A DNA stretch of 64,000 nucleotides from Ramazzottius varieornatus (taxonomy: Eukaryota; Animalia; Tardigrada): positions 478,827 through 542,826 of the forward strand of contig BDGG01000006.1 in the NCBI GenBank assembly GCA_001949185.1, read 5' to 3'. Made by a program: the position numbers and the translations under genes. How positions within the stretch are numbered: the stretch's first letter is position 1; each line of letters begins with the position of its first letter. The notes beneath the pieces are model-generated. The model made no database searches and was not told the origin of the DNA. It saw only the letters and a program-made list of their open reading frames with translations. This document shows, one piece after another, positions 1 to 64,000 of this stretch.

Positions 1-2231
1 AGCTGTGCCCTCATCAGGGTTGTCTTTATAAAGCACGGTGTTACACTGGCTGCATTCCCTTGTTATAAGGTAAATTATCGCTAAAAACCTGGACGTACAC
101 ATTTTTGTAAGGTGTGAATTCTCTCAGTAGCATTTTATTGATGAATTCTTTTGTCGGACACGTTTTCCAGTATGGCGTACGCTCAAGTTGGGCAAGCCAG
201 GCACTTTGTGGTGTTACTAAACCGTTCTCAATTCAAACAAAGCAATCAGTCTGGATACGGAAAATTCGTTCGTGATCGCAAAAGGTATTGCGTTATCGCA
301 ATTCGCAGATAATTTGCGACATCACGGACATTTAAGACATCTGTCACGGTTCAAAACATGATGCCAGTTTACTTTCGCTCTTAAACAATGCCATGAATAT
401 GCATCCGTGCGCCTATGCGACCGCCAAATTATCTTCGGGCTTTCGCTAATTTCAAAAATCCCAAATTTGGGCGATATGCCTCCACACATACCATCCGCTC
501 AGGCCAACCTGTTACCATTCATCAAATCGAGCCAGCGTCGACTCGATTGATATTTCACTTCAAAACTAATTTTTCCCAGGTGGTAAGTCCTACAGTCCTA
601 CTTAATAGAGAAGTTGCACTTTGCACAGATGGTTTGAACAAACGACAGTTTGGACAAAACGATTGCATTTAGAAAAGTTTAAACATTCAAGATTTGTAAT
701 TCGCCTCGCGATTCCCGAAACGAGGGGGGGGGGCTTCGTTCGTGAATCACGAAGAAAATCACCCGTAGATTTCAAACATGAACGAGTTGCCGTCAGTAAT
801 GCTCTGGCTGGCCCGAAGCACTGGGAAGCGTAATCGGTGCCCGGGCAACACAGGGCCTCCACTCCGGACAATCAGTCAATCAGATTTGCATTTGAGCCGG
901 CTCTTCTTTAACTTAGTGGGCTAATTGCTGCTGAACAAACCACCATGACCAGCAGCGGTCGTTTGTCCCAACCTTTTCCTCAAACTCGCCCGCGTTGTGC
1001 AACTTCTCAAAGCTTCTAGCGAATGCTTTTATAAACTTCGATTTTCAACATTAATTAGTTCTCGATTGTTCAGACCATCTGCGCAAAGTGCAACTTCATT
1101 AATGCCTGCTGTAAAATTATCCGCGAGAAATCTGCTTCCGAACAGTGAGGATCGACAGTAATGTCGCCAAGGTGCACAGTGAAAAACGAACCAACTTTCT
1201 CAGCTTTCAAGTCCGTTTTCGGAAAATTGTTCTTCAGTTTTCCGTTGAAGTCCCGTATTACTGATGCTGTAAACAACTAGAACAAAGACTGAGCTACAGG
1301 AAATCTGGTCACAAGCTTGAATCTGCCGTTCTGGAAAAGAGCTAGAATTGTATCCCAAAGCGAGTTTTCCCGGCAGAACGGTCGAATTCGGAGGATTCAA
1401 CTTCATTGCCAAGTGTAGCCCAGATCTTTTTCGGTTTTCTTGTTTGTTCCCAACGGCTAGGATAGTGTCTGTCTGTTTACATCAAATTAGGGATGAAAAC
1501 TCACAGATGGAATTTTTTAGACTGCATTTCACTGGCCGCCGTACGTCTTCTCCAGCGGAAATCGTACTAATCAAGTTTTTCGAAGTGTTCGCTGGCACAA
1601 TTAAAGGGATCATGGCTCAGTGGGAGAAGTTGGAAAATTTTTATGGAAAGTGCGGAAGAAAGAATGGTAAGGCAGAAGCCCAATTTTTTCTTTGTCGAAA
1701 TGCCAGGTGGCAGCAAGCTGGCCTGAGCGGGGTGTAACTACATGTACAAAACAGATGAAAAATGTTCAAACTCCTCTCCTGACACTTAAACGCTCAATAA
1801 AGCCATTTTGGGCATATCGTCACGCTGAAAAATTGCAATGTTCAGGTTCAAAACGATTACTCCTACTTCGAATACAGTAACAGTAAAGAACTAAGAACTT
1901 ATCTTTTGGAATTTTCGAATGTACGGACTTGTCAATCAAGTTCATTTGATTTATTGACGTTTCGAGTGTGCGTACGTAAACCATTTCACGACGCAGTGAT
2001 AGAACTGTGTACCATGACATACTAGCATGACTGAACATCTTGGAAGGATTTTGACGTCGTACAACCGTTTTGGTTCTGCCTGTCTCAAACTTCCAATTCA
2101 TTGAAGTGGGGCAATTGTTTCAGTCACAACATCCGCCACGTTCATCGTCCACTCTCGCAGTTTCAACTGTCTCGTCAGTCTTGTCCAGTTGTGTTCCCAA
2201 CTTCCCATTCCTTCATCGCTCGACTGCAGGC

Positions 2232-4714
2232 ATGTCCCTTTCCGGGACCACTTTTCGATGGCTGGACATTCTGGAAGCCGAATTCGATCGCAGTAAGTCA
2301 ATGTTCGCATGCGTTGAATTAAACATTTATTTTTCCACCCAAGTATCATTCTCGACTTTCAGCTTTTGTGGAGGTGGATCAAATTCTCATCATCCCTGAC
2401 ACTGAGCTGGAATACGTTGTGGGACCTGTGCGTGAACGAATGGCCAAGCTGTGTGCCATCTTCGCCCAGTTGACGGACAAGACGCAGACCATCTTCCAGA
2501 CAAATGCAAAGCTTGAGGTAATGCGTTCACAGCCATAGCTTGATTGATGGATGAAATGGTACCCAGTCAAACAAACTCGACAAACTTCTTTCCAAGAGGC
2601 GTAATCACGCAGGCAGTCGGCTAATAACATTAAAGGATGCGCCACTTGGGACTTGACAAGGTCCCTGTTGCAGGTGGCGCAGGCTTTCGGCCACTAACAT
2701 GGAGATGGTGCGCCACTTGGGAAAACAATCCTGTCGAGTTTCTTTACCTACTGCTGTTATGATCGACTGATTTTCTGCTAACAGGCGCAGCTTTGCAATG
2801 TACGGAGGGATCTCATCGAAGCACAAGCACAGAAGAGTGTGATAGAACAAGAACATCGGAAACTGCTGTTTGAATACCACAGATCACAAGTGGAGAACGC
2901 CAGGGAACGAGGACAAGGTGGACCGGAAGAAACGGAAGCCGAGTCCATTCTACATCGACTGGTATCACGAATTTTCGCACATGTAATTATATTATCTCAA
3001 GGAAGTTTTGGGCGTATTTTTAGACTAATGGCAAGGGATCGTTATCGGCAGTTTCGCTTGACGAAGCTCGGTTAGGTGCCGAAGTGAACCAGCTGCGGAA
3101 AGAGAATGTCCAGCTGCGAGAATGGCTGGTCGATTTACAGAGTGATCTGTTCGGAGCGAACTTGGCTACAAAATACCTCGATAAAGAACTTGCTGGAAGG
3201 TTCGTATTGCAATCGTTGTACTCTAGTTTCCCCGTAAGATCGGACAAAAATAATTGCGAACCCTACAAACAAACTCGACATTCGACAACATGGCTTCTCC
3301 GAGTGGCGTACGCTTCCAGCCGTCAACACCGAAACTGTTCGCCACTTGGAAAACAAGATCGACTGGCTCGCTTTTCCACGTGGCGCACGCTGTCAGCCAC
3401 ACAGGATACATGCGCCACATGGGAGAAGTGTTTCGTTGACTTCGTTTGCTCATCTCCCAATTTTTTTCGGTGGCATAAAACATCAAGACGCAGCGAACAT
3501 GATTTTTCTTTTGTTGCAGAATTCAGCAAATTCAGTTGTTGTCTCGAGACCCAAAAGGCAAAGAAAATCTCAAGTTATGGGATCACCTCGAATCAGAAAT
3601 CAACTTACAAAGGCACAAGACGGTAATTCTGGCGTCCAATGCAGCTCTACTCGCTATTTTCCTACGGTGTTTTGTACTTGTGGGTTCTCTGCTGAAACTG
3701 ACCACATTCTATCTTGCAGATTATCCAAGCTTGCCGGTCAAGAGCCAAAACGAAACCTCGTTTGAAACAAGAATCCCAACAGATAGTAGACGAAGAATAC
3801 ACCACCGAGACCTCAAGCGCCGCCGTGAACGGCCACTCTCCTCAAGATGCATCCGCCGCTTCCGGCGTCCTGCGACAGGTCGAAATTTACAAAGAACCCG
3901 GCAAAGGCCTCGGACTTGTCATCACGGTAAGCCGTTTCTGCTGTATTCTCCGTGTCTCTCAGGACCTTGTGTATCACGACCCACATCAGGTACCATAATA
4001 TTACGTTGTAGGGCGGCTTCGAGCACGGCGTACCTGTACTCATTTCCGACGTCAAAGAAGGCCAACTGGCCGCGGTCAGCGGAAAATTCTTCGTCGGCGA
4101 CGCCATCCTGTCTGTCAATGGTGTTGACCTGAGGAGGGCCAAGCACTCCGAAGCTGTCCAGATACTCTCACAACTCGTAAGAAATTTTCGTTGCCTAGTG
4201 TTTTCATGAAAGGGTTTTAACCCAAATTATGATCTGCGGAAGCCCAAGTCGACAAGATCGTTTTTCGAAGTGGCGCATTCTTTCAGCTGATAAGTCTGAG
4301 AAAGTGCGCCACTTTTGATAGGCGAAAGTTTTGTTTCCCCAGCTGGCGCAGGTCGTCAGTGTTACAGATTGAATCCATGCGCCACTTGGGAAACACCTTG
4401 TGGAGTTCATTTGCTGAGCTCCCTTGGGAAGTCTGTTGAGGTTACTCGATCGCTTTCAGGAAGGGAATATTCACTTCGAGCTGTTGTACCTACAGCCCGA
4501 GTCTGACGAAGACTCAGTGGGTAGTTTCAGTTTCCCCGTGGAGAAGAATGGCTCGAGCGACAGCCTTCGTCCTCTGAACCGGTCAGTCTCCCAGAACTCG
4601 GAAGCCGAAGCCGGCAGCTGTCTTAGCATCCGACGGCGGAGTCGCTTTCCCGGCTACGCTGTCAATATCGCCTCCCAACCCAACCAGCTCGATCAAGTAG
4701 AAACTTCACCTTAA
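2232..4714 (+). CDS. GOPC: Golgi-associated PDZ and coiled-coil motif protein (GOPC/PIST/CAL), 8 exons
   Basis: Manual splicing, all GT-AG: 2232-2292, 2363-2517, 2785-2961, 3024-3199, 3520-3622, 3720-3926, 4012-4176, 4460-4714. Gives [39 protein letters not shown] and a PDZ domain ([35 protein letters not shown]), all characteristic of GOPC. Confidence 0.93.
2568..2748. repeat. Palindromic-module element, 2 modules, GOPC intron 2
   Basis: caaacaaactcgacaa..ccaagaggcg..gcgccacttggg..ggtggcgcagg..gtgcgccacttggga..cctgtcgagttt. Confidence 0.8.
3266..3450. repeat. Palindromic-module element, 2 modules, GOPC intron 4
   Basis: gagtggcgtacg..ttcgccacttgg and cgtggcgcacg..atgcgccacatgg, with actcgaca-type ends. 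Confidence 0.8.
4236..4423. repeat. Palindromic-module element, 2 modules, GOPC intron 7
   Basis: aagtggcgca..gtgcgccactt and ctggcgcagg..tgcgccacttggg; right end tttgctgagctccc. Confidence 0.8.
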
Positions 4715-4734
4715 GTTCTTTTGTATGTTCCCTA

Positions 4735-5039
4735 TAGAAGGCTCGGCGAAACTAAAATAAGCCGCTTTAGCCGTTCTTCGCCGTGACTAAAAATATTTTA
4801 GCCGCGGCTAAAGCAACTAAAATACTTTTCTCCACGGCTAAAATGTATTGTGTGTTCGATTGATTCATTGATGTGGAGTCGGCTAAAATAGTTTTGGCAT
4901 GAATAAATCATTCGAACGNNNNNNNNNNNNNNNNNNNNNNNNNNNNNNNNNNNNNNNNNNNNNNNNNNCCGCGGCTACATATTTTAGCCACGGCTAAGAA
5001 TGGCTAAAACGGCTTATTTTAGCTTCGCCGAGCCTTCTA
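4735..5039. mobile_element. TA-flanked MITE with long imperfect TIRs just 3' of the GOPC stop (contains assembly gap 4919-4968)
   Basis: TA|tagaaggctcggcgaaactaaaataagccg ... cggcttattttagcttcgccgagccttcta|TA; about 70 bp of inverted repeat; internal tagccg/cggcta repeats. Confidence 0.8.
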
Positions 5040-6050
5040 TAATATTCCATCGCACTTTTTTGTAAAACATTATTTTGTCAGGCCTTTCTTTTATCATCTT
5101 TTATACTGTCTGAGACTTTCTCCCCTGCTCGGTGCGCTAAGTTAGATTATTTACTGCATGATATGAATCTTTTTAATTTCAACGCAGTGCCTTACGAGTA
5201 CGTCAATTTTTTTTCCGGTTGAACTACCATATTGTTTGGTATTCATATACAAATACCGAAGAGGTTTATTAGAATGCGTATAACGTAAGTTATTGCGGAA
5301 GCCAAGCGACGAAAGCTTGAGTAAAAAAAGGCAGCAATGAGGCGGAGATTATTGTCCGAAGAAAGCACCGATAAACGCAACGGTAGACCAAAGAAAAGAT
5401 ACTGTACTGCAGACTCTGCAAGATTAACGAAATACTCTGACAATTTTTCTGGCAAGGGTCAATGGCAAAAACTGGTACGAATAAAACTGGAAAAGTGGAA
5501 CAGATAAAAAATAAAAAAGCTTGGGGAGGAAAGCATGACAATATGTAAGGCCTCACTTTCAGTATCTTTTCAGCAACCACCCAAATCAGGAAGTGGGTCT
5601 TTCATTTCTGGATTCTTTCTTTCGGGACGAACAAGATCTTGGATGCTTTTCCACGTTCCGGAGAACCTTCTGTCAGCAGGACAATGGCAAGCGAGGAGAT
5701 CGCGCAGCAGCGTTGAGACGATGGATTACATGAGCGAGAACACTGTTTGATTGGGGGAATGCAGGACTTTTGATCATGACATACTGTAATCATGGCAGTA
5801 TGGTGTAGAGCAGAAACCTTGGCAGTGATGCACTGGACCGTTGGCCGTACGAATGTGAGCTAAGATGAAAGCCGAACGAAAACTGACACCAGACGAACGA
5901 ACGAACGACAGCAAACAGTCAAAATCGACCGGGTCGTTGCATTAGGCTTCCATGATGAAGCCCGGAGGATATTTACTGGAGCAGATAAACCAGGAAATGT
6001 GGACCAGGTTATACCATTCAGCGCAGTGAGTACTTGGAAATGATTCTTCA

Positions 6051-6170
6051 CGGAACGAAGAGCTTGACAAGATGATTCCCCAAAGTGGCGCACATTACCG
6101 GTGTAATTCGCAGGTGAAGTGCGCCAGCTGAGAAACCGGCTGTGAGGAATGAGATCGTCGGAATGAGTTG
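6051..6170. repeat. Palindromic-module element, 1 module, just downstream of the zinc-finger gene stop
   Basis: ttgacaagatg..aaagtggcgcaca..agtgcgccagctg. Confidence 0.65.
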
Positions 6171-6175
6171 GGCAC

Positions 6176-9100
6176 TCAATAGCGCGGTGGAATAAGCCCG
6201 TCCTTTCGCATGTCTTCCGGCAGCATGGTGGGTAAGGCGTTGGGATAGCCGTTGAAGGAGTTGCGCATGGCGTGGACGTTGCTCAGGGTGGAGAAGGGGT
6301 CGGCGGGGTTGAGGTGGGCCGTGACGGGCTTCTTGTTCTCCGGCAGGCCGTTGTGGCCGAACTTCATGCCGTTGAAGGTGTCGGGGTAGCACGTACCGTT
6401 GCGGCCTGAAGCAGACAGGGCGGAGAAGGCCGAACCCATGGTCTTAGGATGGCTGTAGACGGTCTCGTAGCCGTTCTGGGGAGCGTACTGATTTTGGATG
6501 GCGTGCTGCGCCGGATAACCGGGGTACCCGTAGGCGTGATTATAGGACATCAGCAGATCTTCCTGGGAGAGTCGATGAGCGACGTGGTCCATGGAGCCGA
6601 CGTACTCCTGCTTTGGCCAGTAGGTTTCACCTGCAAAACGACCATCCATCAGTACACCAAACCTGGTACGAACCCCGGTGTGTCTCCACGAAATTGCTGT
6701 TCTTTTGACAACACCGCGCCACCTGTGGGCACAATTTATTCACCCTGACATGGGTACGCACTCTATAATGTGAATCGTAGGGCTTAGTGCGCCACTAACC
6801 GCTGTACTTGTTCACCGTAGTTTAGTGGCGCACCAGGCAGTTCCAGCTGCATTGCCGAGTGCGCCACCATGGCGAAAGAGATTTCGATTGCCATCTGTGA
6901 GCCAGGAAGTGGCTTACCGGTAGTTTTGACGTGCGCCAGTGCGTGGCGCTGCTTCTCAATTTTGTCGGTGTGTTTGGCCATGTGTCGCTGCAGGTAGGTC
7001 TCCTGAGTGTAGGACTTGCCGCAAAAGTGGCAGATGTGCGTCTTGAGGTGCTTGGAGTCCTTGTGCTTGGGGATATGTTCCAACAGGGTCTGCTCGTCGA
7101 AGAAGCACTTGTAGCAGCTGTTGCACTTGAAAGGCTTGTCCGTCTGATGGCAACGCGAATGCGACTGTAGGTTGCTCAACTGCGAGAAGGCTTTGGTACA
7201 GTTGGGCTGTGGGCATTTGTAGGGCTTGTCACCTGTGGACAAAAGATCGTAGAAAAACAGAGCTCTTTGAAGGACTACTCACTGCGCATAAACTGCAGCT
7301 CAGTTGTGGTGAAGATGGCCTACCGGTATGGGTGCGATGATGTTGCTGCAGATGGGAAAGCTGTGTGAACTTCTTTTTGCAGACTTCGCAGTGGTACGGT
7401 TTGATGCCGAGGTGGATGCGCATGTGTTGGGACAAGTAGGAGGAATTGGCAAAGGACTTGGTGCATTGCTGGCACTTGTAGGGCTTGGGTTCGCGCATGT
7501 GTGACTGAACATGCATCTGGTACTCGGTCTTTGAATCCAACACCTGCAACAAAAGTATCAATACAGATTATTCCCTCTCCATAAAATTCAAACGTACTGC
7601 AGTAAAAGTTTAACACCGTTATTTCAAACGCCGTGACATCTCTTCCCAAATTTTTTTCATATTTGTGCCACATTATCAATAGAATCCCAATCCGGATGCG
7701 GTGTGTTTTGTGTCAGAAATTTCTGAGTGACAAGTGAGCTTCGGGAACTTTCTTGCATATATAGGACATTTTGGTTTAGAACAATGCGTGACTGCTTATG
7801 ACTTTGAGATCTTCTGATAAAACGTGGTGATTTGTCATCGAACGATGTGTTTAGAACGATAAAATTGTTACAATATTGTCCAGATGCTTGTCTGCGTTCG
7901 AGGTTCGGCGAACCTTCCAAAGTTCACCAGCTACCAACATCGCTCTTGACACGACGATCATGTAGGCATGCACGCGGTCGAGGCACCCTACATCCTGTAA
8001 GTATTGCCAAATTTCTTCTCGGAAATCTGTCATATCAAACTGAATTTGACGCCACAGTGGAATGTGTTGTTATTATGACTGTAAAGAAACCATTCTCTTT
8101 TATGGTGTTCTGACGACCCAAATATGCGGCGCATTCAACTCGAACATTACTTTAACATGGTAACACAGCTTGAAGCATTTAGTTCGGCTTTTCGGCTGTA
8201 ACGGCGGCCGCCGTAAAAAGTCGGCTGCTTCACGATATCCGTCAATCAATCAACCGTTGACTGTAGCTACACTTCCTTGACAGTTTGGAGTAAGCTTGAG
8301 GTGTAAAGAGATAAGAGAGTTGGGTTTTTCCTACGATGCATCGCTGTATTTTTCCCGATAAGTTTTTTATCGGGAAAAATCCTGTCGATGGGGAAACGAT
8401 GGGGAAACGATGGAGAAACGATGGGGAAACGATGGGGAAACGATGGAAATCTAGAAGGTCTTGGATGGGTGTTTACGATAAGCAGATTTTGATACATTTG
8501 CTTACGAAACAGGCATCTAAACGGACATCAAGCCTGCATTGTTTTTTACTTCCCCTTCCGCGACACCAATGACCGATAACCTATAGTCCAATGTTCAACC
8601 ATGAAATATTTGACCAGAATCTCAGCATACCCTCATTTTACCAACTGGATTAATCGGTGAACAGAAAAGGAAATTAGTTGAAGAATTAAGAAAAGAAGAC
8701 ACCACTATCAGGCTTAACATGAAAACATCGTAGGAAAAAACCGCGAATTTTCGGAAGCCCAACCGGAAACTCAATGAACGACCCGCAATATTTCCACTAC
8801 AAAGTGCGCTTGTGGTTTACCTTAATTTATTTTATCACCTCGTTTGCTAAAATTTTTCCAAATTTTACCGCGGTCAGACTAAATTTAAAAGCAGGTGAAA
8901 ACTCTACGTAAGTTAAGTAGGTACCGCATTTCTTCCTGTTTTACCCTGCATTTCAAATTTTGGCAGCAAACTTTTATGGGAGCAATTAGCAAGACTTTCA
9001 CAGGTGTGAAGGATGAGCGATTGACGCTAATTGCTGTCGAGTATAATTTGGCAGTAGTTGACGGGCGGCTGGCGGAGAACAATCCGGTTTGTGTTGGTAC

Positions 9101-10962
9101 CTGTCGGCGCGGCTGTGACTGTCATGTTCGTTCCAAAAAGCCATCCATGCGAGCCACTTTTGCGCCGCCTTGCTGAGCACGACTCATAACACAGTCCCCC
9201 TTCTACCATGTTGTGGGCCTTCCTTCCTTCCTACCTTCCATTTTAATGGACGGAAGGCCAGAACATCGAACACAGTCAGTCAGTGTGTGTGGACAGGTAA
9301 CAACAGCCATCATCATGGAGGAAGGAAAAGTAGCAATTATCCACATGACCACACTTCACTCTTTCCTCACCACTCAAGCGAACCCTCCGCGTTCGAACCA
9401 ACGCTAGATTTTGGCAAAGAACGAGCACGCAGCAACCTTGTAACAGCCTTGCCTTGTAATACTACCCGGCTTTCTGGCAACGTGCTCAGTCATGCCAGCA
9501 GCAGTCGATCCCTACGCACAAACATCCTCGACGAAATTATCCAAGAGAAACGAACACAAAATCAACACTTTCTTAACACCTCACGCCCTCCACTACATCA
9601 ATCAACTGTCGCCGTGCTACCGCCATAGTTTCTGGGCTATCCTGAAATTATCTATCCACTAGACTGTAATCTAAACATATTTTTGGTCGTGACCTGTTGT
9701 ATAGAGAAAATCTAAAAGTTTTATCCGAAAACAATACTTCCTCGGACCGATTTGAGAGTGACCATCATCAATTATGAATTTTCGCTTCACTTTGTATCCC
9801 TCATACGCCTACTTCAATATCCGTTTGATCTCATTCAACTTCTGTTTTTTACAGTTTTTCCTTTTTTACAAAATGTGATTATGGTTACTTGGATAAATGC
9901 GAATTGTGCGTAGGTGGTTCCGCAAAAAAACTTTCAAAACTTTGGCTTTTAGATATTAATGAGCTCACAGCGGCGGCTGGAAACCGTTTATAATTATTTG
10001 CCCAGTTTTTATTCCGACTGCTGTACCTGACTGCACATCTTGCAGGGGTGTTTGCGTCCTCCGATGGCTTTTCCCATTGGGTGTTGCATGAAGCCTGGCA
10101 TGGTCATTGCATTGGCATTGCCCAGGACATTCTGCATCTGCATGGCGCGGGAGGCGTGGTGCATTTGGCCGAAAAGGTCACCGTTCTCTTCTACGTCACC
10201 ATTGAGCATGTCGATAGCGCCTAGAGAAAATGGGCACGAAAAACAGATAGACAGTTATTATCCCGTCGGTATGCAAAAAGTCAAGCGGGCAAAAAGTTTT
10301 CATGCCGAAATGATCAGCACAGACACGGCGGTTAGGCCGCAATGACCAAAGAGCAAAAAGCACCGTGACGAGGAAACCAAGGGAAAAAAGCATAACTGCT
10401 TCGACCGAAGCGCCCCGTATCGAATACTCCGTACCTTTGCTTGTGGCCGTCGGGTTACCCTGGTTCAGGTTCAACTTGTAATTATTGATGGCGTTCTGCA
10501 ACCAAGACAAAAAATGGACACTGTATCGCAAAAAGCTATATTACTGTCCTGTCAACTGCCCATTATCGACCAATCTGCCTTTCGATTGTCTTGACCTGCT
10601 CCATCAGAAAAAACCATCCCAACTTCAGTACGAAACAGATTAATTTTCTCGGAAAAAAGAGTTGGAGATGTTCCTTGGACCATGTTGAGGCTTTCCAGCT
10701 GTACCTAAATTTGAATTTGATCAAAAATATACTTTCGCCTTACACTATCATCTTTTACAATACTACAGTCTACTACAATATTTCGACACCTTGCTTCGTT
10801 TCTGTTACTGGACACTGCTTCGACAGGAAGGGGACTTTGGCAGTATTTCCACGTTGCGATCATTTGACTTACGTGGAATTCTAGGGCGTTAGAATTTTGA
10901 TTCCAGACTGAGGTTAAGCGTTGTTGGTGCTGTTGCATGACGTCAAGTTCGGATACGGCCAT
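6176..10962 (-). CDS. C2H2 zinc-finger transcription factor, lin-29/rotund/squeeze/datilografo (ZNF384-like) family, 6 fingers
   Basis: Exons (minus) 10962-10873, 10495-10435, 10220-10027, 7543-7324, 7232-6918, 6630-6176 splice in frame. Fingers include KPYKCQQCTKSFANSSYLSQHMRIHLGIKPY, FTQLSHLQQHHRTHTGDKPYKC, FSQLSNLQSHSRCHQTDKPFKCNSCYKCF and HIPKHKDSKHLKTHIC..CGKSYTQETYL, the signature of this family. Confidence 0.92.
6785..6875. repeat. Diverged relative of the palindromic-module element in the last zinc-finger gene intron
   Basis: gtgcgccactaa..ttagtggcgcac..gtgcgccacca. Confidence 0.5.
8386..8449. repeat. 11-bp minisatellite (cgatggggaaa), about 5.5 copies, intronic
   Basis: cgatggggaaa cgatggggaaa cgatggagaaa cgatggggaaa cgatggggaaa cgatggaaa. 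Confidence 0.9.
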
Positions 10963-13900
10963 TTACACGTAGTTTCCTCCCCGCAGTGGGTGACCGCAAG
11001 AGCTCGAGCCTCGATGGAGATTCACAGGCGTGCGATGTGCAGCGTACTGTCCAAGCGCGCAGCCGCAAGACTGGACAAAAAGCGGGCTGAAAAAGCAACA
11101 GTGATAACGCAATATCAAATAAAAAGTGGACGCAAGGGTAAGCAAAAAACAAACACAGACTACGCTGAATATATATATCATGCACAGGCAGGCACGACCA
11201 CAGCGCTACATGCTTCCTTCGCTTCTTTGCTTCGGTCGGGTTCGACGGGCAAATCTGACAGCAACATCTGATCAAAAGGCTAGTACAGCCCCCGAAGACC
11301 GTACATCAAAACATACTGGTACACAGTGGAGTTTTTTGTTTGGACCAAAGACCCCAGAAAAGAAATCGACTGCCGCTTTCTGCTCAGTCTCTGAACATGG
11401 GCGGGTTAACCAGCTGCTGTGCTCAACCCAACCTGCCGTCAATCAATGACGCTCTTTGTTCGGAAAATTTTTGACCCGTTGCAATTGAACCGAAAAATTC
11501 TGGATCTCTAGAAGAGCCCAACTAGAGAAATTAAAATATGGATTTGAGGATTGTGGAAAAGATCCAAATTCAACTGTATTATAAATCTCCAAAGAACATT
11601 CTGAAATATGCAGAATGAGCTGGGAAATTTGTCTGATAGGGAATATCATAGCAAAGTGGCGCTTTGTGATACTTGTCTAAGCCAATTTTGGGGAAGCCTA
11701 GAACCTTGGCACCATTAATTGAGTAGAGTAATGTCGGTTGATTGGTAAGTTGGCAGAAAGACGTACCGACCTTTTTTGCTGACCGTTAGACGACTTTCAA
11801 TGGGATTCACTGATCACTGGCTATGCAGATCGTTTGATTAAGCAAAGGTAGGACTGAAAAAGCGTCTAGCGGGGCAAAAAAGAGGGGGACAAAAAGGTCG
11901 AGAAAAAGATACAAGCGCGCGTATTCATCAAGGCGTCAAATGGCTCAATGGGAAAGCGGTGATTTGGAATGGATATGATACAAAGAGTTCCATACACTGT
12001 ATGAAAGTGCAAAAAGTGGCCACTATCAGACTTGACTACCCTTCACGCCAATGGACAAATCACCCAAGCTTGTTTGCATAAAGGTAAAGGTACAACGCCG
12101 AAAAGAAGGTAGGCGGGAAGGAACAGGTATTCAACAAGTGGTTTCGCCACCGACATCTCATCTACCAATCACAAAAGCAGATAGCGCAACCAATATCATC
12201 ATATTCCGTGTCACGTCAAGAATTATACGAGCCGTACTGTGGTACTAACTTAAGAAGGAAAGCACGCCATGTAGCAAGAGCGCGGCACATTGGTTCCTCG
12301 AGCTCGTTCGCCGTCGCTGGCGGACACCTGCCCTCCATACTGGCCAATCTGCTCTGCAGGCTGACGTCATGCAAAATGCACTTATCCCACTATCCGTGTT
12401 TTACCAGTGACTGGATAATTATAATGATTTCGTACGGAACTGTTGACCCCTCACATGACACGACCCTTCGTAATGAAAGAAGGAAGACACCTTCCGCTGC
12501 GAGCTTTGGAAAGAAAACAATCAATATCGAGGACATCCGTGGTGAAGTCACAGAATCAGATTAGCGTTCCCGTTTTTCTTCTGCTGAGTTTCCGGTTGCA
12601 ATTTTCGGCATTAATTTTTTCTACACTGTTTTTAATTTCACAATAGGTGCTCATACTAAAGCATTTGTGGCCATTCCGTGTCCACGGATAATGCTTTTGT
12701 TAGAATTCTGGGGCCAAAGTCCAGACTGGATGAAAGGATAAAACTACTGTGATGGTTTCAGCGGATGTCGGTGGAGGGACGGAGGTGTAAAGGGAGGATA
12801 GATGGTGTCAGGTTGTGCTGAGCAGTAGGCGTCGGACTCCATCGGAATGGATCCATCCGGCCACGTGGCCAGACACGACCTGTCTCATTCACAGTACATG
12901 ACGCCCGTCAGCCGCCGATAATTATCGTGTCAGGAAAACCGACCAGCACCAACAGTCTAGTGCTGCCACCTAGAGTGGTCAACCGTATTCCACTTGCTTG
13001 AGAATTCCATCTCGACATTTTACAAGAAGACACCCGTATGCCAGCTTGTGTCAGTGTACATCTTGGCACGAGCTAGGCGTGGGCTACAAGGGGGCAACAC
13101 AATATACGCTTGTACATTCTGTCACTGACGGTGACAGCCTCCTTTCTCCTGCCCTGTAATTGTCAAAACTGCACCGCTCCCCAGGTAGATAATAAATAAT
13201 GTTCAACTTGAACAACCCCGTTCTTGGCATCAAAGTATCGTCGGAATTGGTCAAGAGCAAAGATGCCATTCTGCCTACGCTGCCTCATCTTAGAGCTGTC
13301 TACACCAGAAATTTAAATCTCGCACTAAACTTTCTCATCATATGCTTTTTCTTACCACGGCCTTTTTCCAGGAGAATCTTCTGGTTCCTCGTACCAATAC
13401 AAAAATTAATATTCCACGAGAGACATGCGAACCACGGAGGCAGAGTAAAATAACACAGGTCTATATATCAGGAAAATTGATCAGCCGGGAAAATTTCTGG
13501 ATTCCATTGCAGCCATCAAAGAGGAATATCCAGCCAACGTAGACGATAGACAGCTACAAAATTCAAAGTATCCAAAAGGCATATCCAGCAAGCAAGCCAT
13601 AAACAAGATGTTTACAAACTGCAGCCGTGCAACAAGTGATGTGGATCAACAAGTGTTGCCTTCATCCATTGGGTCCCTCAATCATCTCTGGTACCCGTGC
13701 AGCTATACACTTCAGGCAGAACGAAGGGAGAGAACACACGTCGCTCAAAATAGCTCAAGAGCGATAGCAGCTGCATCATGCATCGCTTGCTCACTCCAAC
13801 CTGCCTTTGTTTGGCCTGAGAATATTCAACCATGAGAAAAAACTGGAAGGTTATGACGAGCGATAATGAAAGCTATGTTGTTCGATAAGGGGAGAACCTG

Positions 13901-14555
13901 AACGATGAAACGCTACAGTTTCTTCTTGGCCGGCCTCTGTTTTTTCATCTGTGCTATGTCTGCTTTGGTTCGCTATTTCGCGGCAGAAGAGCCCAGACAC
14001 AGACAAGCACCATGGCCTGGCCTTGTTATTTTAAACTGTAGCCGCGGCTTATCACTTCGATGGATTGCTATCTTAATTGGCAGCAGAAATATGCAGACTT
14101 TCTCATCGTTGGACTTAGCTCGATAACGCGGCAAAAGAAGAAGTGAGCGCAACGTGGAAAAAGTCGACACGTGAAGCGCAGTGGTAAATTCCTTTAACGA
14201 ACCCAAAATCAGCTGGAAATTTCAAGGTTTTCTGGAAAGTCGTCTGCGCGGTGTTTAAACGCTACAAAGTGTACAGTTTTATCCTCGGTTACCATCAAGC
14301 GGTCTATCTTATTACGTAACGCACGCGCATTTTTCCTCATTGAATAATATAATGCACCTCTCACTTCACGTCGGCAACAGCGTAAAAAAATACCCCCCGA
14401 TATGGAAAAATTCGAAGCAAAATCCGATGGCAGGCTTGTCAAAATCCGATGGAACGCCTTGTCAGATTTACACCTTCGCATTTCCTATGTCGTTCATCTA
14501 TTTTGATTTTGATGGAGGATCTGGGGGGTTTGCCTAAAGGTGTGCTTGTTTTCAC

Positions 14556-14762
14556 CTTGAACATGTCGGAGTAGTCATTATAGTTGAAGTCCATGTAGCG
14601 GATGGGGTCAATGTCAAAGTTGGTCCAGGAGTCGGCGATGCGGTCAAGGTCGAAGGGCGAAGCGTGGTTGGGCCAGGAGGGCCAGTTGGACAAGGAAGGA
14701 AAGATGCCCTCTTCCTTAATGTCCATCCCTGCGGCAGATGGCGCCATCCAGCTGGGCATCAT
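14556..14762 (-). CDS. Probable alternative first coding exon of the zinc-finger gene
   Basis: 69 coding-like codons (MMPSWMAP..DYSDMFK) end at AAG|gtgaa in phase 0, the same phase as the acceptor at 10495; an upstream acceptor gtgcag| lies at 14821. Confidence 0.55.
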
Positions 14763-17700
14763 CGCCCCTCAGCCAGAGGGCGCCACGCTCGATGACAAGG
14801 GCGGAAGGGAAAGGAAAGACCTGCACTAGCCAAAAAGGTCTTCCCTGCCGTCACCCACCTTTCCCGAAGCTAGTCCTCCAGCCAGTTTCCTCTGTGTCGT
14901 AAGGGAATTAGATGTACACCTGCAAGGGCGGCAAGCATCTCCCGGCAGCAGTTATCCAAGTGCTGACTTGAGCATTCTTCTTCGTACTAGACGGTCTTCC
15001 GTCTTCATTTTCAAATTTGGATTTTTGGAAGCGAGTGTTATAAGTCAGAAGAAGGGTCACTTTGAGACTCATTTACCTACCATAGGTTCAGGTGTCGTCG
15101 ACAGAAAAATCAGAAAAAGTTCTACTTTGAGATTCATCTAGCCACAAATGGAACAGATTTACATCTTAGTGGAAGCTAGAAGCTTTTAAAGATATGGCTA
15201 GTTAAATAATCGCGGAGCAGAGCACTGGGAAAATCGTAGGAAACTATCGAAAATTCCTTGTGGGTTCTGAATCAAAAGGATTAAAACTCTTTTCGGCTCT
15301 GAACCAAAATTTTGTTTTGGTTCTGAATTAAAACTTTAGTTGGCGTCAGCGATGCATTCAAACAGCTTTATCGAAATCTTTGCGTGCTATAAATATTCCG
15401 TATTAGTTTTGTCCAAATATTTTGTCTACGCTGGTGTCTCCGTTTTATGAGATGATTATCCGAAGGACAGGAAGTGCATAACCGAGCTGAAATGTCAAAC
15501 CCGGAAGAAGTTTGCGGGGATCTCTCAGTCACGGTCTTGAGCAGGACTCGGCGGGCACCAGCAAAACCGAGAGAGTTTTCGCCTTACCACTACCAAGTGC
15601 ACGCTCTCCGTTATTGCAGTAGGTCTTGGCAATATAAAAAGATTCAGTTCACTTCCAGACTTACGTCTTGTATTTCTAAATATTTACAAGGTGTTTTTTT
15701 TAACAAATCCAAAGATTTAGTTTTCGGAATGCAAATATTGAATTCTCTTGATTAGGTTGATCCTATAAATCATTTACATTTGTCGGTTTGTCTATTCAGG
15801 AAATTGGAAATGTAATTGCCGTAAATATCAAGTTGATATATACAAGTCAAAAAGGTTAATCAGAGTGTATAAATATCCGATTTGGCTGTACTGTACTGTT
15901 AGGCCTGTTGTGTCGTCGTTTCCGGCCGATTATGCGCTTGCTGGATAATTAATCAGGTCGAGCATGTAACAGTGCGGCTTCTTCAAGGTCGACACAGGCC
16001 CGAAAAAAGGGGAAATATACCAATGTAGGATATCACGGCCCAACGTTAATCGCTCCACTCCCGATCAATACTCAACGGCCTTCTTCAACGTTTTTTCCAC
16101 CCAACAAGGCTAAACACGTCGACACAGAGACAAATCACTGCCAGCAGAAAGCAGCAAGACGAGATGCGATATGATGCCGATGAAGAAGGAAAAGATAGTC
16201 GCGATGAAGGAAAAAAGGTGTTAAACGATATACTTTGCAATGTATAGGCTTCCCTGCTTTTTTCACACGCTAATCGTCGCCGCAATCAGTGTGGGCGCAT
16301 GCGCAACATCCAACGATAAAAGACAAAAAGCCACCGCAATTGATCAATTATCAATTATGGACAAAGATGGAAGAGGGAAAAAGACGGCAACTAATATTCA
16401 AGAGAAAGTAAACGATGAGGATTCACAGCACCGGAATAAAAAGTGGAGCGGGCCGCCGATGCACAACCTTGCAATAGCTTCGTGGATGCTCGGCGGCCTG
16501 CTTGTCTACGGTAGAGGCCGTTGGAGAGGCTTGTCGTCTGGCAGGAAGAAGAAAAGACGCGGGGCAGGAAGAAGGAGAGCGGAGGGGAGTTGCGTTGATG
16601 CCTTCAGGAGCAAATCCTGTTTGGTGTACATTCATAGTCGATTTGCCGCAGTGCCAAGGTCTCGACTTCCCCCCCCCCCCCAGCTAGTGACCCTGATCCC
16701 GCCCAGCTTTCCCCCGTAGTAGTACCCAGTGTACAACTGGTACGTTTTGTCCCGGAATGAGGATTTTGAGCGTACTTCCCCTCTTGAGAGTTTTTCCACG
16801 GGTTGGTTGTAAGGCAGCAACACAGGATGTCCCGCTTTGCACTGCTTCGGCCGGATTTAGTTCGGCAAAGGGAGGAATGACAAGAAGGTGCTGTGGGTTG
16901 CTTAGATCGCCTGGCTTTGTGAGGTTCTGGATTCTAGGCGGAGGCAGCCATGGACAAGAGTGTCTGTCGAGTGTTGTCTTGCCATTCTGAAGATGTGGAA
17001 TGTCCACACAGTGGATACTGTACATACAGTCCTTTACTGCTCTCGGGAAGCAAGCCTTGTCAGCCTGGTCGTCTTGGTCAACAATGTAAATGGTGGCAAG
17101 GGAGAAAAAATAACAATATTACGTGAGCGGCCATGATAGGCTTGTTTGGCAAAGCCCTTGGCGTCTTCCACAACTTCCGCCCCGTTTTTGTACCCCCACC
17201 AGACGGCACTCGACGTCTCCAATAACAATGCACCTCGCACTGACGTCATTCAACTTGTTACACAAGTCATTTTGACTCTTTGTAATCCATCTCGACTTTC
17301 CCACAGCAACTAAGGGATAATTATATTACTTTCAGGAATGTCTGTAGGAAATTTGCTGGGAATATTTTGACAATTTTCCGATTTATTATTACGGTATTCA
17401 GGCGACGAACGGCTTTGCCTGTACTTTTAAAAATGTAAGTTGACTGCCATGCATCAGTATTTCAAAAGTTTCATTTTTCTGGAATGTGGTCAAAAGTCTT
17501 GACCGCAGTCGGTACATCGAATTGTGCTTTGAAGTTTCGCGGCAAAACTTGAAATTGCCGGGGAGGCAGTCTGTGGAGAGTTTTGCTGCAAACTCTGTGA
17601 AGCGGAAGTGGGTCTACTCTGGCCGTCTGCTTAGTGTGATATAATGCATTTATGAGCGATGTATAGGATGTTGGACAACAAGTGTCCAAGCTGTTTCCGC

Positions 17701-18490
17701 TCATAAGACCAATCAATTAGATATGCATTCAGGCAGCAGCGGGGCACATTACGGCTTTTTTCCCCCCTCAAGAGTCCACCACTGTGCTGCCCGTCCAGTC
17801 TCTTTTGCCGCTCTGCCCTTCAAACATCTCAAGCTGGCTCCTTATGGAAATGCACTGCTTGTTTGGCGTTCGGCAAAAAGGCCGCTGCATTATGTGATTA
17901 GCGACACAAGATCGGCCAAACTCGTCTGTAGATCTGAATGCCGATGTAGCCCCAGTTAATCGGCGGGGTTGTCAGCCCGCGTCTTTTCATGTCGCTCTTA
18001 AAGAACACCATGTCATGCCCGACTATATGACAGGCACTTCAAGGCCAGCTTCAGCTTTCTTCTGCCGCCTTCTTTTCTTACACAAGCTACCCCCAACCGG
18101 CCATTCTTCAAAGAGGAACAGTAATGATAGTGTGAATAACAGCTTTGTATGAATTTGATCGATGGAGATGAATTTTCAATTTTAGGGCCAAGACGTGGGG
18201 TATAGGCCTGCTGATGGGGGTGGTTACGGGCCAGACAGCCAGACTTCACTTGGCAAACTTCTACTAATCTCCCAGACAAAGTCGCACATCAGCGCTTGCC
18301 ACTGTCAAAGATCCCACGGAATGATGTATCAAAAACAGCCACAACTGGTTTTTTTCCGCGCACCCCACAGGGTGGCGCCTATCAGTACAGTTAGGTTCAG
18401 GCTGGTGGAAGCTCCTGGCACCAAGACTGCTTCGTGTAAAATTGAGGGAAATGTCTGTACATTTCAACATATTTGGCTCTCAGTTTGATA

Positions 18491-19122
18491 CACTGAGCCC
18501 CATACAGAAAGTATTTGTCCACCCTAGATTTTCATCCAAAATTCATAACTTCCTTCACTTTCACGCGATTTTGATAATTCGAACGTCTTTGTAAAGACCA
18601 GAGTTTCATCTTTCCGACCACGTGACTTTTTTTTGACGAAATTAGCAAATCAACTGGCTGTATGCAACCCTACTAACCTCAAAATACCCTTGTTTTCGGC
18701 TCCGTCTTGCGAAAGTCATACAGTAGCTAGCANNNNNNNNNNNNNNNNNNNNNNNNNNNNNNNNNNNNNNNNNNNNNNNNNNCCGGCGAGTAAACGAGAA
18801 TCTTCTTACAGAGCTCCGAAAAATTGTCACATGGACTTGTTCGAAAGCCCGATGTTGACCCCATGTCACGATTACAAGCGCGTTCTGCTAGCCACTGTCT
18901 GACTTTCGCAAGACGGAGCCGAAAACAAGGGTATTTTGAGGTTAGTAGGGTTGCATACAGCCAGTTGATTTGCTAATTTCGTCAAAAAAAAGTCACGTGG
19001 TCGGAAAGATGAAACTCTGGTCTTTACAAAGACGTTCGAATTATCAAAATCGCGTGAAAGTGAAGGAAGTTATGAATTTTGGATGAAAATCTAGGGTGGA
19101 CAAATACTTATGGGGCTCAGTG
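18491..19122. mobile_element. Tc1/mariner-type non-autonomous fold-back element with ~240-bp near-identical TIRs (assembly gap 18733-18782 inside)
   Basis: TA|cactgagccccata..agtatttgtccaccctagattttcatcc ... ggatgaaaatctagggtggacaaatacttatggggctcagtg|TA; TA TSD and Tc1-like terminus. Confidence 0.88.
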
Positions 19123-21666
19123 TACTATGCTGAAAATAACGTTGCTGGATTCTTCCCAGACTTTCGGTCCGTCATGATAGACTCTGTAGAAAAGGGACAC
19201 ATTGGTCTTGGTGACGTGTGAAAATCTGTCGTGCTATTAAGGCTTCACCGCTGAAACCGCTTCCTAGAACGAGATACAAGTATCAAAATTAATTTAAAAC
19301 TCTTTTTGTGGTTTTGAAGAGGCCATGTCGTGTTAGGTACAGTAGCACGCTACACTATTTCGGAGAACTACATTGGTGACTAGATTGTAGTAGAGTTTAA
19401 CGAGGGTAATTGTAGGGATGAGCTTATCCGGGTTAGGTTGGAGAACCCTACGACCGGAAGATGGTCACCGGCACATTTGACGGTAATGATAGTGGGCAAA
19501 TGTCGGCTCTATGTCGGTGGAAGCAGACATAGGGTCGAGACCTTCGCGACATGCAAGCAGCCTTCGCAGGCACGAGGGGAACTGCGGGAAAGGAGGTGGA
19601 TGGAGCAGTGACAGTCGCCTAATTTGAATAGGGTGTTGCATGTCTGCGGAAATCCCCGGTGGCATCCGGCTGGGGCCTGCCTTGTCTGGCTGCACACTGA
19701 GGTGGACAATTAATTTAGCCGGGACCTTGTGGCCTTACAACAGCAGCTTCATTAAACATTTGCGGCGGCGGCAAAAAGTGCGCTGAAGTAGGCAACTCTT
19801 CCCAAAGAGAATGGCGTGACGATCGGAAATTGAATTGGGGGGACACGTTGCATTATGGTATGAGCATATTTGTGTCAGATGGACAGTTTTTGACAATGCA
19901 TGTCAGACTCGGCCACAGTCTGCGTCACTTCGATTAGGGCGGTCAAAGGAAAAAAGTAGGCGCCTGACTTTGGCTTGTAGATGTGGAGGGGTAACTGGGG
20001 CTAAACGCAATGAAGTCCTTGGAGAATCGCCCATCCTCTGCGCGCTAGAGTACCAGCTTACTTCTTGCCATTCGCCCGAAATTAAACTAATTGACGAAAA
20101 AGCCACTCTCGGCTGCAGAAACAAAACGTAGTATGAGAGGGTCTTGATGCTCAGGCGGCACGCGTCCTTGCAAAAGAATGGAACTAGAGGTCAGAATTCA
20201 AACCAGTACCGCTACAATGCCAAATAATTTCAGACAATACCTCAATGATTTTTTTAATACGAAACAATCAAAAACATCGTAGCAATATACCTTGATTATG
20301 TCCGACGAACTGTTTCCGCTTTACTTCTGCGAGAAAAAGTACCGTACCCAACTTTGGTTACTGGATCTGACAAAATGAACTGAGAATCCGCGTGGAAATG
20401 TGTTTGTCTATATACTGAGCTGTAATTTTTCTAGAAACATTAAGTCTCGTATTTTGAAGTAATTGAAAATAAGAAACGCTACTTTTGAAGTCATAAAACC
20501 ATGTCGTTTTTTACGATAGATCGGCGCTTTTACAGCCCTGATATATGATGCATGTGATATGCCAATTGTAATGAATGCGTAATTTCCGTTTTATTGGCAG
20601 GGTAATGTTTTGCCCTCCCAGAGCTCATATCCATGTGATCGTAAATTTTTCTACAGTGGAAACTTTAACGACCGCCTGCCGACAAGGCGAGATGGCCAGA
20701 AAAGGAGGCAAATCCGTGCTAGTGTTGCCCCAGCACTTAGGGATGATCCGGTCTTCGCTAACAAGGCAAGACAAATGGCGCTCAAGGGCTTTCGCCAATC
20801 GTACATCGGATCATCCTTGCATGAGGCGAATCTCCCTGATGGAACAGCAGCAGCAGTAGTTATGTGTCGGCCAGACTTGTGAAGGACCCGTCGAGAAGTA
20901 GGCGACCTTGGCACAGCAAGCCGATCGATAAGACTTTTTTCGACGGGACTTCTTTCCGACGCTGCGTGCCACCCAGACGCTTTTCGCGGGACCTTGCGTG
21001 AGCTCGAACAATTCCACCGGGCTCTTACGTACACTGGAAAATCTCGTATACCGAACTCAATCATCCAAGAGTAATGGTTGAGCTGTTGAACTGCCAGTGT
21101 TACTGATTGTTTTACGAGATTCGTCTGGATTCTCCGGAGAGGTTGACAACTCAGCTGGCCGGAAAAACCACGAAACTTCGTTAGTGCACAGATCCAAACA
21201 TATTCTTTTCTTATGAACGTGCACAATGGAAGAGAAGAAGAACCAGCTCTGACTCCTACAGATTTTTTATGATCAACATAAATCATATTACGATCATATA
21301 AACCCAATGTTAGACAAGTGGTCAACCAGTCAAACTTCAGTCAAGACTTTATGGGCCGGAAGCTACGAACAATGTGTAAGACGTCAGGAAGCCACCAGCG
21401 AACGCTGTGTGTGAGTGGCACGTCATGTCAGCTGCGTTTGTTTCTTTGTGCACAATATGGTTCAAGAAACCAAAACAACTCTTCAGGCCACCAGGCCAGG
21501 GAAATCAGTGTGCTGTGGTGTCTTCCTGCGAGAATTTGTTCTTCGGAGAGTGAATGCTCCTCCAGTTGTGGTCCAGCTCACCCTGTCAAGGATGGTAGAT
21601 CTGTGGCAGATATAAGAAAGAGCACACTGACGGAAGATGCCGTTGGGGAAGGGATTGTTCGAGGAG

Positions 21667-24600
21667 ATGGCTGCTGGCATGTCGGGCAGCGAGCGTGAAC
21701 GTCCCAAGATGCATCTGGGGGGCGGAGGCAAACCCATCCCCATGAAACTCTTTGCCATCGGAGACACCGACCGGACACCTCCCTACTGCTCCAATAGGTA
21801 CGACTATGATTTTTCCACCTTCGCCAACGAACCATGCACTTGTATCCATATGGCATCCTTCCCTTCTAGTTGTATTCGCCCTCTTCGTTACAACATTACC
21901 CTAGTGGTTGATTGCTGATTGATTATGGTGTTGAGTGTGTGGTTGGCCGTCCATTGATTGTTGATATTGCAGGATTTGCACAGCGAGGTTGATCCGGCTG
22001 GTCATTATGCGCCCGCTGGAAGAAGGCTTGCAAACTGTCACGCTCGCCATTAAAATGCAGGTTGGTATGACTCCTATGACATCTCCATGAACTTCTGCTC
22101 TACTTGAGCGATGGATTTAGGGATCGAAACGGACACTGCGGTCTTCGGAGATCGACGTAGGGCTGATGGGAACGCTGGACTGCGAACTCGACTTGTCCTT
22201 ATCGCTTCAGGTAACAAAAATCGAAGAAAAATCTGCGAGGTCGGTGAACACACTCAGCAAGGGAGATTTGCCAAGTGGCGCTCCTGTTCAGTGTTGGCTG
22301 AAGGCGTGCGCCACTTGGGCAACTTGACCAGGTTGTCTTTTTCCAAGTGGTACAAGCTTGTAGCCAGTAATACTGAGAAAGTGCGCCACTTGAGAAGATA
22401 TCTTGACGAGTTTGTTTTGCCCAGCTCCCAGTTCCTTCTTCGTGAATAAATTTCAAAACTATTTTCTTTGCCTTTCAGTATCCACATTACTTGAAGAGGA
22501 GGACGAACCATCTGTACATTATGCTGCAAAGAAGAAAACGGTACAAGAATCGGCGGATTTTGGGATACAAGACGCTGGCTGTTGGCGTCATCGACATGAC
22601 CGATGTAAGAAAACATTGGGCTAAGTTCGGCATGACTTTTCAGTCTCCTCTTTGCGTTATGGCAGGTTCTTCAAAGATCTTTCGATCAAGATTTGCCCAT
22701 GTATGCCAGTCCGAAGGACAAGGCGACCATCGTGGCGCGGGTCAGCGTAGTGTCGATTGCGACGCAACCTGTCAACTTATCCAACGGCAAAGAAATGCTG
22801 GAAGACGGTACTTAGTCAAAAAAGATTATGTAGGAAATTGTCGTCAAAGTGCATCATCTTCAAACGTCACAGATGACCCTATGAAAATACAATCCGGCAG
22901 ACTAACGGTCCTTACAGTAGACTGTTTTTGTCTTCGGCAGAGAATAGTTCGGACGACGATGAATTTACCTCGGAGATGTCGGACAGTGAGGGTGACGTGG
23001 TGGGTGACGTGGTGGGTGACGACGCTGCGACACACGGTGAAGGTGGCAGTAAACCTCGGAGGAAGCGCAGTGAAAGCGGAAGACACCATCACTTAAGCCA
23101 AGTCAATTTCAAACAGAAATTCATCTCCCTTCTTCGCAAGTTCAAACAGTCCGAATCCGTAAGCTCAATAACAACTGTTCCACATTTGATTCTCTTTAGG
23201 GTTGGGGATATTTGGATATTTTTTTGTCTTTTAGGGCTTCGATGCGGAGATTCCCGAGCTGGAAGCCCACGACAAGGAAGTCTTGGATGACGAACTGTTG
23301 GACGAGCTGGAGTTTGACAGCGACAGTGGACCAGAGTTCTTCGACAATATCAGCTTGCAGTCGACACCTCGACCACATCTCAGGTGAAAATTTCAAATTA
23401 ACCCGATATTTCATACCCGACAAGTAAATTCGGCAAGACTGTTTTCCCAAGGGGCGCACGTCGTCAGTGCTTCGGGCGGAAAGGTGCGCCACTTGAGAAA
23501 AACTCGATAAAAGTGTTCTTCCCAGTGGCGCACGTCTCTAACGTTATAAGCTGTATCTGGGCGCCACTTGGAAAAACTCGACAATGGTGTCGACCTAAGT
23601 GGCGCGTGCTTTCGGTATTTTGAGCTGAAAACGTGCGCCACTTGAGGAAACGGTGTTGTCGACTTTCTTTGCCGAGCTCCCGTTTAGCGATGCCCAATGT
23701 CAGAATTTTTTCCAACTTTGTAGTCCGTACTTCAAACCTGGACGCTCGACATCGACACTGTTGGTGCCGGAGCGCGGGGGACTCGAAAAGTCTTCCATCG
23801 AACGGAGCACGGATGAAGGCTCTCGAAACAACTCAGACAGTCACCCGGTACGAATCTTTCGGAAAATTTTTTCCGCCATAAAAAAAAACTCAAGGCAAGG
23901 AGCGAATGAAAATAAGTGCGTGTGGTAGGAAACGATGACGGATGAAGATGCGTCGACACTTCGGGGTGAGGAACTCAAGTCAGAGGCGAAGCGCAAGAGA
24001 GCTGTCCTGCTCCGTGAGACCTCCTTGTCAGTTCGAGACAAGCCCGATAAAGAGGTGCGGGACAAGGCCGAAAAGAAGTTGGAAAGCGTCAGTCAGGAGC
24101 GGAAGTTGGTTAACCGTGATGTGGCGTTCCGAATGGGCATTACTGAACCGGGCTATAAAATCAACCAGTCCATCCCCGTCGAAGCTTCGGTAAGCAGAAC
24201 ATTCAGCTTGGCCGTCGCCATGCTGTCAATAATATTCGCTCCTACGAACGGTTTCCTTTCGTTTTTCTAGCCACGAAAAGCAGTGACCGACCAGTTGAAC
24301 CAAGCCTTTCCCTCACCGGACGAAGACCTCCCGCAGAACATCATCCTGGTCAACGGCAACCATCCACTTGGCCAGGTACGTTTTCTACCGCAGCCTGCCT
24401 AATTCTGGTGTATTGATAATTTCGAAAAAATGACATGGGGTAGCTGGATAACAAGACGTCCAATCGTTGTCTCAAGTGACGCACGCTTTCAGTTATTGAC
24501 ACGGCCAACACACGCCACTTGTGTGAAGATCTCGGACGTTTCGTTTGCCGACCAAGCAGTTACTTTCTCAATGGGACAATAAATTTTTTTCAGATGCTGC

Positions 24601-26988
24601 AAGAGCGTCTGAACTCAGTCTTGCCACCAGTCATCTGCACCGCTTCAACCGGAGATCTCAAAGCATGTTTCACTCATTTAGCGAACAGGCTTCAAAGGCA
24701 GTAAGTCGGATTTTTCCTCGCCTATCTTTTCTGCTGTTTTTCCTACGAATTTACCATAACTTTGAATTTTTCCCCAGTCATTTCAACAAGCCGCACACAG
24801 CGCTGCGTGTTGTACTCTGTGGTGGCGACGAGTTCGTCAACGCGGTGCTGCGTTCCTACGTCGACTTCTTCGCTGACCGACCAGTGGATCTGCAATCATC
24901 GCTGGCCTTCGTCATTGTCCCCATCACGGAAGGTGGCGTGGGGAGGTTCCTGGTCCAGACGGACCTGCTAGCCGCTAGCTTGTTCGACAACGCCCACTGG
25001 ACTTCGGCCATGGAGCAACTGGACAGCGACAACGTCGACTGGGATATGGTCATGGACAGGATACAGACCTATGTCCAAGCGGTCGGTGTGCTAGTTAACT
25101 TGCCCATCGCACAAGCAATGATCAACTTCAAAAGCCACGGGTAAGTTCTGATTGATGGGACGAAATGGATCGAGAGACTAATTTTTGTGGTGTGTTTTTT
25201 TGGTTTCCTTCAGAAATTCAGACTCGGATTCACCTCAACAGTTCGTTCCTTTTCTCAATGTGAGTACCCTAAAGAAAATCGTTTATCCGCATGGCAGCTC
25301 AGTAAACGAACTCGATCGTTTCTCAAGTGGCGCACGCTTGCGGACAATAACATTGCAAATCCGCGCCACCTGAGAAAGCAAACCGGGCAAGATCGTTCTC
25401 CCAAGTGACGCACACCTTCAGCCACTAGCACCGAAAACATGCGCCTGTTGAGTGGAGACTCTTGTCGAGTTTTTTGCGGGGCTCTCAAGTATCATTTTCT
25501 TTTCGACGTAAGATAGGTTCAGATCTATTCACCTCAGTCTCGAGTAATTTCCAGAAATAGTTGGAAAAACGCCCACTGGAAATATGGCAAAGAGGATATT
25601 TTGAGATACACCCTTAAAGGCTTTCTTACTGACAGGATGTGCGAGTCAAACTGGCTTCTTCGGCACATTCCGAAGGCTTCGGACACATCGCGTCTAACAG
25701 CGGTGAGTTAATGTTCCTTCGGCCATTTTCGCTGCGTTTTTCGACAGTTCTTTTCAAGCGACTTTACGTAGAGAAGGTGGTTATTCAGCAAAGGAATGAT
25801 GGTGTCTTTCTCTGCAGATCTGGACGACTTGGCACCACACCTGACGGGTGGCTCGGCTTCTACCACATCACTGACCAACTACATGGTGGGCAGTGGTCAG
25901 TCCGCTGTCGACAAGGACTTCTCCCCACCACATTCCCCGGTCATCCACCCACCCGGCTCCTCTCCGTAAGACTCAACGTCCCTTACTAGGCCGTCCTAAA
26001 TATTCACAGATAATACTCGGGGACTTGATGGTCTGAAGTGTCGAGTAATTAGCTTGTTCCTGCACGCGAGATTAAACTTGCCTTTTCTACCAAAGTGCCT
26101 GTCAAGGCCGCGCCAGGCACGAAGCGGTCCGAGAACTTCGTTGATATCTTGTAGAAAAATGGCAGACCGAGCTAAAAAATCAACTGCACGTTTGTCCTCA
26201 GACAGTGTGGTTCATTTTAGGCAAGCAGCGTACGGCGCCTTTGTTGATTCAACCAAGCCGTCGTCCAGTGGCGGTGGTAGCAATTCCAGCAGCGGCAGTT
26301 CCGACGCCCAAGAACTGCAGCTGGACTTTTGGATGCATGGTGGGTCTTTGGACAGTGACAAGGACCGCGAGAAAGAGCGAAAGCGCTCGGACGCCAACAA
26401 GCCCAAAGACATCCCCAGCACCAAGACCTCCATCAAGGCCGCCTTCAAGTCCATCTATGTCGTCCGACCTGTACAAGGAAGCTCGGTTTTCACCATGACT
26501 TATGCCACCAAGGAGAAGAAAATTCAGAGTACACTTATTCACCTTAACCAAAAACTACAGAAAATGTACTTCATAGAAAATTAAGATTGACTAAACTAAA
26601 CCGTGCTTTACTAAAATTTGCCAAATTAGAATTTACTAGATTACGATTTGGAAAATCATTTCATAGAAAATTTATCAAATTTTTTAACCTTCTTTTGACA
26701 GTTATGCGAGCGTTGGGGAAGAAGTCGACGAAGGAGTCGGAAGTGCGGACGGTCAGTATTGAAGGTGTTAGTCGGCTGATTTGTGGCACGACAAAGTCCC
26801 ATGGTCCGGGGATGAAAGGTAGACTATTCAGTCTCGTCTTACTTGTTTACTTATAGACGATAAGGTTAGAAGTTGCTCTTTTTGTAGTGACGATCGATGG
26901 GTGTGACTGGCAGAACATTAACTTTTTCCAGCTCTCACCGCAGTGGCACAATGTCATCAAGCATTTACCCCTGCTGATCTCTTCGTAG
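21667..26988 (+). CDS. PACS: Phosphofurin acidic cluster sorting protein (PACS1/2 homolog), multi-exon
   Basis: Spliced motifs [113 protein letters not shown]; last exon [20 protein letters not shown] ends at 26988. Confidence 0.93.
22237..22429. repeat. Palindromic-module element, 2 modules, PACS intron
   Basis: gaggtcggtgaacacactc..ccaagtggcgc..gtgcgccacttggg..ccaagtggtac..gtgcgccacttg..tcttgacgagtttgttttgcccagctccc. Confidence 0.85.
23416..23681. repeat. Palindromic-module element, 3 modules, PACS intron
   Basis: Three ggcgcacg..gcgccacttg pairs at ~75-bp period; right end tgtcgactttctttgccgagctccc. Confidence 0.88.
24442..24552. repeat. Palindromic-module element, 1 module, PACS intron
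   Basis: caagtgacgcacg..cacgccacttg..cgtttgccga. Confidence 0.7.
25295..25486. repeat. Palindromic-module element, 2 modules, PACS intron
   Basis: agctcagtaaacgaactcga..caagtggcgcacg..cgcgccacctg..ccaagtgacgcac..atgcgcctgttg..tcttgtcgagttttttgcggggctctc. Confidence 0.8.
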
Positions 26989-27397
26989 TCGTAGAGATAC
27001 CGGAGAATGCGCCTTGCTGGCTTTGCGTGAGGAAGAACGACTGTCAAAAGATTTCTGGTTTTATAGTGGGCAACATGTTTTTACTTCTTGCTCTATTAAT
27101 CTCTATTCTCACCCGGTGCCATAATTATGAAATTTCATGCTTGTTGCGGAATGTAATCTTCGCGTTTAGTTTTGCCTTTTATTTCGGTAAAGCTGTTACT
27201 TGTAAATCAAGCGGGATACTGCGGGAAAGTTTGCTTGAAATGCGGCAAGAAGAAATTCAGCTTCCGAACTTCGAAACAAGCGACAGATGAGTGGAAGCCG
27301 TATTAAACAGAAAAGATGAAAGAATTAGATACCTTCAGTATGACAGCACAGAGCGACGCCACATACGTAAACAAGAAAACTAATATCGTTCATATTT

Positions 27398-27518
27398 GGA
27401 AGGCCGGCAAACAATCTCGAAACGATCCTTGTCTCAAGTGGCGCACTTGTTCATGTAACTGGCTGGAAGTGTGCGCCACTCGTAATAACGGTCATTCCGA
27501 GATCGTTTGCCGGCCTCC
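27398..27518. repeat. Palindromic-module element, 1 module with clear TIRs, downstream of PACS
   Basis: ggaaggccggcaaacaatctcg..caagtggcgcac..gtgcgccactcg..cgagatcgtttgccggcctcc. Confidence 0.82.
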
Positions 27519-27917
27519 TGTTTAGTTTAAGCCTAGGTCGGATAAAAGACAAGCAGAAAGTGCCGTCACATGCGGACTTGGTATCCCAAAGTAACTACCC
27601 GATATGACATGGGGTAAGGTGGATCTTCCAGCCAGGGCAGCGCACCCAGGTCCTTCAGGAACAACAGTTGTCGGCCCAAATACTGGCAGTCCAGAGAAGT
27701 CAGTTCACGGTAGTCCACCGTAGCGCGGCTTCGGCAACCCATACTTCGTACTCGGGGTATGGACGGCAAATCTTTTCTCGTACTGGAAAAACAATCTTTC
27801 TGGTATGGTACGAGGACTACATGTTGTTTTATGAAGAGTCTTGCTTTATTCAAACAAGTAACTTTTTCTTCAAAAGAAGACCACAATGAAACAGGAGACT
27901 AAATCAAAATCAACAAG

Positions 27918-30843
27918 TTACGTGGAGACGGTTCTTCCCTTCCTAAGATTGAAAACGTAAATTACTTCTTCGAGTCCTTTAGTCTCCTTCGCAGTACCCA
28001 TAACACAAAAAACATTACCTCGCTGTATGTCAAGAGACAAGCGCTGTTTGAAATACTGAAGAGATCTAGTCTCAAAAGGAAACTCAACAAGCTTCTCCCC
28101 GATCGCGTTGATCAATTCCGTCGCTGCAGGTCCATAAGATCCGAAGGTCTCGAATCCCCAAGAAACGAAAAAGTACTGTGAGGCGATGCCTTGGTATTTC
28201 TGGATCTTTCTCTCTTCCGCGTCTTTGGCGGCAGCTCCCACCTTCTCGCTTGTCTTTCCGACGTAGAACTTCGCCAATGTATCTACCAAAGTCACATCCC
28301 AAACTAATTCCTTCCCATTCTTCCAAGGTATCATGGTCTTTCCATCAGGTCTCAGTCCATGGTCCCGCGAAAGTCCTAGTGGTTCCAGAACCGCCGAAAC
28401 TTGTGCTGAAACGAGGGCTCTTCGCACCGACTCGCTCAGACTAGCGTGCCTACTGTGGCGTCCCGCGCTCTTTAGACAGCTCAGACCGCGGAGCCCATAC
28501 TCGTCGACTACTTTTCCGCAGCGGCACATGTGAAGCTGACATAGTCTCGATCGTAGCCGCAGCCCAACGCTGATCCGAAGTGTGTTGTCGTCGAGGAGAT
28601 TGCCAAGTAAGGAAGCCAGCAGAGCGTGCAGCCATGTTCCGGAGGTCTTTGTCGAAACAGCCATCAGTCTTGCCTTGCTTGTCATATCGCTATGGTCCAT
28701 CGGACTTTCGAATTCCTCCGTCACCATAGGAAGGTTCCAGGCACACTGTTATCGGCGAAGAGCGGGAACAGGCAGTTCAGCCGAAGTCAGAAGTGGCCAG
28801 TGGTCCAGTCCGTCGTTGACGACGCTGTCCAGGTCGCTTTCCGGGTAGATGGAGAGCACCAGCGCCTGCACAGAGTGGATCGAAGCCATAAAGGCTGGGA
28901 GCGCGATCCTCTCTGTGCGTCTGATGCCCAGACCTCCCATACTAACGGACAAGGAAGCTTCAAGCCATGTGAAGCCATTCATACTTTTGTTCGTGATCTC
29001 TGCTACGCTGCGACGGAGGAGATCGTCAAAGGTTTGCAATGCTGCAGGAGCCTTCCAGTTGGGTGAGCAGCGAAGGACGTAGAGCAGCTTGGGGAGCCCC
29101 AGGAAGTTTTTCAGCATAAACAGCGCCTGGTGAGAGAAAAAATTTAGTCTTGATGTCAGTACAGACAACTTACTTCTCTTCAATGGCAGGCTCTGAGGCT
29201 TCTTGTAATAGCGGAGCTCCGAGGAGGGTGAGTTCCGCGCGAAACGGGGAGATGATTCCGGGACACACCAAGCTGAATGCCCTCCGTATACTTTCCCTTT
29301 CTCCTGCTGTGCCACCCTGTAGGGAGAGCTCAGTCTTCGACGGGTTCAGCTGGAGACCGATGCGAATCCCTTCAGAAATCAACGTACAGAAGTCCGCGAG
29401 TACCTTGCTGCAGTCCCCACCGATGGTTCCATCGTCCAAGTACCCCAGGTTGAGAGGAGAAGTGAGCTTGTTGGTGAGAACTTCGATGGCCAGACAGAAG
29501 GGCATAGGACCTAACGGATCCCCTTGCTGAACTCCTCTTGCTGAAGCCAGGATATGCTGTCCGTAGATGAGCCTGGAAGGAAACCTATAGCACTGCCAGA
29601 CGAAAGAGTGATAGTTCGGCAAGACTTCACGGACTAGATCCAACAGTTTGTCTCTATGGATCGTGTTGAAGGCATTTTTGAAATCGATCTTGAACATGAA
29701 CACGACAACTGTCATCTTCATTCTCAAGGAAACAACGAGCAGCGTGAACAGCCGCTTCCGCTCTGCCTCTTGTTCCACAACCCACTTGCTGAGGTGTAAC
29801 TCGCTCCTCCACCTGTTTGTCGACTCTCTTGCTGACGATCTTGGCAGAAAGACGGCGAAGAGTGTTCCCGACGGCGAACGGCCTGATACCACCATCTTTT
29901 TTCTTCAGCGCAGTGAGTAAAGCCCCGAAGAAGATGCTGGTGACGGAAGTGTTACCAGCCTGGCCAAACTTTCAGCCAGCGCCGTGGTGGTGCCATCTGC
30001 CGCGCCCGCCAGCATATCCTTCAATTGCTGGGGGCGCAAACAATCAATGCCTCCGGCAGAGCCGTTGGGGAAGCTATGCACGGCGGCCATGATCTCATCA
30101 ACCGTGATGTCATCAGGCAGTTGAGTTGGGTCGGGTGGTTCCGAGAAGCTCGAACCAGCTGCTTCTGCCGGATGCTTCGAGCGCAGAATCTCCAAGACTT
30201 CCGGCGATGGGACAGCAACGATGTCTTCGGAGCACAGGACTCTAAGGGCTCCACTGATGTCCGCATCATTCAGCTTCCCTTCAACGATCTTCTTGAGCGT
30301 TGCGTCCGTACTGTCCTTCTTCACTTTTCTCGCTTTCCCAGCTGAACCTACAACCATCCTTGGCCTAGAAAGATTCTCCTTCACTGTTGAAGTAAGGCTT
30401 TGCTTCTTCCCTTTTTGCGGTTCAGGTTTCTTTAGTCCCGTAAGAGCGAACAGGAGGAGCTCTCGCCAAACTACATCAGTATTCAGCTCGACCCCCTTTG
30501 TGATTCTGTCTGTCAGGCTTTGGGCTGCTAACTTCCTCGCTGCTTTAGGGATCCTGTGGAGTATCTTAGTGGAAGATCTCAGATTCTGAAGTAGCGATTC
30601 CAGGGGTAGGTCGGAGTCGACTCTCGGCAATACAGCTGTTTGAGGTATCAGCTGTCTGTCTTGGGCTGCGTGGGCGTCCCGTTTATTTCTTTCAGGTTGA
30701 TTTCTGCACTTCTGGCTACCGGATGACCTCTGAAGCCTCTTGCACTCAGAGTAACACCGCACTCCTTGCAAGTAACAGGAGGATCTTGGGAAGACATGAT
30801 GCAGGAGAGATCGATAAACCTGTAAGAGACTCAGAACTGGCAA
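27918..30843 (-). mobile_element. Decayed non-LTR retrotransposon, CRE-like clade (RT + CCHC + restriction-like endonuclease)
   Basis: Four consecutive broken ORFs: SAGGIDCLRPQQLK; RT motifs KIDFKNAFNTI, GVQQGDPLGP, YLDDGT; GGLGIR; C-terminal CRCG..GLSC..RH and RPDG..W..GK.LVWDVT (PD-(D/E)xK endonuclease), QRLSLDIQRGN. Frameshifts/stops lie between ORFs. 5' boundary uncertain (may extend past 31 kb). Confidence 0.9.
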
Positions 30844-32644
30844 TCTCGCTCTATCGATAAGATAATCAGCCTACGACTTGAAAACAACATACATGGGATC
30901 CAGGGGAACGCGTACCTTGCCCCTGGAGTTGTCTCCAAGATGTGATAAGCGGGCAGCTGTATTTGTGGGAGTAGAGGAATGACGGGGGAGGAAATCAAAC
31001 GATAGCAGGCTATGATAACAGCCCAAAACCTGATTAACTTAGCTTAGGACGTGGAAGAAGTTCAAAGATTTTCCCGGGAACTCTCGATTCCAATCTCGTC
31101 AGTTTGTTCTTGGGTATAAACCAATTCAGCGGCCTGCGCTACTTGGCTTCTCCGAGGAGGTGATCTCAACCACCTACGGAAAGCGAGGCAGTTAGCAGGA
31201 AACACGACACTTACCTTTTCACCAGACAATTTGATGCTCGTTGGCTCGAGGAGTAGCTCGGCAGGATACCGGATACGGAAAGGGCGATGAAAAGGATCGA
31301 AGGAGAATGTTCTCCGTACAGATTGCGTATAGACTGAGTATGATTAGTGATTGGCCACCAACTTAGTTACCCTCCGAATTCCTGCGTTTGGAAATGTCGC
31401 TGAATCGGGTCCATATCGCCAGCGCCAGATTGGATAACTTTGTGGGTGGCGAACCGCCGCCGGGAACGGCCAGGAAGGAAAACGGATCTAGGGAAGCTGC
31501 AAAGGAGGCTGTGGGGAAGCGAGAGCGCAAAGGCAGCCGGAAGTGGAAAACGTAGAAAGGCACAGACTTCCGCCACACTCCACAACATAAGATGAAATGT
31601 GGAACCGATAGTCCTGTCCCGCTCGCTTATGCTCCAGCTGTAAGTTGGTTACAATGCTCGACGGTACACGATGGTTGAAGGCATGAAGCTTGAAGGAGCG
31701 AAGGGCAGCAAAAGACGAAAGGCAAGTTCTCTTGAAGTCATGGAGAATCCGATCTAGGCTTGGCTTCAGATGTACAATTTACATTACACGGACCATCTGC
31801 GCGTAATGCTCATCATTCGGTTACGTTCTTTGTGCGATTTCTGTTTCTGACTTCCATACAAATTGTAAATTTGCCGTCTTTTCCGCCTGGCCCGTATTCA
31901 GTCAGCCAGGTATCGTCTTCGTTCACCTCCTCTTCCGAACGGTGGGCTTTGGTACCTATCTCCTCTACAGTTTAATTTTGAGCAGCTTCGTCACCAGCGT
32001 CGTCGTCGTCGTTGTGTTCCTCTTCAGATATCTTCGAGGGAGTCTTCTATCTTTGCAGAATATTACGGGACGGAAACTGGTCGGGTTGAGGTGGAGGAAT
32101 TACGTGATGTAAATAAATGGATGTACGAGTCCAGAAAGGTAATTCAAATGCTGTTTTATGACATCAGTATCTTATTTTATTATTATTCCGTTTCATTTAG
32201 TATTGTAGTTTGTGTTTTAGTTTAGTTTATTGTAGTCAGTATTCATTGTGGGATGTGTAAGATGTGTATGAGATTGAGGGAGTGTATTTGGTACTAAATG
32301 CGTCGATTCGAACCATGCAAAGGTCTTCTGCACAGGCTCATCAAGTGGGCGGAACTGCGCTCCACTGGCGCTTGATTCGAACTGCACTGTTTGTACCGCG
32401 ATTTCGAACTGCGTGTATTGGCGCTGCTAATTAATTGAAGAATTAATGAGAGCAAGTTCTGGCATTTGAAAAAACATTCGCAACTTCCTGAATATTTCGA
32501 GCGTTGACCTAACGGACATTCGCCGTTTCGATACGAGATGACGAAGAAGGGACAAGGTTGGATAAAACGGCAAAACATAGACACAGTGCGCCACCTACGG
32601 TTTTTGTGTACTTCTTGTTCTATTCCTGATTACAGAAGGCAATT

Positions 32645-32720
32645 TGCCTGTGTTAGAAACATCTCATTAGAAATGTATTGTTAGGCCGACATTTCTAATG
32701 AGATGTTTCTAGCACAGGCA
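32645..32720. repeat. Inverted repeat, 32-bp stem and 12-nt loop
   Basis: tgcctgtgttagaaacatctcattagaaatgt-(attgttaggccg)-acatttctaatgagatgtttctagcacaggca; a third copy of the arm at 32863-32885. Confidence 0.85.
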
Positions 32721-33999
32721 GAACCGAAATCGTGTCTGTGGGTCCACAGCAGCGCACGCCAGCGTCTTTGTGCGCTGCGCGCACCAGTAAATTGTGGTAT
32801 GACCATTACTCCAACATACGGAACGGTCTTTACACGGCCCCACAATACATTTCATTAAAAGAAGAAACATCTCATTAGAAATGTACTGTGTTCGCTCGAT
32901 GAAGTGTTTTCGATGATTTCTCTGATCATTCGTCTATTTTTTGTCAAATTTCAGTCGTGATCGGGTCGACTGTTCAGCGTGACTCTTTAAAGTTTGTTTA
33001 CTCTACGAGGCAGTGGGACAGAGGCTTAACCAGTCAAATTCCACCCTCTGCATGCAGAAGATATTGCGCTGGTCAGTAGAGCCCTTGTCCGTTGAATATT
33101 GCACTGCCTATCTCTTCATTGCGCTCTCTGCAGTGAAAATTGGCGCTTATACGGCACTAAAAGCCAACGGCTAGTATATCAGCATGCACAGGCCTAGTGT
33201 ACCCGGTGGCTCTCTCCGAAAGATGACAGAAACGCTGCTTCCGGTTTGATCCAACTAGCTTCGTAATTTTATATCTTGAAAACTATAAAAGTTTTCAAGT
33301 CAATTTTGCTGGTTAGCATGTAGGGAGCACATTGAACTATCTCACTAGACGGTTTTGAATTTGCGGTTGTCAACCCTTTCTGGAGGAATAACCTCCCCTT
33401 AAGAAAGGAAAACGGCGGAGGAGTAAGTCCTACAATCGATTCCTGCTTGTCCATTCGAACGAGGATCCCGTGAGGAACCAACCGTTGGTTCGGGAGACAC
33501 CGCACTAGGGGATTCTGGGTGTTAGTAGCAATATGTCCTATGAGTCTACTAAACTGCACATGTGTGCGCATCATATGTGCATTTCGATTTAGCCGATTAG
33601 CAATCAATAGAAAAAACATGCGTTTGACTGCTTTATTGATGAAATCGGCGTTGCGTTATTTCTCCTATTAATTGCCTGAATTTCTTGACAGTTGCAACCA
33701 TTTTTGGTCGATTGATTTTTTGATTGATCTTCATTGATTCTTGATGATCCAGTCCACCAGAAGTGATGATCGGATGGATCCGTATTGATGATCCAGTCCA
33801 GCTAAATTGATGATTGATATGGCTGACTCGGCTCAGTCTCAATCATCCCTTAAGTCGGGTCACGGCAGAAGTCCGGCCTGGCCCCACTGAGCGACTCGAC
33901 CGAATGAAAGGTCGGACAAAATCGCCAATCAACTGACGAACTGTCATACCAGATGGAAGTCCGACATGACAGTCGGACAGCCAGCCGCGTCGTATCAAG

Positions 34000-34679
34000 A
34001 ACAGTGTTGCTCTGATCATTACAATCGATAACTGAGAATGGCCAAAGACGACCGTTCCTGAGTTCCAATATGACAATCGAAATTTGGAATCCCTGGCTAG
34101 ACAATTCCAGTATTAATTAGAATGGTAATAGAATTCCGAAAACTGAGCAAATTAAGTTTGGTAATTAGAATCGAGAATGTGGCTATTTAAATTATTGAAT
34201 TTGCGCCCTACAGCGCGTTAAAACGAACGTGGGTGTCCCAAGTATCGGAGTTTCTGGGTGTCTGTAGCGCTTGATTGGGCGAATATGTATGCGTATGTGC
34301 ATGTCGCACGACGTATGGCACGAGGCTTACAGTTTTGTTTTGCGAATCACGCGCGGTGCATCGATGTACGCGCGAAATTCAACACTGGTTCCGATATTTT
34401 AACCTAACAACCCCCTAAGGGATGTTTCGCATGTATGACGACGTACGCGCAAGGCTTCAGGGAGCATTTCAAAGTACATGCTTCCATCAGAGCGTCCGTT
34501 TTCAATGCCTTGAGTGCAACATGTTTTGAGTTAAACATCCAACATCCACTCCACGCTTCTGAAACGATAGGCTTAAGTCGCTTTAAAACACGATATCTCG
34601 GGAATATTCAGATCCCAAAAATTAACCACAATAATTGAAATAATTTCAATATTTATTCCAATATTTCAATTGCTGATGC
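34000..34679. repeat. First unit of an old ~680-bp tandem duplication; the second unit is split into 34680-34764 and 40509-~40880
   Basis: 34003 gtgttgctctgatcattacaatcgataactgagaatggccaaagacgacc ~ 34683 gtgttgttccgatcattacaattgatgattgaaaatgaccaaaaacgacc; 34086 ggaatccctggctag ~ 40518 agaatcccaggctgg; 34352 cgcggtgcatcgatgtacgcgcgaa ~ 40690 cgcggtgcatcagcgtacgcgcgaa. Confidence 0.8.
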
Positions 34680-34920
34680 GCCGTGTTGTTCCGATCATTA
34701 CAATTGATGATTGAAAATGACCAAAAACGACCGTTTCGGAATTCGAACATGACAATTAAAATTAGGGTGATGCTATAGGCACCCCGATTTAATTCATTAA
34801 TTCAAACACCCCTTTAATGCGATATGACTATGGACACCCCTGTTTTTGAAATCAGTCTTTCCTTCTAAATTTTTGGCCAGATGTACGCCGTGTTACAACC
34901 GAATGTACTGTGGTATCGAG

Positions 34921-35530
34921 CATGCAGGAAAGAGAGAAAGTAGTCTCACTGCAGAAGTCACGTGCACCTAATAAAGTCATTGTCCGCGAAATGCAGAAGC
35001 TGACCGGTAAAGCCATCATTCCAAAAAACTTCGCGAACGTTAGGAGAAAGATTGACATCGAGGAAAGAGATGGACGGGATGAACAAGGAGTCTTGGATCG
35101 TGTGCTTGCTTAGTATCGGAAGAAAGATCCGAGGGAAAACAATGACGGCAGTCGTCAAATTGTCCCTATCAATAGGCGGCTCGTCCAGAACAAAAAAATA
35201 CGTGGTAGACCAACGTCCAAAGGGAACTTGAGAGAGGCACAGAAGTCTAACAACACGCAGCAAGTCAGGCTTTGAGCCAAAACTGCACGGCCCATTGGTG
35301 TGCTGTTTCGTGGCGGAGGTGGTGCAGAACGGTAACCCAAGCGGATTACTGTTTGTGAAAGGACCTGAACAACGCGAATGGTTAACCAGTGCAATTGAAA
35401 CCGGAACGTACTCGAAGTGCGACCAATGCCGTGGCCGAAGACCAAAAAACGAGTGGAACCCATATAAAAATCGGAATTAAGGGAGAACCTATGGTGGATC
35501 TGTAAAGGTTGTGTTTCAGTCCATGGAAAG
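34921..35530 (+). pseudogene. Probable internally deleted MULE transposase remnant
   Basis: NKVIVREMQKLTGKAIIPKNFANVRRK resembles, from memory, the region preceding the DDE domain in animal MULE/ZSWIM-type transposases; downstream KCDQC..W..WICKGC (across a frameshift) resembles a C-terminal PHD-like finger. Stops present; no DDE core seen. Confidence 0.5.
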
Positions 35531-37084
35531 TCCATCCAGATAGTCAAGCAGAAACAGAGTCATCAGGAACTTGTTGTACTGTGGTCATCTTTCGAAAGCT
35601 CCGTTGAAATATGTCAGAAAGATTCTCTAGACACTGGTCAGACACTGGTCGAACACTGGTAGATTACTGACAGCGAGTGTGGTCGGCGTTCCGTAGTTTA
35701 CTGCTAAAATTTGCAGCAACCTCATACCGTACACGTGCAAGATGCAGGCAGCCTACCGAATGACGCCTGCTGGGTGGTTGAACAGATTGCTTTCGCACAC
35801 CAGAAGTATTTCAACAATGCACTCGCCAACGTCTGACCGATAATTAGCCGAGATCTGGCAGTACTTTAGCAGTAAGCTCAAAGGACAGGGGCCAAATCTT
35901 TCTCAAAAACTAAGAAACGCGGTTGATAATCATTAAACGGATGGCCGTAAGAGAAGTGCAGTACACCTACGATCATGATTTAATATTCCAGCTAGTGAAA
36001 CCGAATATGTCAACCACACACTTGATACCCTTAGCTGATATACTGCCAAGTGGGGAGTCAGACTCAATGAGCGTTTGTTCTCTCATGTACGTAACAGTGC
36101 TGGATTAAGTGTTCGATCTAATGATGAACCAACATCATGGAAGGAACGAAGAGCTACGACTGTCGAAACTGAATTTATTGTGGGAACAGAAAGTTATGGC
36201 CAAACGAAGCGACTCTTGACCGATGCCATATTGTTATTCATCTTCTACTTGAAAAAGGCCCTGTTGATGGGGTCGGTAAGTGCGAAGATCTCGGTGACGT
36301 GACCTAAAAGGACGAATATCAAGATTACGGTTAGACTCACGAACAGAAAATATTTCAGACTTTCAGCATTTCATCAGTTTTGACACTGTAAAGTTACCGA
36401 TGACCGCGATTACAGCTGGCTCCTTCAAAATTGCGTCCGCCCCGCTTCTTCTTCGGGGATTTAGTCGCAAACACGCTTTCTTCTCCTCCAAGCATGTGTA
36501 GCACCAACTTCCACGCGTACTTTGGCCATCCGTTGTTTGGACACACTGCTTTGGGACCGTAATGTTGGACAAGATCTGCCAGAACTGTCTTCTTTATCCA
36601 GACGTCGTACCCAGATCGGATCTGTTGAGAACCAGGGGTCTGCTTCTTCTAGTAGAACGAAGAGACGATGCTTTGTAGCTTTTTCTGAACTGCAACACAA
36701 ATCCACTGTTAATTGACTATCAGACGACTAGCTTCCGAGTCTACTCACTGTCTTGCTCTTCGGTAGGTGTTCCAGCTTGAGACACGTTTCCCCGCAAAGG
36801 TGCAATATTACCTATATGGGTCAGGCAATTTTTCAGTATCGATATGGCGGAGGCGGTTGACAAAGGCTTACTCACTAGACGCTGGTGTATTTGAGCTCCG
36901 ATCTATACGTGGAGAATGCGCAGCTGAGCCTAGAGCAGAAATAATTAGGGTGCATTCGTCTGGCCAGCTTGTGCAATGTTTACCTCGAGCGGCATTATGG
37001 ACAGAATTCTCTGTTGCTGATGATAAGCCGACTGCTTAATCTGGAGTGTGGTCCCGGCTCAAGTTGACCACGGGAGAACAGAAG

Positions 37085-37400
37085 ATTCGAAAGTTGGGGA
37101 AACGAATTTTGCAGTCAAGAGCTGAAGTGATAAATCCAACTTTCGTGTCTTTCAAATTTCCATGTTAGTTTGCTGGACCGAGCAGCGTGGGGTCCAACTT
37201 TCGCAACTTTGAAGCTACGACAATTCAGCGTTCAGTGATTAAGGGTGAACCAAACGAACGGTTTAAATTCTCAAATGTTCGATAGTTGGAACACAAGATG
37301 CGCGATCAAACAAATTAACATGGACATTTCAAAGACACGAAAGTTGGATTTAGCGCTTCGCCGTATTCAGTAGCGGTCGATTTTCCAACTTTCGACAGTT
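37085..37400. mobile_element. Small fold-back (MITE-like) element nested in the MULE
   Basis: taaatccaactttcgtgtctttcaaatttccatgttagtttg (37131) is inverted as caaattaacatggacatttcaaagacacgaaagttggattta (37311); repeated ccaactttcg/cgaaagttgg. Confidence 0.65.
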
Positions 37401-37765
37401 TGTGAGTAGTATGACGTAAAATTTTTGAGCGAGAAATCACGTACGTTGAAAAAACTCCTGAAAGTTTCTTTCCGGAGAAGCACCTGGTAAAACTGGCAAT
37501 CCGAAACTAATTAGTACGCCAACGTTAACAGTCTACATGCTTACCGTCGTTTTCGCAATGTGCTGAGAGGCTACCTATGGAGAATCGAGTTCGAAAAGCG
37601 TTCTGGAAGTGAAGAGCACGATAACTTATTACCGTCGGCCAGATCTTCGTCCGTTTGGGACTGGGCTACTCCGCGAAGACGTTCAGTGTGCTTAGTTTCT
37701 ATCACTGGGCCAGCTGATTTCCGTTTAGAGGCACGAAGAGGTTTCAGTGCCTCATCGCAAGTCTA

Positions 37766-38207
37766 CTTATCATCGTAGACACCGCGGACTATGGTGGAGT
37801 AGTAGCCAGGCTTGCTCTTTTCCGTGGGGCCAAAGTACGCGACGATGTGGTCGCCAACCCTGAGCCCGTTCTCATCCAGGTGGCTTTCCTTGTCCATTCT
37901 GATCTTTACCCAGTTCCCACCTCTAACTTGGCCAAAGTTTATGGCTCGCATCTTCTGGTCGACAATTTTCTGAACTAATACAAAGTCTAAAAGAGATAAC
38001 TAAACGTACAAACTCTCCATCCATAAACAAATATAGTAAATATAGAGTTTGTAGCAAGTATCTAGAAAGATGGAGCTTACGTTTTGCGCTGCGATGGACG
38101 GTTGAAATGGCGTTGATTGTGGCATCTTCGTCTTCTGGAATGTTATCGGAATGTTGAGATGCATGAGATAAAGCCCTCGAGCTTCGTCGAACTCCTTGGG
38201 TTGACAT
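37766..38207 (-). pseudogene. Unidentified spliced gene fragment inside the MULE
   Basis: Coding-like segment MSTQGVRR..HRSAK followed by gtaag and an AT-rich intron, then KIVDQKMRAINFGQVRGGNWVKIRM..VGDHIVAYFGP..YYSTIVRGVYDD; no family recognised. Confidence 0.4.
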
Positions 38208-38569
38208 GATGAAAGTCGTAACTTGGCTAAAAAAGCTACAAAGAAAACGGCGAGAAGCTTTCCTAGTGCATTTGCAGTTCGCGACAGTGTTTCAAAGATA
38301 TGAAGCGTAAGATTGCGCAACCAGTCCGTCACAACATGTTTTCTCGGATTTCGACGACGCGTCAATCTCGCGCGGCAAGGGGCGGAAATGAAGCCATGAT
38401 GAAGGGCCATGCCGCCGCAGTGATTGCCTTAGATTTGCCGAATTCTACCACCTGACGTTCGACGCTGGTAAACACCTACGTACGGGTAGTCGCGCCGCAC
38501 GGGATCGCTCCGTATCCGATATACGGCATTAGTGCTCCGGAATAGTCCGTTCCGTAACCGTTTTGAAAG

Positions 38570-39252
38570 TTGTCATTCCCCGAGGACCTATCCAGGCGAA
38601 AGTTCTGCTACTTTCGTGCATCCGGGACAAGAATCCGTGCGTTTTCTTCGAGCCCAAAATACTCTACAGGTAAGAAGAGCACTCTTTTCTGTGGCGACCC
38701 TTACCTGCGTACGCTGTTACCTGCAGAAAATCACTAGTACTTTATTCAGGTGCGTGCTGGACTTGATAACACTGGACTGATTGACCAGTTCGTCGGTTCA
38801 TTTGCAGGTCCGCTGTCGAAAACGTCCCATCGGGTGACTACACCATTCCTCTCGGCAAAGCAGACGTTCTTCGCAAGGGAACAGATGTAACTGTAGTAGC
38901 GTATGGAACACAGATTCACGTGTTGAAAGAAGTGGCGAATATGGCGCAAGAAAAGCTCGGTGTGTCGTGCGAGGTAATAGACTTAAAGATCATCCTGCCC
39001 TAGGATGCGCAAGCCGTTTGCGAGTCCGTGGTCAAGACCGGCCGACTGCTCATCTCGCACGAAGCTCCGTTAACTAACGGGTTCGCTTCTGATATAGCTT
39101 CGTATGCGCAGAAAGAATGCTTCTTGAAAATGGAAGCACCAATAGAACGAGTGTGTGGAGGGGACACGCCATTTCCGCATTCCATGGAAGCCTTCTACCT
39201 GCCAGACAAATGGCGGTGCCTGGACGCGGTGAAACGCCTGAGCAAATATTAA
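38570..39252 (+). pseudogene. BCKDHB: 5'-truncated, intron-containing branched-chain 2-oxoacid dehydrogenase E1-beta pseudogene
   Basis: Exons 38570-38669 ([33 protein letters not shown]) and 38808-39252 (..[60 protein letters not shown]). TAG at 39001-3 replaces the conserved Trp; no N-terminal exons upstream. Confidence 0.92.
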
Positions 39253-39514
39253 AGGTTCGCTATTGTTATGATGTTCAGTTTTTGTCGGCGTTCATATTGT
39301 ATAAATTATAAAGTTGAAGTTTCATTTGGATCAAAGACTAGATATCTTCCCAATTTTTAGTTGCTCATTCAGATCACAGTTTTACTTCTCTTCCGTCGCA
39401 ATGCTCATGCTTCTACAGAATTTTATTGACTATATTGTTATAGTTTGGAATTTTAAATACGCAAAAAATGTCTGGTCTAAGACTTTCGAATGTTGCGAAC
39501 TTCAGAAATTCTAG

Positions 39515-39769
39515 GTTCCGTTTCTTCCTTCCTGGTTCTTAGAACGAAGGTGTCACCGCTGTCCTCAACAGGTAAACTGTACCCCAACACTCTGTTTTCC
39601 ATTTTGCGTAGGTCGTATTTGGTGATATTTTCATTTCAGACTCCGTATCGCCCTAGACGAGATCGTTCCAGACAAGCGCCGCTATCAACGTGAAAAGTAT
39701 TTCCGCTTCCTCGAGTCTTTCATAGACTACAAAATGGAAACCACTAAGTATTTGTACAATGACAATTAA
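39515..39769 (+). pseudogene. Possible captured last two exons of an unidentified gene
   Basis: ctag|39515-39571|gtaaa..ttcag|39640-39769 splices to EGVTAVLNRLRIALDEIVPDKRRYQREKYFRFLESFIDYKMETTKYLYNDN*, followed by AT-rich UTR-like sequence; an in-frame TAG lies upstream. Confidence 0.4.
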
Positions 39770-41720
39770 ATTCTTCTTTTTCGGTGTCGAGCTTGTACGG
39801 AACCGTCTTTTCTTTTATTTTCTATTCTTTCGTTTCTGGAGACATTTCAAACAGCGCATATCTGGCTCAGTTTTTTAATTTAATAATTCTTGCTCAATAT
39901 CGTGGTCAGAATCATAACGTGCAACGGTAAGATACCCGCAGTGGGGTTCGAATTGGCTCTTAGCAGACATAAAACATTCCGGTAATGTTATGTAATGCAT
40001 ACTTAGGGCGCCTGTGAGGATACACGAATCAGTCTCTCGCCGTATTCCCGCAGTACAACTGAAACGTTCGAGTCAGACACTGAGAGCAGAATACACACGT
40101 TGTATACCTGCCAGATTTTCAAGACACCGCTGATGGATGTTAGACACTAGTAATAATCGGTAGTGTATCGAATCCACTTCTAGTGTCTTACTATTTTGAC
40201 TCTTTTATCTGGGGACGACTGATTATCACAGTAGATGAAGCTGTCGCAATTCGAGTCAGGCTTAGCAGCATGCTCGCCAATCGACCCATTGTGGGATGGA
40301 GCGCTTGATAAAAACATGGTTTTTGCCTTTCAAGGATGGTTTCTGCCTGTCAGTAAAGTTCGGGGTGTCAGTAGCTGCTTACCGGAGTAGGGGTTTCCTA
40401 ATTAGTGAATTAAGTAGGGGTGCCTTCAGCAAACAGGAATTAAATAGGAGTGCGATAGGGGTGCCTATAGCCAAACGGGGTTTTCAGGGGTGCCTATAGC
40501 CATTTCCCTCGAAATTAAGAATCCCAGGCTGGAAATTTCCAATATTGATTAGATTTGTATTAGAATTCGGAAAACTGGAATGAATTATAATTGATAATAG
40601 AAATTAGTTTCCGGCGAACACGTGTGCGCATGTGCGTGCCACACGAGGGAGCAAGGCATGATGCTTACTGTACTGCGTCGTGAGCCACCCGCGGTGCATC
40701 AGCGTACGCGCGAAGTTGAACCCCGGCCCCGACATTTTTTTCCTACCAACCCCCTGACGGCTGTTTCAATATTATGATGACGTGCGTGCAAGATTTGATG
40801 GGACATTACAGTACCTGATCAATCTGCGCGTCAGTATTGAATGCCTTGAGGATAGCGTGCTTCGTGTTGAACATCTGACGGGAAGACGTTGTGCCAAGGA
40901 GGAACAATTATGCCACATACCCCATTTTTAAGCAGCAACTTCCAACTTCAATCTGAAAAGTTTAAAACTATTTGGTTTATCATATGAAACCGAAAAAAAC
41001 GACAACAAAGTCGAGCTTGTTTACAAAATAAGTTTGGAACTTGAACTTTGGCCGTTTTGCCGGGACAACCCCTTCCATGTCAAAGAGTGTAACTTCTGAT
41101 TTGGGCAGTATATCTCTGCTTTTAAGCTCGTCGCAGGTAGCCTTGTTATTGTTCAATTTGTTTTAGCTGTTAACAGCACAGAAAAAGCAGAAAAAATCAA
41201 GAAGACCATTTTTGAAAAATGCCGAAAAATCTGCGAAAGCTGTCTTTTCGAGGGTCTTCCGTTGTCACAAAAATTCGTCGTACGGCCGTGTCTCGTATAG
41301 TTTAACATATTTGTTCTTGATAACGATACGCCATTGTTTTCGCTATCTACGAATGCCATGTTCGACGCGAAAACATTTTGATGGAGAGAGCTCTGATTTT
41401 CAGAAGGTGGTAGCGATGTGGCCCGAACGGGCTGTAATTTGGCAGAGCTGAGTCTCAGATAATTGAAATTGCTGCCGCCCCCAAGTATTCCGATTAATCG
41501 TGATTGCAATTAGATTCGAAAAAGTCATATTGGAGCAGCACTGGTCAAAAACACTTGTGCACTGGGTAAAGCTTTCCAGTATGGCGTGGCCAATCGTCGT
41601 CATATGGAGCTACGTTGAGAGGAAAAGTGTTAGTAGTTTAACCAATCATACCGTTATGATATGTCCGCTATGATTAACAATGTATCCTGATTCGGTAAAC
41701 CAAGTTGTTTTCTCTCAATA

Positions 41721-41989
41721 CAGACATTAAGTTGCCACCGCCGGATGGACGTCCCACTGTAGCTAAGATGAGTTGCAACGCCACTCATAAGCGCAGCAGC
41801 TGATCAGAACGTTGAATAGTTGGGCAGCCACCATGCTTCTCAATGCTAACCAACCGTAACTCCGATTACGCTATTTCTCGAAAATAAGGGGAGCTCCGGA
41901 AAGCAAAATGTAGTTACGCGTCCCGAAAGGGGCGGAGCAAGGCCGTAGCTACAGTTGCAAAGTGAACGGGAGTGGCAACTTAATCTCTA
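41721..41989. mobile_element. TA-flanked MITE
   Basis: TA|cagacattaagttgccac ... gtggcaacttaatctcta|TA; inner actgtagcta/tagctacagt inverted pair. Confidence 0.7.
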
Positions 41990-44205
41990 TAATGCCCGCT
42001 CCATACCGTGCGACCTGGCTACGCCTTGGTGAAAAGCTTTGCCCAGTGCTAACTTCCTGAAATATCTTATGTTCACTTTCGCGCCTGTTCAGTCTCCCCG
42101 TTTAGCGGCCACCTTCCCGAGAGCCAAAACCTTTTCCGCTGCCGTCTACCGATTTCCTCTTGTTCACCTGGATGCTGGCTTCTTTGCGATGTCCGTACTC
42201 CGCCTGGAAACACTAAAGATTCAGTTATAGAAGATTTTACGTTTTCGTATCCGCTACAGTATGGGTCGTTGGCCATTCCCGTAAATACTGATATTCTTCA
42301 TCCAACGCAGATTCCTACGGCCAAACAGGAGTCCTGTGTCGTTTTGCTTCGTTCAGAAATGTAAAACGATTGAAAGAGATAGCCTTCTTCGTTCTTTGCT
42401 TCCAGTTCTGCGTAAGTTTGCGTGAATCTCGAAAAGCTGAAGAATGACCAAATGTAAAACCTCGTCTTTGCTGAATTTCGACGAAGACATATTGTCGGGT
42501 GTCCCTGGTTAGCGTTTGGATCCCAGTCGAAATCTTCAGACAGTTATGTAACTGAGCTTTGCTTACCGTCAGGGACAACCTGGCTCATCCCACAGACGTA
42601 GAATTGTCGCAACAAGCGGGATGGCACAGCAAAATCCGACTTTCTGTCAATCAGCTGTTCCCCAAGTGCTCCCTCCAAGTCTCGCAAGGTATAGAAGATA
42701 ACAGGGATGGATGGGAGCAGGAAGCTGAATCGTGGAGAGCGACGGAAGGTGGAGGAAGGTGGAGGAAGGTGGTCGTTAGCCAGAACCAACGGAAGCAGTC
42801 AATAGCGACAAAATTTTATCGTCTGGAAATTTACAAGTCCAACATTTTGGGCGTGCATCAGCCACTTACAAACAGGCGCACACCATGCGCTCGATTACAA
42901 ATGCGCTGGTTGAGAAAAGTGTACTATGGGTACCTGTCCGGCCCAAACGGAAGTACGGAATACACTTCGGTCAGTACTTTGCTAGGTACTTTTTTTCTTG
43001 GTTGAGCCTCGCGAAGAAGGCGAAATCGAGAGATGACAACTTCCGCCCCTCATGTGTAGCTCTTGTGGTTACTTCGCGTTTCTCCAAGATATGATCATGA
43101 ACCCATGGCCACTCCTTTGGAGTCCAAGCTTTGTAATACAAAACTTAGAAGCGGAATCAAGCATATGTCGCTGACACACCGTTTTGCATGCTTTGATTGA
43201 GAGGACTCGCTCTTGGTCATCCTGCATCCGGGCAGATTTTCCTTGATTGTCCACACGTCACAGCCTAACCCGCCCAGTGTGGACTTTAGACTCTACGTCA
43301 CTCAGGCATTTCTTGCTCACATAGCTGGTAAATGTTGCAGGACCAACAGTTATATTGAGTACGTCGAAAGTTGCTCTGTTGATTGACCAGTTCACATAAT
43401 TTTTGACAGTGTTTACTTGGCTACTAGACATAAACATAATTTAGCTTCTGGGAGCTGGATCTGGACTTCCTCGATATCAAAATGCAGCCAAGAAGCCACT
43501 GCACGTACAGGAACTAAGTACTACAGTAATGCTGTTGCAGAAGCAGCCAGATGATAGAAAAGCGAACAGCCATTTTTTAAGGCTAAAAGTTGATGACGTA
43601 TATCAGCTGTATAACAGAATGGCTTATCAGTGCAGTAGTCTAAAGTCCAAACTTAGTGAGTCAGACTGTAGCGTGCGGCCAATCAAGGAGAACCTGCCCG
43701 GATGCAGGATGACCAAGAGCGAGTCCTCTCAATCAGAACATGCAAAACGGTACCGAAGCTGAAGTAAGCTCAGAAGATCGCTCAAGATTTTCTGGAGGAA
43801 GTGATCTAAGCAGCGGCTCAAAAATTTCCCTGCTCAAGAGTGCTCCCCTCTCTGTTGTGAACCCGGCCCTAGCGTATTTCTGAGGTCAACTGACCCTGGT
43901 ATTGTCAACTGTGCCAGTAACACCAGTACAAGTGGCGCCGCCAAAGGTACCAGTGTGTACCATTCGTCCACAATGCAAAACGTAGTATGTGAGAGGCAAC
44001 GGGGAATATTTACGCTCGCGGCTGCTGATGCAGTAGAATGGCAGTATTATTTTGCCCGGTGAAATGTAAACTTACTTTCGGCCGAAGGCGTGGCTTTCAT
44101 TTTGAGTTTGTTTGATTGATTTTCCTGGTCAAAATTATTTTTACTTTTCTTTGTCGAAGGGGTGGCTTGTTCATTCTCCTCTTACCTTCCCTAGGATTTC
44201 TCACA

Positions 44206-46870
<2,665 letters not shown>

Positions 46871-47418
46871 ACTGTTCGGTCGTGCTAAATAGTTATGCTA
46901 AAACTGTGAAGATTCTTCAGCTCTTGACTGTGTTCGTGATAGTCATCTGTAGCTTTTACCTGGAGGAGATATCACGTGTATGTAGAAATAATATATTGTT
47001 CGTCAGTCGATGATGCTTTTCTTCCACATTATCATACTCAGCATTCGTCACACGAAAGTCTTGTTTTTCCCTTTTCCTCCATTTCTTGACATTCCACAAA
47101 ACCCTAATTATGTTTCCCGACTCTTTTCGTGTGTAGTTCTTAACTTGACACCAATGCTTTTTTTTCCAAGTTTTATTTACCCATCAGTTTCCCGTTTGCT
47201 GTTTCCATACTCTTCACTTCTGGTTGCCGTAAATTTGTCTTCAAGTACGCGTATCGCTCTTTCCAGTGATTTAGCTGTTATAATAAAGTAGACTGAAGAT
47301 TAACTACAAGGGCAGAGGAAAGAAACAAGATGACACATCGACGGACAGTTAGAACTTGAAACCGAGTTCAGCTCCAAGTCGAGATCAGTTCCATATCAGC
47401 TTCTTTTCCTGGTCGTTG

Positions 47419-47800
47419 TTATTCCCACTCTCTCCTCATGGCCACGAGGACCTTTGGATTGAACCGAGGTCCCCACAAAGGATGAAGCTGGCACATGTAT
47501 CCCACCAGCCAACTGCAATACAGGAAAGATTGGTTAACGTGGTGATCAATGGACGGAAGATTCCAGAGAGATGGGTCCTACAGTAGAACTTACAACATAT
47601 AGCAGCAGACCGCAGTAAGGACCAGCATCACGCGGATAAGTCTGTAAGAAGAACGGGATACAATATGACCGAACACTGTAGACTGTTGGTAGTTACTGGA
47701 CTAACCCTCGGTCATGGATGCGTTTGGGGAGGACGAACGGTCCCACTACTCCGACAGCCAGCCAGAAGAAGGTGATGAGGACGACAGCCAGCGCACCCAT
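47419..47800 (-). CDS. ATP6V0E: V-type proton ATPase subunit e (V0, M9.7), 3 coding exons; not in the ORF track
   Basis: Exons 47800-47706, 47641-47594, 47512-47419 give MGALAVVLITFFWLAVGVVGPFVLPKRIHDRGLIRVMLVLTAVCCYMFWLVGYMCQLHPLWGPRFNPKVLVAMRREWE*, matching the subunit e pattern GP..P..RG....ML.LTAVCC.LFW...Q..PL.GP. Confidence 0.92.
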
Positions 47801-48476
47801 GATTTCCCCCTTCAAGTTATCTCCTGGCCAGGTTTAGCAAACGTGATGAGGTATTCAAACGAAGGTCTAGAAATCTGAAAGAAACTGAAATCATCAATCA
47901 TGTAAAGAGTGAAGGAGACACCCTGGTCCCAGTTAGCTGGAAACAGGAAGAGCCTGATTGCGATACGGAGCGCTTCACAGGAAGGTGGAAATCGATGAAC
48001 AAGCTACCCCGACCTGGTGGCGCATTGAGCCGTTGAAGCCAGATGGAAGCTCGCGTCACCGGAAGTGAATAGAGTTTGCGACTCGCATGGATCGATAGAC
48101 GACTGAGTTGGACTTGAGCTACCAAAACGAAGGCGCGTGTAATCGATTGTTTATTGAACTTTATTCTGTGACGGAGGTCGAAACGAGAGAGAGTACAGTA
48201 CAATACTATAAAACAGAGCCGCCGGCTGCAACAGGCTCCTTGTTGATCGATGAACCGCTTCAAAGACCGACGGGTTTCAATCATAAAACCATCGAGCTGC
48301 GACTTATGCTTACACGAAACAACAGAAACTCGTGAGATATGAATCTCAGGCGTAGACTCTACAGAGTATATAGTTGAAAAACGCAAGAAAGAGGTAGGGA
48401 ACTGGAAAGCTTATATCAGAAGAAATTGTGAAGAATTGAGCTTGAAACAAAATACCACAGTTCTGGCTGGCGATCG

Positions 48477-49617
48477 TCACCGCTTGATGTGGTTCGACAT
48501 CCATTCCAAACCCTGGTAAAGCCTAGAAAACCCACCATGGCATAGTGAGTCACGAGAAATCAAGAACCGGTAAGCTTAGTTCGCCAGGTAAAAAGTCTCA
48601 TTCATACTTACCCTTCGCCACTCAAGGCACAACAGGCTTGAATCTGCCACCGATGCGTTTTGATGCTGGTGAGGTTCAAGGCGTCAGAGAGCTCCGCGGA
48701 CGTCATGGCACCTTTGAGATCCTGCTTATTGGCGAATACTAGCACGCTGGCTTTCTTCAGGTCCTGCAAGAAAAGAGTTTCAACAACCATACATGAGTTG
48801 TGCAGGATGCAGGTGAATGAAGTACCTCATGAGGAAGCATCCGGTACAGTTCTTCCTTGACAAGCCCAATGCGCTGCCTGTCCATACAATCGACGACCAA
48901 TATGAGAAACTACAAAAGAAATATGATGCACTCTTTGAGTTAAAAAGGAAGAAGGGAAGGATCTACCTCTGTACTGCTGTAGTAGGAAGTCCACGACGGC
49001 CGAAGGGAGTCTTGTCCAGCGAGGTCCCACATGACGAATCTCAGGTTCTTCCATTTGACTTCCTCAACGTTGCTACCGATCGTCGGCGTCGTGTGGACCA
49101 CTTCCTTCATTGTGCTGAAATAAAAAGACAAGTTGCCAGATCTGAATAAGTGAGAGCTCCCCGATAGATACGTTACAGAGCAAGCCGGAAGTGGTCTCCG
49201 AGGAGCGAACCTACAATTGATAAAGTATGGTGGTTTTTCCAGCGTTGTCCAACCCGAGTATCAGCACTTTATGCTCTGAAAACAGAAAATTCGTATGATA
49301 TCGTCGTATACGTCCCTTATCGCACTGTATCGTTATGAGAATGTAGTTTCGGGAAGGTCTCAGAAGGAGAGAAAGGCTGACTTTCGCGAGCAGGTAATAC
49401 ACGCTGTATGCATGTGCACACCTCTAGGGCCATCATGTACGGACCATCTGCGCGCACAGCTGATTACGGCATCGGTCCTTGATTGTTGATTGAGCGCGAA
49501 GTTAACCGGAAGTGACTGTAACATCCCTCTCACGCTCGAAACATCAAATTCCAGAAATTCCGAGAGCTTACCTTCGTCTCCCCACAAGCTCCATAATTTA
49601 GCCAAGAGTATCCCCAT
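48477..49617 (-). CDS. ARL5: ADP-ribosylation factor-like GTPase 5, 6 exons
   Basis: Exons 49617-49572, 49275-49215, 49114-48967, 48909-48826, 48763-48612, 48522-48477: [75 protein letters not shown]. Confidence 0.95.
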
Positions 49618-50310
49618 GCTTTTCGCCAAAACGAGCTCAAGGACAAGAGGGCGAGTCAATCCATAACAATTTTCCAAGATTTTCTGTAAAGAGGGACGCG
49701 TGACGCGACGACGAGTTCAGCAAGTCGTCTTCCTAAGAGGCGCACAATCGCCTGCTGAAAGAACATAACTCTGGATCTGGGTTCGCAAGAGCTCCCGGAT
49801 TTCCATGCGAAGCGGACCAGTGGAGGAATATCTGGCAAGACTGGCATAAGACTACAAACCGTTACGAATAGTCGGAATAGAACTTCGTACCTATCGGAAA
49901 TCGCAATCATCCATCCAGCCAGCAGCACGTTCAGCTTCCCTCACGATTTCCTTCAACAACGCTGACAAGCAAGTTGTAGGTTACCGAGTTGGTATTTACG
50001 TAAGCAGAAAAGCAGCAGGAAATGCGAACGCTTGCTTGTTTTTTCCGCGAAGGAATGCAACTTGGAAAAACAAACTTTCCTGAGATCACAGCTCGCGACA
50101 TGCACCTACATACCCATTAACCTTGTTTGATTGATGGTCGGCAGACTGATATTGCAAGAACCACAAGTCCACAACTACTTATCATTTTGAACTTCGTCAA
50201 TCGTCATTCGTCAGACGGTCAAAGCACTAGTCATTCCTCAGCTTTCCGGTCGGCGGTCACTAGTTGATAATCCCTAAGGCATTAACCCTGAAATATATAG
50301 GAGGCGGAAG

Positions 50311-52246
50311 ATGGACGACTCCTGTATAGAAGACCCGGATGTATCCAGCATGCAAATCTGCTCGGCAAGCGGCAGCTTCGAAAGCACAGAATTCACCGAT
50401 GACTTGAACAGCACCGCGTTGTTCACCGACCTTCCGTCTGGTCTCCTCGACGGTGTTTTCGACTATGTCGACCTGAAACCTTCAGCTGCATTGCGCAGGT
50501 ACAGTCCTACAAGTTTTTTTACTAGCGACAAGCGTTCCACATTTGTCTTTGCACAGGGTTTGCTGGGACTGGAATCGACGCCTGACTTCCGCCTACTACT
50601 TCCGAATCTTCCACTCTTCCCTCGTCCAGTTCGCTCGAATGTTCGGCGATGAATGTTCCAAAGTTATGGGAGGGAAGCCCATGCAGGTTTCCGACCAGTC
50701 GGCCGTTTATATGCTACAGAGGAGGACGCGCGTCCGAAAATTAGTATTATTCGGTAATGATGCAGAATGTGGTACAGAATAACGAAAGTGGCGCATAATG
50801 TCATTGTTTAACATGAGCGATATCGTTTCCATCTTGACGTCCTGCGCCACTTTACGTATGTTTTTCGTGTTTTCTGGTTTTTCCGTTCTCTTTGTGAACA
50901 CATTCTCATTTTCTGAGTTTTCTTTCAGGTAAAGGCTCGGAAAGCCTCGTCGAGCGCAAGCCGATTCCGCTCGACAAGCTTGTGTCCGCCATCGTCAAGT
51001 TTCCTCAGCTGCAGACGTTGACTCTGCACCAGCACAGACTTTCCACTCACGAGCTGAAGCAGCTCATCTGGAGCCTTCCCGTTGGGTGTGTCCTCTGCCT
51101 GAAGGACGTTAGAATTCACGATGTCGATAAGTATGTCCTACCACCTTCGTGGCTGTTTACTCGGCGCAGTGGCTTTGTCAATATCAGCGACATGGTCAAA
51201 GTCCGCGTTCACGGCGCGGATAAGAGCAAGACAATAGAAGAGCCTGCCAACGAAGCCCGCTTCGCTGAACAAATCGTTTCTCTGGCCAGAAGATTCGCCG
51301 ATCCTATGGACCCTTCAGAACTGGAGTCCATCAAGAATCATCTGCACCGACGCTTCGATGTCCAAGGGCTGGAAACTGTCGTCGGAGATATCATCCGTCT
51401 GTAAGGAAGACATGAACGTCTGGCAAATGACTTGAACATCATTCGTTTTCTCAATTGGCGCACGTCATCAGTGTTCTTATCTGCAACTGTGTTGTTGCAG
51501 ATAAGACCATTGATGACGTGCGCCACTTGGGAAAACAATCTTGCCGAGTTTCCCGTTTGGCGCACAGTTGCAGCCAGTGACCACGAAAACGTGCGTCACT
51601 CGAGACAACCATTGGGTATCGGCAGCCCAATTTTGGCGGAAACGATCGCCAACCAAATTGTTCAGGAATCGACTTTTAAGTTTTGGGACCCCAAGGACAG
51701 AGTTAAACCGGTGATGCAATCTGGTGTAACAGACATCGAGGAATACGACGTTGAAGTCCATTTGGCCATCTGCCCACTGGTCAAACGGCTACATCAAGAT
51801 TCAAGAGGATGCAAAGGGGTTAGAGGTTTTCAAGGAAGATTTTTGACGTCAGAACCCCCACACTGGGGTATTTTAGCTTTTAAACACCCCTGAAATTTTC
51901 TGGAGTACCTTCTCAAAAGGGCGAACAGTTTTGCTGGACTTCTGTCCGTGGCGAAGCTAGCAATCGATGCCCCTTGAAATTGCCTACAATGCGATTTCGA
52001 GAAAGGGTGGTTCAGAGCTAAAAAAACTACCTTCAAAAATAAGCTGCCGAATACTGATAGTCCGATGCCCAATTGTGTTCAGTCCATTTGTAGAGTTCGT
52101 CACTTTTCGTCGTTTGCTTTACTGTTTTGTTTTTCAGGTACGAACAGCGGGATGTCGTCTACTGGAACGTTATCGTCTTGGATGTGAAGGCTCTGAGACC
52201 GCTGACCGCTCGCCTGCTGGAGAAGCTCGTTCTGGAAATTTTGTGA
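50311..52246 (+). CDS. F-box-like protein, tandem paralog A
   Basis: Exons 50311-50498, 50557-50753, 50929-51400, 52138-52246; F-box-like LFTDLPSGLLDGVFDYVDLKPSAALRRVCWDWNRRL; same exon structure as, and aligns with, the next gene. Confidence 0.75.
50785..50853. repeat. Degenerate single palindromic module, F-box A intron 2
   Basis: aaagtggcgca..(~47 nt)..tgcgccacttt. Confidence 0.5.
51421..51610. repeat. Palindromic-module element, 2 modules (first expanded into a long hairpin), F-box A intron 3
   Basis: ttggcgcacg..cgtgcgccacttggga aaacaatcttgccgag ttggcgcaca..cgtgcgtcact. Confidence 0.85.
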
Positions 52247-52914
52247 AACGGTTTCGACCAAAGACATTTTCCCTGTTAGACTTTCTTCGCGTGATTCTTT
52301 TCTGACTTGTTGACTAACTTAAAAATGTTTATCATTGTTGAGGTTTATCATCGCTGATGAAGTTTCCAGACTAACCGAATAATTTAAGGTTCCTAAACAT
52401 TCGACAAGCAGTATTCATTGTTTTTCCTTCCAGTTTTTTTTTTATGCAAAATGCACATCTTCCCAGCTGCTTACAGACCATGTACAGTCGACTTACCGTT
52501 TACAAAAGTGTGGTAGTTTTCTAGGTTAATGCAAGTTTTCCAGTCTAGATTTTCAGATGCATATACATATGTATTTACAAAATACTTGGCGACCTGACAT
52601 GAGCACGTGGACGTGAACACGGAAGTTGGCGCAGGTGGCGGACACTGGGCAGTAACTGCGTTATAGTCACGTGGCTTTGTGACTGTTTTGGCGTGAAGCT
52701 GAGCTTAATGTGCTACGTCAACCACGGATGAGTCCTTCAACGTGACGTATGATGCAATGGCCTTGCTCCATTAAATTTTATTTTCTGTGGTTTTGAAACT
52801 TCCGTCTCTATCCGCCCGTTGGCAGGTTTACAGGTGCTTTGCTCGGTTTCTTCACGATGTAGCTCCGTGGAGGAAGAAACTATAGGAACCAGAGTACAAC
52901 GGCAGGAGCGGGCG

Positions 52915-54441
52915 ATGCCACGGTACAAGCGCAAGTTGAGCAAGATGGACCATTCCACTCATCTACATTCCACTGGGGAAGCCCAGCCGGAGCCCGGACA
53001 AGGACGGCCTGAACCATCCCATCCAAAGCTTCATTTCCACGATGTCCACGACATTGCTCTGGACCTTGTATTTAAGCATGTCAGTCTTCCTTCTGCATGC
53101 GTCTTACGCAGGTACGTGGAATATTCATTTGCGAGAGTGAGGAAGTCGACTCATGGTGAACATTTCTCCAAAGAGTTTGCAAGCGTTGGAACGACCATCT
53201 GGATGCTCCTTTTCAACTTTGTACCCTCGCGCTCTTGAACAAAGATCTTCTTCGAGAAGATTTGCGGGAATACATCAAGGAGAGAAGAAACTTCGTCCGC
53301 AACATCCTATATTACGGTATGTTGATTTGCTGTCAATCAGCAATCTAGTTTTGGTGAGGTAATGCGCAACATTGTAGGAAATAACGCTGAAGGACATCAC
53401 TTGCATTTCATTATCTTACATACTAATATGTCATTGCACTGATTGGTTCATGATTGCAGGGAAGTACGTTTTCGGCCAGGAAGACGCCAATACCCGACTG
53501 TACCAGTTCTGTTGCATGTTCCAAAATGTTTCTGACATGCAGAGAATCGTCCTGAGCGAACACAACATCAGTAGCTCTATGTTGAGAAAGTTAACCGAGA
53601 AGACTTTTCCAAAGCAGTGTCGGTTGTTCCTGACGAAGCTCCTCGTCTCCGACGTCGATCGCTACTTGATACCTGAGTCGTGGTATTCCCTCACGATCGA
53701 AAGGCGCAGCGGGTCTACGCGAATAGGAAATTTGCTGGTGGAAATCGACATGAATGTCAATGTAGAGGGAAAGACGGAACAGGAGAAGGAAGTAATGTTC
53801 GGTCGGCAAGTCCAACGGATGGCGCACGCTTGCGCGACACCTATGGACGAGTACGAGATTTGTGCCCTGAAGACGCGGCTGAACAGGATGGTCTTTGTGC
53901 ATAATGTCCCGGGAAGTTCTGGAGCTTGGCTGGAACAAGTTCTCAAAGATATTCTAAAACAGTAGGGAAAGAACTTCGAATTAGACAACGAGACTCAATA
54001 AGATTGTTTTTTAGGTGACGCACGATTTCTGTCAGTTACACAGCAAGGGTGCGCCACTTGGGAAACCCACTGGACAAGATCGCTTGTTGGCGCACTCTTG
54101 CAGCCAGTCATAGTTAAAACGTGCGCCACTTGGGAAACAAAGTGGACAAGATCGGATTTTCCAAGTGGCGCATATTTTCGGCCAGTGAGGCTGAGGCCGT
54201 GCGCTACTCGGCATAGCGGTCTTGTCACGTTATTTTTCCGAGCTCCCCATTTGATTTGTTTTTGATTTTGATAGTGGGAATACTGATATGGTTTCTTCTT
54301 TGCAGGCACGAAGGACCGGAGTTTCTCTTCGTGAACGTCGTCCAGCTGGAACTGGGTGGACTGCGTCCCCTGACGGTGAGACTGGTGGAGAGACTGCTGA
54401 TGGAAATCATGAGCTCTGGCGTTCTCAACAATAACTTGTGA
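52915..54441 (+). CDS. F-box-like protein, tandem paralog B
   Basis: Exons 52915-53111, 53174-53316, 53460-53961, 54306-54441; FHDVHDIALDLVFKHVSLPSACVLRRVCKRWNDHL; shares DVD.Y..P.SW..RRSG, PMD..E...K..L and LRPLT.RL.E.L..EI with paralog A. Confidence 0.75.
53985..54248. repeat. Palindromic-module element, 3 modules, F-box B intron 3
   Basis: Three tggcgca/gtgcgccactt pairs with tggacaagatcg linkers; right end tccgagctcccc. Confidence 0.88.
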
Positions 54442-55581
54442 GGGAGGACCTCGAAGCTAATTTTGGACATTGCTTTTAACTCATCTAAAACATTTTATGG
54501 TTACATTCTGATTGGCGGTTCTTCGACTTCGCCAGTTTTATCCTTCGGGCGGTCTACATAGTTTGCTGTTCTTTCTTTCTAACCTCTCTGAATTATTACC
54601 GTAAGTTGTGCGCGAGTTTCACGGTACTTTTTATCGAGCTTTTGACGGTGCGGAGCGTACTAAGTCACCGTAACAGTTACCTAACAGTTCTATAATTTAT
54701 TCTTTCGGTAAAACCGATCAATGTGATCATGCTTATTTATTCCTGCGTAAATATTTTTGCTGTTTGTGATACTACAGATTCTCGTAACAGGAGGGCGTCG
54801 TCTTTTGTGAAACTGATATCTAGAGCGCCATGCTATGAATTTTTTCTCTGGACTGTGTCAGAATGGACGATGATTTCCCGCTGCTGGACGGTCGCACTAA
54901 AGCGTTACTCTTCCTGCATGCAGTCATAAGAAGCGATACCGTAACAAGAATGCCAAAAGAGCTTGCATGCCTAGGATTCAAGCTGGTTACGGAGTCTGAT
55001 AAAGTGGAAGACTTTCTTATTCTCGCGATAGAATCCAATCAGCTCGAGAAAACAACGTTCCATTTGTCGTTTTCCCATCTTTCCGTTCTGACTTCCGGTT
55101 AGGCACCATCACCTTTAATGACGGTTCGTCGTCCATTTCACGCGAAATTTCGTGCGGTAGGTGTGGAATTTCAGACCTCAAGGAAAGATTTACCAAAACA
55201 GCTTAAGTGCTTTCGTGGTTCGGGACTCAGAGCAAGATAAGCAAGCACGATATCTAGATTTAACGATAAAAAAAGCTAGGCTACTAAGAAGCCAATTCAA
55301 CAATACTCGACGGTAACTCGTTGGGAGTGCGAAGTCGTCGGGAAAGCGACACGGCGGTTGGCTGAAATGCGGAATTATCTTACGCTTGTCCATTTGAAGA
55401 AGAAGTCTTGCGAGAAAGGCCAGATCGACTGATGATAACTTCTGCCCTTCGCATGTTGCTGGTGTGAGGTGATGTCCAGCTTATTCAGAATTTCATTCCG
55501 GCCGTTTCTGCCATTGCAACAGGTGCTAGTTAAGAACTACCCTTTGGGCTAACCACCAAGAATGGACTACTGAAAACATTT

Positions 55582-55771
55582 GAGAGCTCGGCAAACAATT
55601 CGACAAGACTGTCCCCAAGTGACGCTTGTCTTCGGTCTTGTTAGCCGAAGCGTGCGCCACTTGGCGCAATCGACAAGATTGTATTTCCAAATGGCGCACG
55701 TTACCACTGTTACTGACTGCAAGCGTACGCCGCTTAAAAAAGTGATCTGATCGAGTTTGCTTGCCGAGACT
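55582..55771. repeat. Palindromic-module element, 2 modules with both TIRs
   Basis: gagagctcggcaaacaattcgacaagact ... gatcgagtttgcttgccgagact. Confidence 0.85.
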
Positions 55772-55789
55772 GAGCTTTCATCTTGCTAA

Positions 55790-56720
55790 TCGCGGTACAA
55801 ACCTGTGCGATCGCCATCGTTCGTCTGCATCCTTGACGGCCTCCAGCACTTCGCCACCTTGAAGACTGACCCTATCCAACGGCCGTAGCAGCCACTGTAG
55901 CTGGTCCTCCGGGTATGGCCAGATGATTCTTTTGTTGTCCAGTACTTTGGCGCGAAGTGCTGAGTCGACATCGTAGCGATGGAGAATACTGAGATGTTCG
56001 CGAGCTCCCTTCGGTCTAGGCGGAGGACCGGGCCAGGCCAGCTGTCAACACTGCCTTTTCAGTAGGCTTTGGATCTATCACCCAGAAGGTGCAGTGGTCG
56101 AATGAAAGTGTACAGTTTACCAGATTGACAGAGTTCACCAACGGCTGGATATCTGACCAATAATCGTTTCTTGCATAAGGTTGAACTTGTCCTTGCTGAA
56201 ATCAGCATCCACCACGATTATTCCCTTAGAGGTACGTGAACATACCGACAGAATCTGCTTCCAATATTTCGATACCATGGAACAAACAATTGGGCGCTCT
56301 ACCAACAAACACCACCAGATCGTGTTTCCGAATGGCGCAGGCTTCCAGCCTAGAAGGCTGAGAACGTGCGCCACACTCGAAGACAACCCGACAAAATCGT
56401 TTTCCAAGTGGCGCACGCTTTCGGCCCATGAGATTAGAATCATGCGCCACTTGCGAAAATCAAGGATGCGATACTCTGGGGCAGGCGAATGATTTACCTG
56501 TATTTATTAGTGGCCTGATAGGTGTCCAAACAACCGAGGATCTCTTGTAGAACGTGAGAGGGGCACGCTGGAAGATTTCGTGCACGAGGTGCACCTCGTC
56601 GTCGCCGCACAATTCCTGTTCAAATCCATCCAAGCTGTACGCGCCTTCTTCCGCCGGCTCCTGCTTCAGCTTCTTCGCCAATGCAGCCTCGGCTCTGGTT
56701 TCGCTCCTGGTCTTCGGCAT
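55790..56720 (-). CDS. Unknown spliced gene or pseudogene with a degenerate F-box-like segment; 3' extent uncertain
   Basis: Exon MPKTRSETRAEAALAKKLKQEP..LVHEIFQR ends at a GT donor near 56497; next exon ERPIVCSMVSKYWKQILS resembles the end of an F-box; further exon GIIVVDADF..; downstream frame not resolved. Confidence 0.4.
56300..56470. repeat. Palindromic-module element, 2 modules, intronic
   Basis: aatggcgcagg..cgtgcgccaca; ccaagtggcgcacg..atgcgccacttg. Confidence 0.82.
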
Positions 56721-58437
56721 GGCTTCTGCAAACAGACAAGATCATCGCAGATCAGAACACTGCAGCAGATTACCGTTTATAGCACATTTTCCGCTCACGA
56801 GGGGATCGGCACTGTCCTCCCGTCTTGATTCAGAAACTGAGACGCTAGAAAGGTAGAGGAGAGTTTCCTCCATCAACTGAGACAGGCGGAATCGGCGGAA
56901 GAAAATCCTGGAAGACACAGCAGCAAGCGGAAGTAACGTCAGAATCTGGGCGGTACATGGCTAGTTTATCAGACCGGTTCGATCTGTAGCAAAATTTAAG
57001 GCAAAAGTATCAAGGAAGATAAGTTTTACAGAAGTGATATCTTTCGTAAAGGTGATGGAAGCACAAAGGAGCCTTACACCAACCGCATTTGAGAAGCAGA
57101 GAGCGCTTACAATTATCACGATCACAATGGCCAGTAAGTCAGAAAGCGCTTGAAGATTAAATTTTCCAGACAGTTTAGAGTGAGCCCTCAGCTGGCCCAA
57201 AAGAAGAGAGCCCGACTCGGCTAGGGCCGGGAATGGTGGTAAAACGACCACCCTAAATGGCTCTAACATACAAGAGGTGGAAATTCCTATCCTGGACGAA
57301 CAGGGTGGGAACAGCAGGATGGAAAAGCCGGGAGCAAGTGACAGGTTGGGATTTCCGGTTTTTCGTGACATCAAACCCGGAAATGACAAGTTTTTAAATA
57401 TCGTGCTGTTTGTTTCACGAGATCCCAGTTAACTACCTCATATAGAGTAGCATACGCTCTAATCTCGGCCATACACCGTGAGCCGGTACAATCCTGGCAT
57501 GCCATGAGGAGCACTCTATGACATCCGTTTATTGAAACTGATAGAAGACATCAGTTCGACGGTCGAACTTACTGGATTCTCTAGGGCGATGCTGCAGTGT
57601 GCAAAATGCATCCACACTGGCCCATAAAGACAATTAGAAATTGTATCCACCAGATCGCAGCATGCTTCTGTGGGTTACCAGCCAATAAACTATTCAGATT
57701 TTGAGATTTTAAATATACATGACAAAAAGTGATGGTAATGGATGCTTCACGCAGTCAGCCAGTCCTGAGTCGGAACTGGCTGTATAGTAAACTGTTTGAC
57801 CAAGCGATAAAATCGGCGGTTCAGATGCGTTCCCGTCACTACACGACGAAGTGCTCTGTAGCGAAACACACAGGAAACGGCCGCGGGATCAGTTTAATTC
57901 GTTTCACGATTTTCTATCGGTTTTAGCGACTCCGATCGTGACGACATATCGCACTGCTTCATCCAACTTTTTCCGAGACATTTGCGCCTTGAGAACAAGG
58001 TCAATGGTAACTGTGTTCGATGCTCGACCAAAAATTGCCAGCTAAGAGAATGAAAAATGGTATAATTGTTCCATGCTAATGCCAGTCTTGTGGACTGAGA
58101 AACCGAAAGTCGCGCCCATATTGAGTCAGAAGTTCTAATGCGATTGGTGAATGGAAGCGGTGGGTCACGACGTGATTGTACGTAGAGCTACTTGTTTGCA
58201 ATGGTGCGTATTGTCCTACGATGAAGCTTGTCCGATAACTGCTGCTGAACAGAGAGAAGACTACCGAAATAGCCCGACTGTCCTTGCGTTATCGGTGGCA
58301 GTGAAAATCTAAATACGATTTAATATTTCTGAGTCGCCGTTTGTTGCTCTAAAGTGTTTGATATAGGCTATATTGTTTACCACTCCAGACTGGCTTGCTA
58401 GCCTACCCCTGGAAGAGAGAGGACGGCACGCTATGTC

Positions 58438-59634
58438 CAGTGTTGAACAAAGTACCGGTACCACCCGGTGATACCTGTAATAAGTACCGATTTCGCAGTA
58501 ATTGTACTTTACCCGGTACTGACGGCCGATACCCGTACCTTACGGGAGGTGTTTCAGGTATCCATCCGGAAATACCGAGTACTGAAGGCTGGCGGTAATC
58601 ACCGAAAGTACCGCGAAAGTACTGGACGCATCGGTCCGATTGTCAGAAATATTAGGATTTTCGAGCCCGAAACACGGCGCTGCCCATATACTGTACGTCC
58701 GACCCTGCTCCAACTAGCGCATGTGTGCGCACTCGCTTAGTGCGAGGTATGAAGCTCATGCACCTACTGTATGTGAGCTAGCGCTGGCAAAAATACGATA
58801 AAATTCGATACGATTTTTCTGATACCGTATTTTCGACATATCGCAGCAATATATCGATATTTCTGGACTTTTAGTTTTTCGGAATTCCACTGGTCCAAGC
58901 CCAAAAACTCAAGAAGGCGATTTCCACATAACGTATTAGTAAGATCGAAAGCGTCGGATGCAGCAAAGACATGACTATGTCAAGACTTCAAACACATGGA
59001 AATCTGGACAGAATTAGTACCAGCACCGAATGGGCGGAGTGTGCTCGGTACACCATGGCCAAAATCAAGTCGGAAGACCAAGTTGAAATCAACCATGGTC
59101 TTCCGTAAACCATATATCACTGGCGAGTTTGCCATTCAGCAAAATACCGATATGTCGATAATATATCGATATGGCGCGATACGATATCGCCAAATATTTT
59201 ATTGCGTTATTCGATAAGAGCTTCATATCGATATTTTCGACACGATATCTGCCGCATACTGTGTTGCAAAGATTCGGTATTTTTGGATACGATATCGATA
59301 TGCCGTATCGTTACCAGCACTAATGTTAGCGTTATGTTGTATGCAGGTGCGCGAAGCTAACAGTGGATTTTGAAACGATCAGCAGGTGCACCCGCTGATC
59401 AGCAGTCCAGAATTTCAAAGCGAGTTTGTGATTTATGCTCCGGTCGATATGCTCCTACTGTTCGTATCTTACCTTGTATGCTATTTTTCGCGGTACTTTC
59501 GGTATTCGTTTTGGACTGTACTATAGGGGCGGTATTACCTGTGAATCTTGCCATATAACGATACTTTACCTACTAGGCGAGCCGAAATACTTTACTTTAC
59601 CGAGTACCGAACAACCAGTACTTGTTCAACACTG
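58438..59634. mobile_element. Non-autonomous hAT-type element (outer)
   Basis: TIR cagtgttgaacaa(a)gtac / gtacttgttcaacactg; 8-bp TSD gctatgtc / gctatacc; many subterminal gtac/taccg repeats. Confidence 0.78.
58779..59322. mobile_element. Non-autonomous hAT-type element nested in the previous one
   Basis: TIR tagcgctggcaaaaatacg / cgtatcgttaccagcacta; 8-bp TSD atgtgagc / atgttagc; subterminal cgata/tatcg repeats. Confidence 0.82.
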
Positions 59635-60064
59635 GCTATACCTGTACTAACTTCGCGATTCGGTCCGGGCGGTTTGATGCCTTTTTGGAAAGCCCTTGAG
59701 CGCAAGGGGGGACCAGCACAGTTCGAAGTTCGTACCCCAGAAAGTTCGCTCTGACCCAAGGATGAATAATTATTACCAATTTTGAGTTTTTGAACTTTTG
59801 ATCACTGTAGAGCTGCAGTACCTCGCCGTTTGCAAACAACGGCGTGCCGAAATGTGGACTGACTCAGCAGCCGCCTCTACATAGGGGATAGACACCCATC
59901 ATCATCTGCATCGAAGGTCGGCAAATCAATTCATGAGCGGACTTTTTACGAACCATAAATTGCAGAAATAGTCTGATCCGCGTCGCGAAGGCATTATTCT
60001 GAGAACTCAGAGCTCTGAAACATTCGAAAAATGCTTCCCGGTGTAATGGCTTGCTTGTGAGAGT

Positions 60065-60122
60065 CCGACGGAAAGGTATCATTTATTCGCACACCGACGG
60101 AAAGGTATCATTTATTCGCACA
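60065..60122. repeat. 29-bp perfect tandem duplication
   Basis: ccgacggaaaggtatcatttattcgcaca x2. Confidence 0.85.
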
Positions 60123-60362
60123 GTGGGAGGTAACGAACATTCCCTCCGCCCCGATATTTGTTTAACATAATCAATCGACCGCTTGAGTCTCTGTTCCACT
60201 CTCCGGCAAGGCGAGGTACAGCAGCTCATCAGTGCTTTTGATTTTTCTATCAGGCTGGCATCTTCCAATGCATCTTGCCGAAAGACAGCATCTTTCGTCA
60301 GCGTATCTTACTTCCTCCTAATCCCTGTTGTCTTTGCAGTACTCCAGAGTTCTGAATGAAGA

Positions 60363-63300
60363 ATGCCACCAGTAGCCAGCCGGAAGGCATCAGAAGACTT
60401 CTTCGGTGCATCCACGACGATGGTCGCTCATCGCGCCATGACTTCCGCCGGTGATCGCTCCAAACGAGCAACCTTCATGTCCATGTCTGTCCATTGTCCT
60501 CCACCCACCACACCCATCGTCGATGCCCGCTTTATGCCTTTCTCCTTCAATCTCGCTCCGGGCAGCATGGTGGGTAGCGTCAAGAATTACAGCATTCCCA
60601 AGCTGAATCAAAGCAGCGAAGCAACCAAGAAATCACCGTCGCCTTCAGATTCGACCACCAAACCACAACACACTCCCGTACACCAGATAGTCAAGAAAAG
60701 AAAGGAACCAGGATCGAAAAGTGCAGTGGAATCTCCGAAGAAGAAAGATGTCACACCGAAAGCTCCATCAAATAAAATCGCTCCGATTTCCTTCACGGAA
60801 TTCCAGAACAAGCCCAAGCCTACTCTCGTCAACATCAAGACGGTAAACCGTGTCCGGCAGATGGATGCGATTCCCAAAGTTGTGGAAGCGGTGGCAGAAA
60901 AGAAGAGTGTGGACAGTGAGGAAAGCGTCGATGAATTTTTCGAGTGCGAGGAAGTCGTCGTTGACAGTAAAATCCCTCCTGTCGGTCAAACGTCTCCTGC
61001 TTCTTCCGCCACCGTCCTCAGCATACCTGAGTACTCTTCGAACATTTTTGTCCGGAATGGATCCGGTGAAATGCCGAAAGTGGTGTGTAACATGGCGGAG
61101 AGTGTGAGAAAGGCAACAACCGGAAGTGCGCTGGTGAAACCGATCAAGATGAAGTTCAAAAGGCTGCCTGACGAGAAGAATGGTTCCAGGATGGTCTGCC
61201 AAAAGCTCAGTCCTGATAAGCAGGGTGAAAAGAAGATTCTACCAGCTCCAGAGAAGAAAGAAACAGGTATGAATTATGAATTTCGTACCATATTTCCCGA
61301 ATGGGGAGCAAATAATGATGAATTCCGGTGGAAATTCTGGAACGCAGTTGTTTACACGTGGGTTTCGCTAGGTGTTGCAGTGAAGACCTCTGAGGAAGTG
61401 ACCATCGAGAAAAAGGATGAAGGGAAGATTCTGCCAGCGCTGAAGATAAAGGAAGGAGGTAAGGCGACACTCACAGTTTCTTCTTGGATTTATACGGTAA
61501 TTTTTGACTCTTTCCATTTTTGGACACTGGTTTGTTTTACCATTTTTCTTTTACCTTCGGTATTTTGGTGATTGCTGACGAAGCGTCGGTGGTCAGAAAC
61601 GCTGAAACGAAGATTTTCCCAGCTTTAAGGCCGAAAGACGGAGGCAGGAAATTTTCACGCTTAATTTCTCGAGTTTTTCGGACAGTTTTTTTTTGGGAGA
61701 AACTATTCAAATTCTGGTATTCTTTCTTCTAGGCGTTTCAGTGGCTACAATCTTCGTGCCTCCGGACCCGAAGTACACTCTAACTTCATCCCAGAGAAGA
61801 GTCTCGCAACTACCGTTGGTCTTCACTCCGGACGGACAGAAAAGAATGGTGGTGACAAGCATCGACAAGGAAGTAACTCCAAAGAAGAAACCAAAGTTAG
61901 ACGATCAACTTCCGGTCGCCAATCAGTTCGATAAGATGGTGGACAGCAGTACGAGGAATCAAGCGGCAGAAACCGTTGCAAAGTCAGACTCCGGCAATCA
62001 AGTCCTTGTAGCTGTGCCCATCGATGTTTCAGTCAATCAAGCAGAGGTGGTCGTTGTGAACCCCGTCCGACCCGACAACACTGCAGCTGCCTTCGCTGCT
62101 CACCTCGAAGAGCATCTGTATGAAGGCAAGCCTGGTCCGGAGATAGTGAGCATCAAGTCCAGAGTCCTGGATCTGGAAGGTAACCGTGAGCTGTGGTTGG
62201 TCGAATGGAAGGACGAGAAGATCGGGCGACGCATCGTAACGGATGACTTCCTGCAGAGTAACGCTGCTTACCAGTTCAAAATGGTCGACTACTTCTCGGT
62301 ATTGGACCCTCCTGTTCCTGGGGACTTCGCGGCGTTAGCTGAAGGTATGACTGTTTATAGGGAAGGTAGAAGGGAAAAGGTGGAAGAACTGACGGCGGAA
62401 GTGGTGCCGAAGCTTCTGCTCGTGAAAGAGAAAGTGACCGTTGGCGATCCGTTGGACTTCCTCTCTCGTGATGGTGCCAAAGAGAAAAAACGGGTTCGTA
62501 GCAGGCCTGCGCCTATTGATAGCTTCGGGCTCTTTCCTCCGTCGAGCTACGTGTTGGAGGATCGAATGCTGAGTGAGGCGAGCTTGTGGAACGCTGGTAA
62601 GGTATTTTTGAGCTCGGCAAACAAACTCTTAGACCTGGCAAAAGTGTGATTAAGTGTGGTGTGGTGTTTTTTCGGTTTGGTGTTCTTCCACACCGAAACT
62701 AATTTTTCGGTGCGAAAGCCACACCACTTTTTTCAGTGTGGTGTGAATCGGACACCACTCTTTCGGTGCACCACACCAAACCGAAAAAGCGAAACCTGTA
62801 TGTGGTATGTGGTAACCGCTAGGAAGCAAAAATAGGCGTAACAAAGATGTACAGACAGGAACGGAATACTGGTAATGCACACGCCGAAGCAAAACCCGAC
62901 GTCAGCATGCCTAATTCTGCTGGTGCTGCAGGTTTTCCCTGCGTGTTTGGCCGATAGAGCGCACCATGATTCGCCCTGACCCACAATTATCCCAGTGGTG
63001 TTCGGAGAGGTCACCAAACGGCATAAAAATACGCAAGGTCAAGGTCAGGTGCCCTACTATAGGTCCAGCCCTTGTTCAGCCTCAGGCCATACCTCCCGTA
63101 CGCTGACTAGATGTCTTCTGAACTGTAATAAAACATCGAGACCAGAAAGTGTAGTTTTTTTGGTGTGGATTGGTGAAACCACACCATTGCCAGGTCTACA
63201 AACTCTGCAGGATCGTTTCCCAAGTTGCGCACGCAGTCAGTGTTGTTCATTGCAAGGTTGCGCCACTTGGGAAAATTCGACAAGTTTATTCTGCAAAGTG

Positions 63301-63588
63301 GCGCAATCCGATAGCTAATGTCACGGGAGAGGTGCGCCGCTTGGACGAACGAACTAGACCAGTTTGTTCGCCCACGTTTCACTTTGTCCAACTCTGGAAA
63401 AGATTATCATTTCTCCTTCTTTGAATAATCATGTTCCGACTTTTGTAGAAGGCGAAGCGAATGCGATGTCTGGGGAAACCTTAGAAAGATCGCGGCGATC
63501 GCGACGCTTGGAGGACCCGGACTTTCTGCGGTTGTTCTCCTCTAGTCCCGATGACTTCTTGGGGTTCTTGCACGAAGTGTCCAGCTAA
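60363..63588 (+). CDS. Unknown Lys/Ser/Pro-rich protein with a possible chromo-like segment
   Basis: Exons 60363-61267, 61372-61458, 61733-62596, 63449-63588 splice in phase 1; NLS-like PKKKPK; EIVSIKSRVLDLEGNRELWLVEWKD loosely resembles a chromodomain start. Confidence 0.65.
62610..63375. repeat. Palindromic-module element, 2 modules, split by a hAT insertion, intronic
   Basis: gagctcggcaaacaaactct at 62610 resumes at 63199 as caaactctgcaggatcgtttcccaagttgcgcacg..gcgccacttggga..gtttgttcgcc. Confidence 0.82.
62630..63198. mobile_element. Non-autonomous hAT-type element
   Basis: TIR tagacctggcaa / ttgccaggtcta; perfect 8-bp TSD caaactct (62622-29, 63199-206); subterminal gtgtggt/accacac repeats. 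Confidence 0.9.
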
Positions 63589-64000
63589 GCAAACCTAGCG
63601 TCCGGCTGTTTAAGTTGAATCTCTCTTACTAAATTGTAAGCTGATTGCTTCGTCTTCTGTACATTGACCAAAGATCGGTTTTCTGTGTCGATGCTTTCAC
63701 GAGTATATTACTGTTTTGATTTGTTATTCCAATATGTACTGATACCGAAGTTCTTTATGAGTTTATCCCCTTTAGCTTACCTTTTACTGATGCAGGAGCG
63801 TTCTCTGGATTTCTGTTACTAACCTGCTTTCTAGAAAGCTTTCTTTCATCTTTATGCTGCAACAAATGTCAGTCAGTGCTCCAGCCGGTGTCTCAATTTT
63901 TTTCGCCCATCCTAAAAGACTGCTAGAACCGATGATCCTTAGGAACAAGAACAGCTAGAACTAACGGAGATACTTTAAGTCCCGAAACACCGCCCGGACG

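Follow-up and report, generated by a model that had tools for sequence, protein, structure and literature searches.

The window, a stretch of 64,000 nucleotides of the Ramazzottius varieornatus genome, contains a 5.7-kb interval (34765-40508) in which the ends of one transposon enclose a second one. The interval probably consists of an old Mutator-like element of ~1 kb, here called A, and an unrelated DNA transposon, B, nested within it, with a piece of the host gene BCKDHB lying inside B. B accounts for 4755 of the 5744 bp between the ends of A. An earlier sequence-only reading had taken the same interval for an animal Pack-MULE, a Mutator-like element loaded with fragments of several host genes.

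Element A is present as two arms, both on the plus strand. The left arm (34765-35458) starts with the terminus GGGTGATGCTATAGGCACCCC, followed by one subterminal repeat unit and by interior apparently left from a MULE transposase gene, and the right arm (40214-40508) carries GGGGTGCCTATAGCC repeats and ends in ...CCATTTCC(C). The shared inverted ends described before were recovered as CTATAGGCACCCC, 14 nt that are 100% complementary between 34772-34785 and 40487-40500, a terminal inverted repeat that is short for a MULE, and the subterminal CACCCC repeats were likewise found, three under the left end and, as GGGGTG, five under the right. The reported 9-bp target duplication is imperfect at this copy, where TTAAAATTA (34756-34764) and TCGAAATTA (40509-40517) match at only 7 of 9 positions, but it is backed by a paralogous, uninterrupted (empty) site, TCGAAATTT, near 34077-34085. 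Among other copies of A, the 9-bp duplications are 9/9 in four cases (AAACTCTAA, TTCTTAGTT, TAATGTTTT and TCATGAAAA) and 8/9 in three. Searching the genome with the left terminus GGGTGATGCTATAGGCACCCC gave 22 matches versus 0 for the reversed control, and the ends of A are conserved across copies as GGGTGATGCTATAGGCACCCC and GGAAATGGCTATAGGCACCCC, with 1-3 subterminal repeat units.

Target site duplications of 9-11 bp were the criterion applied for Mutator-like elements, and the 9 bp of A lie within this range; with the G-starting inverted ends and a ZSWIM3_N/FAR1-type remnant, they uphold the family already proposed for the outer element. The segment 34921-35530, previously read as a transposase-like remnant, gave no Pfam match among the ORFs searched in the window copy of A, and its last 72 bp lie in B, but a domain remnant does exist in an allele on the short contig C133 and in other copies. 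C133 covers the same locus as the left arm and has an extra 569 bp at 34917/34918 that encode ZSWIM3_N (PF21599, 32.2 bits versus a cut-off of 27.8) and a weak FAR1 match (E 0.0036), and two other A copies contain pieces of this ORF. The search for an autonomous partner of A compared the coordinates of 12 PF10551 hits (10 above cut-off) with those of the 22 A termini; none was close, and no PF10551 DDE domain lies near any of these termini. Judged by these features, A is a non-autonomous Mutator-like element, the relatives of which hold what appears to be a remnant of a MULE-type (ZSWIM3_N/FAR1-type) DNA-binding domain.

Element B occupies 35459-40213 (4755 bp, plus strand) and has inverted ends of its own (CCCAKATAAAAA), CCCATATAAAAA... 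and ...TTTTTATCTGGG, of the form CCC...GGG. Its 5' part (35459-38563) begins with the terminus CCCATATAAAAATCGG and has copies at ~92-95% identity on contigs C4, C1, C7, C11 (two), C24 and C2, its 3' part (39541-40213) ends in ...TTTTATCTGGG, and seven further loci have counterparts of both 35459-38564 and 39541-40213, arranged alike and matching at 92-95%. There are ~10 copies of B in the genome with a mutual identity of 94-96%, and its termini were found as eight 5' ends and nine 3' ends, with 0 in the controls. B is flanked by a 3-bp target duplication that is imperfect here, the left copy (35456-35458) being GAA, as against GAC in intact A copies, and the right copy (40214-40216) being GAC; directly after it, 14 bp that intact A copies possess are deleted. 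Intact A copies run uninterrupted across the insertion point (...GAGTGGAC GATAGTG...). The duplications at other B copies are TTG, GAT, TAA, TAA and TTA. Inverted ends combined with target duplications of constant length in several copies mark B as a TIR DNA transposon by its sequence, and it is these two features only that point to its mobility.

PIF-Harbinger, CMC and Zator are superfamilies with 3-bp target duplications, and B was compared with all three and assigned to none: only three of its six duplications are TWA, and no superfamily-specific transposase was recognised in ~30 ORFs. In these ~30 ORFs, taken from the copies in the window and on C1 and C2, no Pfam family reached its cut-off; with the ORFs from the window copy of A included, the Pfam search covered ~37 ORFs in all, with nothing above cut-off. 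An ORF of 62 aa at 37766-37951 is B family sequence and had no significant match in Pfam or among PDB sequences. Contigs of run X11 contain four CT..AC joints (36301/36396, 36689/36749, 36809/36874 and 36928/36983) that are minus-strand introns, and B transcripts are spliced on the minus strand; the exons implied by these joints have no open frame in the window copy of B. The C2 copy of B has an interior of ~1.08 kb that is single-copy in the genome, without a parent and without a Pfam match, and that may represent either ancestral B sequence or filler of another kind. In the copy C11b, an interior deletion begins at the same B position as the cargo replacement described below.

The segment 38564-39540 exactly fills the non-B gap in the window copy, aligns end to end with C2:1343112-1344070, and is the only part of the interval with a single-copy genic parent. 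The layout of the carrier is B 1-3106, 976 bp of BCKDHB, and B 4083-4755, with a junction microhomology of 1 nt on one side of the cargo and 0 nt on the other. The BCKDHB piece lies on the plus strand and comprises the end of exon 1 (38564-38669; the last 35 codons, KVVIPRGP...KILYR), a retained intron with intact GT..AG (38670-38807), the last exon with the transketolase C-terminal domain and the normal stop at 39250-39252 (38808-39252), and 288 bp of 3' flank (39253-39540). A BCKDHB piece that keeps its intron and carries a premature stop had been recognised from the sequence, and both features stand, the stop being a TAG in place of Trp at 39001-39003, codon 100 of the fragment's 182. These are only the last 182 codons of BCKDHB, so the piece falls short of a full-length ORF with Transket_pyr and Transketolase_C domains. 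An intact BCKDHB, which had been named as something to look for elsewhere, is present on contig C2, where both exons of the resident gene, of 226 and 148 codons, are open and the first is 85% identical to the Hypsibius exemplaris protein; this gene and the fragment in the window are the only two BCKDHB loci in the genome assembly. Because ~1.5 kb of B interior has been replaced by host DNA, which is flanked on both sides by one TIR transposon and has a related locus on C2, the B copy here can be classed as a single-copy Pack-TIR.

The exon pieces were searched one at a time, and substitutions were counted with them in register. The fragment differs from the resident gene by 6.6% at the end of exon 1 and 9.7% in the last exon, and by 21% in the intron and 24% in the 3' flank. 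For the fragment, dS is 0.33 and dN 0.032 (dN/dS 0.096). Of 14 amino-acid changes, 12 fall on the fragment branch, equal to 0.029 per non-synonymous site, compared with a private divergence of 0.021-0.028 for B copies; the decay of the fragment since its capture, at roughly 2.5-3% per site, would span about the lifetime of this B copy. Assuming equal neutral rates in the B arms and the fragment, I infer that the donor was a second, functional BCKDHB other than the C2 gene, absent from the assembly and by then already ~17-19% diverged at neutral sites, because a dS of 0.33, a dN/dS of 0.10 and the 21-24% in intron and flank compare with only ~5% between B copies. This donor may have been a paralogue since lost, or else a copy of foreign or homeologous origin.

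Another candidate source would be the resident gene itself, with the divergence of a plain copy explained by age or a locally raised mutation rate. Besides the fragment, the assembly has no BCKDHB locus but the C2 gene, and the homology does run through the intron and the 3' flank. However, neutral decay predicts ~63% non-synonymous differences while only 14 of 49 were seen, the other 35 being silent, so that a neutral copy of the resident gene was rejected at P ≤ 1.4e-6, and the 549 coding bases are free of frameshifts even though the non-coding parts have diverged by 21-24%. Moreover, the capture can be no older than the split of this B copy from copies that keep their interior (4.4-5.5% pairwise), and at residue 48 the fragment agrees with both outgroups, the derived state being that of the resident gene. 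I consider a plain copy of the C2 gene improbable.

Low dN/dS might alternatively reflect constraint inside the transposon, if the BCKDHB piece were selected as part of a functional chimeric gene. The dN/dS of 0.096, the intact splice sites and the lack of frameshifts would agree with this, and runs guessed to be RNA give contigs on parts of the fragment. It is nevertheless very hard to reconcile with the premature TAG at a conserved Trp, with 12 derived replacements, among them W>G and G>V where the residue is conserved, and with the loss of the enzyme's N-terminal half; besides, with the capture bounded by the age of B, long-term selection in B cannot give a dS of 0.33.

The Pack-MULE proposal, in which the Mutator-like element itself took up two or three host fragments and then moved as a single unit of 5.7 kb, was correct in that the ends and the 9-bp target duplication of A are real and a host gene piece does lie in the interior. 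The MULE itself, however, did not capture this cargo: of the 5744 bp, 4755 belong to a complete second transposon, which has ends and a 3-bp duplication of its own and sits where other A copies read on without a break. The two further stretches that had been listed as separate host captures, 37766-38207 and 39515-39769, are B sequence found in most or all B copies compared, which leaves a single captured locus, and that one inside the nested element. The other paired A copies read measure 0.15-1.2 kb and are without such cargo. Copies of A differ by ~9-19% compared with ~5% for copies of B, and A would be older than the arrival of B because of this difference; with the divergence of A about double that of B, the two elements and the cargo do not appear to form one mobile unit, and the claim that A moved together with its interior is not borne out. 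There is consequently very little room left for a multi-locus Pack-MULE at this site.

Lastly, an artefact of mis-joined repeats, by which the nesting or the BCKDHB piece would be unreal in the animal, seems most unlikely: the region is rich in repeats, the assembly is of the older short-read and Sanger type (PMC11071193), and C133 shows a different A interior, but zero-difference contigs from two independent samples (X1 and X4; a 2016 DNA run and a 2020 sample) span the junction from B into the fragment, those of X9 bridge A into B, those of X11 and X9 bridge B into A, and read depth over the fragment is flat and single-copy at ~27 versus ~100 for B. The contigs come from two DNA-type samples that are independent of each other and from two runs of guessed RNA type, and they bridge three junctions cleanly; at the fourth, from the fragment back into B, they reach only 30 nt into B, one short of the criterion for bridging.

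Around a directly observed framework of nesting, ends, target duplications, replacement boundaries, an intact resident gene, the single-copy state and junction-bridging contigs, I put a probability of about 0.8 on the joint reading that A inserted first, B was nested into A, and the B copy here had ~1.5 kb of interior swapped for BCKDHB DNA from a second functional BCKDHB. The old, non-autonomous A of ~1 kb would have landed in a copy of a local repeat, making the 9-bp target duplication. Later, the unrelated, low-copy TIR transposon B would have entered A at GAC and made the 3-bp duplication, and in this copy of B, before or after it landed, ~1.5 kb of interior would have been exchanged for 976 bp of genomic BCKDHB DNA. 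The most likely route for the cargo is double-strand-gap repair with template switching, either as gap filling or as abortive synthesis-dependent strand annealing, which would delete the interior of the transposon and paste in filler. With junction microhomology of 1 nt and 0 nt, end joining would be just as compatible as template switching.

The ages of carrier and cargo are mismatched: both date to ~2.5-3%, while the dS between cargo and resident gene is 0.33, accumulated under strong purifying selection. A tentative explanation, which I regard as possible although rather doubtful, is that the fragment is all that survives of another functional BCKDHB genome copy, which was in the same nucleus as this lineage ~2.5-3% neutral divergence ago and by then ~17-19% diverged from the resident gene, being not an ordinary lost paralogue but a homeologue or foreign allele that came in through hybridisation or introgression, or part of a cargo-bearing element horizontally transferred from a related tardigrade. 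If this were true, transposon-borne fragments would be 'fossils' that date the event, possibly the same event that lay behind the burst of element B. Should other transposon-borne fragments in this genome share the offset, they would indicate that a tardigrade lineage once hybridised, lost a duplicate or received transposons from another species. For the locus itself, the claimed animal Pack-MULE is removed and replaced by a well-bounded Pack-TIR inside a nested insertion, a case which shows that nested transposons can mimic multi-locus cargo.

Among known systems, A fits the MULE class reported for tardigrade genomes (Peona et al. 2024, PMC11071193) and resembles the non-autonomous MULE and MITE families described there in that most of its copies are 0.15-1.2 kb long and without transposase, a likeness drawn from the published description. 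The locus shares with plant Pack-MULEs the outer Mutator-type ends, the 9-bp target duplication and an intron-bearing gene fragment between them; unlike in plant Pack-MULEs, the fragment sits in a different transposon inserted into the MULE, and no other copy read of the MULE family has the cargo. Internally deleted DNA transposons with filler DNA are known from Ac/Ds. As in such elements, both ends of B are kept, the interior is deleted and foreign filler is present with little or no homology at the junctions, and the deletion in a sibling B copy begins at the same point. Compared with the P-element and Ac/Ds cases, B has a 3-bp target duplication, CCC...GGG ends and no transposase found in ~30 ORFs. 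For internally deleted transposons with filler DNA, a gap-repair model has been put forward for the P element (cited in PMC8277862).

Close counterparts are also found in animal Pack-TIRs (Tan et al. 2021, Nat Commun, PMC8277862), which likewise consist of non-TE host DNA flanked by one TIR transposon, are single-copy, intron-containing and fragmentary, and have a proposed origin in gap filling with template switching. The study concentrated on Pack-TIRs of young age and reports a median cargo of 224 bp; tardigrades do not occur in its main text. The present case departs from those Pack-TIRs in three respects: its cargo of 976 bp exceeds the 224-bp median, its carrier is nested in another transposon, and the cargo has diverged from the only resident parent far beyond the age of the carrier. 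Elements of this kind have already been catalogued in animals (PMC8277862), and the copy described here is a further single-copy case.

The genome searched was the 55.8-Mb assembly of 200 contigs, in which the window is C6:478827-542826. The ends that the sequence-only reading described for an element at 34765-40508 were borne out, with GGGTGATGCTATAGGCACCCC running from 34765, ...GGGGTGCCTATAGCCATTTCCC running up to 40508, and CACCCC/GGGGTG motifs beneath both. The left terminus gave 22 genome matches vs none for a reversed control, and the end matches (~27 left, ~44 right) are mostly paired, 0.15-1.2 kb apart. Other copies of this outer element, hereafter A (34765-35458 and 40214-40508), have the same start GGGTGATG, 1-3 subterminal repeat units and the end CCATTTCC; at the ends, their divergence from the window copy is 9-19%. 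Their target duplications are 9 bp long, perfect in four copies (AAACTCTAA, TTCTTAGTT, TAATGTTTT, TCATGAAAA) and 8/9 matching in three further ones; that of the window copy matches at 7/9 (TTAAAATTA / TCGAAATTA), and the uninterrupted site (...GACAATCGAAATTTGGAATCCC...) is present in a neighbouring paralogous repeat unit at 34004-34540.

A Pfam search of the interior of the window's A copy gave no match. Contig C133 (1545 bp) represents the same locus, being 99.5-99.7% identical over 34307-35286, and holds 569 extra bases (C133 369-937) between window 34917 and 34918. An ORF in this insert, parts of which were found in two other A copies, matches ZSWIM3_N (PF21599) at 32.2 bits (cut-off 27.8), and the next ORF shows a weak match to FAR1; MULE transposases have an N-terminal DNA-binding domain of this type. 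None of the 10 genome matches to the MULE DDE domain (PF10551) above cut-off lies near an A terminus. On its ends, duplications and domain matches, A is best classed as Mutator-like. A contig from sequencing run X9 begins at 34918, and its loose end matches the C133 insert; given both, the window at 34917/34918 may represent an allele with a deletion, or the assembly may have collapsed there.

The region around A is a nest of transposons. The flanking DNA (34004-34540, 34683-34764 and 40509-41100) is built from repeats of three or more families, each present in tens of copies, which match query parts 3-99, 105-374 and 372-592 in the repeat search. Window 40459-40556, comprising the right end of A and 48 bp of flank, recurs inverted and 92% identical at C6:542971-543068, ~145-242 bases past the window end, forming the 'left' end of the following A copy, at a distance of 23.7 kb. 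Both termini of that copy are of the right type and it has no target duplication that matches, which suggests that A ends took part in an aberrant transposition or an inverted duplication.

The sequence-only reading took 34765-40508 for a Pack-MULE, an interpretation that did not hold, as its interior is a second DNA transposon, B (35459-40213, 4755 bp). The stretches 35459-38564 and 39541-40213 have counterparts on C4, C1, C7, C11 (two loci), C24 and C2 at 92-95% identity, in the same order and orientation as in the window. The copies share a 5' end CCCATATAAAAATCGG and a 3' end TTTTTATCTGGG, counted genome-wide 8 and 9 times respectively (controls 0), and have 3-bp target duplications (TTG, GAT, TAA, TAA, TTA). 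Intact A copies are continuous across the insertion point (...CGAGTGGAC GATAGTGAAACCTCA ACTGATTAT...), where the window reads ...CGAGTGGAA, then B, then GACG ACTGATTAT..., and B therefore inserted into A at GAC, with a 14-bp deletion adjoining the insertion. The fragments at 37766-38207 and 39515-39769, read earlier as host captures, both lie within B sequence, and a 62-aa ORF at 37766-37951 has matches of 86-98% in six other B copies. The B copies form a star, 3.5-5.8% apart in pairwise comparison and each with 2.1-2.8% of private divergence; A is the older layer, since its copies differ by more (9-19%) at their ends.

B copies are transcribed and spliced, as contigs of run X11, which behaves as RNA, contain, within 36052-37150, four joints (36301-36983) with plus-strand CT..AC borders, marking short minus-strand introns of 54-94 nt. 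The contig over the first joint has 10 differences from the window, so at least that one stems from another B copy, and the implied exons give no open frame in the window copy. No protein family was recognisable among the B ORFs searched against Pfam. All B copies contain an 89-nt inverted repeat pair at 37124-37359 (81% complementary, 58-nt spacer). The C2 copy has a single-copy interior of ~1.08 kb (C2:1661335-1662413), followed by a 300-bp palindromic repeat; this interior has no parent locus in the genome and no Pfam match, and may be either ancestral B that the other copies have lost or a further filler.

The sole non-B stretch within B is 38564-39540, which aligns end to end with C2:1343112-1344070 (84% over 978 columns), part of the assembly's one other BCKDHB locus. 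In this resident gene, both the first exon, of 226 codons (85% to Hypsibius exemplaris, the closest among named proteins, which makes the animal a eutardigrade), and the last exon are open, and the intron between them is 137 bp long. Of such a gene the fragment keeps the final 35 codons of exon 1, the intron at 38670-38807, the last exon at 38808-39252, in which TAG replaces Trp at 39001, and 288 bp of 3' flank. Sequencing-run contigs cross all four junctions: 35458/35459 between A and B (X9, 34918-35521) and 38564 between B and fragment (X1, 38505-39036; X4, another sample, 38446-39038) with 0 differences, 39540/39541 between fragment and B (X1 and X9, 39219-39570, only 30 nt past the junction) also with 0, and 40213/40214 between B and A with 0 (X11, 39872-40312) and 1 (X9, 40149-40480). 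The cargo stands where the longest B copy has its positions 3091-4601, its two junctions show microhomology of 1 nt and 0 nt, and a deletion in one of the two C11 copies (C11b) begins at the same B base. Such interior deletion plus filler suggests gap repair, in which the B interior would have been deleted and the filler pasted in.

The fragment diverges from the resident gene by 6.6% and 9.7% in the exons, 21% in the intron and 24% in the 3' flank, with dS 0.33, dN 0.032 (dN/dS 0.096) and the 549 coding bases free of frameshifts. If the fragment were a neutral copy of the resident gene, ~63% of the differences should be non-synonymous; the observed 14/49 rejects that origin (P <= 1.4e-6), and the donor was for this reason most probably a second, functional BCKDHB. 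When the 14 amino-acid differences were polarised with Hypsibius (P0003) and a closer relative (P0001/P0121), 12 were derived on the fragment branch and 1 on the resident branch, with 1 ambiguous. The fragment branch carries 0.029 non-synonymous changes per site, which matches the private divergence per B copy (0.021-0.028), so the fragment's decay is apparently about as old as its carrier. The bulk of the silent and non-coding divergence would then have to be older than the capture, with both genes under purifying selection. The putative donor is nearer to the resident gene than the relative's gene is, having six states in common with the resident against the relative, and retains the outgroup state at residue 48. 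It was not found in the assembly, and the DNA run has no second near-identical contig for the fragment, across which contig depth is flat at ~27, a coarse figure since these runs consist of contigs. The donor may be a paralogue since lost, or a homeologue or allele left by past hybridisation, or the loaded element may have come from a related species.

MULE, CMC, PIF-Harbinger and Zator elements have been reported for two tardigrade genomes combined, and R. varieornatus shows recent DNA-transposon accumulation at 1-5% divergence (PMC11071193). Tan et al. (PMC8277862) describe Pack-TIRs from 55 animal species, and the cargo-bearing B fits the single-copy class and gap-filling model given there; the object thus belongs to an already known kind, which is not a Pack-MULE.
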